Shown in pieces: positions 1 to 64,000 of a DNA stretch of 64,000 bases; the stretch's first letter is position 1; every line of letters starts with the position of its first letter. The position numbers and the translations under genes are program-made. The stretch lies in the NCBI GenBank assembly GCA_053919585.1, contig CM132788.1. One strand, given 5' to 3'. The DNA comes from Euprymna scolopes. Taxonomy: Eukaryota. Under the pieces are notes generated by a model. That model was given only the letters and a program-made list of their open reading frames with translations, did no database searches and was not told where the DNA came from.

Positions 1-984
1 TTTTGTAACTTGCACCACAGATGGACATCATAAAAAATAAAAATCCAGAAAATCTGAACATGTAACTCCAAGCATCAACCGAGATGTCAACTTAGCAACG
101 TTTTAATAATTACATTTTCTTGAATATTTTTAGTTTGGAACATGATAGGACTCTGAAAATTCATTCAAGTAAGTTTTTTGACCAAAGGAACCCAGAAATG
201 GCATCAGATTTGTTCAGAAATTAAGACTTCTATGTGATTTTGTTAGATTTTGAAAATGTTCACACGTGACCCAATATAAGGCAAAAAATTGTGATTGTAA
301 TGATACCTTTTTTGGGGGAGGGGGGGCATTCATGCAGACAATATGAAGTACCTCTGAACCAAAGATGTTAAAATGTTCTTTTGTTCACTCACAGTGCCTG
401 TTTATAGTCTTTTTTCCCACAAAGATTCAGAAATACCCTGTTGGGGAAAGCAACTACTTTTGAGTATGAGAGATAGAATTGGAAGACCATCTAAATTATA
501 TACAAATTCATATTGAAATAAGTTTTCAAAAGTAAAAGTTAAACAATCTATATAAAAGGCAAATGTGGCGCGCGCATTTTTGTATGTCTTGAAAAGGTTT
601 TTTTCACCAACGGTCCAGAGGGGGAGGGGGGTTACTATCGCTTAGAAGTGTTTATATACTCCCTAGATAATAATATCGAAGATTTGGAAACGCAGGTTGC
701 GTCTAGATTTATTTACAGCAACTTTTACAAAATTATTGCTATTTTGGCGTCTCATTTTTTCGTATAAAAAGCGAAACTAATTCAAAGCTAAGGCACTGTT
801 CCTGGCAATCGCACTGGGGAACGTCTAGAAGCAATCAGCTTTGATCAATGTGGGGCCAAACTCCTTATATCAGACAATTGCTAATCAATTTGGACAATCC
901 CCTTTTTATGGGGAGCTGGTTTCTCCCTCCTTAACATCTTGGGAAAACAACCAGCCAAAGTTGGGGAAACAAACCCAAAAGCTG

Positions 985-1070
985 CCCGCAGTAAAAGTTA
1001 ACTCTGCTACTTCTATTTGACCTCATTAATGAGATCAAAAAGAAGGAGCGGAGTTAACTTTTATTGCGGG
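985..1070. mobile_element. 86-bp near-perfect palindrome, probable Tc1/mariner-type MITE
   Basis: CCCGCAGTAAAAGTTAACTCTGCT...AGCGGAGTTAACTTTTATTGCGGG: two 43-nt arms with essentially no loop, flanked by TG and TA (a degenerate TA TSD). Confidence 0.7.
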
Positions 1071-1431
1071 TACGTGTCAATTCTGTTTTTAATACTTAAA
1101 TAAAATCAAACGTGTTTCAGTTACTCTTTATTGCTGGCCGAGCGGGTAACGTGTCAGGTTTTTTGCACACTTTATTTTCCACCTTCGCCTCAAGGCTTCG
1201 GGTTCGATCCTAACTACTTACCAAAACTGTTTTTTTTTTTTAAGTATCCCCCCCCCCAACACAAACACCCGGGCAACGATTTTTTTAAAGAAGTTTTAAC
1301 ATTGTTTTTTTTTATATATATAATCTTTAAACAGGGTTGTTACTTCGCTTATTCTTTTGTTTGGATTCCCCCGCCACCGCCCAACACACATACCTCTAAA
1401 CACCCGGGCAACGCCGGGTACCCCCCGCTAG
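1071..1431 (+). mobile_element. Non-autonomous Helitron, 3' part
   Basis: Ends in the hairpin CCCGGGCAACGCCGGG followed by CTAG (1428-1431); similar to the reverse complement of 32219-32410. 5' boundary uncertain. Confidence 0.7.
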
Positions 1432-1874
1432 TCTTTTATATAAATCTCACCTGTCTGTTTAAAATGTATGTATGTCTGCCTAAAACTTTCGACAGAGGCA
1501 ACACATTTTCATGGGATTGGTATCGTTTTAAAGCTCGACCTTTTGGATGCCAAATATCGAAAAATTGGCTAAAAACAGTAATTCCTTCACCTTTAACTGG
1601 GCAATTTTCTACAAGGAGGGGTCGCTTTTTTTTCACTGATATTTCCGAAAGTAATCCCCTCTTTTCGATTAACTAGCCTTAAACCTTTGCCACTTCTGGT
1701 TTGGCGATAGACGCAACGGCAAAGACTTTACGTTTTTTTTGCTTGTTTTTTTTTCCCCACGTTCTTTCCCTCCTTCGCAGTACTGGTTCAAGCCTGCCTG
1801 CCTGCCTACTACCACTTTTTTTTTGCTCAACACACACCTCCAAACACCAGGGCAACGCCGGGAACCCAGGCTAG
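1432..1874 (+). mobile_element. Non-autonomous Helitron (about 450-bp family)
   Basis: 5' TC, 3' GC-rich hairpin plus CTAG then T; homologous copies at 31023-31476 (-) and about 56189-56710 (+). Confidence 0.8.
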
Positions 1875-2441
1875 TAAAAAGTAAAACAGTCTCACACTGA
1901 TCAGATATTTATAAGAAAACAAACTCCACAAAAAAAAAAAAAAAAAAAAAATGCATATTATCTGTGGGTTATTTTCATCAATTTTAACCAAGGATATATT
2001 TTTAATTTGTAAACATAACATCTAAACAACTGTACTTACTATGCTGTAACTTAACTTGCTTCGTAATTGTAATTTTAAATGTTGTATTAAAATAAATTTG
2101 TTTGATGGCATATCAACGATCTAGGGGTTATTTAAATGCTGAATAAAGTTATCAAATCTAATTTTATGGGTAGGGTAATCATTTATATTAATAAAATACA
2201 TTGTTCTTTTAGAATACCCACATACAAGGAAAAACACTGACAATCGCTCAAATCATAGACCTATAGCATTTGTTTGATGTGATTTGTTTTATGGCATACA
2301 TAGCCAGAATACATTGTTCTTCAGTAACCAGAATGAAATTTCAGTGAAAGTGTCAACATCCCTACAAGGGAATTCTACAGAGAAAGGAATGCATTATGGT
2401 CAGAAAAGACCACTTCCAGAAAAAACATTACTCTTTGGTAT

Positions 2442-2443
<2 letters not shown>

Positions 2444-2478
<35 letters not shown>

Positions 2479-3130
2479 GGAGTCACCACTTATCAAGGCC
2501 CAAAAGCTACTCGATGATAAGATTAATGGGGGGGGGGAATGTAGTTATTATTAGTGGAAATTTGGTAAATTGGATTACTTAAGGAGACGACTCATCAAGA
2601 ACTTGTTCGTGTTGGTCTTGAAGATGACCATATTGTAGCCAGTTGGAAAGCAGGAAAATGGAACATTCCACAGGCGTGCAGTTCTAAGAAAGAAGCTTTG
2701 TTCATGGAATCTACACTTAGGTTTGGGCACAGATAAAAAGTGGGGGAAATTATTGATAATGGTTTCAGCTAACGAGTGTTTTTCATAAAAGTCAGGCCAG
2801 GGGGACCGTAGATTGGAGCTCAGGTGAGCACTTGCCATGAAAATAACAATAAAGCAGAGACAAGTTAGCAATGTCTCTTCTGTGGGAAAGAGGTTGCAGG
2901 AAAGAGAAAAGGGCATCCTCCACTAGGCTACGAAACCTATTTTGAATCGTCAAGGCAGGATAAGCTACTTCCTGCCCAGATGTGGCAACAGTACTTCATC
3001 CTTGGACGTACTTGGCTCTTAGTGAAATATCTACTGGAGCGATAGAATGATCTAACCAGTTTTCCAGCAGCCCTTGTTTGAGTTTAACTCAATTGAGCCT
3101 CAGTCATAGCCATTTAGTATCTATTTGAGG
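2444..3130 (-). mobile_element. CR1/L2-group LINE 3' fragment with poly(A) tail
   Basis: Minus-strand remnants of Y...IRPxMxYCCHIW and SFFLRTARLWN..F..GYNM..FK (ORF 2575..2916); 3' end GCCTTGATAAGTGGTGAC plus poly(A), seen as the T-run at 2444-2473. Related pieces at about 8285-8340, 12800-13280, 25890-25990, 33945-34140, 39795-40130, 44600-45280, 60250-61000 and 62420-62760. Confidence 0.7.
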
Positions 3131-3868
3131 AGACAACTAAAAAGGGAAAAATAAGGTTTTCATGTTTGAACAATCAGCTGGAATAATACAGTTGAGGATG
3201 AACTTTTAGATACTAGGGCATGATATGACAAGCCAATTGATAGGACCGGGTCTCTCCAACCTCCGATCTAGCTCAAATAAGGACTAAAATGGATGAATAC
3301 TCATTCTACAGCATCACAGATCACCACCTACAACCAGCAAGTGGCCCTGCTTTTTCAGAGGCACTCAGAGTTGCAGTCAACAAATTAGTGGCCTCATCAA
3401 CAGGGCAATATATAAAATTAAAGATTCATATACTAAAAGTTTTTTTTAAATTTATTTTAACATTTACTTTAAAAAAACAAATAGATATATTAGAAAAATA
3501 TTGATATGTAAAAAGAAATTATCATCTTTCATCTATGAGCATTTCCCTGCATAAATTAAAATATATATATATATGACTCAGGTCATTCAACACCATATTT
3601 TTTAAAAATAATATTCCAAGTCTTGGTTACCTATAGTAAAATACAAAAATAATAAAAAAAATTTTTTTTTTTAATGATTAAAGCATTTAGTAGTCTGTGA
3701 CAACTTTTATAGAAAATTCCAAGAGGATTTCCATATTAAGTAGACTATGTTGAACTCAAAAATAAAATTTTAACAAATTATTTCATTAAAACAAATCTGA
3801 TATTTGTTAAATGTTCAATATTGCAGGAAAATGAGAAAAAACAACCAAGATTTACTTTTAAAATACTG

Positions 3869-4998
3869 TACATATCACTCAATAAGAATCAGGCTTGACC
3901 TGTAAATAGTACCATTAATAAAATAGAAAAAAAATCCATGTTTTTTTTTTTATAAAAGTACTAATCTTGAAACAGCACATGTCAAAATTTGAACCCGACT
4001 GGAATATTAGTTTACAAATTACAATTATTTAAGTAAAGTGGCTGTTTGTAAAGCTTATAATAAAAAAGAGGGAGGGTGTGGATTTCATATGTTGGTAAGA
4101 CCTTACTTCTTGTTGGGTAACAATGGCTTCATAAGTGTTATTTGGATTTTGACTTTAAATGCAGTTAGAAATTATGCTGAACACGCAGGTCACCCAAATT
4201 TGGCAGTTGTTCTGGAAAACATAAAAAATGTCCAAAAACTCATTTTGGCCGATTGCATGAAGATTTATCAATGTGGGGAGCCAGGTTCAAAAACATGTAC
4301 GCTGCATTTGCTCACAGTCTATTAATAACAACAGCACGATGATTCAGTATTATTCGCAACAATTTCAACACAACAAAAATAATGAGTTTTGGTATCAATA
4401 TGTAAAAATGGATTAAACATTGATTCTTCACTGGACTCTGGAGTAAAATATTAACAGTCAGCTGAATGGACAGCAGCAGATGAAAGCTGTTCAATGTTTC
4501 CAAAAATGTAAACATCAGCAGGCAAGGTTTTGGCCTCTATATTTTAGGATGCCCCAAATTTTTTTTTTTTTTTTTGATTATTTTGAGAAAGGAAGAACCA
4601 TCAATAGTAAATATTATATAGTATTATTATTGTGTTTGGAAAAAAAAAAAAAAGAAAGTCACAAATCTATTGCAACAATCATAAAACTACATGCATTGCA
4701 CTTTGAATTTGCTTCTGCATCCATCCTATTTTATAGATTTGACCCTCAGTGACAACTGACTCTTTGCAGATGTTAAAAAAAAGCTCCAGAGAAATATTTG
4801 GCTCCAATGAGATGATATATTGGAAACTGAGGCGTATTTTGAGGCCAAACACAAATTGTTATATAAGAAAGGCATTGAATGATTATTAAACGGTTGGAAT
4901 CGGTGTTTTACCAAAAAAGGAAACCATGTTAACAAAGTTCAGTTTTGGTTAAAAGTTGTTTTAATAATTAGGCTTGACGTTTACAAAGTGATGCGTTA
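3869..4998 (+). mobile_element. Decayed mariner transposon (Himar1/irritans-like), transposase pseudogene
   Basis: Fragments GHPNLAVVLENIKNVQKLILAD, AGKVLASIF, DYFEKGRTINSKYYIVLL, HKSIATIIKLHALHFE and ETEAYFEAK follow the irritans-type transposase layout; degenerate TIRs at about 3869-3900 and 4965-4998; many stops and frameshifts. Confidence 0.85.
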
Positions 4999-6841
4999 TA
5001 TGCAGAAATTAAAAGTAAAAGAAAAATGTTTAATAGCTGTATTTTATTTATTACAATTTTTTTGGTGGGGGTTTTGGTTTTACTTTATTTTTATAATAAA
5101 AGTAGCATATTATTCATTCCTTTATAATATTACTTCATAAAACAATTTCAGTGCAAAATAATGTTAGCCTCCCCCCCCCACACACACAAAAAAATGGGAA
5201 AAGTAGAACTACAACTTTCTCATACGTTTCACTTGCAACAATTTTAATTGGAAAATTCTATCACCAAACAATTTAAAATTAACTATATTTTTCATCATGA
5301 GTTTTAAGTGGTCATTAAAATAATTAAAAAACAATCATTAAGAAAAGAAAATATAAAAATGATTTGAAGCATAAGTACAGATGCACTTTGGGCCTTTACA
5401 AATGGTCCCTTAGTAGAAAGGGCCACACAGATATAATGAAACAAGTTTTTTTTTTTTTTTATTATTATTCTTATCAGCAGAAGAGATCATTTTAAGGAGA
5501 GAAAAATTACATTTACACTCAAATAATTGAAACAGGAAATAACTTAATAAGTTGGTAAGGCAAATGACCTCCAGGCAAATTTAAGCCTTTCTGAATCTAA
5601 TGTGATTTTTAGTACATGCCAGAAAGAAAAGAAATAACTTTTCCTCAATTTTGAAATTAAATTGTTTTCCTGCCTATTTATTCTGATCACAATTTTGTAT
5701 AAATGCATTTTAAGCATAGCAATAATAAAAAAAAGTTTTGAGAGAATTATTTTCCTAAGTAAAATAACAAGTACCTTATAAAAAATAAAATCAAAAAGCC
5801 TAAAAAAAAATCAAAATCAACCAAAACAATTATTTTATACATTCTTCAATCACTACCTATACGCAAAATGCAATCATTACTTGAAAAGTCTTGATCAATT
5901 GATCGATGGAATAAAACTTAACCATTTGTAAGAGAGAGAAAATTGCAAATGAATAGTCGTCTTTGCAGACAAAAAAAAATCAAATACACCAATAATGAAT
6001 TTCAAGCTTGGATAGAAAATACACTGTTTAAAATAAAGAAAAGGATAAAAAAAATAAACTACTCATAACCTAGGTTATACCCAATATATCCTAATGAATA
6101 AGTAAAGAAACTTCCAGTTTCAATGTTTTAATCACCTATAACAGAATCAACAAAAACACTTTTTAACATTTCCCATTTTCACAAATTTCGGGAATACATT
6201 GTGATGTCACAATAACCCCATCCTTTCTCTGTATTAACATCATCCAGTTTCTCTCATCATTCATCATATCACTTATCTTTACTCTATTTGTCCTGCCTCC
6301 AAACATCTAAAACATTAATGAGCAGTTGATAAGAAAACATTCTCAGTTTTACCAGTATATAAATTATATTTTTAAATTAATTTCTAAATAAATAAATAAA
6401 TTTAAAACTAATGCAATTATGTTTAAAACAAAGGAAATTAGGTCAAGATTTCATATTTACAGCAAATATAGTTAATATTATCTGGTCCTAACAACCATGA
6501 CCTAAATATACAAAAATGAAAGAAAAACATTGATCAACCGTTTTTTTTTTTTTGTTTTTTTTTTCATCCATAAATAATTTTTTTTTTTACTGGTTTACTC
6601 ATTTGAATTATTACTCTACTCTGGTAGCCGATAAAAAAAAATTCTAAACAATGTTTTTTGTCTTTTTTTACTTAAACTATGCTCAACTTACATCACTCAG
6701 CTAAAAAAAGTAGATGGTTTCAATAAGATCTATATGTACCAAAGCATTAACAAAGATCAATATTTAACTTAATTAGAACCAGTTGAAAAATCTTAAAAAT
6801 TTCATATCAATCAAAAAAAGGATAAAATGAATATTATTTAA

Positions 6842-6843
<2 letters not shown>

Positions 6844-6900
<57 letters not shown>
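6844..6900. repeat. (TA)n microsatellite
   Basis: Seen directly; other (TA)n tracts at 19953-19970, 20657-20693, 36853-36880 and 55134-55183. Confidence 0.95.
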
Positions 6901-6902
<2 letters not shown>

Positions 6903-8340
6903 ACTTAGACTTTTTATCGAAAATACAGCAAAGTGCAAGTTATTAAAGATGGTAATATTTTCGCCTGAGAGGTTTCGTCATTACAATTAATGCTTACATA
7001 TGTACAATATGTGGAAGGCCAAAATAGCATCCATATATAAGTCTGGAATATCAGTTACAAAATTATTGAAAACAGTAAAGACACACATAAAAGAACGAAA
7101 AATACAGTCATCAAGAGTTTAAAACTATTTTGCTACGGTCCGGTCCGGTCATTCTAGTTTGTGAAAGATATTGCATCATACTTTTGTATTACTGTTATTG
7201 CATCAGCCATCTTGATTTTGAAGCCGTTTTTAATTTGCAATTTATGAGCTATTATTATAATTAATATGAAGTGTGTAAAGTTAAAAAAAAAAAATGGATA
7301 AAAAATACTTTCAGGGGCACAAATAGCTAAAATTGTAACTATACATTTGTTTTCTTTTTATATTTTATTTGTTTATATTTTTTGTTTTATGGCATATCAT
7401 AAATGTTTTACATTGTTTAAATGCTGAATCCAGCCATTTTGCTAAAAGCTTTTATGCTTAAAATTCTAAAGATTTATTCATGTTGTCAATGTATACAAAT
7501 GATTTGTATATCAAATTTTTTAACAAAGTCTGTAAATGATAAATTCTTTTTAACAAACACATGGCATTGACAGGTACTCCCACTCTAGATCAGAATGGAG
7601 TATTGACAAGAGGGTGACTCCACACTCCTCAAAATTTACAAATTATAACTGCAACTTGTATGCAGTTTTTTTTTTTTTTTTCATCATCTCAGGGAGTTGT
7701 AGTTGTTGATAAAGGGTACAGACAACTGGGAAAGATAAATTTCTTAGTGCAGTGTGTTTTAAATGTCCAGGACTAATATATTGTACCTATTTACTATGCC
7801 TCCCCACGGGACAGTTAGACACTAGGGTCGTTAAATTATGAATAGAAAAGATATTTTTCAGAACATGGAGAGTTGACTTCTTAAACAAAACCATTGCTGG
7901 AGATGAGCATTTGAGTAACCATAAAAAATATTATAGTTATAAAGCCCCTTTTAAAAATTCAATCTAAATGATACAAAAGGATCCAATTCCATGAAATCGA
8001 GTGCCATGTCCAATGATGAATAGTTCTAAAATGTGGAATTCCTTTGTGTGGAATTTTAATGTGTGATGGCAATGATGACTGTTCTCCACTGTCATACTAT
8101 TAGGAACTTTTTAATCACAAAAAAAAAAAAAAATAATAAATAAATATGGGGATAAGATAAAAAAAAAAAAAATTGAACCTTTATGCAAGAGGTCATTAAA
8201 GACAAATTCAATATCTAAAATTTTATCTTGCAATATATTAAAAGGTGACCATCTATAAATTGGTGAAATTGACAACCCTTTCACTTTTTTTTTTTTTTTT
8301 TACAAGTCACCACTTATCAAGGCCTGGAGGCCACTCGGGG

Positions 8341-8510
8341 ATACCTGGCAAATATACTCGGTGAACCAAATGCAAGAGAGATTCAAATAACTGCACTTAA
8401 AGGAACGGTCAGAACTTTAAAAGATCTCTCAGTTGGTATATCTGAGTTAGTGGGTGAATGTTTGGCATCCAGTAGGATGCCCCATCCCCAGCTTGAACAA
8501 ACTGATAAAA
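8341..8510 (+). mobile_element. 3' end of an RLE-type (R4-like) non-LTR retrotransposon
   Basis: Encodes YLANILGEPNAREIQITALKGTVRTLK, homologous to 57571..57759 and to 28455-28680 (-). Confidence 0.75.
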
Positions 8511-11100
8511 AAATATTAAATAGACTTTGATCTGCATATTCTACCCATTATATATATGATATATGGTTTTTGTTATAAGCAAACATGTAGTGGGAGGGGA
8601 GGATTTGATTGAACTTTATATATAAAATGAGATTGTGTGCATTTTTTTTTATATTCAAACTTGGAAGGGGATATTAATTCAAAGAAAAACCCAGAAAGGC
8701 ATAATAAATAATGAGTTATCTCAAATGCCGTTTGGAGAGCTCTCATTATAGACAACTTAATTCAAATACTGCAAAAGTTTTTTTAATATATATTCCAAGA
8801 TAAGTTCTTTAAAATTATCCCAAAAATAGATTAAAAAAAAACTTTTGCAGTAATTGTAAAAGAAATTTATAAGAATACAAATCTTCACTAACACTTGAAT
8901 TTCTAGTATAAAATCATTTTACATTTTACATAATGAGAATAGCTGTGCACCTTTTAAGTTTCTGCAATCAAGCAATACATTGGAGGTGTGAGAGATGAGA
9001 AAATAGAATTTTAATAGAACACAAATGAGTACATTGGATTTCAGATGAATTGCAATCCAGGTGTTGAGAACTGAGTGTGAGAAAAAATTTATTTCTGACT
9101 TTAAATAAGAAATAGATTTAATGTGTGATGACACATTCGCGGGGTGGGGTGGGGGGTCAGTATGTTTGAGTTGTTTTGGTTAGCTTATGACGGGAGGTGA
9201 AAGTGTCCACCCCAGCAGGTGCATTAAATTCTGATAACCATGTAAAATTAGAGCAACTATGTGATTGGTTATTTGAACAATGATAGAATACAACATCTCT
9301 CTATCAATAAAATATTTATTTTTCTAATTTAGTCTTGATCAAGTATTTAATGAAACTGAAAAAAAAAAAAAAAATGCTATAGTTTTAATTATTAAAACAA
9401 ATCACTTTTTTTCAAAAATGAGAATTTTTTAAAGTTTAATTACATGAAATTCAGCACTAGAATGTATTTTAGTTTCTTTATATTTACTTACCAGTCTAGG
9501 TCAAAATTAGGTACAAGGCCATTTTTTTTTTTTTTTTTTTTTGAAGAATACCCAGCTTTCCAAAAAGAGGATACTTTGGGTAGAATAAAAATTAAAATTG
9601 TCCAAGTCAAATTTTTTTCATCTTCTGATTCAAGACAGCAGACATTACATTATCATCCCAGCCTAAAGATTCAAATCATCCATTTTAATATTTTAAAGAA
9701 AAAAAAAAAATCAATTACTGTGTGACTCTTCGAAATTCAAAAGAATTTGGAAGCATTTAAACTTAAAAAAGCCATTTAAAATTTTTGGTGCTTGTCTATA
9801 AACGGGCCCCCCCCCCCAAAAAAAAAATTTTACAAGAAAAATCTGTAAAAAATCTTTATAATAACGAACGTACTTGTCACTGCATGAATATGTTATATTC
9901 CAAAAATCACATAAATCGATCAAGTAGTTTTTTTTTTATTTAAGAAAATCAAATATTATGAGACATTTTATCGAAGAATGACTTCACGCCATCTTGTTTA
10001 TGAATGATACACTGCTAGCGACACCTATTGGGAATGTTTGGAATATAAGTCAGCAAGGGGTAGACAATCGACTTTCCACGCTCTAGAAAAAAAAAAACTT
10101 GGAAAATTAAGACATTTACAGGTTTTTGGGGACGTTAAAAACGAAAATAATGTTCAAAATTCCAGCAAATGAGTAGTTTCCAAGATATGAAGAATTTTAC
10201 GTAAATTGAGCACCCACACGTTGACGCTCCTCCAACAAAAATTTGGCAAATGTGTATTTCAGCGGCGTAAATTATTTGACCACCAAAACTGGTGGCCATA
10301 AAGTGAGTGATCATTATACGTTAAATTATTTTAGAAAAGTGATCCCCCACTTTCTTTAAACTAACATTTCTTCATATCTTGGAAACTAAAACAGTCCACA
10401 CTACTAACCCTTATGCATAACAGTTGTTTCAAAATTCATAATGATCAGTTAATTAGTTTAGGAGCAAATCCTATACATATGTATACACATACATAACTTT
10501 ATATATGCAAGTTAGTCAACATTTCTTTCCTTACATACTTTCATCACGCAAAATACATGATAAATATTACTGATGGGACGATTTCAATATTTTTCCTGAT
10601 TCCAATTCTTTATGAGTCTCTAAATACTTAACTATAAAATGGTTATTTTGTCCTGATTACCGTAAAAAATACATCTTGAATGCATGTATATATTTTATCA
10701 AATGTAAAAACACACCTGTGAGGGGGGATGATCTATAGATGTTAATTTTACTGGAAGTTTAAATCAATAAATATTTGTTCTTTTATTATTACTACCAGCA
10801 GTGGAAGATTAAAAAAAAAAAAAAAATCAAATAAAAAAAGATAATTAAAGGAATCGTTTTTGGCATTGGAAAATAGGTACAAATTTTTCCGATTCCAATA
10901 CTCCCAAAAAGTTTTGAATTTTCTGATTCCGATTAATAATCCTAACATTCATAAATAAACGATGGTTCTGGGATTTAGTTATGCTTGAAAAAAAAAAAAA
11001 AAAAATGTTTTAATTGTTCTAATTAGTTGTAACGTATAAGTGATCAAGTATTTCATCTCTTTTAGTTATGTCTGTTTTTCTCTTACCATTTCTCACTATG

Positions 11101-11578
11101 TTGATTCAATCACTAAAAGATTTCTTAAGAGAACATGTGAATATTTTTGTTAGTATACATATAAATGACAAAATAATAAACATCTTTACTTCTACAATAA
11201 TGATAAAGAATAATTATACTTCTATATAATAATAGTATAGAAGTAAAGAAACGTTTTTTAGTGATGTAAGAAAGAATGTTATACAATATTGTGGTGTATC
11301 TTGTATAAGATACACCACAATATTGTATAACATTCTTTCTAAGAATGTTATACAATATTGTGGTGTATCTTGTATAAGATACACCACAATATTGCATAAC
11401 ATTCTTTCTTACATCACTAAAAAAACGTTTCTTTACTTCTATACTATTATTATATAGAAGTATAATTATTCTTTATCATTATTGTAGAAGTAAAGATGTT
11501 TATTATTTTGTCATTTATATGTATACTAACAAAAATATTCACATGTTCTCTTAAGAAATCTTTTAGTGATTGAATCAA
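11101..11578. repeat. 478-bp near-perfect palindrome whose centre is a tandemly duplicated ~70-bp hairpin
   Basis: 11101-11269 is the reverse complement of about 11410-11578 (one homopolymer indel); the centre holds two direct copies of AAGAATGTTATACAATATTGTGGTGTATCTT-GTAT-AAGATACACCACAATATTGTATAACATTCTT. Confidence 0.95.
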
Positions 11579-11739
11579 TTGCACTATTTCTAATATATTA
11601 AATATATCCGATGCCTTGCAACAGGCATCGGATATATTTAATAGTTTTATTAGAAATAGTGCAATTAAACATTTAACTACACAATATGATGATTAAATTT
11701 ATGTTGTAAAATAATATTTAAAAAAAAAAAATGAAAAGT

Positions 11740-12330
11740 AAAAAGATTCATGGGCAAAGGCAGAGTAAGTACAACAAGTAGACAATAAATAAACCCTAGG
11801 TGATGATCAGTAGAGGCGAATTCACCACTAAACAGTGAGTAAAGAGTTAGTGAGGGAGAGATAGTCTGAAACCTGTCAAAACTAAACAAAATTAATCTTT
11901 TGATGCAACCAGATGTTGTTCCCAGCCTCCTCATTGTTAGAGGCTTGTTAATATGAAAATGAGACAAAAGAAAATATGATAAAATAAAATCAACAAAAGT
12001 TGTTACAAAAAAAAAAAAAAAGAACCTAATGGAGAGTTTCATTAATGATTAGTTTACTCACCTTAAAGCAGGCTTTGTACATTTTTTTTTTTAAACTTGT
12101 AATTTTGTATTTGGGTGTTACAAAAGTATCATTTCTCCCTCTGGTTTGATTTTGGGATACTATTCTCATTTAAAGAAACAAGGTCTCCTGGAGTTCATTC
12201 AGACTCCACTTGAGATCAAAGTGAAAGAAGAGTGGATTTTATTAGTTTTCCTCAAACACTGACCCTCAACTCCTAGTAGGTGGCAAATACTTAGATTATA
12301 TTCAATGCTCTGGATCAGGATTTCCACTAC
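11740..12330 (-). mobile_element. Highly decayed LINE AP-endonuclease-like fragment
   Basis: Minus-strand remnant resembling the SDH motif (ASTDHHL in ORF 11677..12042); weak evidence. Confidence 0.3.
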
Positions 12331-12504
12331 AAAAGATTTGTGTTAGTCATAGAAATAAAATGAATAGCAGGTGGATTTTTGTGTATATTTTATTTTTTTA
12401 AAACATTTTAAAGAAATGCCATATGTAGATTTATTAAAAGCTTTTCTCACGTTATAAGCAAATAAATGATGAGTAACAAAATAAATCTTAATTTTTATCC
12501 TGGC

Positions 12505-12790
12505 CCCCCCCCCCCAAATCAACAGAGATTAGACTATTCCCGTAATGATCCTGTCTCTATTGATTTTGCAGTAGGAGTTTAGTTCTGTGCAGTTCTAGGA
12601 AGTTCATCCTCCTAGGTCTTGCCTTCTTTCTTTGAGAAGGGGTTAGTTTATTGCTAATCGTCTAAGGCACCCTCACTGGGGAATGCCCACAGGGCTTCCC
12701 AGGCACTTCTTGCAAGTCAGAGTGCCCCTCCCCCCCCTTTCCAACCTTGGTGTCTGAAGTTTTTGCAGTGCAAGAGAACTAAACCAAAAA
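12505..12790 (+). repeat. Interspersed repeat (SINE or LINE 5'-end-like); second copy at 21410-21640
   Basis: Both loci share CCCCAAA(A)TCAACAGAGATTAGAC...TTGATTTTG...GTTCTGTGCAGTTCTAGGA...GTCAGAGTGCC. Confidence 0.7.
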
Positions 12791-13343
12791 CTAAGAATAT
12801 ATTGGAAGGAGTATATGATCACTATTTAAACAATTCAATAACAAAGTTTCCATTTTAACAAGCAGGCTCAAATTCACAGAGATCCTATTTTCCTGCTAAC
12901 CTCAACAAAAGTTAAAGATTTCACGTCATTGGAATGTCAATGTAATAATTTAATTTAAATACTCATTTAGCAACAACTATCAACAATTTCCCTCATTATC
13001 GATCTGTGCCTAAAACTAAATGAAAATTCCATGAACAGAGTTTCTTTCCTAGAACTGTCCATCTATATAATAAAATACCATGGGGCTGCTTTCCGGCTGA
13101 CTATAACACAGTCGTTTTCAAGTCTAAAGTAAACAAGTTCCTGTTGAGCCGTCCTCTTATAAACCATACCCAAATTCCATTATTACTGATCATCATGTTG
13201 TTGTCTCATTATCTACCTAAAACTCATTAATCCTTAATAAGTGGCCTTAATAAGCAGTGACCAAGTAAAAAAAAAAAAAAAATTATTCTAAAATCCTATT
13301 TAAAAAAATTGTAAATTATATATTTATTTATTAAGAAGAAACA

Positions 13344-13698
13344 TGAGGGGCATTCCAAAAGTAATGCCTCTTATTATTTTATTCTGCCCGAATGGACCAG
13401 AGGGGATTGCAAATTGCATTATGACTGAACTTATGCATTCATGACCTGAAAGTTTAATCTCTCTGATGCAAATACTGACAGTGTGAGACTAAGAACGCAA
13501 CCCCTATCATGTGTCAGAAGCAAACCCATATCATTGAATTTCTAGTAAAAGTGCACTAAGAATGGTGGTGTCTATGTAGAAAAATATCTTTTGAAGCACA
13601 AAAGGTCACTCGTTTTATTGGTATAATTCCTGTCTTCATAGCTTTTCAACTTTTGAGTTAAAAAATATAATGAAGCTTTACTTTTGGAACAACCCTCA
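13344..13698 (+). mobile_element. Internally deleted mariner element (MITE-like)
   Basis: TIRs TGAGGGGCATTCCAAAAGTAATGCCTC and GAAGCTTTACTTTTGGAACAACCCTCA followed by TA; retains the transposase C-terminus CTKNGGVYVEK. Confidence 0.8.
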
Positions 13699-14002
13699 TA
13701 CTCTGAATATAAGATATTCTTTTAAATATCACAACAAAAATCTTCCACAATTAAAACTGTAGTTATAACCAGAAAAATTTTAAATGTTACATTTGTTTTA
13801 ATTATTAAGTTTTAAAGAAATTAAAAAAAAAAAATAGGAACCCAAAAATTAAAATAAGTAAATATACTTATATGAATCTAAATATCATTTATCAACTATC
13901 TGGTATTTAATTTGGTTAAACAACAATAATATTCAACAATATTAATAAGTTATCTAATTTCACTTTCAATTCTAAATTGCAGCTTTTTTCTGGAAAAAAA
14001 AA

Positions 14003-14441
14003 ATCCTCCTCTATACTTTAATAACACAAAATGTGTTAAAATATACAATAGGTTTGAGTTTTTGATGAAAAATTGTTTTAATTGTTCTAATTAGTTGTAA
14101 CTTATAATTAAACAAGTCACCGATTTCTCCATTAGCAAACCATGTATTTTTATTGACTCACTGTTTATTTAACTACTTTATAATATTTCTTAATGTCTCT
14201 AAACATTTAAAGAAACATTGAATTTACAGGACTATACACAAAAACTTATGTATATAGATGAGAAAATAAGACTCTTTACTTCTATATAATAATACTGCTG
14301 CTGATGATGATGATATAGAAGTAAAACAACTTATTTTTTGTGAAGATATTTTTCTTGCATATACCACAATTCATGAATGAAATCAAAGTAGAATAAATTA
14401 ATGAAAGTAATTGTGACCCGATGGGTCATGGGTATGTCTAG
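14003..14441 (+). mobile_element. Non-autonomous Helitron related to sequence at about 10525-11300
   Basis: Hairpin TGACCC-GAT-GGGTCA plus CTAG then T at 14414-14442; shares TGTTTTAATTGTTCTAATTAGTTGTAAC and TACTTCTATATAATAATA with 11006-11250. Confidence 0.55.
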
Positions 14442-16059
14442 TGTTTTATAATTCTCCAAGATACTTTCACTCTTACTTGAGAAAGAAAAAAATGTTTAAA
14501 GTTAATAAAAAATAAGAAAAGGTATTAAAGTTTGCATAGAAAAGGACATTGCAATAATGTTTTGAATATGAAAAAATATTCTATTTCTCAGCATATAAAA
14601 TGGTGAGATCTTTGTCACAAAGGGAAGTTCTAGTTTGTATTCAGAAGTTTGATGGAACTCTTGCACTTATATCTTGCAGACACTTCCACACCATAAGACC
14701 ATGTGATGAAAAATATAAGATATCAAAGTGAAAAGCTAATTGAATAATATAAGATAGCTTTGTCAATGCTAAAAAGCACACTTGGAAATTCAACCATTCT
14801 AAAAACTTGCATGTTTATTCAAAGATTGTAATAATCTCTTAATGCAAGTTTTTCCACAAGAGATTAACTCTTTTTCAAATAATCGGTACGAAACCCATTT
14901 GCTCTCAAGTATGCAAGCTGCTACTACTACTATTCAACTATGATTTCATATTAAACAATACAATGGACAAGTAAACAAAATAATAAAGAATACCCACACG
15001 ATTTTACTCATATATAGCAGACTACACATTTATTTAGTTAAAAAAGGCAAAAAGTTATAGTCCATTGATTAAAAATGAGTGTTTTATGCCTAATTGATGG
15101 TTAAATGTATGCTCATTTTTACATTAAATACTAATCCTTATTAATCCATAATCGTACACCAAATAGATACCATAATAGTTAGTTCAATGCATCATATAAC
15201 AAATATACATAAAAAAAATTTCAACCAGATCAACCCAGTAGTTTTCAAGAAAAAGTGGAACAAAGAGAAATATAATCTAGATATTTGTTAGTTTTGTATC
15301 TTATAAAATACTAACATTTACAAAGAGGAGCTCATATCCATATTAACAAAGTATTTTAATTTTTGACACTATACACCATTAAACAAATCTTAATTTCATC
15401 TTATTAAATGGAGACTTGGTATGTGCGTTGCTTTTTCATACTAATGAATCACTGCTTATGAAAGCCCAAAGGTCACTTGAGGATACGGGTGCATATCTCA
15501 GGGGTCAAAATATGTTTAAAAAAATTTTAAGATCTCAAAAGAGTATGAATATTTTAGTGTTGATGCTATACCAGCTTACGTTTCCATGAACTTTCAATTT
15601 TATTAACTTGTTTGAATTACTTGTATTGCTCAAATATTTGTAAGTACTTCACAGAAAGCCCCCACCCCCACCCACCCTGCAGTGTCTTATGCAGTTGGCA
15701 AAAGTTTTGCATCTTCTTTCTACATTAATGATATCAAAGTAGTTTGGATACTTGATTGAATGAATACTGATTATGAGAGAATTTAAAGTCTTATTCGGTT
15801 GATACTTATTTTAGCCTATAAAGAGGTCAGGCTTTATTTGTCTCTCTCATTAGACATTAACTTTTTAGTTCTCATTGGTAAGGTACATAACATTATAAAA
15901 CTATACTTAACTTTAAAAGGAGTATTGCTTGTCTTACTGTTGGTAAATATACTTTGTGGTGAAAATAAAAAACAAGAAAAAAAAAAGAAAAAAGAATAAT
16001 AATGGTCTTAACCCCCCCCCCCTCCACTCCCCCAAATCACAAGGTACAACTAACTGATT

Positions 16060-17400
16060 TCATTCATGGAAGAAAGGATTCCTCCAGCCTACCCTGCTGC
16101 TCCAGCAAACAGTCACTCCTCTTCCCAAGAGAACAAGCCAACCAAGGTCTTTCATCAAGGGGTTTGTGTAGGTGAGTGAGGGGCTCTTTTCTCATTTAGA
16201 TTTTCTGCTGAATTATTTGTTCTGTTCTGCTGAACATGCATATATTTTTTTTATCCTTAAATCCTATCTACATGAATTCTTGTTCACTTGTTATTTCTTT
16301 TATGGTTTATTTTTTCCACATTTGACATTGCTTTGTTTAGCACAAATGATGATTTCCAATGTTTGGTAATACATGCTCCAACTTTTACATTAGCATCTGG
16401 TTCTTAATTCTGAATATTTGTCAAGTTTTCTCTCATCTGCTGAAAAAATATTCTCTTAATGCTTAAACTCAATCTTTTTCCTTTACCTGAAAAAAAAAAA
16501 AAGAAAAAAAAAGATAATGTCAGGTTTTTCTGATGTTTTAATAAGATTTTCTGAAAATTCTTATTTCCATCCTAACACTACTTTTATCTTCCAATTAATT
16601 GTTTTAACTTGATGGCTGGATAGCATTTTGTCCGGATCTTTCTTACAATCTGACTTTGACAAATGTTATCGACTTTCTGGTAAAGATTTGTTGCATATTG
16701 CTACTTGAAATACATTTATGATTAGGGACAATACCTTTTGTGACACTACCTGTATCTAACTTCCCTTAGTATTTGGAGGTAATTACCGAGAATGTGATTT
16801 AACGGCCTCATACCTTTGCAAAGTAACAGGTGATTATCCTTGTCCTATTTATACAAGTTTACAGTGTTTGGTAGGACATGGTAAACTTGATTAATTAGAT
16901 GCACTTGAACTTCATAACATATATGTCTTGCCTCTTACTTTTTGTTGCATAACATCCTCCCATTTTGTATGTGCACACCATTCGCAGTTTGTTAAAGTGC
17001 AGCATCCCTTTTGTACCCTTCCCATTTCTTCTGGGATTCTCAGCCATATAGTTGTACCACTTACTAAGGAGGTAACAGATAACTTGCACTATCGCTACTG
17101 TTCCATGGATAACCACATGTTTCATCTTTTCCTTTGCAACCTGAAGATTTTTTTCCCCCCACTTTCCATCTTTTCTTTGTGCATATCGTGATGTTAGCTG
17201 AAGCAATTTTTGGATCCCTTGAAAGTTTGTATCAGACAAATCCTCATGTTTGTCTAAATTTGAACTCTTCTTGTAAACTTCTTAAGTTGCAGTGAGTTAG
17301 TTTTGCCGTAGGATGCTAGATTGCTCAAGCATGTTCAGATTCCCATTCACTGTTTCCAGCTTATTACCTCATGTTTGTTTGTCACCATTTGTGTGCAACA
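16060..17400 (-). mobile_element. Decayed HERO/NeSL-group RLE non-LTR retrotransposon, 3' part
   Basis: Minus-strand motifs in the expected order: GKW...AKEKMKHVVIHGTVA; LINQVYHVLPNTVNL; LC...LNHILG...RYR; NWKIKV; ENLIKTSEKPDII; ADERKLDKYSEL (PD-D/ExK endonuclease region). Confidence 0.8.
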
Positions 17401-18261
17401 TAGAGTTCACATCAAACTTGGTCAAAATATCAGTCATATTTTAACTTAGATTTAATTTGGTAATATCTAGATAAAAAAATGAAAGTCACATTTTTAGTAA
17501 TTTCAATTTTATTTATCCCAACTTAAACTATAGTGTAATTAATTAGGTCCCACATCTTATACGACCTTGATTACAAAACGTGCGAGCATGGTCGAAATTG
17601 ATAGAATTTAAACTTGCAATTTGTCCAAATTGGATATGTGGAACTAATGCTCTTTCATAACAGTAACCATCATGTAAACTTTCAGCCTGTTCTTTCCCTA
17701 CTAGATTGCAAAGTATAATCAAAGTTAAGAGATATTGCTACTGTGGTCGCAACAGGTTGGATTGATCCAGCTTCTTTTCTGGTCTGCACTACATGCCGAA
17801 CCATAGTGGCCAAATGCACAGGGTTCTGAAAAAGGTGGCTAACCAATCGTGATTCCTGCTGACTATCTGTGAACCCAAGTGCTCATTGATGGTTGTTGCC
17901 AAGATACTCAGCTGTTCACTGATATCCCTGCACCACTCATGTAAATAGAGAGGGTGGATTATGTTACAAATTAATTCTCCCAACAACCCCACAATAACCC
18001 AACTGGATGCGCATAAAGGGGAATTTAGGAGTCTTACTTAGAAAATCGACCTTTTGTCACACCCTGTCAAAAGAATGGTAGACCTTAGGTACACATTCTC
18101 TATAATAGTGCAATTCAGAGACTGCAGTCTTCCAACTTTTTAAGACACTAAAACTTAATGCGGATTTACATCAGAGTAATTTTATTAGCTTCTACGAGAA
18201 AAAAAAAAATCTATATTATTTAATTAATTGGAATTCTTATTGTGATGAGTAATTTGTATTA

Positions 18262-18712
18262 TTTATTTATTTATTTATTTGCAGACTATTATTCTCATCT
18301 TCTAGTAGTTGTTTCACAACGTTTCAGCCAACTATTCTTCTGGCCTTCATCAGGTGGTTAACTGCAACGGGATAGGAACAAAGAATCTCCTAACTGCATC
18401 CTCAGCAATTACTGCCTTCCATAGTTGCCGTCCATTTATCCATTTATTTATTGTGAACTATTATCCTCACCTTCTAGCAGTTGTTTCACAATGTTTTGGC
18501 CAACTAATCCTCTGACCTTCATCAAGTGGTTAACCGCGACGCATCAATAACTATGGAAGGGAGTAATTGCTGAGGATGCAGTTAAGAGATTCGGTGTTCC
18601 TATCCCGTCGAGGTTAACCACCCGAGGAAGGTCAGAGGAATAGTTGGCCGAAATGTCATGAAACAACTACTAGAAGATGAGCATAATAGTCTGCAATAAA
18701 TAAATGGATAAA
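18262..18712. mobile_element. Penelope-like element termini (pseudo-LTRs): two minus copies and one inverted plus copy, each with a minimal hammerhead motif
   Basis: About 18270-18425 is an inverted repeat of about 18549-18705, with a partial extra copy at 18432-18541. Minus strand 18357-18315 reads CCAC CTGATGA A GGCCA..TGGCT GAAA CG TT GTG. Confidence 0.7.
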
Positions 18713-20032
18713 GAAAAATTCTAAGTGAAAAGATTCATTCAGCAAACCAACACTAAGAATGTAAGTCGTTTGTAAATCAAAAAAACTATAATCACTGGAA
18801 CTTTAATTTTTCGACATTATAACAGTAATGATTATCCTTATAATATGACAGATTTCAAAGCACACAAATTATCACCTAAAGCTGGAACACAGTATTTCAA
18901 TTGTAAAAATGTAACTTTATTTGAATTTTTTTATAAAATTTTCAGTTACTTGAGCTTGTTTTCAAAATTATAACATCAAATGGAAATAAAATCAATAGAA
19001 ATTTTTAAGAGAAATTGATCACTAAAATATAAATCAAAGAAAGAAAGAATTATCTTTGGAGAATAACACTTTATTAACATGCTAATAATTCAAATCCTGA
19101 TTTCGGAATCAAAGATTAATCCGGCTTCTTTATGGCCAGTAAGTTTTATGGTCATTGTTGTTTTGGGTTGTTTTTGTTATCAAATTATTTTTTTAATATG
19201 ATTTTGAAAGTTAAATTTAATTAGTACAGTATTGTTTGGTCATTAACTTATTACTTGAATCAAATTGTTATTAAACTAATTTTATTAAGACAATGTTGTT
19301 CAAATTGCTTTAAAAATTATTGGGTGTAAATAGTTCCAAAATATTCAATTTTATAATTAAATGAGGATTTACTACAAATTTTAAAGCCGGAAATGATTTT
19401 CTATTTGACAATCTAAATGCTTCTAAATTTCTTGTAATATATATATTTTTTCAATTTGATCAAAATAACTTCAAAAGATTAAGATGGAGCTTCTTTTCAA
19501 AGAAATTAAAATGCATTACAGGTAATTTAAAATTAAGTCTATGTTTTATTTAATATTTAAAAAAATAATTCTAATTATGTTATTGCACATTTTTTTTTAT
19601 TTCGATAGTTGAATAGTAAATAAAAATAAATAATAATGTGTAAGAGAAACGCAAGAAGTTGTCACATAATTCTATTAATATAACAAATTACAATTGAAAA
19701 CGAGGTGTATCAATTATTTGTATGTGTTCAATATTTGTATATGCATATGTCAAATCTACACACAGGATATTAAAAGTATAAAAACAATGTTAAAACCTAC
19801 AATATTTTTGGATGAAGTTTATAGTTGTTCACTTATTAAGTATAAAAAAAATGTCTTTTTCCCTCCTTTTCACTATTAGATAAGATTGTCAATCACATAC
19901 ACAAAAAAAAATTGGAAAACTTTAAAAAGTATAAGTGAAAAAGAAAAACTAAATATATATATATATATATAGGAGCCTTGACTGCCGTACAAACGGTCGG
20001 GTTTCAATCCTGGCTTGAGGTAGTTGCCTGTC

Positions 20033-20086
20033 TAGCCGCACTGATGAGCTGTGAAACAGCGAAACAGTACTGTATGTGGATGACTA
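20033..20086 (+). ncRNA. Type I hammerhead ribozyme, copy 1 (predicted cleavage after 20074)
   Basis: TAG-CCGCA CTGATGA GCTG(TGAAA)CAGC GAAA CAG(TA)CTG TA^ TGTGG-ATGA-CTA: intact core, stems I to III, GUA cleavage triplet. Confidence 0.92.
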
Positions 20087-20235
20087 TAGTGCTCCTCACC
20101 TTGAGTTGAGCATATTGAGAAGTGAAAAAACGAATTACCATTAGCATATAAGCGACGCTCTTTGTGTAAACAAATCGAGCGGAGGTATTTCAGACGATAT
20201 CAAAAACATCGTTAAACTCACTACTCGTTCAAGCA

Positions 20236-20307
20236 GCCGCCAATAGCGTAATGGTTAGGAGCCTTGACTGCCGTACAAACGGTCGGGTTTCAATCCTGGC
20301 TTGAGGT
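20236..20307 (+). promoter_or_regulatory. tRNA-derived head with Pol III A/B boxes (also 20522-20593; 5'-truncated copy at 19970-20021)
   Basis: 72 nt; A box TAGCGTAATGG (20244-20254), B-box-like GGTTTCAATCC (20286-20296) in T-arm GTCGGG/CCTGGC, anticodon-loop-like CT-GCC-GT. The acceptor stem is broken, so it is not a functional tRNA. Confidence 0.75.
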
Positions 20308-20318
20308 AGTTGCCTGTC

Positions 20319-20372
20319 TAGCCGCACTGATGAGCTGTGAAACAGCGAAACAGTACTGTATGCGGATGACTA
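20319..20372 (+). ncRNA. Type I hammerhead ribozyme, copy 2 (predicted cleavage after 20360)
   Basis: Same as copy 1 but with a fully Watson-Crick stem I, CCGCA/TGCGG. Confidence 0.92.
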
Positions 20373-20604
20373 TAGTGCTCCTCACCTTGAGTTGAGCATA
20401 TTGAGAAGTGAAAAAACGAATTACCATTAGCATATAAGCGACGCTCTTTGTGTAAACAAATCGAGCGGAGGTATTTCAGACGATATCAAAAACATCATTA
20501 AACTCACTACTCGTTCAAGCAGCCGCCAATAGCGTAATGGTTAGGAGCCTTGACTGCCGTACAAACGGTCGGGTTTCAATCCTGGCTTGAGGTAGTTGCC
20601 TGTC

Positions 20605-20653
20605 TAGCCGCACTGATGAGCTGTGAAACAGCGAAACAGTACTGTATGTGGAT

Positions 20654-20658
<5 letters not shown>
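20605..20658 (+). ncRNA. Type I hammerhead ribozyme, copy 3 (predicted cleavage after 20646)
   Basis: Identical to copy 1; the array ends just after stem I. Confidence 0.92.
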
Positions 20659-20697
<39 letters not shown>

Positions 20698-22069
20698 CTA
20701 GCCCAAATTTATTACCATTAAAGTTAAACAGATAAAGAAATGTTAATAATACTAACAAAGTTATGATTTTCTGAGAGTTAACATTAAAAGGACAGGAAAC
20801 AATATGAAGAAAATATTATCTAAATGACATGTCTATGACCGATAAAAGACTGACCCCTAGTTCGATTTAATCATGAAACCTAATTTCATCTAAAATGGCT
20901 CCTAAATAAGATGGACAGTTCAAAGATGAAAGAACTAATGATATTTTTATATGAAATTACAATAATTAGATTTGTAAATGAATTTATCATACAATAACAA
21001 AATATGATACAGTCAAGTCAGTTTAAAGTTCCTATATTGGGAGTGAATAAATTCTGGTTCTTCCTGTAAAGATTTCACCCTTTCCATTGTATGTTCAGTC
21101 TCCATTTAAAAAAGAAGAAAAAAAAAAGAACATTTCCAATAATCAATCCTACAGTTCATATGTGTAATCGTTAAATTTAAAGTATATAATAAATTTTGTT
21201 TTGGGGGCATTTATTAAACACTGAAGTCAACATTGAATAGTTTTTAATAAAATTGCTAAAACATTGCTTTATGGATTATTAGTGGGACCCATGTTCTAGC
21301 ACTGGCCAGGGATAATTGAGAAAACCAAGGAATTCCTTTCATCTCTGAAGTCCATATTACTATTTTGACTTTTTACTATGATTATATATTTTAAAACTAT
21401 AACTGAGCCCCCAAAATCAACAGAGATTAGACCATTCCTGTAATGACCTGGTCCCTGTTGATTTTGTGGTGGGTGTTTGGTTCTGTGCAGTTCTAGGAGC
21501 TCTGCCCTCCCAGGCCCTGCTTTCTCTATTTGAAAAAGAGTTAATTGCCTTGGGCGCCCTCACCAGAGAATGTCGACGGGACTGGCTAGGCACTTTTTGC
21601 AGTTTGCAGGTCAGAGTGCCTCTCTTCTGGGGCACTAACTTTACAATCTCTATGTCAAACATCGATTCAGTTTGAGATTTTAAATTAAAATTTTGGTCAA
21701 ATCCTACTTAAGTCACTGAAATTAGTAAACTGTAAGCATAATGTATTTTAAATTAGGATGTATAATGTCCGGTATGCGGATTCAAATTTATATTCTTCTT
21801 AAATCTATTTTTGTGCAGTTAGTAAGCATGGAAAAAAATATATTTGGTTTCAGTTGCTGAAACAAATTCATGACAACGACCATTTCAACAGTGTCAATAT
21901 ATAAATTGGGAATTTCTTTTACCAAATGATATTCTGAAAAAAGTATATTCTTTATATAAATCTGTATTTTATAAGGAGAAATTGATAAGAACTTACATTA
22001 GAAAATTAGTTGTCATGTGGAAATGTTAGATATAGCTGGGCAACGCTGAAAGTATTGCTAGTCGACAAT

Positions 22070-22698
22070 TGTTATGATCGTTGTAATATTTGTAAAAATA
22101 GTATGTTATCCTCGCAAAATAAATATTTACAGAGAAAATTGTTTATGTTAAGATGGTAAATAAATTAAAGAATGTAGAACGTAAACAATATTTTCAAATA
22201 GATTGACCTCTAGAGTCTGACAACTCTTACATAGAAGTCATTTTAAAGTAACATGGATTTTGGGTAGAGTTTTGGGAAAAGATATGATTTGATCAGTCAG
22301 AGATCGGGAGAGAAAGAGAGAGAGCAGACTCAAGAGTGAGAGAGAGCGGATCAGGTCGGACAGTGATGACTCCCAGTAGAAGGGATCAAAATGCATTATT
22401 CTAGGACCAGCAGCAGCTTTCTAATGGGGAGACATCGGAAATAAAAGGTTGCTGAAGAGACAGCTTGAGATTTGCTGATTCACCGGGAAGAGTCTTCTTT
22501 GCAGCTGTTCTCGAGGATCAGGCAAACAAGATTAGGGATGGACCTGGTATGTTTCTCCAATTGGTCCAATGTTACAACCCCAGAGAGCTGTTATTTGTCT
22601 CTTTTGTTACAAATCCATTTTTATACATTACTAGACATTATATGTATTAGACACACGTACATAATATATACACCCCTCCATATCATACAGAACACCCA
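22070..22698. mobile_element. Candidate solo LTR
   Basis: TG...CA termini flanked by a 5-bp direct repeat ACAAT (22065-22069, 22699-22703); composition differs from the flanks; internal AATAAA. Confidence 0.45.
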
Positions 22699-24124
22699 AC
22701 AATACAACAGAAATGTTTTAATTGAGCTAACCCTGAACATTGCTAAAATATAGTATGAAATATCTAACAAATATATATATTTATAATGCCATCTTTAAAA
22801 GAATACTTCACCAAGTGGTGTTGCAAAGTATAATAGAGTGGGAGAATAACTGAGAAGCCCAAGTGTTACGTAATTTTTTTTAGATGAACACTTTATATAT
22901 ACACAAGTATAACATATACGTGTTAGATTACCTATACAACGCATACATTTACTAGCCAACACCAGACATGTATATACAGACCCTGGCTATGCAACACAAG
23001 TTAGCCAATTTCAGATTCCCTTACAGCATTTTTAATGTATAACTGATGACGAATTAATAATTTTATTTAGTTAAAAGGTAAAACATTTGACCTGTAGATA
23101 TGAAATAAAGTAGCCATGCTCATCGACCATAAAATGTTTCGGATAATAACATATTTCAAGGTAGTTCTACTAAAATAGTCATATTTTAAAAACAAAAGCA
23201 TTAAGTCGTCAAAATATCACCATTTAAGATATTCTTTCACAAATCATAATGTACATACTCTTTTTTTATCAAATTCATGCTGAAAATGTTATATTATGAA
23301 ACGGCAATTTTGTGGATGATTTCCTTTTAATCCACTAGTCATTTAAAAGCTTATTACCATTCTCCTACAAAGAATTTGGTCATGAAATTTGGAAACCTAT
23401 CAGGAGAAACCTTACTTTCAATCTTTTTTCAGGGAGGGGGGTACAAAATAAACTGGCCTATTCCTTTTTGTTGTCTTAAAAATAAAAGATCAACATAATG
23501 ATGAGTATTGAACATTTTAAAAATATATTTATTGTACAACTACTATTAAGTAAATCAATCTTTCTCTCTTTATATCCATTAATATTATAATTGTATGCTG
23601 TTTTCTCTTTTCATAGTATCAATTTTAAATTATCTTAAAAAAAATTATATTCATTTCACTGTTTTGACTGTTTTACTAAAACTAACATCAGCATAATCTG
23701 CTTATAAAGCTATCGATATTTCATTTGCACGCTTAAAAATTTTTTTTTTTTGCTAAAAATTTGAGTTAATACCACTTGTGGTTCTTTTATAAAATAGTGG
23801 ATCCTTTGAGAAATACTCGACTTTCCAATTTTAATTCTTTCTAGTAGTCAATTAAAAAAAAAAATTCTATTTTAGCCGATTATGTGTGAATGCGCTAAAA
23901 ATCTTGGCATAGAAAAAAAAAATGATTTAATGGGAGATCAGTTTCATGTATGAATTTTATGTAAAATGATCCCTCATTTCTCAACCAACCGTGGACTTTT
24001 AATCTTTGGTACTTCCATTGTCCTCTGGTCTTAATAAGCTATGACCCACCAGTACTACCCACTATATGTGACAGAAGACACTTGGGCTAACCCTCAGTAC
24101 AACAATGTTATTGTAAACTTAAAT

Positions 24125-24971
24125 NNNNNNNNNNNNNNNNNNNNNNNNNNNNNNNNNNNNNNNNNNNNNNNNNNNNNNNNNNNNNNNNNNNNNNNNNNNN
24201 NNNNNNNNNNNNNNNNNNNNNNNNNNNNNNNNNNNNNNNNNNNNNNNNNNNNNNNNNNNNNNNNNNNNNNNNNNNNNNNNNNNNNNNNNNNNNNNNNNNN
24301 NNNNNNNNNNNNNNNNNNNNNNNNNNNNNNNNNNNNNNNNNNNNNNNNNNNNNNNNNNNNNNNNNNNNNNNNNNNNNNNNNNNNNNNNNNNNNNNNNNNN
24401 NNNNNNNNNNNNNNNNNNNNNNNNNNNNNNNNNNNNNNNNNNNNNNNNNNNNNNNNNNNNNNNNNNNNNNNNNNNNNNNNNNNNNNNNNNNNNNNNNNNN
24501 NNNNNNNNNNNNNNNNNNNNNNNNNNNNNNNNNNNNNNNNNNNNNNNNNNNNNNNNNNNNNNNNNNNNNNNNNNNNNNNNNNNNNNNNNNNNNNNNNNNN
24601 NNNNNNNNNNNNNNNNNNNNNNNNNNNNNNNNNNNNNNNNNNNNNNNNNNNNNNNNNNNNNNNNNNNNNNNNNNNNNNNNNNNNNNNNNNNNNNNNNNNN
24701 NNNNNNNNNNNNNNNNNNNNNNNNNNNNNNNNNNNNNNNNNNNNNNNNNNNNNNNNNNNNNNNNNNNNNNNNNNNNNNNNNNNNNNNNNNNNNNNNNNNN
24801 NNNNNNNNNNNNNNNNNNNNNNNNNNNNNNNNNNNNNNNNNNNNNNNNNNNNNNNNNNNNNNNNNNNNNNNNNNNNNNNNNNNNNNNNNNNNNNNNNNNN
24901 NNNNNNNNNNNNNNNNNNNNNNNNNNNNNNNNNNNNNNNNNNNNNNNNNNNNNNNNNNNNNNNNNNNNNNN
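24125..24971. other. Assembly gap
   Basis: N run; the ORFs spanning it are artefacts. Confidence 1.
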
Positions 24972-27900
24972 ACTAACTGACTCACCAACTGGCGAATAAA
25001 TATGCTTTAACACATCTAAAAATTTGCTACTGTTTTTTTTATAATACTTATTAAAAAAGCACGGAAAGTATATCAATTTATTTATACAAACTGAAAGGAG
25101 GAAACAAGAAATCCTGCTGACTGAAGTTGGTATACAAAAAGGAAAATTGTGATGAGAGCAATTTAAATTAATATATTAGATTGGTTGTTCTGAACATCTC
25201 AAGTTTGTGCTGTTAATAATGGAGATGGCAGAATTCCTCACATTCTTAAATTAATGCAATTTTATTCTAAGTGCAAATAGCTTGAGAGATTTCTGCAAAT
25301 TGATCGAAGCAGTCATTGCCAAAGATAGTTTAATTAGATTAACTTTGAAAATATGTAAATTAGTCAAATGCTTGCATTTCCGAAAATTATGCAAACTTAT
25401 TAATATTCAAATTACTGCTATGAATATTTGAATAACAAATTAGCAATTGTAAAACGAAAATGCAAGTTATCAAACTCAACCCAAAAATTAGTTTCATAAA
25501 ATACACAAGAACAAGATTTCTCAATGAAAGTTTTTGTTTTTTAAACATCATATTTCTTTCGTATGAAGAATTTATTGGGATGAAATTGGAAATCAAAACG
25601 ATTGAATTTAAGACACAAACATATTTTGCCTAAAATCATAAAATAGATTTCGTTTTAAATCAAATCAATCCTTTAGGGATCATTGCTACTTTGACTTTAA
25701 TTAAATATTCTACTCTAGAATTAAATATAAATAATAAACAATTTGCAAAAAACTCCTGATTGAATACAAACATAATCTAATATAAATTAGTACCTTTCCT
25801 GCCGTGACAGAGTACAAAACTGACTTTGTAATTAGTGGGGGTGATATATCAAATCACTGCCCCCCCCCCTAAAAAAAAAAACATTCACAGCAAAAACTAG
25901 CCTAGCTCCAATCAAAAAACAGTTTTTCCTGTCTCTCCATATCAACTAAACAGAGCTTTCATGAACAAAGTTTCTTTCCTGCACCATGTAATGATTTAAA
26001 GAGGTCCAGGCATGACTATAGTCTCCACCAGATTCAGCGCATCCAAATTGAAGTTTTTTAATTTTCTGTAGTGTTTCAGATAAATTTTTTGTTATTGACC
26101 CAAAATACAATTTTAATCACCTTGAATAATAATTTAAGATTATTAGACAGAAGAAAAAAAAATCACTTAATCATGGTTCTATTGAGAAACTACTTTTTTT
26201 TTCAGAATTCTCTCAAGAAATTTTGTTAAAAAAAAATTTAAAAAAAAAAAAACTAAAAAAAAACGTAGTTTGTATTTTTAACAGAAAGTAAAAAATGAAG
26301 TAAATATGCATCAAGTGATGTTAGCGACGTGGAGGAGGGCGGTACAATTCAGAAGTTAATTAACAATTAGAAATTTGTGTATTTTGAAAAGTTACATTCT
26401 TTTCTTTTGAGAAAAAATTCAACACAATCAACCTATAAAAATATTGAGGTACATCTTTAGGATATACGAATACGGCATCTCACCAAGAAGTTGAAAACAA
26501 TGCTGGAATAGACAGAAAGATTTTTTTTTTTTTTTTTTTTTAGTTTTTCTTCAACTAGTTAAAAAAAAAATCAAGGCTAGATCCACATCTGAAAGATGGA
26601 TATGTGGATTCATAATATTAAAAAATACAACAGCTTTGAATAAACGCAAAACTTGTTGAGCCCAGGCCTGTAACAATGACATTACATAACTTCCACCAAT
26701 ATGAGCACGCACACAATATACATATTCATACATATACTAGCTGTCCCCACTCAGCATCCCCCCCCTCCGAAACGAAACAATGCATTAACAGATTCTTTAA
26801 AATAAAAGGAGCAAATGATATAAGTCAAGATCAAAAATGGAATCTTTGGATGTTTTGGAAAAACTGAATAACCAGATTAAAATATTGAGTTTGTATGTCA
26901 TATGCTTTGAATAATAACAGATAAGCTCTTCTATATTATAGAGATATATCATACATTCTGTTAAATTATGTCAATCGTAGGCTAAATCAATGCTAGTTAT
27001 TCAAATGGATAATTTATACCAAAAAGATGATATAAATATATTTGCTCATTTTAAGAAATCTAAATCAATACAAAGCTTTAACAATTTGAACCAGGAATTC
27101 TTCTAATAATAACTATTAAAATCAATATATATTTAAGAAATGCATTTTTGAAATCATATTTATTGTAATAGGATTATTATTTATATATTATTATTTTAAT
27201 CATTAATAATATCCAAAGATGTATAATTTCCAGCAAATAATGTATATGAGGTAATTTGAAATAAAATCATTACATTAAAAGATCATTATTAAAAGAAATT
27301 ACCAGTTTAGAATAATTTACAGTTATGTAGACTTTGGACTCATGATATATTAACAAACAGGAAAAAAAAGTTTAATAAATATTTTCATTTACATTGTTTA
27401 CGATTTTAAATCCATTTAAAAACTGACGTTTGTCTTATTTAAGAATATTTAACCCTAAATAATTCTTATAAGAGATGGTGTTAGAAAGATTTAAATTATA
27501 AATAAATAAATAAAAGGTTAAAGTGTTGCTTTTATTTCATTTCTTTTTATTAATGTAAAATAAAAATAAAAAATATTTGTTTTAAAACAGAATTGTTACA
27601 ATTTTAAAAAATAAAATAAATGGGATATTAGTTTTATTCCAAACATATTTAATTGACAATGACACTTATTTTTATAGAAAAAAAAATATACAATTGATTT
27701 GTAATACTATTAAACCTGAGCGACATTATTTCAAGAAATATTCTCAACAGTGTAAATATCCTCAAATGGCTTTTAAGGGGCGACTTAATCTGGGTAGTAA
27801 AGCTTATTATACAACATCTTACATGGGATACAAATAATTATGAAATGTTATTATAGGCAAATATAAAAATAATGTCTATCAAACAAAACTTGTACAAAAT

Positions 27901-28454
27901 TAAAATTGTAAAAAAAAAAAAAAAATGTTCACAATTCTTTTGTTAAATTAAAACGTGAAAGACATTAAAAGTGACTTAACAGCAGAAAAGTACCAATGGA
28001 TTTATTGTCAGTGTGCGCTCGACTGACAGAGTTAGATCGACACAATTCCAAGGAATTGCGAGAAGACGTGAAAAATAAATGAGCGTATAAATGAATGGGA
28101 ATTTGTTTGGAGAACGTGTGATTGCCCGCAGACAAAATGTCACTTCTTGGATTCTCTCCAAATCACTCTTGTCTAACACGTGGCTACTTGGCGTAATGGT
28201 GTGCCAATATGAGAGTTATTCGACTTGCGCTCACATGACATGGCCGATCTAGATAGAAGACGGTTTTCTTCTGTCAATGTTGTTCACTTAGTTAATTGAA
28301 CAGAATGGGTTCATAATTGAAGAAAAATTGCACCGTCTCTTCGACTAAAAATAAAATCAGTTTTAAATATATCTATGCATGCATATATCTCTATCTTTTT
28401 AAAAGTTAGATACGATTATATGTTTGGATTCACTCCTAAACTAATTAACTGATC

Positions 28455-28680
28455 ATTTTGTTCAAACTTCGATGGGACATCCTATCGGATGCCAGACATT
28501 CACCTGCTATATACATTCCAATCAAGAGATTTTTTCAGATTCTAACCATCCCTTTAAGTACAATTGTTTGAATCTCTCTTGCACTTGGTTCACCGGGTAT
28601 ATTTGCCAGATAGTTTTTGAAATTCTTTTTCAAGAGTCCAGCTGCTCCTATAATTACTGGAATGTGGTTCTTGATATGTG
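28455..28680 (-). mobile_element. 3' end of an RLE-type (R4-like) non-LTR retrotransposon
   Basis: Minus strand IPVIIGAAGLLKKNFKNYLANIPGEPSAREIQTIVLKG; 3' UTR matches 8450-8510. Confidence 0.8.
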
Positions 28681-31022
28681 TGGTTAAAGATGTGAACTTT
28701 GGTTACACACATTTGGAACTTTGAAGATAAGATCTGGTTTTATCTTAAAAACCCTTGATTAAAAAGATGAGATATTATAAGCACATACAGAGCGTGTGCC
28801 TTACTTATCATTACATACAAAAGTCTGTTGAATAAAAATGCACAATATTAACTAGTAGGATCTGTGGAAATTTCACGAAATGAGCTATATATATTGAATC
28901 AACAAATGTTTTGATAAAGCTGATATTTTTCTGGATAGCACAAATAAAAGTTTGTTTTGAACAGAAAAACCAACACACAGCAAATATGTTTAACATTTCT
29001 ATGAAAATAGTGTCTATTGTATTTTAAATATAAAACTGACCTAAATGAGATAAATTAATAAGTATTAATAAATACACAGCAAGTAATAGTGTGCTACATA
29101 GTTCAATACAAATAAGAAAATCACACTGTAAGAGACTATCTTTAATTCACTCGTTCAGTCCAACGCCTGTTGACAATGTTCTCTGTATTTTACATAGTGT
29201 TTTGTTTACTTCTTTCTTTAATGAAGAATCACTGCACATCGAAATTACTAGTTCCTTCCTCACACTAATGACCATATATTATTATAATGGTATTCGAAAA
29301 TGAGGCTACATCAAAGGGAGGCCACTTTCATATTTGTGTCCAGGGTTGTCGGATTGACCTCTTTAAGGCCAAATTTCATTAATTTATCCTTGATGAAGCA
29401 ATTTGGCCTTGCAAAATTGTATTTGGTCCTTTTCACAGCATAACACATGGATGAACTAAGAAAAGAACAAGTAGAATATTATATAGATGGATTATACATG
29501 ATTTCTATTTTAGACGGTCAACACATAAATGCTTTTTTTCCTTTTTTTCAATAAAGTTGGAGTTTGTTTTTATAATCTACATTTGGGCAGATGTTAAAAA
29601 GGATTGGATAGAACAGTTTTGAAGAGTTTTCTGCTTTCAGCTTTCTTTATCACAAGTACACTGACATCCACAAGTAGTAACATGGAATACTATACTCCTA
29701 TAATGTTTTTTTTTTTTTGTATTGATATTCATATTAAAAACCCTTTTTTCTATTTTTTTAAAGAAAATTTGGGTTATGGAATTGCATTCATCTGCAAAAG
29801 ATCTAATTAATTTGCATGTTCTTTTAAACATTCATTTTAATTCTTTATTACTTTTTTTCGGTTTTCTTATGGGATGATCGTCTTTAGTTAACTATTACAT
29901 GTAATTATATTCATGCAGATATTCTACATGATTTATACTTGCGTAATATTTGTGTAAAAACTTATATTAAACACAAACCTTTTTCTATACATATTTATGT
30001 ATGCGTGTATATATTTGTTTAAAAAATTTTGCCTACCAAACTCGTCTGTCAGTTTTTGGTCTACAAACATGAAACAACTTTATATTTGGGTTTTATCTGG
30101 GAAAGACTGGTGCAAAAGTGTGAAAATTTAAAAAAATGAAATTTGCGAGATGAAGATCAAATGCAGGCATTATGAATATGCATGCATAACGTAAGAGCTA
30201 TTGGTTCATGTTTTAATTTTTAGCCTTGCAGCAAACATGTCTCCATAGCTCAGGCATTAATGTCAAAGGAAAAAGTAAATCATAAGCTAAACGTTTTGGT
30301 TTCGATTCTCGGTGGTGGCACACAAGTCATTTTTTTTTTTAACTTTTAAAATCATTACTTTACATTGGGCCCAATATAATATAATAATACAAAATCTGCA
30401 TTAATCAAAATATCATATTTAAGTGTAGTTTACGAACGGGCAATGCCAGGCGGCCTACTACTTATTATTATAGACTTAACTTTCAACCTCCAGAAAATTT
30501 CCACTTGAAATTAATTATTACAACAGGATTCATTGTAAGCAATTCTATAATCTTGTCTAGATGAATGGTATTACTACTCATCTATTGAGATTTTTTTTTT
30601 TTTTTTTTACTATTACTCATATTGCAATTTTCTTACTGGTGCTCTTTTATCTATTATTTACAATTATTGGTTCATATGTTTTACAATTTTATACCAGGTC
30701 TACTTAAGAGGCAGTTGTTGTCCAACACATGCACTGCTTCTTTGAAGTTTAACTAGAAAGTTCCTAAGTTCCAAAAAATGTACATGAAAATCGGAAATTA
30801 CACCAGCTGAAAAATTGTGAATAGAGTTGAATAAAATATATCAAAATTTTCACACATTTAATGACGAATGAAAATTACAAACTATATTTTGATTATATTT
30901 TCATTAAAACAAGAACATACTATCTTTTCATTTATTCCTAACTTAACTCAATTTTTAAAGTTCAGAACTTCATTCCTGTAAAGAATTACAACAAAAACAG
31001 TTTTTTCCTCCTTTCATTTAAA

Positions 31023-31476
31023 CCAGCCTGTGTACCCAGCATTGCCCGGGTGTTTGGAGGTGTGTGCTGAGCAAAAAAAAAAAAAAAGTGGTAGTAGGCA
31101 GGAAGGCTCGAACTGTACCACAAAGCAGAAAAAGAATACAAAAAAAAAAAAAACGTGACGTGTTTGCTGTTGCATCCATCGCAAAACCTGAAGTGACATA
31201 GGTTTAAATTAAGGCTAGATGATAAAAAAGAGGGGATGACTTTAAAAAATATTGGCGAAAAAAGCGACCACTTCCTGTAGAAGAGTGCCCAGTTGAAGCT
31301 GAACGAATTAATGTTTTTGGCCAATTGTTCAACATTTGTCATCCGAAGGGTCGAGCTTCAAAACGATACTGATCTCGTGAAAATCCGTCACCTCTGTCGA
31401 AAGTTTTAGGCAGACATACAAACATACATACACACATACATGCATTTAAACAGACAGGTGAGATTTATATTATAGA
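31023..31476 (-). mobile_element. Non-autonomous Helitron (same family as 1432-1874)
   Basis: On the minus strand: 5' TC at 31476, 3' hairpin plus CTGG then T at 31023. Confidence 0.8.
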
Positions 31477-31546
31477 CTAGCAAAAGTACCCGTCGTTGAC
31501 TGGGTTCAAAAACAACCTACAGAAAATGGACTGATTTATGAAAGTA

Positions 31547-32218
31547 CTAGCGGGATACCCGGCGTTGCCCGGGTGATTGCAAAGTAATCACCGTTTAAAT
31601 ATTATAAAAAAAAATGCTAAAACTTTTAAAAAATCAAAAAAAAAAAAGAAACAACGAAAAAAACAAACGTAAGGCAAACGAACGATGTTAAAATTTCTTA
31701 AAAAAGTAAAAAAAAACAATTGGATGGAAAAAAAAAAACAGAAAAACGAACGTTAAAACTTCTTTAAAAAATCTTTAAAAAAAAAAAACCATAGAACGTG
31801 AAAAATAGCTTAAATAGCCCTGTTTCAATATTAAACCTTTAAAAATCGAAAAACAAAAAGACATCTCATACCACGATTCAAACTCACAACCTTTAGATAA
31901 TGACACCGTGCTCTAATGAACTGAGCTAAGAGAACATTGACAAAATTAGGTCAGTTTTTTTAATATTTCAACTAATAAATGTTCCTACGTCATATGCGCA
32001 TGCGTAGAGCCATCTTGTCATAAGAGGACGATTTTTGGCTACCCCTGCCTGTACAAAAATGGCTAGTTTAGGGTGAAGGAATTAATGTTTTGGACCAATT
32101 TTTCAATATTTGTCGTCCAAGATGTGGAGCTTCAAAATGATACCGAACTCGTGAAAATCCGTTGCCTCTGTTGAAAGTTTTTGCGAGACATACACACATT
32201 TTCGCTTTTATATATAGA
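31547..32218 (-). mobile_element. Non-autonomous Helitron
   Basis: On the minus strand: 5' TCTATATATAAAAG at 32218, 3' CCCGGGCAACGCCGGG plus CTAG at 31547-31550. Confidence 0.8.
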
Positions 32219-33731
32219 CTAGCGGGGGTACCTGGCGTTGCCCAGGTGTTTGTAGGTGTGTGTGGTGTTAAATAAAAAAAGAACCGGGGGGGGGGGGGTA
32301 GGATCGAACCGGAAGCCCTGAGGCAAAGTTTGAAAATAAAATCGGCCAGCCAGAATGAGTTAGTGAAAGATATTTTGAATTTATTTAAGAACCAAATTGA
32401 CAGGTGCGCGGCCGGAAGTCGTCGAGTGTTACGACGCCGATGACAACGACAACGTAGGTTGGTTTGTTATAAGCAAAGTAAAAAAAAGAAAACAACGCTA
32501 ACACTTAAGCAGGAAAAAAAAAAACACAAATAAAACTAACGTAAGGCAAACGAAGGATGAAAACAGACAACGAACGTTACGTGAAAAATGGCTTAAATAA
32601 GCCTGTTTCAATATTAAAATTTAAAAAAATCGGTGGGCACCCGGGTGTTTTTGGGTGTCGCTAAGAATAAGCGAAGTAAAAAAAAAAAAAAAAAAAAGCT
32701 GAAAAACGAACGTTACGTGAAAAATGGCTTAAATAAGCCTGTTTCGATATTAAAATTTTTAAAAATCGGTGGGCACCCGGGTGTTTTTGGGTGTCGCTAA
32801 GAATAAGCGAAGTAAAAAAAAAAAAAAAAAAGCTGAAAAACGAACGTTACGTGAAAAATGGTTTAAATAAGCCTGTTTCGATATTAAAATTTAAAAAAAT
32901 CGGTGGGCACCCGGGTGTTTTTGGGTGTCGCTAAGAATAAGCGAAGTAAAAAAAAAAAAAAAAAAAAAGCTGAAAAACGAACGTTACGTGAAAAATGGCT
33001 TAAATAAGCCTGTTTCGATATTAAAATTTAAAAAAATCGGTGGGCACCCGGGTGTTTTTGGGTGTCGCTAAGAATAAGCAAAGTAAAAAAAATAAGCAAA
33101 GTAAAAAAAAAAAAAAAAAAGCTGAAAAACGAACGTTACGTGAAAAATGGCTTAAATAACACTGATTCAATATTTAAATTTAAAAAAATCGGTGGGCACC
33201 CGGGTGTTTTTGGGTGTCGCTAAGAATAAGCAAAGTAAAAAAAATAAGCAAAGTAAAAAAAAAAAAAAAAGCTGAAAAACGAACGTTACGTGAAAAATGG
33301 CTTAAATAACACTGATTCAATATTTAAATTTAAAAAATCGAAAAAAAAAAAAAAAACCATCTCACACCACGATTCGAACCCAAAATGTTTAGATAATGAA
33401 CCAAGGCCTTAACCAACTGAGCTAACGCGACGTACATGAAATTTGTTCGGTTTTTAAACTATTTAAAGTAAATCAGGTCATGACGTCATCTGACGCATGT
33501 GTAGAACCGGTCGAGAGGGCCGTTTTTGTTGACCCCCCCCCCCCCGGTCGAAAATTGTCGATTTCAGGGTGAAAAAAATGAATGTTTTTGGCCAATTTTT
33601 CGATATTTTTCAAGTGAAGGATGGAGTTACGATATGATACCGAGTTTGTGAATTTTTGTTGTGTGTCGAAAGTTTTTAGCAGACACACAAACATATATAC
33701 ATACATACATTTTCACTTTTATATATATAGA
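32219..33731 (-). mobile_element. Non-autonomous Helitron carrying an internal tandem repeat
   Basis: On the minus strand: A then TCTATATATATAAAAG at 33731, 3' hairpin plus CTAG at 32219-32222. Confidence 0.8.
32570..33340. repeat. Tandem repeat, about 5.5 copies of a 134-152-bp unit
   Basis: ACGAACGTTACGTGAAAAATGG...CGGTGGGCACCCGGGTGTTTTTGGGTGTCGCTAAGAATAAGC plus an A-tract, starting at about 32570, 32706, 32840, 32977, 33129 and 33279. Confidence 0.95.
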
Positions 33732-34649
33732 TGTTTACAATGCCTTTATATGTAGATTGTTTTGAAACTTAACAGAATGTGTAAAGACAAAACTTTGTTC
33801 TTTAATCTTATCTGTCACTAAAAACAATATCATGGAACAAATTATTTTAGTTATCATCAAAAGTCCATGTTTGTAACACTGCTTTTTTTTCTTTTTTTAA
33901 ATAATATACATGATAAAAGTCATCTTACCAATGACGAAAATAATTTATTTTTACTTGGGGGTGGCATCACTTATCGAGGTCCAGAGGTCACTAGGATAAG
34001 GGTCAAGTATTTAGTAGATGGTGAGAGAACATGATCAGTAATGGTGGAAATTGGGTAGAGCTAGATCAACTAAGAGGACAGCTCAGCAAGAACATCCACA
34101 TTAGATTTGAAGGCGACCATGCTTTAGTCAACTGGAAAGCAGCCACACAATACTAAAATAAGTGACCGGATGTAAGTTTCAAAGACTGGTAAGAGTTAAT
34201 TCCATTCCTTTGAAAACTGTTTAATTTATTAAAAATATATTTAAACAAAGGTCTATCATTTTATAAATAGTTTGATAGTATAAGACATTAAAAGTTAATT
34301 ACGTTTTCTGGTGTCACACACAAAATAACTATTTACACATGTAGACATTAAAACAGAGACATTGCATATCAATGATAGAGATTTCAATCTTTATTAGTTT
34401 AAAATGCATAATGGAAAATGACACATCAAACAATTTAGCAAATATTCTGTGAAAATTAGTTAGCATTTTGTAGACATTTGGTGGCGGTTCTCCAGACTTA
34501 TTCCCACAACATTTATTTTTTAATTCTTATAGCTGAAGCGGATATTGTCTCAGCAAGTTGTTGATTTTATTCTAACATAAATGCTATTTAGGCTGAACTT
34601 TTAAAATCCAACCAACATAAATTGATACATAAGATAATGTATTTATATG

Positions 34650-35275
34650 CTTCCCCACCAACGCAAATTAGGCACAGGGCCGTTTTTAATGTGGGGTAAA
34701 AACCAGCTCCCCTAAAAGTAGGCAAAAAGGGGGCACTCTGGTTACCAAAAATAATAATTGTCCCAGTATAGAGGGTTTCCCCCCCATTGACTGGGGCAAA
34801 TTATCTGAAGTGCAGCATCTGCAGAACAGATACTACACTTTGATCCTGGCCCGAAGGCCAAGAACAAGGTATTTATCACCGAGCAAATTAGGCACAGGGC
34901 CGATTTTTAATGTGAGGAGTGAGGGGGAAATGGGGACCAACTCCCCGGGGAGTAGGGGAGCTGGATAGTGACAATTGGTATGAAGGGTTTCCCCTACATT
35001 GACCAAGGTCTTATATGTGGGGTTGGTATTTATTTGCTCCCCCACCGAGCAAATTAGGCACAAGGCCGATTCTTAATGTGAGGAGTGAAGGGGGAAATGG
35101 GGACCAACTCTATGGGGAGTAGGGGAGCTGGATAGTAACAATTGGTATGAAGGGTTGTCCCTACATTGACCAAGGTCTTATATGTGAGGTTGCCCCCACA
35201 TATGGTCTTTGCTTGCAGTATCTGCCCGAACAGATACTACACTTTAATCCCGGCCCGAAGGCCAAGAACAACAGA
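34650..35275 (+). repeat. Three tandem copies of a SINE-like interspersed repeat
   Basis: Head CACCGAGCAAATTAGGCACAGGGCCG.TTTTTAATGTG; 34877-35026 and 35043-35192 are near-identical. Dispersed relatives at about 795-935 (-), 59440-59630 and 62890-63100. Confidence 0.75.
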
Positions 35276-36844
35276 GAAGCATGGATTATGAGTCACATAA
35301 GCCATATATGTATAACTTTGTTCAGATTTAGTTTTCAAGTTATGATTTTATTTCTTTACTTTTCTTTATTCCTGTTACATTGGCTGAGGGGGGGGGGGGT
35401 ACAGCAGTGACAACCTGCAACATACGCCAGCAAACACAGAAAAATCAACCCAAACCCAAATGTGCTTGGAGTCTGGTTATTTATTGAAAAGATTTAGAAT
35501 TGTGAGAGACATTCACTGATAAGAAATATATTCTCCAATGTAATTATATTTCAGCAGAAAGTTTAGCACCTTTCAACTCTGGAAGAGGTAAAATGACCTG
35601 TCACCTCAAAATAGACATTCAGTTCAGATTACATTTCCGTCCACTGACAGTTTGGTAGAAACAATAGCACATTGTTTTGGCTGAATACTGACCTCAAGGT
35701 CACTTATCCTTTCTTTTTCACTATTCAAATGGTTTACTTTATCCAATGCCCGTTTTAATAAAATGTAGCCATCTTTTCAATACTAAAACCCAATTATTTA
35801 ATTTTAAATAGAAAACAAGGGAATATTGTATACTTCATTCTCCATCTATGTCTATTTATTTATCAAAAGAAAAGAAAAAATAAAGGGAAAATATTAATAA
35901 TTCATGCAATAGTAGATACAAAGCCACTTCTGTGTTTTAAGTGCGCATTTGAAATACTTTCTGAAAACCGAATATAGAACTAACTGGTTACCCGATCGTA
36001 CAATATACTTAAACATGATATTTTAAATTTTTTTTTTTTTTTGCATTTGTATCTTACAGAATCAATCCTATAGTGAATATTATATATTACGAGGAATAAT
36101 TTACCCGGTGAACTAATTCACAAAATAAAAATAAAAAATAATGAAAAAATAAAAATAATAATTCCATCTGTGTTTGCTTATAACATCAGGTCAGCTGATA
36201 TTTGGGCTTGACTATGAATGCCCTGGAAAAGTCACTTCTGATTAATGTTTAGTTTTAAAATATGCAAACAAAGAAATGATTTACGGCGACTTTAAATGGT
36301 ACTTCTTCTATTGTAAATTGGACTCCTTAATGATAAAAATTAAAATAAAATGGTGAGGTACATCAGGTCCTGAACAGGGAAGCATTTGATTTGTAGTCGA
36401 ATGCGCTATCATTCAGCTATATTTCCAGATGTCAATAATTCAATTTATTTTTAGAAAACATTTGCTATTTTATTATCTCCCTTACCGGTGTAAAATAAAA
36501 TATTTTGTTGTAAAAATTCTTTATTTTAATCTATAAGACTTAAACTATTTTTAAGATGGGATTTTTTTCAATTTTCGATACTTATTGGATGAATTTCTAT
36601 ACAAAACATATCTAACAAATAAATTACCTTTGTAAATTAAGGACAAATAAGAACCTTTGTAAATTAAGGACAAATAAATTACCTTTGTGTGAAATTTGCA
36701 AAAGATAGGCTCGGCTGTTTTGGAACCTATGAGGCAGGAACACACACACACGCAAAGTCACTTTTATATATTAGTAGAGATAGAAATATTCTCTTGTTTA
36801 AAAAGAATTGGATACAATTTACAACCTTTTAGTTTGTTTAATCT

Positions 36845-36882
<38 letters not shown>

Positions 36883-37868
36883 TAACTGGCCTTACCAGGG
36901 ATTGGCCGGGACTGTTTACTTTCATTCAGTCTAATAGTTTGTTACTTTTTTTAATTTGTAGTTAAATAATAAAAAATTAGTTAGTGGAATGTTGGAAATA
37001 TATTTAACAGCTAAAAATAATAAAATAAAAAAGAATAAAATAAATAAATAAAAAAGTGTACATAAAAATCATAAAAGAAATAATTAAAAAAATAAAAACA
37101 CATTAAAATCAACTCCAACGAGAATTATCTAAACGTATTTAAACAATCTTCAAAGACCCCATAAAAAAAAAAAAACAATGGTCACAAAAACTTTAGTTTT
37201 TGCTAAATTAGTGCACATTAAAAGAACTTCCTAAAAATAATAAAAAATGTAATTTAAAGCAACAATTAAAATTCACAATAAAATAAGAGTAATTCAATAA
37301 AAAAAATTACATATAATACATAAGGATTCAGACTATTTCAAATAAATATTTATTCAAACACTGGCAAACGATAATTACTTTCTATTATTTTTGACGGAAG
37401 GTGCATTACACTAGTTTTAAAATAAGTTGTGAAGCTTTCACCAAATTATTTTTTTAATATAGTGACAAAATTAGGAAAATAAATATTAACAAAAAAACAT
37501 ACCTGTAGTTTGTTATTTATTTTTTTTTTTTTAATAAATGACAAAGAATACGTGCTTGTGCACAATAATAATTTTGTATGCAGAATAGGTCTGGTAAAGT
37601 GTAGTTAAAAAATGATCGTTTGTGAAGAAAAAGTGTTTATTTTTGGGAGGTAATGGTAGTTTAGTGGTTAACAATACAGACCGACAACCTCGGTGTCCCA
37701 AGTTCGAATCCAGATCGTTCCATAAAAATCACACTCAAGATGTTGGCAATCTTCATGTGGTCCCTCCTATAAGTACTTGATATCTTTCTAGAAATAATTC
37801 TCATTACAAAAATATTGGAGAAACCAATGCCAACAACAAAATCTTCAGAGGATGCATGTTAAGTAAAT

Positions 37869-38259
37869 CTTCTTGGCTGTACGTCGCAAATGAAGATTCT
37901 ATAAAGGGGGTTATCCACGCCAATTACAGGCACGCTTGTGGCTGACAAGCCCGATGTGGTATAAGCAGGTTTGGCCACAATGACTGCAGTCAAAAGTCAT
38001 GTCAGGTGTGGCTGCTGAGGCTTCTCGAATCTTCTTCCTGCAGCGGTTCTCCCGCAGATTCTCCGTGCAGGAGGTGACAGCCTGGTGGACAGTATGTTGC
38101 CAGGTATCACGGTCAGCAGCAAGAGCAGACCACTGTGGCAGTCACCAAGGGACTTCTTCAGAGACTCTGTATATCTTTCCTTCGGTGCCCCTCTGTCATG
38201 ACGGCCAGTAGAGAGTTCACCATATAGGACTATCTTGCGCAGGCGATGATCGTTCAGAT
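37869..38259 (-). mobile_element. 5'-truncated RTE-clade LINE with an 18-bp TSD
   Basis: RLRKIVLYGELSTGRHDRGAPKERYTESLKKSL (typical RTE C-terminus); TSD GATGCATGTTAAGTAAAT at 37851-37868 and 38260-38277. Confidence 0.9.
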
Positions 38260-38389
38260 GATGCATGTTAAGTAAATAGTGCACTGAAAAAAGATAGTTT
38301 ATTACTAAATATTTAAAGTCGATGATTCAAGTAGGAAGAAGAGGACTTGTGACAAAGGTTTATCTCTTCAGATTCCCATTATATTTTTT

Positions 38390-38690
38390 TACATGTGACA
38401 ACATCCACCTGATGTGGGTTGACCGGCTCAAAGGGAATTCACTGCACCATGGTGGCCATTTAAGTCTGTCCACTGCTGACTCCTCAGCATACCTCAGCCA
38501 TTCACGATTCTATCATCACACACCGAAGATGCTAGGGCCAGTCATAGCTTTCAAGTCAGTTTTGACCATTGTGATCTATGTCTTCAGTTGATCACCGATC
38601 TTCTTGCACCATCCCAGTAGCAGTGTTGATGCTATTGCCTTGTGAAGGATGATGAAGTGCATGCCCAAACCATCAAAGCCTCCTGATAAA
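38390..38690 (-). mobile_element. Second RTE-like LINE 3' fragment
   Basis: Minus strand GDQLKT*ITMVKTDLKAMTGPSIFGV..NREWL resembles RTE C-termini. Confidence 0.55.
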
Positions 38691-38930
38691 GATGTACTAT
38701 TACAAATCGATTTTTGAAGTTTTTATTTGTATTCAGATCAATCTTAAAAAAAAATTTTTTTTTTTAACCATTTATAAATGTTATTCGTATCTCTGACCAT
38801 GTCCCAAATGCCACAATCCATGCACAATGTAAGCTTGGTAGACTTAAGGAAGTACATAAGTTCAAATGACAGAATCCAAAATCCAAGGTAAAAGGTCAGT
38901 TAGTAAAAGTAAGTCTGTAAGAATTCAATA

Positions 38931-39791
38931 CAGGGTGGAATGATAAAATTGTCGCCTTAGAAAAGACAACATGATTCTATTTCCGTTTGATGAAAAACGG
39001 TTTCCTTTTTTGTTGCAGATCATCTACTAGTTGGTCAATTATGTACAAATCCCAAGAGCAATAGGAGTCTTCTGTCTGAAAGTGACAATGTTCAGTGAGC
39101 GAGATTGGAGATGTACTGCTGTAAAACTCATACTCTCTACCAATCCAAGTTATGACAACCATTGCCAGCACCTTCAAAATGCAAATCTGGACGGTTCAAC
39201 GCTTGAGGGCACAGCTCAATGTATCGAAGGACCCATGGTTTTGGTCTTTGGTGTGGTTTCATGCCACCTCATATCTTCGAAGTTGGCTTGAAAGTCAACA
39301 CCAAAGTGTACTTAGATGTGCTGAAGAGTGTGCTGATCCCCTAGTGCAATCAAGTGGCCACTGGCAGACCCTGAGTGTGGCAGCAGGACTTGGCACCAAC
39401 CCACATCCAAAGAGACCAAAGCTTGGCTTCAGAAGGAGTGCTACAACTTTGTACTCATCTCTCACTGGCTCCTCTCCCCCGCCGACCTGAACCCACGGGA
39501 CTACTTCATTTGGTCATACGTTGAGAATATCACCAATATGACCTCACACAACACCAAAGTCAGCCCGACCGCTGCCATCTTCTTAATATACGCCAAGCTC
39601 CTTGTGGAAATGGCACATTCCCAGTTCCGAACTAATATCAAGGTGGTGATTAAGGCTGAAAGCGGCTACATTGAATAGATGTCAGCTATACTACATAATC
39701 AAGTTACCGGAATTGATTTTTTCAAGAAAAGTTTTAAAATAAAGCTATAGTATCGGTTTCTTTAGGACGACAAATTTATTGTTCCACCCAG
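38931..39791 (+). mobile_element. Tc1/mariner superfamily transposon (maT/DD37D-like), internally deleted
   Basis: About 30-bp TIRs CAGGGTGGAATGATAAAATTGTCG and CGACAAATTTATTGTTCCACCCAG with TA TSDs; remnants MVLVFGVVS, WQQDLAPTH, DLNPRDYFIW, VIKAESGYIE*. Confidence 0.88.
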
Positions 39792-40542
39792 TAGATGAAT
39801 ATTCTCTCTCCTTTTTTTTAAAAATTACATTTTCACCCCAAACAAGGCACATTGCCACTTTAATGTAGAGGGCTACCATGAGGGACATAAGTTGCAGGGG
39901 TACTATGTAGGGAGTTGAGCAGCAAGATGTCTGTTCACCATACATTTGAACTTCTGCATGTCAGTACAGCTGGGGAAGCAGGAACCCAGAAGGGAATTCT
40001 AAAGTCTAGCAGTTCTGGGGAAAATGCTATTAGAGTAAAAGGCTTTCTTACAGCTAAGGATGTCTACTGTGTAGAGTGGGACTTTGCTGCTTGCCATCCA
40101 AAAAGCTTCCTGGCAAGCAAAAAAGTTTGACAAAAGTTGTCCAACAGAAAAAGAAATTAAAATATCATTTGAAATCTTGTTTAAATAAAAAACAGAAAAA
40201 ATAGAAAATGATAAAGAATATGGAAGAAAAACAAATATTAAAATATATAGGATAAAGTTAAGCAAGTCTATTTCTCAAAGCTTGTTAACAGCTTTGAATC
40301 TGACATTTCAATATTGGATTCTAACTATTCAGTTAGTTACTGCAATTATTGGTCAGTTTCTTTAAAATTGAAATTTTATTAATGCTACATCCGGTCAAAT
40401 ATTTTGTTAAGTAAGACAAACTTCTTGATATTCACTGTTAATTATCATCTTTTTATTAGATGATGAAATTTATGCTTTTGTTACAAATATGAAAGTTTTA
40501 AACAGTATCCAAAATCTGTTTGTTGCATATTTTGGATGAAGT

Positions 40543-41765
40543 ATGGAATAAAGATCCCAGAAACTAAGAGACTCAACATGGGCTCCTTCCAATCGACACA
40601 GGTCAACCGCAACACAGTTGACTTCCAACGTACGAGTCATTTGTAAACAAACATACACAACCGGAGTTGTTTATTTTATTTGTTGATTTTTAATATAAAA
40701 GGAAAAAGTTATTTAAGCAAAAGTGGAGAGAATAAATTTTTATGTTGGGTGCATTTTTTTTTGGAGGGAGGGTGTTTTTTTTAGCACAACATTTTAATAA
40801 ATGAGCACAGAGATCATGATTTTTTAAATAAGAATTTTGGATGCTCACCTTTCCTTCTAGATCTAGGCATCATATATTAAATCTTTAATTTACAAACTTT
40901 AATAAACAAATGAAACATGGCAGAGTACAGTTTACAAACTTTTTCATTTTTTTTTTTTTTTTGTAAACAAGAATAAACAAAGGAAATAAGATTTAACAAA
41001 TACATTTATTTACAAATCTTTTTATAACTTATTTTTAAAAAAATTCTATTTACTTGCCTAAAAAATATTTTCTGAATGTCTTTCATACCATAGAAATTCC
41101 TTCAAATAAGAATCTGAGAGATCTTTTACAACCAATTATTGATCTAAGCGTTTTATGACAATTCCAATAGCTCTCTGATGTCTGATTTTTGTCGCTAAAG
41201 TTTGTTTTAAAAAATATTTACATATAGACAGAAGTAATTTAAAATGTTGTATCAATTCAGAGTGCTATGTATTGTATAAATTAAATACAAATTGCATACT
41301 TGTAGAGAATGAACTCATTAAAAAAATAATTTAACAAGATAGGCTCACAATGTCTTCATTTATTTATTAATAAGTTTTGTAAAATAAAAAATAAAAATGT
41401 AGCCCACATTAAAAAATAAATTTTTAATATTTTTTCTTACATGCCTACAAGAAAAATATATTGAATAATCGTAGAAAATGAACTCATTTTAAAACAAGAA
41501 ATACTTGGTAGACACCATCTCTGCGTTCGTTTATTAAAAAATTTTGTAAAAAAAAAAAAAAAAAAAAACCCTCAAAAAACGCACTCTACATAAAAAAATA
41601 TATTCCCGACTTTTCTTTAAATCTTTATATTAAAAATCAACAAATAAAACAAACAACATAGGTTGTGTATGTTTATTTACAAATGACACACACATTGGCA
41701 GTCAAACTGTGTCGATTGGAATGTCTCGGTTGAGTCTCTCAACTTCCAGTGGTCCTCATTCCATA
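40543..41765. mobile_element. Non-autonomous DNA transposon with long (about 280-bp) imperfect TIRs
   Basis: TGGAATAAAGATCCC...GAGACTCAAC...TTCCAATCGACACAG...GTCATTTGTAAACAAACATACACAACC is mirrored at about 41515-41765; internal ~170-bp duplication at 41300-41600. Confidence 0.75.
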
Positions 41766-44700
41766 ATTCATTCTGCATTTTATTTACTAATTCGTTTTTC
41801 AGCTATTTCTTCAGCCCTTATTCTAAATTTTATTTCTGGCTCCAATTAAATTCAAACACTTATTCTAAACTAGAATGGTTAAATTTTTCATTTTATCTAT
41901 GCTACAATTGACGTGTGTTTGTGTTTTTGTTTTTTGTTTGTTTTGTGTTGTTTTTTATTTTGTTTATAAGACTTAACTTCAAAAAAATCTGTTATTGTTA
42001 GAGTTAAATAATTAAATTCAAACACTTATGTGATACTATCGTTCCCCTCCAGTGTTGGGAAGTGGGAGAGAATGAGGAAAAAAGTATGACGAAACAGGAA
42101 ATATGTTTATTGGCAAAATAATGGATGGAAAGTTGTTCACAAAGGTGTACAAAAGGAAGCTGACATGGTATGGCAATAAATGGTAACAAAAGGACTGAAT
42201 ATATATTTAGAGTTATTTTAGAGGCAGTTTTAGGTGTGGTGATGGGTTTTAATCTTCATAATTCCATTGCTTAATAGCTTGAATACCCACCCGAGGACAA
42301 ATTCATAAGACTCAAATACTCTTGGACCCTTTATTAAGTACAAGGTTGAACTACAAAATATTCCAATGTAATCAAAACAATACAGTTGTACTGAAAACTA
42401 TAAAAATAGAACTAATGGGTTTAGAAAAGTTTTAAATTTGTGGATTTATGTGAATCAATGAGATTCATTAATTAAAAGAAATAGGAGAAGGTGCGATCAA
42501 TATGCTTTGAAACAATGAGTATTGCCAAAATACTATTTACAAAAGTGACCTAATTCAATAGGTCATATTCTCTGTGCTTGAGTGACAGCCGGGAATGCCT
42601 CAGTTTAGTGTTATGAATAATGAAAGTGAAAAATGTCATTTTCAGAACTTTTGAAAAGTATTTCCCATATCTAAGCTGACAGCTGCAAGAGAAAATATTC
42701 AAACTGAATTTACAAATTGTTTTGATTAATTGAAATCATTTTTAGGTCAGATTGACTATTTAAAACAATTTTGTGCTGACAAATTAAAAAAAATCATGAT
42801 GTTTCCTGTCACACTTGATTTGAAGGTTGGAAAATTTGGCAAGAAGATTGTAATAAACTGAAACAATCAAAATTATTCAACCAACAACCAAATTGCACTT
42901 ATGATTTGAAAAGCTAAGAAATGCATCAGCCATCAACAAACAGCAAAGTATGCTATTCTGGAAATAAAACCAGACCCACATATTAGTAGATTGACTTTAG
43001 ATTTACTTTTTAAAGTGAAACAAAGGCTCTTATTGATAGATCAATCATATAAGAATAGAAAAAACTTACATGATTTATGATTGGTTAGTGAATCACAGTT
43101 TGTTGCAAGTTAAATTTTTTCAATAATGCAAAGCATACCAGGAGACAGTCAGTCAGTCCAAGAAACTAGCAGAGAGCCACAGTTAACGGTCAATTGAAAA
43201 CAGAAATAAAAAGGATAGGAATTCTTCCAAATCGACTGCCTCTAAAGGATAAAAGCACAAAGTCACTTAAGCAAGACTTAAGCAATCAATTCCTTGACTT
43301 TTCTCCTAATCAAGAGCTACAAAATGTCATTTCTAGTCATGTTACATACCTGTGTTCCAATAAATATTTGACATTGTTCATGGCAAGTTTTTATTGATTT
43401 GAGACTGCTGATTTTGACAGTTGCATCATTACACAAAAATTTGCAAATATTTTAAACACAGTGTGAACATAGACCAATTGACAAAGCAACCAGTTGGGAC
43501 TTATGTGGCTCTTGAACATAAGACCACTTAAGCCCCTATTAGGTCTTCAAATGTTCAATATTTCCTTCATTATTTAAATCCATTGAAAATAAGAAACAAA
43601 ATGTTTGCAAGAAGCCATTATTGAGAAAAAGATAATTATATAAAAACTTAAAAATAATAATTTTTGCAAAATTTCATTCCAAGATCTAATACTTAAAACT
43701 AGTTAAGAGTAATGTCTCTTATAATTGTATTGATGTATTTCGTTTTAAATTCAGATAGATGATTAAGTTATTAATTTAAAAATAAAAAAAACACACACAC
43801 ACAAAAAAAAAACACAAAATGTAAATCCGACTAAAATGTTATAGCATTAAATAATCCAAAAGGATTTAATTTGCCAGTAAATGTACAACTAACCACAAAA
43901 CTTGTACTGCAATTAAATCTTTTTGCGTCATTTAATGCCATAACACCTGTGGTAAATGATTCATTGTATACTGTAGAAATTCCACAACAGCATCTTTCAT
44001 ATGTAACATAACTGCTGGGCATGCTGTGAACGTTCAGTGTGAATGGAGATCCCGTTATATTATTGTAGCCTTTTTGTTAAAACTGTAAAAATATTTATCT
44101 AAGTAATCTGATTAATGTAGTGTCAGAATATACCTGGTTATTAAGGTTTCTCCAATATCCATATTTTCATTGTATGGATGCCCGGCACAAACAGAAACCC
44201 CACGATATCATTATACCATCTTTAGACGACAGATACTACCCTTGGATCCTACCCAAAAGACCAAGAAGGTATATTTTAGTTTCACGTACGGATCAAAAGC
44301 AACATCATTTTATTTTATTCATTTTTTCTTTTACATTGCATCTTCAGTGGCCGGGACTTCCTATTTATTAAAAAGGAGGATAGAAGGTAATAACATATTG
44401 CGAACATTAAATTAGCATATTTATATACTAATTTAATGTTTGTAGTATGTTATCACTTTCTATTTCCTTTTTAATAAATAGGATCTCCCGGTCGTAATTT
44501 ATAATCTAGAAATCATAACACACTTATATACATATATTAAAGATACTATGGTATTAATATATAACTGATTAATTGCATATAATTTGTTAATTTTACTCAT
44601 AACTAAGGGGGTCACAAGATTCATACCTTTTCCAAAGAAGCTGGGATCAATCTACCATGCTAGAATATTACTCACACCAGAGAGTATCCCTATCTTTACA

Positions 44701-45792
44701 AAGCCACAATTCGTCAACACATGGAGTATTGTTGTCACATCTGACGCTCATCTCTCCCTCATGGACAAGGTAAAAAAAGAAAGTCTCAAATCTCCACACT
44801 AACGTAATGTACTTGCAATAAGTGGTGATCACTGTGTAAAAAAAAAAAAAATCTAATAGATCCCACACTGTCGGCCAAGCTCCAAGCTCTGTCCCATCAC
44901 GACAATGTCACATCCCTGACCCTGCTTTACAAGTACTTTTTAATGGAAAGTATTCTGATAAACTCATAACGCTTGTGTCTCCTCAACATAATACTCACAA
45001 CAAGTAGCAAAATCCCATCCTTTCACTGTTGAGATTTCTAGACGGCAGAACGCTTTCTATAATAGTTTCTTCCCTAGACTCTGGAATTTTCTGTTTCCTG
45101 CTTCTCTGACTGTACTAGTCTGCATAAGTTTAAGTGTAATGTGAACAAAGATCTCATTGCTGAACTTTTCAATCCAAAGGAAGAAACTATTAGAGTAAAA
45201 AGTTTTCCGGCATCTAGGGAGTTCAACAATGAAGTGGTGGGTCTTTTGCTACTCGTCAGGTTAGTGTTGACAAAGATAGCAAAATTTACCTTAAAAATAT
45301 CAGTTCACTGAAGAAAAAAATATGCAAGCTTTTAGCTCCTGTTTATTTGGCTTCTCATGTGGGCTAAGTTAGACACAAAACCGGTTTTCAATGTGAAGAA
45401 AATGCTGTTCCCCAAAAGAGTAGCAATGAGCTAGGAGCAAAAATAAATTAGCACTCCCACAGAAATTAATGCACCTAATGCAATAACTCTTCCTTCTTCC
45501 CTTGCAAATGGTGGAAGGTAATACCTGGGAGAATCGTCCTGAGATCAAACGGATACTTTTACTGATGAACTTATCTTTATGCAAACATTTCATGAATAAA
45601 TACTATGTTACTGCATTTGTGACTAAAATTGATCATGCAATTATGAATAAAATAAACTTATTGAAAATTATTTTCTTGTTTTTTTTTTAAGAGAAAATAA
45701 TAAAATGCTTTTCAAACACCTGATGATATTCTGGGTGAGCAATCATCAGAACAACAAGTGACAACAATAACACACATAGATTGCATGGTTAG

Positions 45793-45919
45793 TGTTATAC
45801 CGGCCTTCCTTGAACAGAGGAATTTACACCAATTAACACTATAAATAGTGCTAGTAATTCCAACACAGGTGAGAGAGATGCTAGCCGAGTGCCCAGCAGA
45901 TATACACGCTTTCCTATCT
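45793..45919 (+). repeat. 5' LTR, truncated at its 3' side
   Basis: Matches 50180-50317 with small indels, then similarity stops abruptly. Confidence 0.9.
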
Positions 45920-46439
45920 TTCCTATTTTTCTTGTGAACCTCTTCCTTCACTTTCATGACCATATCTCTCCCTAGGTTCAATTTTATTTACTTATCTGTC
46001 CAACTAACTTATCACTGGCTTGGTGGCCTGGTAGTTAACAGGTGGATCCAAATGACAACATCTCCCAGACACCAAAGCAGACATTTTGAACCCAAGTCAT
46101 TGTTTCCATAAAATCTGAATTGTTCTTTCCAAACTCAACCAGAAAACGATCCTGTATTGTTTTTCTGCCAAACTCAACAATCTCATTATCATATTTATTT
46201 ATTTATTTATTTTTCCCCATTGAAATATTTTATTTCTTATGGACATTTTTGCCTCTTCTTATCGCTACATAAGTACAAAATGGAAATTAAAACCACTTAA
46301 AGAACATTATTATCTATTATCTTCTTCTTTTCTTGATAAAGTCCGAGGGACATTTTTCTTTTTTTCTTGATCAAATATTACACCCCCTCTCCTACCTTCT
46401 CTTCCTCTATTTGAAAAGCAAGACCATCTGGTATCGCCC

Positions 46440-47130
46440 GGGATCTTGCTACATCAGTACCTGGTCAAACACGAAAAAAGTAAGGTTTTTGCTAAGAAAA
46501 TTGGGAACAGCCGAGCATAACAAAGTTTGTGAATTTTATTCTAAAAAAAAAAGAAAAAAAAAAAAAAAAAAAACAGTGAGTTGAGCTTCCAAGAAACACT
46601 TAGACTACTTACAGAACTGTTTTCTGCAAAAACGTCTCTTTTCCATAGGCGATATAAATGTATGAATGTTACTAGAAGAGAGGAAGACGACTACACTACT
46701 TATGCAAGTATAGTGAACAAGCATTGCGACGATTTTAAACTGGAGGAATTATCAGCAGATAATTTTAAATGTGTAATATTTGTGCAAGGGCTGGTTTTAA
46801 ATAAAGACGCTGAAATCAGGTGTCGTGTTTTGAATAAACTCGAAAACGAACCGAACTTAAAACTACAAAACTTAGCGGAAGACTGCAAATGGTTTATTGC
46901 GTTGAAACTAGATAGTCATGACATAGAGGAAAGCGGAGTGTCGCATATTAAAAAAAGATCCATCAAAAAAAAAAAAAAAAAAAAATTTGACTTCAAAAAA
47001 TAAACAGGGAAAAGATCCACCTGGACCATGTTGGAGGTGTGGAAATAAACATTGGTACAATGAGTGTCCCTACAAATTCAAACAATGTCACAACTGCCAC
47101 CAGAAAGTGCATAAAGCATCACATTGTAGA
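46440..47130 (+). pseudogene. gag: gag remnant with two CCHC-type zinc knuckles
   Basis: ORF 46581..47003 (SLFHRRYKCMN...FVQGL...EIRCRVLNKLE), followed by CWRCGNKHWYNEC and CHNCHQKVHKASHC. Confidence 0.85.
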
Positions 47131-47159
47131 AAAAAATCTGGTAGAAGACATCCATTAAA

Positions 47160-50100
47160 CTTATGAAAATTGAACCTGAGGAACAAAATATCTGGAAATA
47201 TGTACAGGTCAAAATGTTTCAAAAGAAAGTGGGTCTGACATTTCCATTATTAATGTACACTATTATTAAATCAAATAAAACGGCGAGAAGCGTCAGTGGC
47301 AAAAAAATTACCTTCGAAGGAGAATTATTGCCGAATATTTTTTTCCAGAACAGGGACGAAAAAGGAAGAATTTTTATCATGCGAAAATCAAACAACCTCT
47401 TTGTAACTGATCTGTTCAAAAAGTTTAGACTATTGGATTTGCCTTTAAGCTCATTTTGCCAAAAGGTTGAGGATTCGAATGTGGAGGCAGAAAAACTTAA
47501 GGAGTTAAAAGAATTTCCCAGGCGGTTTGAGAAGGTGTTTCAAAAGCGGTAGCAAAATTTGACGTAAAAGTAAATGAACAGCCAGTGTTTAGAAAGAAAA
47601 GAAATGTTCCGCCGCTATAGAACAGATAGACGGCGAAGTAGAAAGACTCGAAAATATGGGTATCATCGGAAAATTTGATCGCAGTGCGTCGGCTGCACCA
47701 ACGGTTTACATCAAAAAGAAGAGTAAGGAGATTCGGGTTTGCGCCGACTTCGTGACAGGCTTAAACAGAGCATTACAAGATCACCGTTATCCTCTTCCGT
47801 GCCCTGAAGAGATATTTGCGAAACTGAGTGGAGGGAAATATTTTTCTAAAATCGACCTCAGTGACGCGTACTTACAAGTTCCAGTCGATGAGGAGTGTTC
47901 AAAGCTGCTATATATTAATAACCATAAGGGATTGTACAAGTTTAACAGACTTCCTTTTGGGGTCAAAGTCGCTCCTGCGATTTTTCAGCAAATTATCGAC
48001 ATTATGTTAAATGGGTTGGATTTCGCAGTAGGGTACCTGGACGATGTGTTAATGAAAAGCGCTAGCAAAGAACAACACAAAGCTCATGTAAACCAAGTAT
48101 TCAAAAGGATCCAGGATTATGGATTTAAAGTAAAACAGGAAAATGTACATTTTTCATGGAGAAAATAAAATACTTGGGCAAATCATCGATAAACATGGGA
48201 GAAGGCCGGATCCAGATAGATCGAGTGCAATAAAGAATATGCCTGCTCCAGAAAATATTGCGTCTTTACAAAGTTTCTTAGGTTTGGCAAATTACTACAA
48301 TGTATTCGTGCCAAATATGCATAAACTAAGGTCGCCTTTAAATGAACTGTTAAGGAAAGACCAAAAATGGGTCTGGATGCAAGAGTGCAAAGAAGCATTT
48401 CGGGAAATTAAAGAGACTAACACCTGGCTTGTTTCTGGCACATTATAATCCCAAGCGTGAAATTATAGTTTCAAGCGATGCCAGCTCCTATGGCATAAGA
48501 CCATGCATTTTACACAAAATGGATGATGGAAAAGTGAAACCCATAGCACATTCATCCTGATCACTTTTGCCAGCTAAAAAGAACTACTCACAAATTGAAA
48601 AAGAGGCGCTAAGCATTATATTTGTGGTAAAGAAATTTCATCGTTTCCTGCACGGTAGGTAATTTCTGTTATAAACAGACCACAAACCATTATTAATGAT
48701 TTTCGGATCGAAAAAGGGACTCCCACAACATATGGCGAATAAACTCCAAAGATGAGGTACCATACTTTTGAATTACAATTTTCAAATGGAGTATGTACCA
48801 TCTAAAAAATTTGGTCATGCAGACGGGTTATCGAGGTTAATACCTAAGCAGACAGAACCATTGTAGGATATGGTAATAGCAGCCATACAAATGGAAGTTG
48901 AAGTAAAAAATACGTTATGTGACACAATAAGAGAACTTCCAGTAACGCTTGAGGAGATTAAGAGTAAGGCAGAGGTGGACGAATTTATTATATGCACGAA
49001 AGAAAGGATCAACAATAACGAACTGGATGAAGTTTATTCAATTTGCGATAACATCCTGTTATATAGTGTCCTGTTATATAGGTCGTAATTCCTGCATCCT
49101 GTTATATAGGTCATAATTCCTGCGACATTACAGAAAAGAATGCTCAAGAAATTCCATGTAGGACATCCAGGTATATCAAGAATGAAAAGCCTTATGCGCT
49201 CTTTTATTTATTGGCCAAACATGGATAAGGATATAGAAGGAAAAATCAGGGAGTGTAGATGATGCGCATTAGCTATGAAAGCTCCTCCGACTCAATTTGA
49301 ATTGTGAGCAAAACCGGATCGACCTTGGTCTCGGATTCATTTAGATTTTGCAGGACTGCTATATGGGTTCTACTATCTCATTGTCGTAGACAGCCTATCT
49401 AAATGGCCGGAAGTATTAAAATGTAAGAATCCCACATCCGCGGTAATTATCAACTTCCTGTATGAACTATTTGCTAGGTTTGAAGTAGTAGACTGCATTG
49501 TTACAGACAATGGAACGCAATTTATGTCTACCGAATTTAAACATTTTTGCGAGGATCATCTAATCGAGCATCTAACCATTCCGCCATACCACCCAAGAAG
49601 TAATGGACAAGCAGAGAAATTCGTTGACACATTCAAGGGAGCTCTGAAAAAAGCTAGTGGGTCACCAATGGATAAGTCAATCCAACAGTTTTTACAAGTC
49701 TACAGAGTCACTTCGAATGCAAACATCAAAATGTCGAAGACACCTGCTGAGGTTATATTCGGACTCAAGGTTAGATCGATTTTTCACAAGTTGTTACCAA
49801 CCCAAGATAGGCCAAACCTCAAAAAACCGATAACAAAAAACGGTATAAAGTTGGCGAAAGAGTCTTCTACAAGATTCACAAAAATAATAAGACTTTCTGG
49901 GAGTCCGGCATTGTTGAGAAACAAATAGGCAACATGGTCTACATGATTAAGGGACCAAATTTCGTGCACAAACGTCACACTAACCAAATTCGGAAAAGAT
50001 ACTTGAACAGTGAGGTGACCAGATCGCCCGAGGAGGACATCATGGACACAGTGTTTGATACTTTTCAGGTCCCCATACCAGAGACAGCTCCGGAGAACAG

Positions 50101-50165
50101 AAGATCAAATAGAAAATGGAAATCAACAGAATTGATTAGAGTGAACCCAAAACAAAAACGTTATC
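47160..50165 (+). pseudogene. pol: pol remnant (protease, RT, RNase H, integrase), frameshifted
   Basis: RT motifs FSKIDLSDAY, RLPFGVKVAPAIFQ and YLDD; RNase H DASSYG and YSQIEKEAL; integrase H-GHPG, TDNGTQF and PPYHPRSNGQAE. Confidence 0.95.
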
Positions 50166-50179
50166 AAAGGGGGGGGAGG

Positions 50180-50402
50180 TGTTATACCGGCCTTCCTTGA
50201 ACAGAGAAATTTACACCGATTAGCACTATAAATAGTAATTCCGACACCGGTGAGAGAGATGCGACTGCACTTCAACTGCTAGCCGAGTGCCCAGCAGATA
50301 TACACGCTTTCCTATCTCTGTACATTATTGTTAATACACTTGTTCCTTAACCAAACCTCAACTTGATTGTTCTTACTTTCACTGTTGTTCCACGACACAA
50401 CA
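50180..50402 (+). repeat. 3' LTR (223 bp)
   Basis: TGTTATACC...ACAACA, preceded by the PPT and followed by the TSD; contains TATAAATA. Confidence 0.92.
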
Positions 50403-52845
50403 GTTAGCATTTCCACCGATTGTCTCAAATCTCTGTATCAATTGTATCAATAATAAAAATAATAACTAGAACACATGGAAATTCCATGATAGTTGAAAAT
50501 TTGAAAAACACATAGATAAAATGAATAAAACATAAAATAAAACAAATAACGAATCTAAAACGATTTTTAAGCAAATTCTTTTTTTAACTCTTTAAAGTTA
50601 AAAATATTGATTGAAAAAAAAAAAAAAAAAAAAACAATTTTCAATGAAAATCCAACACACAACACATTGTTTTGTTTTTTTGTTTTTTTTTTTCTGAATA
50701 TTTTTTAAATAAATTTTAAAGGAACAGATGTTAATTCACTTGCATAATTTTTTCATCTTAAAAAGAAACTGTGATAAAAAAAAAAATTAGTCTCCTCCTA
50801 ACATGACTTTTTTTAAATTATAAAATAAAATAACCAACTTGAAACCGTAAACAAACAGCCATGTTTGTTTGTTTGATTTTTTTTTTAATTTTGGAGAAGA
50901 AATAGTTTTAATAATTTTTAACTGATAAAGAGCGACTATAAAGGAAGGTTTCTCGTTAATTAATGTTTGCGATGATGATGGTTTTTGTAACATTGGTCGT
51001 ACCGACAAGTAAATTAATATTTAGATAATATATAATGACAAAATTCTTCTCGGGCTTCTCATATCAATGCAAATGCATAAACATTTTTTATTATTTATTA
51101 ATCCGATATTAATTTTAAAAAATAATTAAAAAACAAACTAAAATGTATCTTTTTAAAATTCTATTAAAAAAAAAAAAAAAAAGCGTAAGCATGACATTTT
51201 AAATTATTTTTCTCTCGGCCACGGGCAACGCCGAGTAAATACAGCTACGAATCAAATAGATTATACATTTTTTTACTAATGCTTTAACTTGAAAACACTT
51301 TTAAAAAAGTGTACAAATTTTGAAAAGCACAAATCGCAAGTTTAGAGTTTAGTGTTAGAATTAATTTGTCCAACGATAACGGTATATTATTCAATTCATT
51401 TACATCTATTATAACGAATTAAAAAAAAAAAACTGATTTGAAACGAACGGCTGCCAACAACAACAAACATGAGATTGCGCAAGTGCTAAATATTACCGAC
51501 TACTATGTCTCTTCCATCACTCGATAATTATAAAATAGTTCCTGTCGCTTCAACATGCCAAGAAAGAAAACGAGCCGTGAATAATAATAAAACGAACAGA
51601 ATCGGAAAATGTCAGCCACAGCAGTTGAAGACCAAAAAAGAGGAAATCGAACGGGGGAAATGAGAGCATCGTTGGTTTGATAGACATGTGGTTTTTTACG
51701 CAAACAGACGATTGATAAAAAAAAAAAATAATAATAATAAATGTAAAAAGAAAAAGGGGGAAATAAGTGTCGGTGAATGTTGAGATTTTTCTTTTCTTGT
51801 TCTTTCACGTACTGTTTTTCGGAGAAAACTGCCTTCGGGCAAAGACGACAACCTGCAAAGCATAATGGCCACCATCTTTAAAAAAAAAAAAAAAAAAAGT
51901 GAAAGTGCGCTTGTGGGTTGTTTACATATCCGGTCTAGTTTTTCAGGGCTGCGACGACCAACCCTTTCTTTCTATAAACATGCATACACGCACAGACAAT
52001 AACACAAACTAACATCGTTTCACTATTATACACACAAATAAGGAACTTCAAAATCTTCTTTAAATTCACAACGAAGCACCTGCAAAAAGCACTTGCCCAT
52101 TTTTTATTCACTCAAATGAAGAAATCATCGCTATTTTTAGTCGACGCTTTACTTATATAAAGTAATCGTGAAATCGTAAATTAAAAATACGATGAGTAAC
52201 CCTGATTTAGATTCGAGTTTTAAAATTAAAATGAATAAGGTTTACAATTCACCCCATGGTATTAAATTAACCGTCCCTCATCAAATAGATATTCACTGCT
52301 TTACATAACAAGAAAACAAATTTAAACACAGGGTTGATTTTAATGTTAAGAAAATCTAACGCTCCAAAAAAAAAATAAAATAAATAAATAATAATAAATA
52401 AATAAATAAAAATACTTTTGATTGAAAACAAAAAGTTTAACTCAATCTAGGAGGATTTCTGCTGAACAGATAACACTTTAATCACAGCAGAAAAAATAAC
52501 ATGTAAAAAACAAAACTCGATGAATATGAATCACATATCATGAAGAACTAAAAAGAAAGAAACGTTAATGTTTATAAAGTGTCTGGCTAAGTATTTAGTC
52601 TTGTGTTCACACCAAGAATATGACACGAGGTCGATTTAACGTGGAGGAATCCAATTACCCCACCCCCAAAAGGTCGGATAAAAAATTGCCATAATCGCAG
52701 TACGCAGTATAGCTTAATTCTGATCCAAGCTAGGTAAGGTAACCAATTTCCTTCGAAGAGACGAGGATTTTAACTACGCATTTTTTTCTTTTTTTTTTTT
52801 TTTATAGACCTAGTAGTAATAAGACTATAATAGCATAAAAAATGC

Positions 52846-53443
52846 GGGTTTGTATTACTGTACACATAGATTCGAAAAAATTGTCAAAAAACAAATATAT
52901 AACAAATAAATGTTATCAAAGGTAAGATAAGTTACTTTTCTTCCAAACTGGATATATTTTTCGTGTTTTTATTCAATGTAACATGTTTATTCAGCTCGAA
53001 AAACATACAGTGTTTACCGATGTATTGGAAAATTCAAAATGGCGCCCGACTTTCTCTTTAACACGGTAAGTTTGGGAAAAAGTGTTATAAATAATAAACT
53101 AGACAAAATACTATTAAAAACCCACTGAATATATGTCAACCTATGTCACGGTAACATATATTGAGCGAGTTTCTAACAGTATTTTGTCTAGTTTTATATT
53201 TATAGCACCTTTCCCAAACTTACTGTGTTAAAGAGAGAGTCGGGTGCTATTTTGAATTTTTTTCCAATAAATCGGTAAACACTGCATGTTTTTCGAGCTG
53301 AATAAACATGTTACATTGAATAAAAACACAAAAACTATATCCAGTTTCGTAGAAAAGTAACTTATCTTGCCTTTGATAACATTTACTTGTTATAATTTGT
53401 TTTTTGACAACTTTTTCGAATCTGTGTACAGTAATACAAACCC
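52846..53443. mobile_element. 598-bp fold-back MITE with an 8-bp TSD
   Basis: GGGTTTGTATTACTGTACAC...GTGTACAGTAATACAAACCC; arms of about 295 bp cover nearly the whole element; TSD AAAAATGC at 52838-52845 and 53444-53451. Confidence 0.92.
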
Positions 53444-55130
53444 AAAAATGCTTTTAATATTTCCGAAATAAATAAAATCTAGACCCCCCCCCCAAAAAAA
53501 AAAAGATATTAAAAGAATGTACACTTACGAAGAATTTTGGTGATGTCTCATGTAGTGTAATGATAGATTAAAAAAAAAAATGTTCTCATTTTAGAAATTA
53601 AAAATTATTTTTTTAAAAATAAGTTTAGAACAACCTTTTTTAAAACCTCCAAAAATGTTTTCATTTTTATCTCGAAGTCAACATAACTTTCCCTTGTAAA
53701 CTATGTACTGGTTAAAAAATGCAATTGTTTGATTTTGTTATTCAAATAATACCATGAATAAAAAGAAAGAGCAATCATGTTTATGCTTCAGGGAATTCTG
53801 TTTCACTATTTCATACTCGATTGGACGCAGCATGGTCTCCTTCCTCCTCCTCTAGCTTCACAATTCATCACACCTGTCGTTCACATTTAATGCTAAACCC
53901 TTTTTTATTATTTACAATTGTAAACCGTTTTCCCATTGTAACAAAGTTAAACAAGGTCTTGATCAATTTAATCCAACTAATCCCAAAGAGGTGGGGGGGG
54001 GGGGCTACTCGGAATGGTTTAAAAGTCTGTAATAATCGGTTACCGTTTTCCCGATGAGAGGAGTGGGGTCAGACGGCCGAAAATAAACCAATTCCCTTTC
54101 ACGAAGGAGAATATAATGCCTGGGACGATGACTTCCCGAGAACGAACAAACCATACACTCAGTGTTATGCGGATTTCTTTTGTAGAAAACATTAAAATCT
54201 GTGTCACAAGATAAAATTTTAAAACGTGGGGGACCGCCCGTGTATACGCACTTTTGTTTTATTTTTATTTATAATTATTCTTTTCTTCTTCTTCTTATTA
54301 TTATTATTATTATTATTGTTATTGTTATTCTTATTTCAGTTACAAGGAGAGTTTATTTCTTTTTGTACATTGTCAAAATTTACAATACCAGAAAACAATT
54401 AAAATGAGAAAGTTACAACAAAAAATACAATACAGCCTTCAATTAAAAATGCAATTTAAATAGATCATTAAGTATTATTTAGTTTCTGTTTTTCATTTCA
54501 GGAACTCCGGTTTCATTTTGTATGGTCACCTTTTTACTGTTGCGACTAGTTACCGGATTTTACTAAAGCCAATACTGGCGGCCATGGAGGCTGATCTATA
54601 TAAACACCAAAAATTGTTACAAAAAAATATCGCAAAATTAAAAACAATTTTCGTCAAATAATAATAAGCGTACACAGAACATTAAACAAGTCATAAAAAT
54701 TAACTATTTAAGAAAATGCACGAAAAGAACATACCTTATAAAATCTACATAAAATAATGAATATAAAGAAAATGTACTATTGTGTAAAGCAGACCAACTA
54801 TTTCAAATAATTGTACAGAACAAAATGTATGCGTTTATCAAGATTAACGAATTTCATGTGTAGATACACAAGACATGCACATGTCGACTGATGCTACTAG
54901 ACCATTTTTTTTTCAGTCGACATTGAAATCAATTTTGTCTCCAAGACAGCACCCTCCCCTCTCATCCTGTCGTCTTCCAGGAAGCGAGAGATGAAGGAAT
55001 GGTAAACCAGAAAACTTATTGATGAACCAACACACACACGCCAACGAGGGTTACATTATTGGCAAATATACAGCAGCAGCAGAATATAAAAAATGTGATC
55101 ATTTTTCGTACGTGTGTGTGTGTGTGTGTG

Positions 55131-55186
<56 letters not shown>

Positions 55187-56188
55187 CTGCTTCTACAAGA
55201 TTTACACACTTTGTTTATTATTAATCGAATAATTATTAAAATAAAGAATGTAATAAGAGCAAAAGTAAACGAAACTTTATTAAAATAATGTAATTACGAA
55301 ATTAATTCCACCAAAATGCATTTTACTTTATTCGTAAACAAGTTAACTATTTAAATCTTTTGTTGCTAAATTGAAAAAAAATATATTTCCTGATTCTTCG
55401 AAATTTTAAACTAGTTTCTGGAATTAAAATCACTACTAAACCCTAGAGGTAGAGATTAAAAACAATGTTATGAAAACTATTCAGTTTTATAGCAATCTGA
55501 TTCAATTAATAATTAAAGACAAAACGAGACTAATATTTAATTGAAAAATTGTATTTTAAAAAGAATTTGAAAAAAAAAAATATATATAAAACGAAATACA
55601 ATGAGTCCCGGGCAACGCTGGGTGGGTACAGCTAGTAAACAAATAGGACTATGACCCCGCCATACTTAGGTTACTTACTGTGAACCTATGGTTTATGATA
55701 TAAAAATTCATCAAGAATGTTCTAGAAAAACTTAAAACCAATTTTGTCTTTCAACAACAATATAATTAGTTTTCAATATTTTCAACGGGTTCTCTCGCCC
55801 TAATATGGCTTTTCAAGTTCCACTCAGATAAATTCATTAATTTATTGTTTAAGCAGTTTTAAAATAGTTTCATTATTTAGGAAATTATTTCTAGGAAATG
55901 GGTTTCATTTTTATTTAATTGAAAATAAAATCGATATTGAAAGTAAAAGTGAGCTATAAAAAACATTTTCTAAAAGTTTTTGTGCATATTGTTATATTTG
56001 AATAGTTTTCTTTACATTACACAAATTCATCTAAATTATTATATTTAATTTGAAATAAAAAAAAAACATGAATAAAAATGTTTGGTACTTATGCACTTTT
56101 GTTACCATGCTGAAATAATAACATTTAGAAAGCCATTCTTAACATGGAGAGGGAGGGTGTTTTCTAACTATTCTCTACTTTCACTTAA

Positions 56189-56710
56189 TCTTCCATAATA
56201 TNNNNNNNNNNNNNNNNNNNNNNNNNNNNNNNNNNNNNNNNNNNNNNNNNNNNNNNNNNNNNNNNNNNNNNNNNNNNNNNNNNNNNNNNNNNNNNNNNNN
56301 NNNNNNNNNNNNNNNNNNNNNNNNNNNNNNNNNNNNNNNGACAGAAGTGACGGATTTTCACAAGATCTGTATCGTTTTGAAGCTCGACCCTTCGGACAAC
56401 AAATACCGAAAAATTGGCTAAAAACATTGATTCCTTCACCCTCAACTGAGCACTTTTCTACAGGGAGGGGTCGTTTTTTTTTCGCCAATATTTTCGTAAG
56501 TCATCGCCTCTTTTCAATTGACTACCCTTAATTTAAACCTACGTCACTTCTGGTTTGGCGATGGGCACAACATCAAAGACGTCACGTCTTTTTTTTTTAC
56601 ATTCTTTTTTTCCTTCACGGTATGGGTTCGAGTCTGCCCGCCTGCCTACATACCACTTCATTTTTTTTTTTTTTTTGCTCAACACACACACCTCCAAACA
56701 CCCTGGCTAG
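56189..56710 (+). mobile_element. Non-autonomous Helitron (1432-1874 family), partly in the N gap 56202-56339
   Basis: Homologous to 1490-1874; ends CTAG then T. Confidence 0.75.
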
Positions 56711-57371
56711 TTTAATATAAAAGATATCGTAAGGCTTGAATTTAACTTGAAAATACTACTTAAAAAAAAAAAAAATAATAATGTGGTAGCAAATGTGCCT
56801 AAACACTATTTTTGTAATCTATAAAATTTTAAATTAATCTGGATGTTCATTTTTGAAAGATTTATTTTAATCTTTAAAAACACTACCAAGAGCATAGATA
56901 TCTCCCGATAAAAAAATAATTCCAATAAAATATATTTTAACACAATTAAACAATTCGCTTTTATAGAAATACTAGCATTTCAGCCCGGTGTTGCTCAGAT
57001 GTTTTGAGGTACATGTTAAGCAAAAAAAATAAAATTAAAAAAATAAAAAAAGCGGTCAATTTTTTTAACTTTGACCCCTATTATGACCCCTTACCATTTA
57101 TTGTTTTGGACTCAAATCAAGTTATTAAGTTAGATCCATGTCCAAGGAACCTATATCTAAAATTTCAAGTCTTTAGACCAAAGATTTTTGGAGGAGTTTG
57201 GTAGAATTCTCAAAAGTCAACTCGTTTAATTTTGACCCCTTTAATCGCCAAATTTCTGGCCGAAAACCGATCACAAAGATTTTCCCAAATCTCAGTATCC
57301 TGTATATCAAATTTCGAGTCTGTAGACTTAAAATTGACAGAGTTATTGCGTAGGGAAATGTACACAGACAC

Positions 57372-57826
57372 AGTGACAGTGTTCTATGACAAAGAGATAC
57401 AGGCAGGCAGATACATACAAGGCCATCAAGCCAGATATAGTAATATGGAACAAGCCCGAAAGGACTGCACTCATTATCGGCGTCACAGTTCCAAACGACT
57501 TTGGCCTTAATAGAGCAGAACGGGAAAAGATAACAAAATATCAGGACCTTAAAAATGATCTAAAAGCAACATGGTCTCTGAAAGAAATAAACATCATACC
57601 AGTTGTGACAGGAGCAACTGGCCTAATAAAAAAAAGAACCTTCAAAAATACTTAGAAGCAATCCCTGGAAAACCAAGCTGTAAGGAAATACAGATAGCAG
57701 CCATAAAGGGAACAGTGTCTATTCTTAAAAGAGCCCTTGGATATAAATTTAAACTATAATAGAATCAAGTGATAGCCCCAGGAAGGAGCCCCTTGATCTC
57801 TTCAAATTAACAAAAGTAAAATAAAA
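57372..57826 (+). mobile_element. 5'-truncated R4/Dong-like non-LTR retrotransposon (restriction-like endonuclease domain)
   Basis: KPDIVIWNKPERTALIIGVTVPND...AEREKITKYQDL...W...IIPVVTGATG, one frameshift, then a stop and an A-rich tail. Confidence 0.88.
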
Positions 57827-57829
57827 TGA

Positions 57830-58015
57830 GAGAAACCATATTCTTGTGAAACAGGCAGTTGTTCATTTTCAATGAAATCTAATATGCAGAAACATATGCG
57901 GTCACATACTGGAGAAAAACCATATTCTTGTAAAGTATGTAGTCCGTCTTTTACATTGAAACACAATTTGTTGCAACATATATGAACCCATATGGGAGAG
58001 AAAGAACTTGAATGC
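57830..58015 (+). pseudogene. C2H2 (Kruppel-type) zinc-finger gene fragment, about 2 fingers, disrupted
   Basis: [60 protein letters not shown]: HTGEKPY-type linkers, a frameshift and a stop. Confidence 0.88.
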
Positions 58016-58555
58016 CCACTGGAGAGAAACTTGAATGCCTACTAGACACTATCCTCGAGTGTCTAAGGTCTCTCTGTACAGGGGTTTGTCAGAACAACCT
58101 GGCATGAGGATACTTTTTCCATAGAAGTAAACCCTGACCAAATATTCAAAATTACATAGTATTCGCTGCCAAAATAAGATCTCCTCACTATGGCTAACAC
58201 TCATTAGCTTTTATGAGGAATGGTGCCCCTTCTTCAAGTGATGTTACCTCAGGTAATAGCACGAACCTGGATACTCCACCAGATTAGATAAATTCTTGTC
58301 CTGGAATCCAGTGAGACCAAAACAAAAGATATACTACAACGTATGAAAATGGTTAATTGGGGAGAGGAAAATTATGTTCTCAATTTCTTTACTAACACAG
58401 TGTTTGAGAAATAAAGAACTTAAATGGAGCATTCAAATATCTATGTATCTCATATAGAGTTCAAGTGTTAGCACCAGGTAATGGGCCCCTTGATGGCTGA
58501 GAACTTCGACTAAAGTAAAATAAAACAAAAAAATACATTCACTTTTATAGATATA

Positions 58556-58979
58556 CTAGCATTTCGGCCCGGCGTTGCCCGGGTGTTTTGAGGTGTATGC
58601 TGAGCAAAAGAAAAAAAAAAAAAAATGGTCAACTTTTTTAGCTTTGACCCCTATTATGACCCCTTAATATTTATTTTGGGCTCAAATCAAATTATTAAGT
58701 CAGATCCATGTCCAAGGAACCTATATCTAAAATTTCAAGTGTTTAGACCCAAAATTGTCGGAGGAGTTTGATAGAGTTCTCAAAGGTCTAATCGTTGAAC
58801 TTTGACCCCTTAACAGCCAAATTTCCAGTCGAAAACCGATCACATCGATTTTCCAAAATCTCAATACCCTAATACCCTATATATCAAATTTCGAGTCTGT
58901 AGACTAAAAATTAACAGAGTTATTGCGTAGGGAAATGTACACGGACACACAGACACGTTCACTTTTATAGATATATAGA
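58556..58979 (-). mobile_element. Non-autonomous Helitron
   Basis: On the minus strand: A then TCTATATATCTATAAAAG at 58979, 3' CCCGGGCAACGCCGGG plus CTAG at 58556-58559. Confidence 0.85.
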
Positions 58980-61900
58980 TTGTCAAACATTTTATTTTTT
59001 TCTAGAGAAATATTTTACAACCAATTTTGTTTAATTTAAGGGGCATTTTTCTTGCACTTTAAATAATAATCCAAGTTTTCATTTGAAATTTCTCATGCAA
59101 ATTTCTTTTCTAAAAAATCCATCGCCTAAAAAAAAATAAATAAAAAAAAATAATCACATCAATAAATTGTTTTAAAAAATGGGAAAAGTATTAAGTAAAA
59201 ACATTAATTCAGAAAATATTCTAGATAAGAGATCGAACGGAAGGGATTAAACAATGCGATAAAAAAAATGGTATATAGGTGATAAAAATGTTTTTTGTTT
59301 GTTTTAAATAATTCAGAAACAATTTTGACTTAAAATATATTTAGGACAACGGCATGTAATTTGAAAAAAAAAAAAAAAAGTACACGTTTGAAATGTGCAA
59401 ATATGTTACCATAAATCGATATTTTAAAAAGAAAAAGTCACCACCCCCACCCCCCAAGGAGGGCAGAGTTAGACACAAGGTCGGTTTTTAATGTGGGAAA
59501 AATCCAGCTCCCAAAAAAGAGAGACACTAGATAGGAGCAAAACTAAGAATTGTCTCAGTCTAGAAGGATTTCTTCATCACTGACCGAAGACATACCACAC
59601 TGTTCTTAGCAAAAAGGCCATAGCCACCATGTTCATTTTTTTTTTTGCATCGCTCAACATAAAAAATATATTAAAACATTTTTTTTTTCCATAATACGTA
59701 ATACAAAAGGAATTTGACTCAAACGTTTTTAATATCAGAATCAAATAGTATTTTTAAAATAAATATTAATATTTTCATATCTACAAACACTAGTGTTTCA
59801 ACTGTTTCATACTTATGCAATCATCAGTGTAGGAAGCGATAATTATTGTTAGTCGGGAGATTCGAGATATATATAATCGCCTATACACCGATTCTATTCG
59901 ATTTTTTCTAAAACTAACCGTTCGAACATCATTTAACATTTTCTATAACATATTCACATTTTATTTAGAGATTTTTGTTCGTTCATCTTTATATTAATAA
60001 AATCATAACTTCACGTGTCATGGTGCATGTTTTTTTCTAGCAACCAAGTGGATTAGTATTTTTAATTTACTTACTATTAATCGACTATTTAAATAAAAAT
60101 GCAATTGAATAAAACAATTTAAATCCATTTTTTTTTTTTAATATTACGAAATTATTAAATTTACTAAAATTCATTTGCTTATGTTTGTAAACAAGTTAAC
60201 TATTTTAAGCTATTTTAAACAAAGAAAATTACTTTTATTTATTTTTTTCTAACGTATTATCACTTATGGGAACTGCACTGCACGGGAACACTCGAGGAGA
60301 AATGGTTAAAGAGAGGATCGAAAACAAATAGGTGTTATGGGTAGACTTAAAAGACATTGATTATCCAAGTATTTATTCACATTAGACCTGAAGACGATCA
60401 TGTTGTAGTCAGCAAACCCATGGTACCTTGTTCAATAGATGGGATGTTCTACGAAATAAAATTTGTTTGTGAAAGTGTCGTTCAGATTTTAGTAAGGAGG
60501 GAGAGAAAGAAAAGTTCTTTGCTCTGGTGGTAGCTAGACGAGTTCCTGCTGTCAATGTTTTTATATGGTGGCATCAGATTATAGCTCAGCCGAGCATCTA
60601 GCATAAACATAACGATTAGAGGAGAGATAGAAACTAGCAGCATTTCTTTTGCGTGAAAAGTCTGTAACCATTCGTTGGTAAATTTTGAAGTTGATTTTGT
60701 ACTCCGTCAAAACAGGAAAGAGTGCTCCAAGCAAGCACCTCTCCAGATATTTGATTGTGGTGGTGTATCTTAGGGAGTATCTGGCTCTTATACAAGGTAG
60801 AGGATTACGTTGAGGTTAGGTACCGTCTAGAGCGACAGAATAATTCAATCATTTTTCCAGCAACAAATTTGCATTTCAGATCTGGATGAAAATCAATTCT
60901 AGAAGCTTATTTATATAAAAAAAAAAAGGGGGGGGGGTCTAAGAGGAGAAAACTATTCATTTCAGCTAGAGAAAAATGAGAATCCGAGCGCTGTGGGTGA
61001 AAAGACAGAAGCTTTATTTTAGACGTATATTGTTTATCACAAGAGTGTTTCCGTTTGACAACTACTTCGTGACAATTAGAAACTTGAAAAGAATTTAGAA
61101 GCATTTAAAATGTTGAATAGAAAATTATTCTGGCTTTAAGATTCTTCTGCAACGATACGAGAATAATTAAAACTATAAAAACGAGAAACAAACAATTTGG
61201 TAAAAACAGACGCAGCAAAAATGAAAAGATTTCCAGGAAACGCCGATTGATATTAAACTAAAGTATAGATTTCTTTTTGTTTTGTTTTTAAATGCCTAGC
61301 AATTTTCCCATTGACGGAAACCTGTCATGAGGAAGGCGAGACATTTTTTTTTTTTTTTTTTTTTGTAAATGAGAAAAGAATATGCTGTTGTAGTAAGCTT
61401 TATTTGAAATATGTTTATTTTAAAAGTTTGATAAATCTTAAACTAAACGGAATAAATGTTACAAGTGTCCAAAATTAACATTTTTGTCACCAACATATAA
61501 AATTTGTAAAAATAAATAGAAGGGGGGGGGGTAAGCAAAGGAGGTATTTCGTGTAAACAAAAACATCTTTCATAAAGTTATAGATTTAAGTACTTAAAAA
61601 AACGCTTGAATTCATTTTTGCTTTTTTTATGAAAATAAAGCATCGTAGTTGTTTTTTTAATATTTCAGGAACATTACAACAAAGCCCCTAAAGTTCGTGT
61701 TAATGAAATCAGTTTAACTTTTTTAAAATGGAATTATGTCTACTAACGGTTTAATTTGGATGTCAATATTGTAAAATAAATAAACAAACAAACAGGATGT
61801 GCATCTCACCACCGTATTGTATTTAATTATTATTAAAAAAAATTTTTTTTTCTTTTTAGAGATTAATTTTAGGCTTTAATCTTTCAAACACGATCAAAAT

Positions 61901-64000
61901 TAATCGGAAACTTAAAAAAAAAAAAATGATAAGCCGGCTTTAAAAACTATGAGCCCTATAAGGTTTCACCAGTAAATTGCATATACTTATATATACACAC
62001 ACACACATAAGTGTGTGTGTGGATGACAGAGAGAGACTTATGTGCATGGTGTGATGTTTGTGTCCTAGAAAAGAAGGTTAAAGAATCTACATAAAAATAT
62101 CAAAGTGTACCGGGAAGTATTCCCGAATCTATGAGTACACTGCAGTGCAGTCAGTACTACTCCTTAAAACTTCTAATATATCCTATTTTATAAAATTTAA
62201 AGTATATGCATGAATTATTTTGGGGAAGACAATGGAAGTAGAACTGAATCTTTAAGAACCCTCCTAACCTGGGTCTGAGCCGGCTTTAAAACGTCATATT
62301 TTGATAAAATGCATATGTATAAAATTCTCGACTTCTTCAAATGCACATATTTGATTTTAATGAAATTTAAACAGTATACATAAGACAGTAATTCGGAGTT
62401 TGTTTTTCTTACATGAATATCACCACTTATCAAGGCCCAAAAGCCACTCGGGGATAAGGCTTATTTTGTGTACAGTAATCAATGGGATAGTATTGCAGTA
62501 TTCATTAGTATTGGAAATTTGATAAAGTGTCATTACTTAAGGGGACGGTTCATCAGGAATATGTTTATGTCGGACTTGAAGACATCCATGTTGAAGTCAG
62601 GAGAGAAACAGGCAAGCGGTAGAGAGTTCCACAGGCGTGCAGTTTTTTTTTGTTTTTTGTTTTTGTTACACAGTGATCACCACTTATCAAGGCCCGGAAG
62701 CCACTCAGGGATAAGGGTTATTGCAAGTACATTACGTTAGTGTGGAGATTTAATGAAGTGTTTTAAAGTAGTTTTAAATTAAATTTTGTACACAAAAACA
62801 AACAAAAAATATTAAAGTTTCAAATATTTCAGCTTCTTCTGGTTACATTAGGGGGGCACTAAAAAAAAGTAATACGACGTGCCTATTTACTTGCCCCCCC
62901 CCCCACGAGAGCAGAGTTGAACACAAGGCCAGTTTTTAATGTGGGGAAATCCAGCTCCCAAAAAAGGAACACTGTAGATAAGAACAAAAATAAAAATTGT
63001 CTCGATTATGAAGGACTCTCCTCCACCGACCAAGGACAGAAAAGGTGAAGAGCAGCATCAGAACATATACTACACTGTTATCTCGGCCTAAAAGCGAAGA
63101 AACTAAAAACAAAGTATAAAATGTTATGAGCATTGGTGAATCCCGAACAATGTCCGGTCTTTCTGCTAGCATAGATATATAATTACAATTAAAAACGCTG
63201 TTATACAGTTTCTTCAATCACGTTATAATTTAATGACATTCTTTTGCAGTAGAATGGAATTTTGGACCGAAATGCAAGTAAATTATAAAGTAATATTTTT
63301 TTAGTCAAAATATTAAAGAAAGCACGTGATAGTGTACATTTTAAGTGTCTCAAATTCTCTTTTTAATAGACGTCATATTTAATACGATTAATTGATTTGT
63401 TTGTGAATGTACAATTTAAGATGTAACCAAGTAAAAATATTCAAGGATAATATCGGTTCTTTTATAAAAGAAAAAAAATTGAACACATCTTTCCCTGTAT
63501 CTAAGAATTCAGGGTTACTAAAGGGTTATTTTTGCCCCTATTTTTTAAAAGATATTTTTGGGATTGTGCAGTTATGTCAACAAATGACTAAGTAGGAAAA
63601 AAAAAAGAAAAAAAATATCAAATATCCATAAATAAATATTACCGTAGCCAATAAACGGTTACTTTTCTAATTACCTAGCTCACTTTTTTGTTTGTTTGTT
63701 TTAAAGTAGTTTTAAATGAAATTTTGTACACAAAAACAAACAAAAATATTAAATTACCCTAAAACAAAAAAAAAAACGATATTTTTTCTTTTGTTACATC
63801 CCAAATTTCAATATAATTTTTACATTCGAAATCGAATAATTGTATTGATTAGAATGACGTCTTTTGAAAAGGAAATTTGAGGCTATGAAAACAAACGAAA
63901 ATGTTTTAAATGTTACATTTAAAACGTATACGATTTCAATAACATGTTTGGAAAGTTAACAATATAATTTAAGAACGTAAAAAAAACTGATTTAGAAAAA

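What the first reader, a model, noticed from the sequence alone, without database searches (positions are those of the whole stretch)
19970..20660. Young tandem retrozyme: tRNA-derived Pol III promoter fused to an intact hammerhead ribozyme
Seen: a 286-bp unit repeated 2.4 times, almost identical and much more GC/CpG-rich than the flanks. Each unit has a tRNA-like head, a complete type I hammerhead about 12 nt downstream, then further hairpins (TGCTC/GAGCA; CGCTC-TTTGT/ACAAA-GAGCG). Established: the same logic occurs in Schistosoma Sm-alpha repeats, newt satellite 2 and animal non-LTR retrozymes, where multimeric transcripts self-cleave to monomers that can circularise. Inference: a non-coding, self-processing mobile RNA family, possibly undescribed in this lineage, giving 286-nt monomers (20075-20360, 20361-20646). 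I cannot establish novelty without a search.
Basis: partly seen in the sequence, partly recalled or inferred. Interest (0 to 1): 0.92.

Follow-up and report, generated by a model that had tools for sequence, protein, structure and literature searches.

The report
Young hammerhead-ribozyme retroelement array (retrozyme)
This is a very recent insertion of a small non-coding mobile element whose 286-bp units each carry an intact self-cleaving hammerhead ribozyme; it is one of about 34,000 such ribozymes in this 5.9-Gb mollusc genome, a known kind of element (animal retrozyme) in a lineage where I found no published description.

Summary
In detail: 19970-20660 is 2.4 copies of a 286-bp unit (99% identity). 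GC is 0.45 against about 0.2-0.3 in the flanks; CpG o/e is 0.98 against 0.41-0.47. Each unit holds a complete type I hammerhead with cleavage predicted after GUA at 20074, 20360 and 20646.

New here:
- The genome holds 34,482 hammerheads of this exact geometry. Two base pairs are swapped compensatorily between families: helix II C-G/U-A and helix I C-G/G-C.
- Helix III is a 10-nt palindrome. The monomer fold is disfavoured, and two units fold into a double hammerhead.
- All 20 sampled arrays end at the same base, 14 nt past the cleavage site, followed by (TA)n. Their 5' ends vary. This is the signature of 5'-truncated target-primed reverse transcription.
- An abundant Penelope-like element in the same genome ends in (TA)n in the same way, with the two-site "tail" signature. 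It is the likely mobiliser, although it shares no sequence with the unit.

The tRNA-type A and B boxes are present (chance about 1e-3), but no tRNA model matches. Cleavage, circles and Pol III transcription are not shown; poly(A) reads show no ends at the cleavage site.

Verdict: a new member of a known kind (metazoan non-LTR retrozyme, Sm-alpha-like). First-stage notes on other windows of this genome flagged the same and sister families.

The parts
19970..20660 (+). Whole insertion: a 5'-truncated unit (unit positions 182-286), two full 286-bp units, and a terminal 14 nt (unit positions 1-14)
   Evidence: TRF; BLAST of the unit on the locus; sequence
19953..19971 (.). Left (TA)n flank; the 5' junction has TA microhomology with the element
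20657..20697 (.). Right (TA)20 run that directly follows the fixed 3' end ...GGATGACTATA
   Evidence: TRF; the same junction occurs 8,137 times in the genome
20030..20084 (+). Hammerhead 1 (type I): helix I GUC/GAC plus CCGCA/UGUGG, core CUGAUGA, helix II GCUGU/ACAGC, GAAA, palindromic helix III ACAGUACUGU; cleavage predicted between 20074 and 20075
20316..20370 (+). Hammerhead 2; cleavage predicted between 20360 and 20361. This copy has C at 20363, which makes a G-C pair in helix I where the family has G.U
   Evidence: (the T allele is nearly universal in reads)
20602..20656 (+). Hammerhead 3, complete including the 3' strand of helix I; cleavage predicted between 20646 and 20647; the element ends 14 nt later
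20075..20360 (+). Predicted monomer 1 (cleavage site to cleavage site)
20361..20646 (+). Predicted monomer 2
20244..20296 (+). Pol III-type A-box-like (20244-20254, 10/11) and B-box-like (20286-20296, 9/11) pair, 31 nt apart. It recurs at 20530-20582; a B box alone lies at 20000-20010
   Evidence: no tRNA found by ARAGORN or Rfam
20442..20467 (+). Hairpin CGCUC-UUUGU/ACAAA-GAGCG (also at 20156-20181). It lies in the second module that sister families share at 90% or more
   Evidence: fold; read depth peak at 20438-20477
20375..20399 (+). Hairpin GUGCUCCUCA.../...GAGCA (also at 20089-20113)
   Evidence: fold

Best explanation
The array is a recent insertion of a non-autonomous retroelement of the animal 'non-LTR retrozyme' type. 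Each 286-nt unit encodes a canonical type I hammerhead whose helix III is too short to fold alone but is a perfect 10-nt palindrome. Two hammerheads therefore pair into a double hammerhead. Multi-unit transcripts should cut themselves into 286-nt monomers, while a lone monomer, linear or circular, should stay uncut. RNA holding one or more units (a multimer, or a circle copied round and round) is reverse-transcribed at a nick in a (TA)n tract. Synthesis starts at a fixed internal site, the CUAUA that lies 10-14 nt past the cleavage site at the foot of helix I. It stops at variable points, giving a constant 3' end, variable 5' ends and 0.1 to more than 25 units per insertion. The reverse transcriptase and endonuclease most likely come from the abundant Penelope-like element of this genome, which also ends in (TA)n at fixed sites. 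Transcription may be driven by the unit's own A/B boxes (Pol III); with no T4 terminator on the sense strand it would read through the array. Shown: the anatomy, the family, the compensatory changes, the junction signature and the co-resident PLE. Inferred: transcription mode, cleavage, circularisation, the template form and the identity of the mobiliser.
For: Tandem array and intact core. Family: 102 matches at 98-100% on many contigs from only 40 of 894 candidates scored. There are 14,606 plus 19,876 hammerheads of this geometry against 0 reversed-pattern controls. Structural selection: pair 10.2-11.2 is C-G in this family (about 98 of 100 rows) and U-A in the sister families (about 97 of 100 rows). 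The sister 3' strand UGUCG predicted a 5' strand CGGCA, and that was found as the commonest form; this family has CCGCA/UGUGG. The core is unchanged. Dimer logic: the catalytic monomer fold is -11.3 kcal/mol against an MFE of -14.7; two copies cofold at -38.6 as an exact double hammerhead, and a two-hammerhead transcript does the same in its MFE. Retrotransposition: 20 of 20 arrays end ...CAGTACTGTA|TGTGGATGACTA(TA)n, with 5' starts at 17 different unit positions, often with TA microhomology. There are 8,137 exact terminal junctions and 1,536 internal junctions. Subfamily markers are uniform within each array. [quoted passage not shown] Its ends fall at two fixed sites 37 nt apart, and of the 38 ends that could be read, 34 run into TA-rich repeat and 4 continue into the next tandem copy. 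This matches the 'tail' and internal RT initiation shown for a PLE in vitro (PMC11167929) and the reported PLE microsatellite bias (PMC8557442). Animal retrozymes as tandem type I hammerhead repeats, probably PLE-dependent: PMC7229834 and bioRxiv 10.64898/2026.07.22.740005.
Against: No RNA evidence for cleavage: in poly(A) raw reads no ends pile up at 20360/20361, and many reads cross the site into (TA)n. That library would not enrich small non-polyadenylated RNAs, and its strandedness is unknown. Rfam scores the motif below threshold (22.4 bits on the type III model; gathering score 48.5). BLAST finds no similarity between the unit and the PLE loci sampled, unlike the pLTR homology reported in Xenopus. 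So the partner is inferred only from the shared target and junction logic. About 8 of 20 arrays have no TA run on the 5' side, and one (L004), by my reading of the flanks, appears to have a 9-bp direct repeat outside array plus (TA)n. The TA run may therefore partly be a tail made at insertion rather than a pre-existing target. The arrays sampled were the best matches to the query, so youth and uniformity are overstated.
Confidence: 0.72

Rival explanations
1. It is an ordinary tRNA-derived SINE mobilised by a LINE with a (TA)n tail. The hammerhead module is simply the LINE-recognition tail, and tandem arrays arise later by unequal crossing-over.
For: A/B boxes. The copy-number profile falls from the 3' end: about 9,700 hammerhead ends, 4,747 B-box regions, 2,043 A-box regions. 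Most insertions are shorter than one unit. The (TA)n may be a tail (L004 flanks).
Against: 5' ends do not cluster at a Pol III start. Arrays have a partial 5' unit plus whole units, with uniform markers. The only abundant element shown here to end in (TA)n at fixed sites is a PLE. By my own knowledge, hammerheads are a PLE/retrozyme feature and are not known in LINE 3' ends. No LINE partner was sought or found.
Confidence: 0.13
2. It is satellite DNA that spreads and grows at the DNA level (unequal exchange, eccDNA reintegration), and the hammerhead is a passenger relic.
For: Long arrays exist, with at least 25 units at C2:53357432-53364248 and dimer-period arrays. A higher-order A-B-A-B pattern is seen in one array.
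Against: Thousands of dispersed short insertions have one exact 3' end and variable 5' ends. Compensatory changes keep helices I and II paired across families, which a passenger would not show.
Confidence: 0.06
3. The elements are retrotransposed, but the hammerhead's selected role is as a binding or positioning structure for the reverse transcriptase next to the initiation site, not self-cleavage or circle formation.
For: The initiation site sits at the foot of helix I. For the anole PLE, cleavage was not needed for insertion, the ribozyme was protein-assisted, and no cleavage-site read ends were found. No cleavage ends were seen here either.
Against: All 13 catalytic core nucleotides are kept in 34,482 copies. 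A mere scaffold would not need them. The palindromic or near-palindromic helix III kept in three lineages (UA, GU or GA centre) fits dimer catalysis.
Confidence: 0.09

Closest known systems
Metazoan non-LTR retrozymes (Cervera & de la Pena 2020, PMC7229834)
   Same: Short (170-400 bp) tandem repeats. Each has a type I hammerhead, is non-coding, is dispersed in many copies and co-exists with PLEs. The proposed life cycle runs through self-cleaved, ligated circles copied into tandem cDNA.
   Different: The main text and the one supplementary file held as text do not mention cephalopods, A/B boxes or a microsatellite target. Here the 3' end is mapped to a single site 14 nt past the cleavage site and the target or tail is (TA)n. 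RNA circles are not shown here.
Schistosoma Sm-alpha / Sj-alpha SINE-like hammerhead elements
   Same: SINE-like repeats carrying a type I hammerhead in tens of thousands of copies (about 38,500 hammerhead hits in S. mansoni, PMC2770079). By my own knowledge (Ferbeyre et al. 1998, not readable here) they carry a tRNA-type Pol III promoter.
   Different: A different phylum with no sequence relation tested. By my own knowledge the Schistosoma ribozyme has a stable helix III and cleaves as a monomer, whereas this one needs a partner.
Hammerheads of Penelope-like elements, and PLE internal RT initiation (PMC4209133; Frangieh et al. 2024, PMC11167929)
   Same: Type I hammerhead with minimal helix III acting as a dimer. 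Tandem and partial-tandem insertions. Fixed insertion ends set by internal initiation downstream of the ribozyme. AT-rich or (TA)n targets.
   Different: The unit has no ORF and no detectable similarity to the pLTR of the dominant PLE here. That PLE carries only an atypical hammerhead-like motif (CUUGAAGA-A-GCCCG...CGGGC-GAAAC). Here initiation coincides with TA/UAUA microhomology, unlike the non-homologous site reported for the anole PLE.
Newt satellite 2 and ASBVd double hammerheads
   Same: Weak helix III; activity through pairing of two ribozymes in multimeric transcripts (for amphibians; ASBVd from my own knowledge).
   Different: Newt repeats form large satellites and ASBVd is an infectious RNA. 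Here there are thousands of dispersed, 5'-truncated insertions.
tRNA-derived SINEs, including cephalopod Ceph-SINEs
   Same: A/B-box head, short length, high copy number, microsatellite-type 3' end.
   Different: No cloverleaf and no defined 5' end. The Ceph-domain motifs quoted in PMC5786205 are absent from the unit (read against the unit sequence). It has a ribozyme tail and tandem insertions.

Membership tests
Hammerhead ribozyme, type I | Conserved core C3-U4-G5-A6-N7-G8-A9, G12-A13-A14, A15.1-U16.1, cleavage after N-U-H | tested here: met
   CUGAUGA, GAAA, an A-U closing pair and GUA are present in all three copies and in 34,482 genomic copies.
Hammerhead ribozyme, type I | Three helices around the core, helix I open, supported by covariation | tested here: met
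   Helix I has 5+3 bp, helix II 5 bp and helix III 3 bp (10 bp as a dimer). Compensatory C-G/U-A change in helix II and C-G/G-C change in helix I between families.
Hammerhead ribozyme, type I | Rfam curated score | tested here: not met
   No match at gathering score. The best is Hammerhead_3 at 22.4 bits against 48.5, E 0.041, in a register that gives a 1-bp helix I.
Hammerhead ribozyme, type I | Site-specific self-cleavage | tested here: inconclusive
   No read ends at 20360/20361 in one poly(A) library.
Metazoan non-LTR retrozyme | Tandem 170-400 bp non-coding repeats, each with a type I hammerhead, dispersed in the genome | tested here: met
Metazoan non-LTR retrozyme | Expressed as monomeric linear and circular RNAs | tested here: inconclusive
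   The sequence is present in RNA libraries of two organisms. However, reads run into the flanks, and circles cannot be told from tandems with short reads.
Metazoan non-LTR retrozyme | Co-existence with autonomous PLEs | tested here: met
Non-autonomous PLE derivative (Li et al. 2026 preprint) | Sequence homology to a PLE pLTR | tested here: not met
   No BLAST hit of the unit in 34 PLE loci. Only one PLE family was sampled.
Non-autonomous PLE derivative (Li et al. 2026 preprint) | PLE-type insertion signature (fixed internal initiation site, tandem and 5'-truncated copies, AT-rich/(TA)n target) | tested here: met
   searches compared
tRNA-derived SINE | Head recognisably derived from a tRNA | tested here: not met
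   ARAGORN finds none. The Rfam tRNA model has no hit at E<=10 on the 97-nt head.
tRNA-derived SINE | Internal A and B boxes at tRNA-like spacing | tested here: met
   A 10/11, B 9/11, 31 nt apart. There are 0 such pairs in 282 kb of background; about 1e-3 expected per unit. Promoter activity was not tested.
tRNA-derived SINE | Full-length copies begin at the Pol III start site | tested here: not met
   5' ends fall at 17 different unit positions.

The most novel reading that the evidence does not exclude
A currently active superfamily of Pol III-promoted 'retrozyme-SINEs' in a probably decapodiform cephalopod genome. It borrows a (TA)n-specific Penelope-like element without sharing its sequence. 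The only requirements would be a hammerhead fold next to a YAUA initiation site that base-pairs with the nicked (TA)n. That would give a simple, testable rule for how PLE reverse transcriptases choose templates, and would show that the double-hammerhead switch separates multimer processing from circle stability.
Probability: 0.3. Interest if true: 0.65.

Novelty: new member of a known kind. Interest (0 to 1): 0.5.

Why it matters
Animal retrozymes and PLE hammerheads are known, but how they are copied into DNA is still largely hypothesis. This family is so young (several arrays are identical to the consensus) and so numerous that its junctions can be read cleanly. It has one initiation site at the foot of the ribozyme, (TA)n at every 3' end and variable 5' ends. 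A co-resident PLE shows the same end logic. That makes the PLE-retrozyme relationship and the template form (circle or multimer) directly testable. It also points to a large class of repeats that standard annotation probably misses. A recent cuttlefish genome paper reports 'almost no SINEs' in Decapodiformes and does not mention Penelope or hammerheads. That this genome is a decapodiform is my inference from its size, its 46 or more large contigs and the mollusc-labelled runs.

Tried and rejected
- **Rfam type III register:** cleavage at GUC 20318 would leave a 1-bp helix I, so I rejected it in favour of the type I reading.
- **tRNA tests:** ARAGORN and the Rfam tRNA model find no tRNA.
- **Nearby tRNA-like locus:** local alignment of the head to the locus at 33340-33430(-) is not significant (score 19; 91 of 2000 shuffles reach it).
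- **PLE homology:** BLAST of the unit against 34 PLE loci gave no similarity.
- **Per-copy conservation of the core:** uninformative. Only 77 of 13,002 cells are non-consensus, and most of those are subfamily indels.
- **Old copies:** decayed copies in the flanks of L017, L020 and L029 have broken cores, as expected for dead insertions.
- **Target-site duplications:** the automated scan was inconclusive inside (TA)n.
- **Ceph-SINE membership:** rejected, because the quoted Ceph-domain motifs are absent.
- **Helitron:** rejected. Helitrons have a fixed 5' end and a CTRR 3' end (my own knowledge); here the 3' end is fixed and the 5' end varies.
- **Coding potential:** none; every frame of the circularly permuted unit has stops.
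- **Limits:** Sister families and the PLE chimera noted by other first-stage readers could not be examined beyond pattern rows. Read laying is capped at one call, so no second, non-poly(A) library could be laid.

Full report
**Observation**

The region 19970-20660 is a head-to-tail array of a 286-bp unit: 2.4 copies, 99% matches, no indels. It sits between (TA)n runs. It is GC-richer than its surroundings (0.45 against about 0.2-0.3). It has not lost its CpGs (o/e 0.98 against 0.41-0.47 in the flanks). The unit has stop codons in all six frames when read circularly.

**Ribozyme anatomy**

Each unit reads GUC-UAG-CCGCA / CUGAUGA / GCUGU-GAA-ACAGC / GAAA / CAGUACUG-UA | UGUGG-AU-GAC.
- This is a type I hammerhead with every core nucleotide present.
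- Helix I has 5 bp, then an internal loop, then 3 bp.
- Helix II has 5 bp.
- Cleavage is predicted after GUA at 20074, 20360 and 20646.
- A descriptor of the core matches three times against zero in 100 shuffles of the window.

Rfam does not call it. There is nothing at gathering score. The sub-threshold hit is to the type III model (22.4 bits against 48.5) in a register that would leave a 1-bp helix I, which I reject.

Helix III is the problem for the models. As a hairpin it has only 3 bp, but ACAGUACUGU is a perfect palindrome.
- ViennaRNA gives the catalytic monomer fold -11.3 kcal/mol against an MFE of -14.7 that destroys helix III.
- Two copies cofold at -38.6 into an exact double hammerhead.
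- The MFE of a 377-nt transcript with two adjacent ribozymes forms the same double hammerhead.

This is the dimer mode known for newt, ASBVd and PLE hammerheads. It predicts cleavage of multimers but stability of monomers.

**Family and structural selection**

The genome (5.9 Gb) holds the unit at 98-100% identity on many contigs, with 894 first-look candidates. Pattern counts for the hammerhead geometry CTGATGAG-N11-CGAAAC-N6-GTH are:
- 14,606 with C at position 10.2
- 19,876 with another base there
- 0 for the reversed-pattern controls

In this family pair 10.2-11.2 is C-G (about 98 of the 100 rows shown). In the sister families, whose arrays have 321-324-bp periods, it is U-A (about 97 of 100).

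The sister families also have UGUCG instead of UGUGG in the 3' strand of helix I. From that I predicted CGGCA instead of CCGCA in the 5' strand, and that was the commonest form found. Copies can be linked by coordinates, for example C1:10374501 with C1:10374538.

So two pairs change on both sides while the core stays fixed. The centre of helix III is UA, GU or GA in the three lineages, and all three are compatible with an extended intermolecular helix.

Within the young family the test has no power: only 0.6% of cells are non-consensus. Old copies are decayed.

**How it moves**

In 20 independent arrays the 3' end is always ...CAGTACTGTA|TGTGGATGACTA followed by (TA)n. The 5' end falls at 17 different unit positions, often with TA microhomology, and 11-12 of the 20 also have TA repeats on the 5' side. 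Exact 30-mer counts in the genome are:

| 30-mer | count |
|---|---|
| Terminal junction | 8,137 |
| Internal unit-unit junction | 1,536 |
| B-box region | 4,747 |
| A-box region | 2,043 |

Most insertions are therefore shorter than one unit, or belong to relatives that share the 3' module. Some arrays reach 25 or more units.

Subfamily markers are the same in every unit of an array but differ between arrays, and several arrays equal the consensus. This pattern is that of target-primed reverse transcription. It starts at a fixed internal site 10-14 nt past the cleavage site, runs on a template that repeats one unit (a circle or a homogeneous multimer), and truncates at the 5' end. The template cannot be a monomer cleaved at both ends, because the 14 nt beyond the cut are always present.

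**Likely mobiliser**

The genome has 14,709 first-look GIY-YIG candidates; all 150 that were scored pass the Pfam cut-off.
[quoted passage not shown] It has no CX2-5CxxC linker, so it is a Penelope/Poseidon-type PLE.
- Its pLTR carries an atypical hammerhead-like motif.
- Its copies end at either ...TTTATTTCATA or, 37 nt further on, ...CAACAATCATA.
- Of the 38 ends that could be read, 34 run into TA-rich repeat and the other 4 continue into the next ORF.

This matches the PLE 'tail' and two-site internal initiation shown biochemically for an anole PLE, for which cleavage was not needed and no cleavage-site read ends were found. It also matches the microsatellite bias reported for PLEs.

The retrozyme shares the target and the logic (ribozyme, short spacer, YAUA, then (TA)n) but no sequence. 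The PLE partner is therefore an inference, which I put at about 0.6.

**Promoter claim**

TAGCGTAATGG (10 of 11 to the A box) and GGTTTCAATCC (9 of 11 to the B box) lie 31 nt apart. No such pair occurs in 282 kb of other sequence from this genome, and I estimate about 1e-3 per unit by chance. Older copies have the more canonical GGTTCAAT. The sense strand has no T4 run, while the antisense strand has T6 and T5.

Against this, no tRNA is recognised and insertions do not begin at a Pol III start. The boxes are real motifs; their function is untested.

**RNA**

The sequence is in RNA libraries of two organisms and in runs labelled mollusc or invertebrate metagenome. On a permuted monomer most reads are only 90-95% alike, which means they come from sister families. 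Depth peaks on two shared modules: the B-box-to-3'-end module and the 20438-20477 hairpin. No ends pile up at the cleavage site in the poly(A) raw reads, and many reads run into (TA)n. This neither shows nor excludes processing.

**Comparison and novelty**

The element fits the animal non-LTR retrozyme and resembles Sm-alpha. I found no paper that combines retrozymes or hammerheads with cephalopods, apart from a PLE survey. It is a new member of a known kind.

Its unusually clean junction data bear on the open question of how PLEs and retrozymes are copied. First-stage notes on other windows of this genome report the same 286-bp unit, 321-347-nt sister units and a PLE chimera. I confirmed the sister families only through pattern rows.

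Noticed in passing
window 18280-18700 (- strand): Another repeat with an inverted 5' arm and a hammerhead-like motif (CUGAUGA-A-GGCC...GGCU-GAAAC, with an extra A before helix II, as in the PLE motif). It ends in (AAAT)n. Rfam gives only weak miRNA-like hits caused by the inverted repeat.
   Followed up: partly
window 33340-33440 (- strand): tRNA-like element with canonical boxes (TAGCTCAGTTGG ... GGTTCGAATCG) followed by a T16 run. ARAGORN does not call it. The 3' flanking 70-nt segment is duplicated at 33100-33340.
   Followed up: partly
window 1135-1215 and 37657-37720 (+ strand): Two more A-box/B-box pairs at tRNA-like spacing that ARAGORN does not call; possibly heads of other SINE-like families.
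   Followed up: no
L031-L064 (for example L061:5290-5900 - strand): The dominant PLE has two alternative 3' ends 37 nt apart, both followed by (TA)n. Its ATG lies just 3' of the longer end, and its 3' UTR holds three long A runs.
   Followed up: yes
L061:2657-5531: Overlapping stop-free frames of 875 aa (-) and 771 aa (+) next to the PLE. This is probably a low-complexity or repetitive stretch rather than genes.
   Followed up: no
G000:C2:53357432-53364248 and C2:36091569-36096695: A run of 25 consecutive 284-bp-spaced unit junctions, and an array in which exact junctions mostly recur at 570-bp (two-unit) spacing. This suggests later expansion or a dimeric template.
   Followed up: no
G000:C1:11251822-11257651: Sister-family array of about 19 units with a 322-bp period. 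Its hammerhead has helix II GUUGU/ACAAC and a helix III centre GGUC.
   Followed up: partly
run X1 laid on window:20218-20503: Summed contig word depth over the hammerhead module reaches about 1.2 million in a 1.07-Gb run of unrecorded library type. The cause could be very high expression, a small-RNA library or a summing artefact.
   Followed up: no
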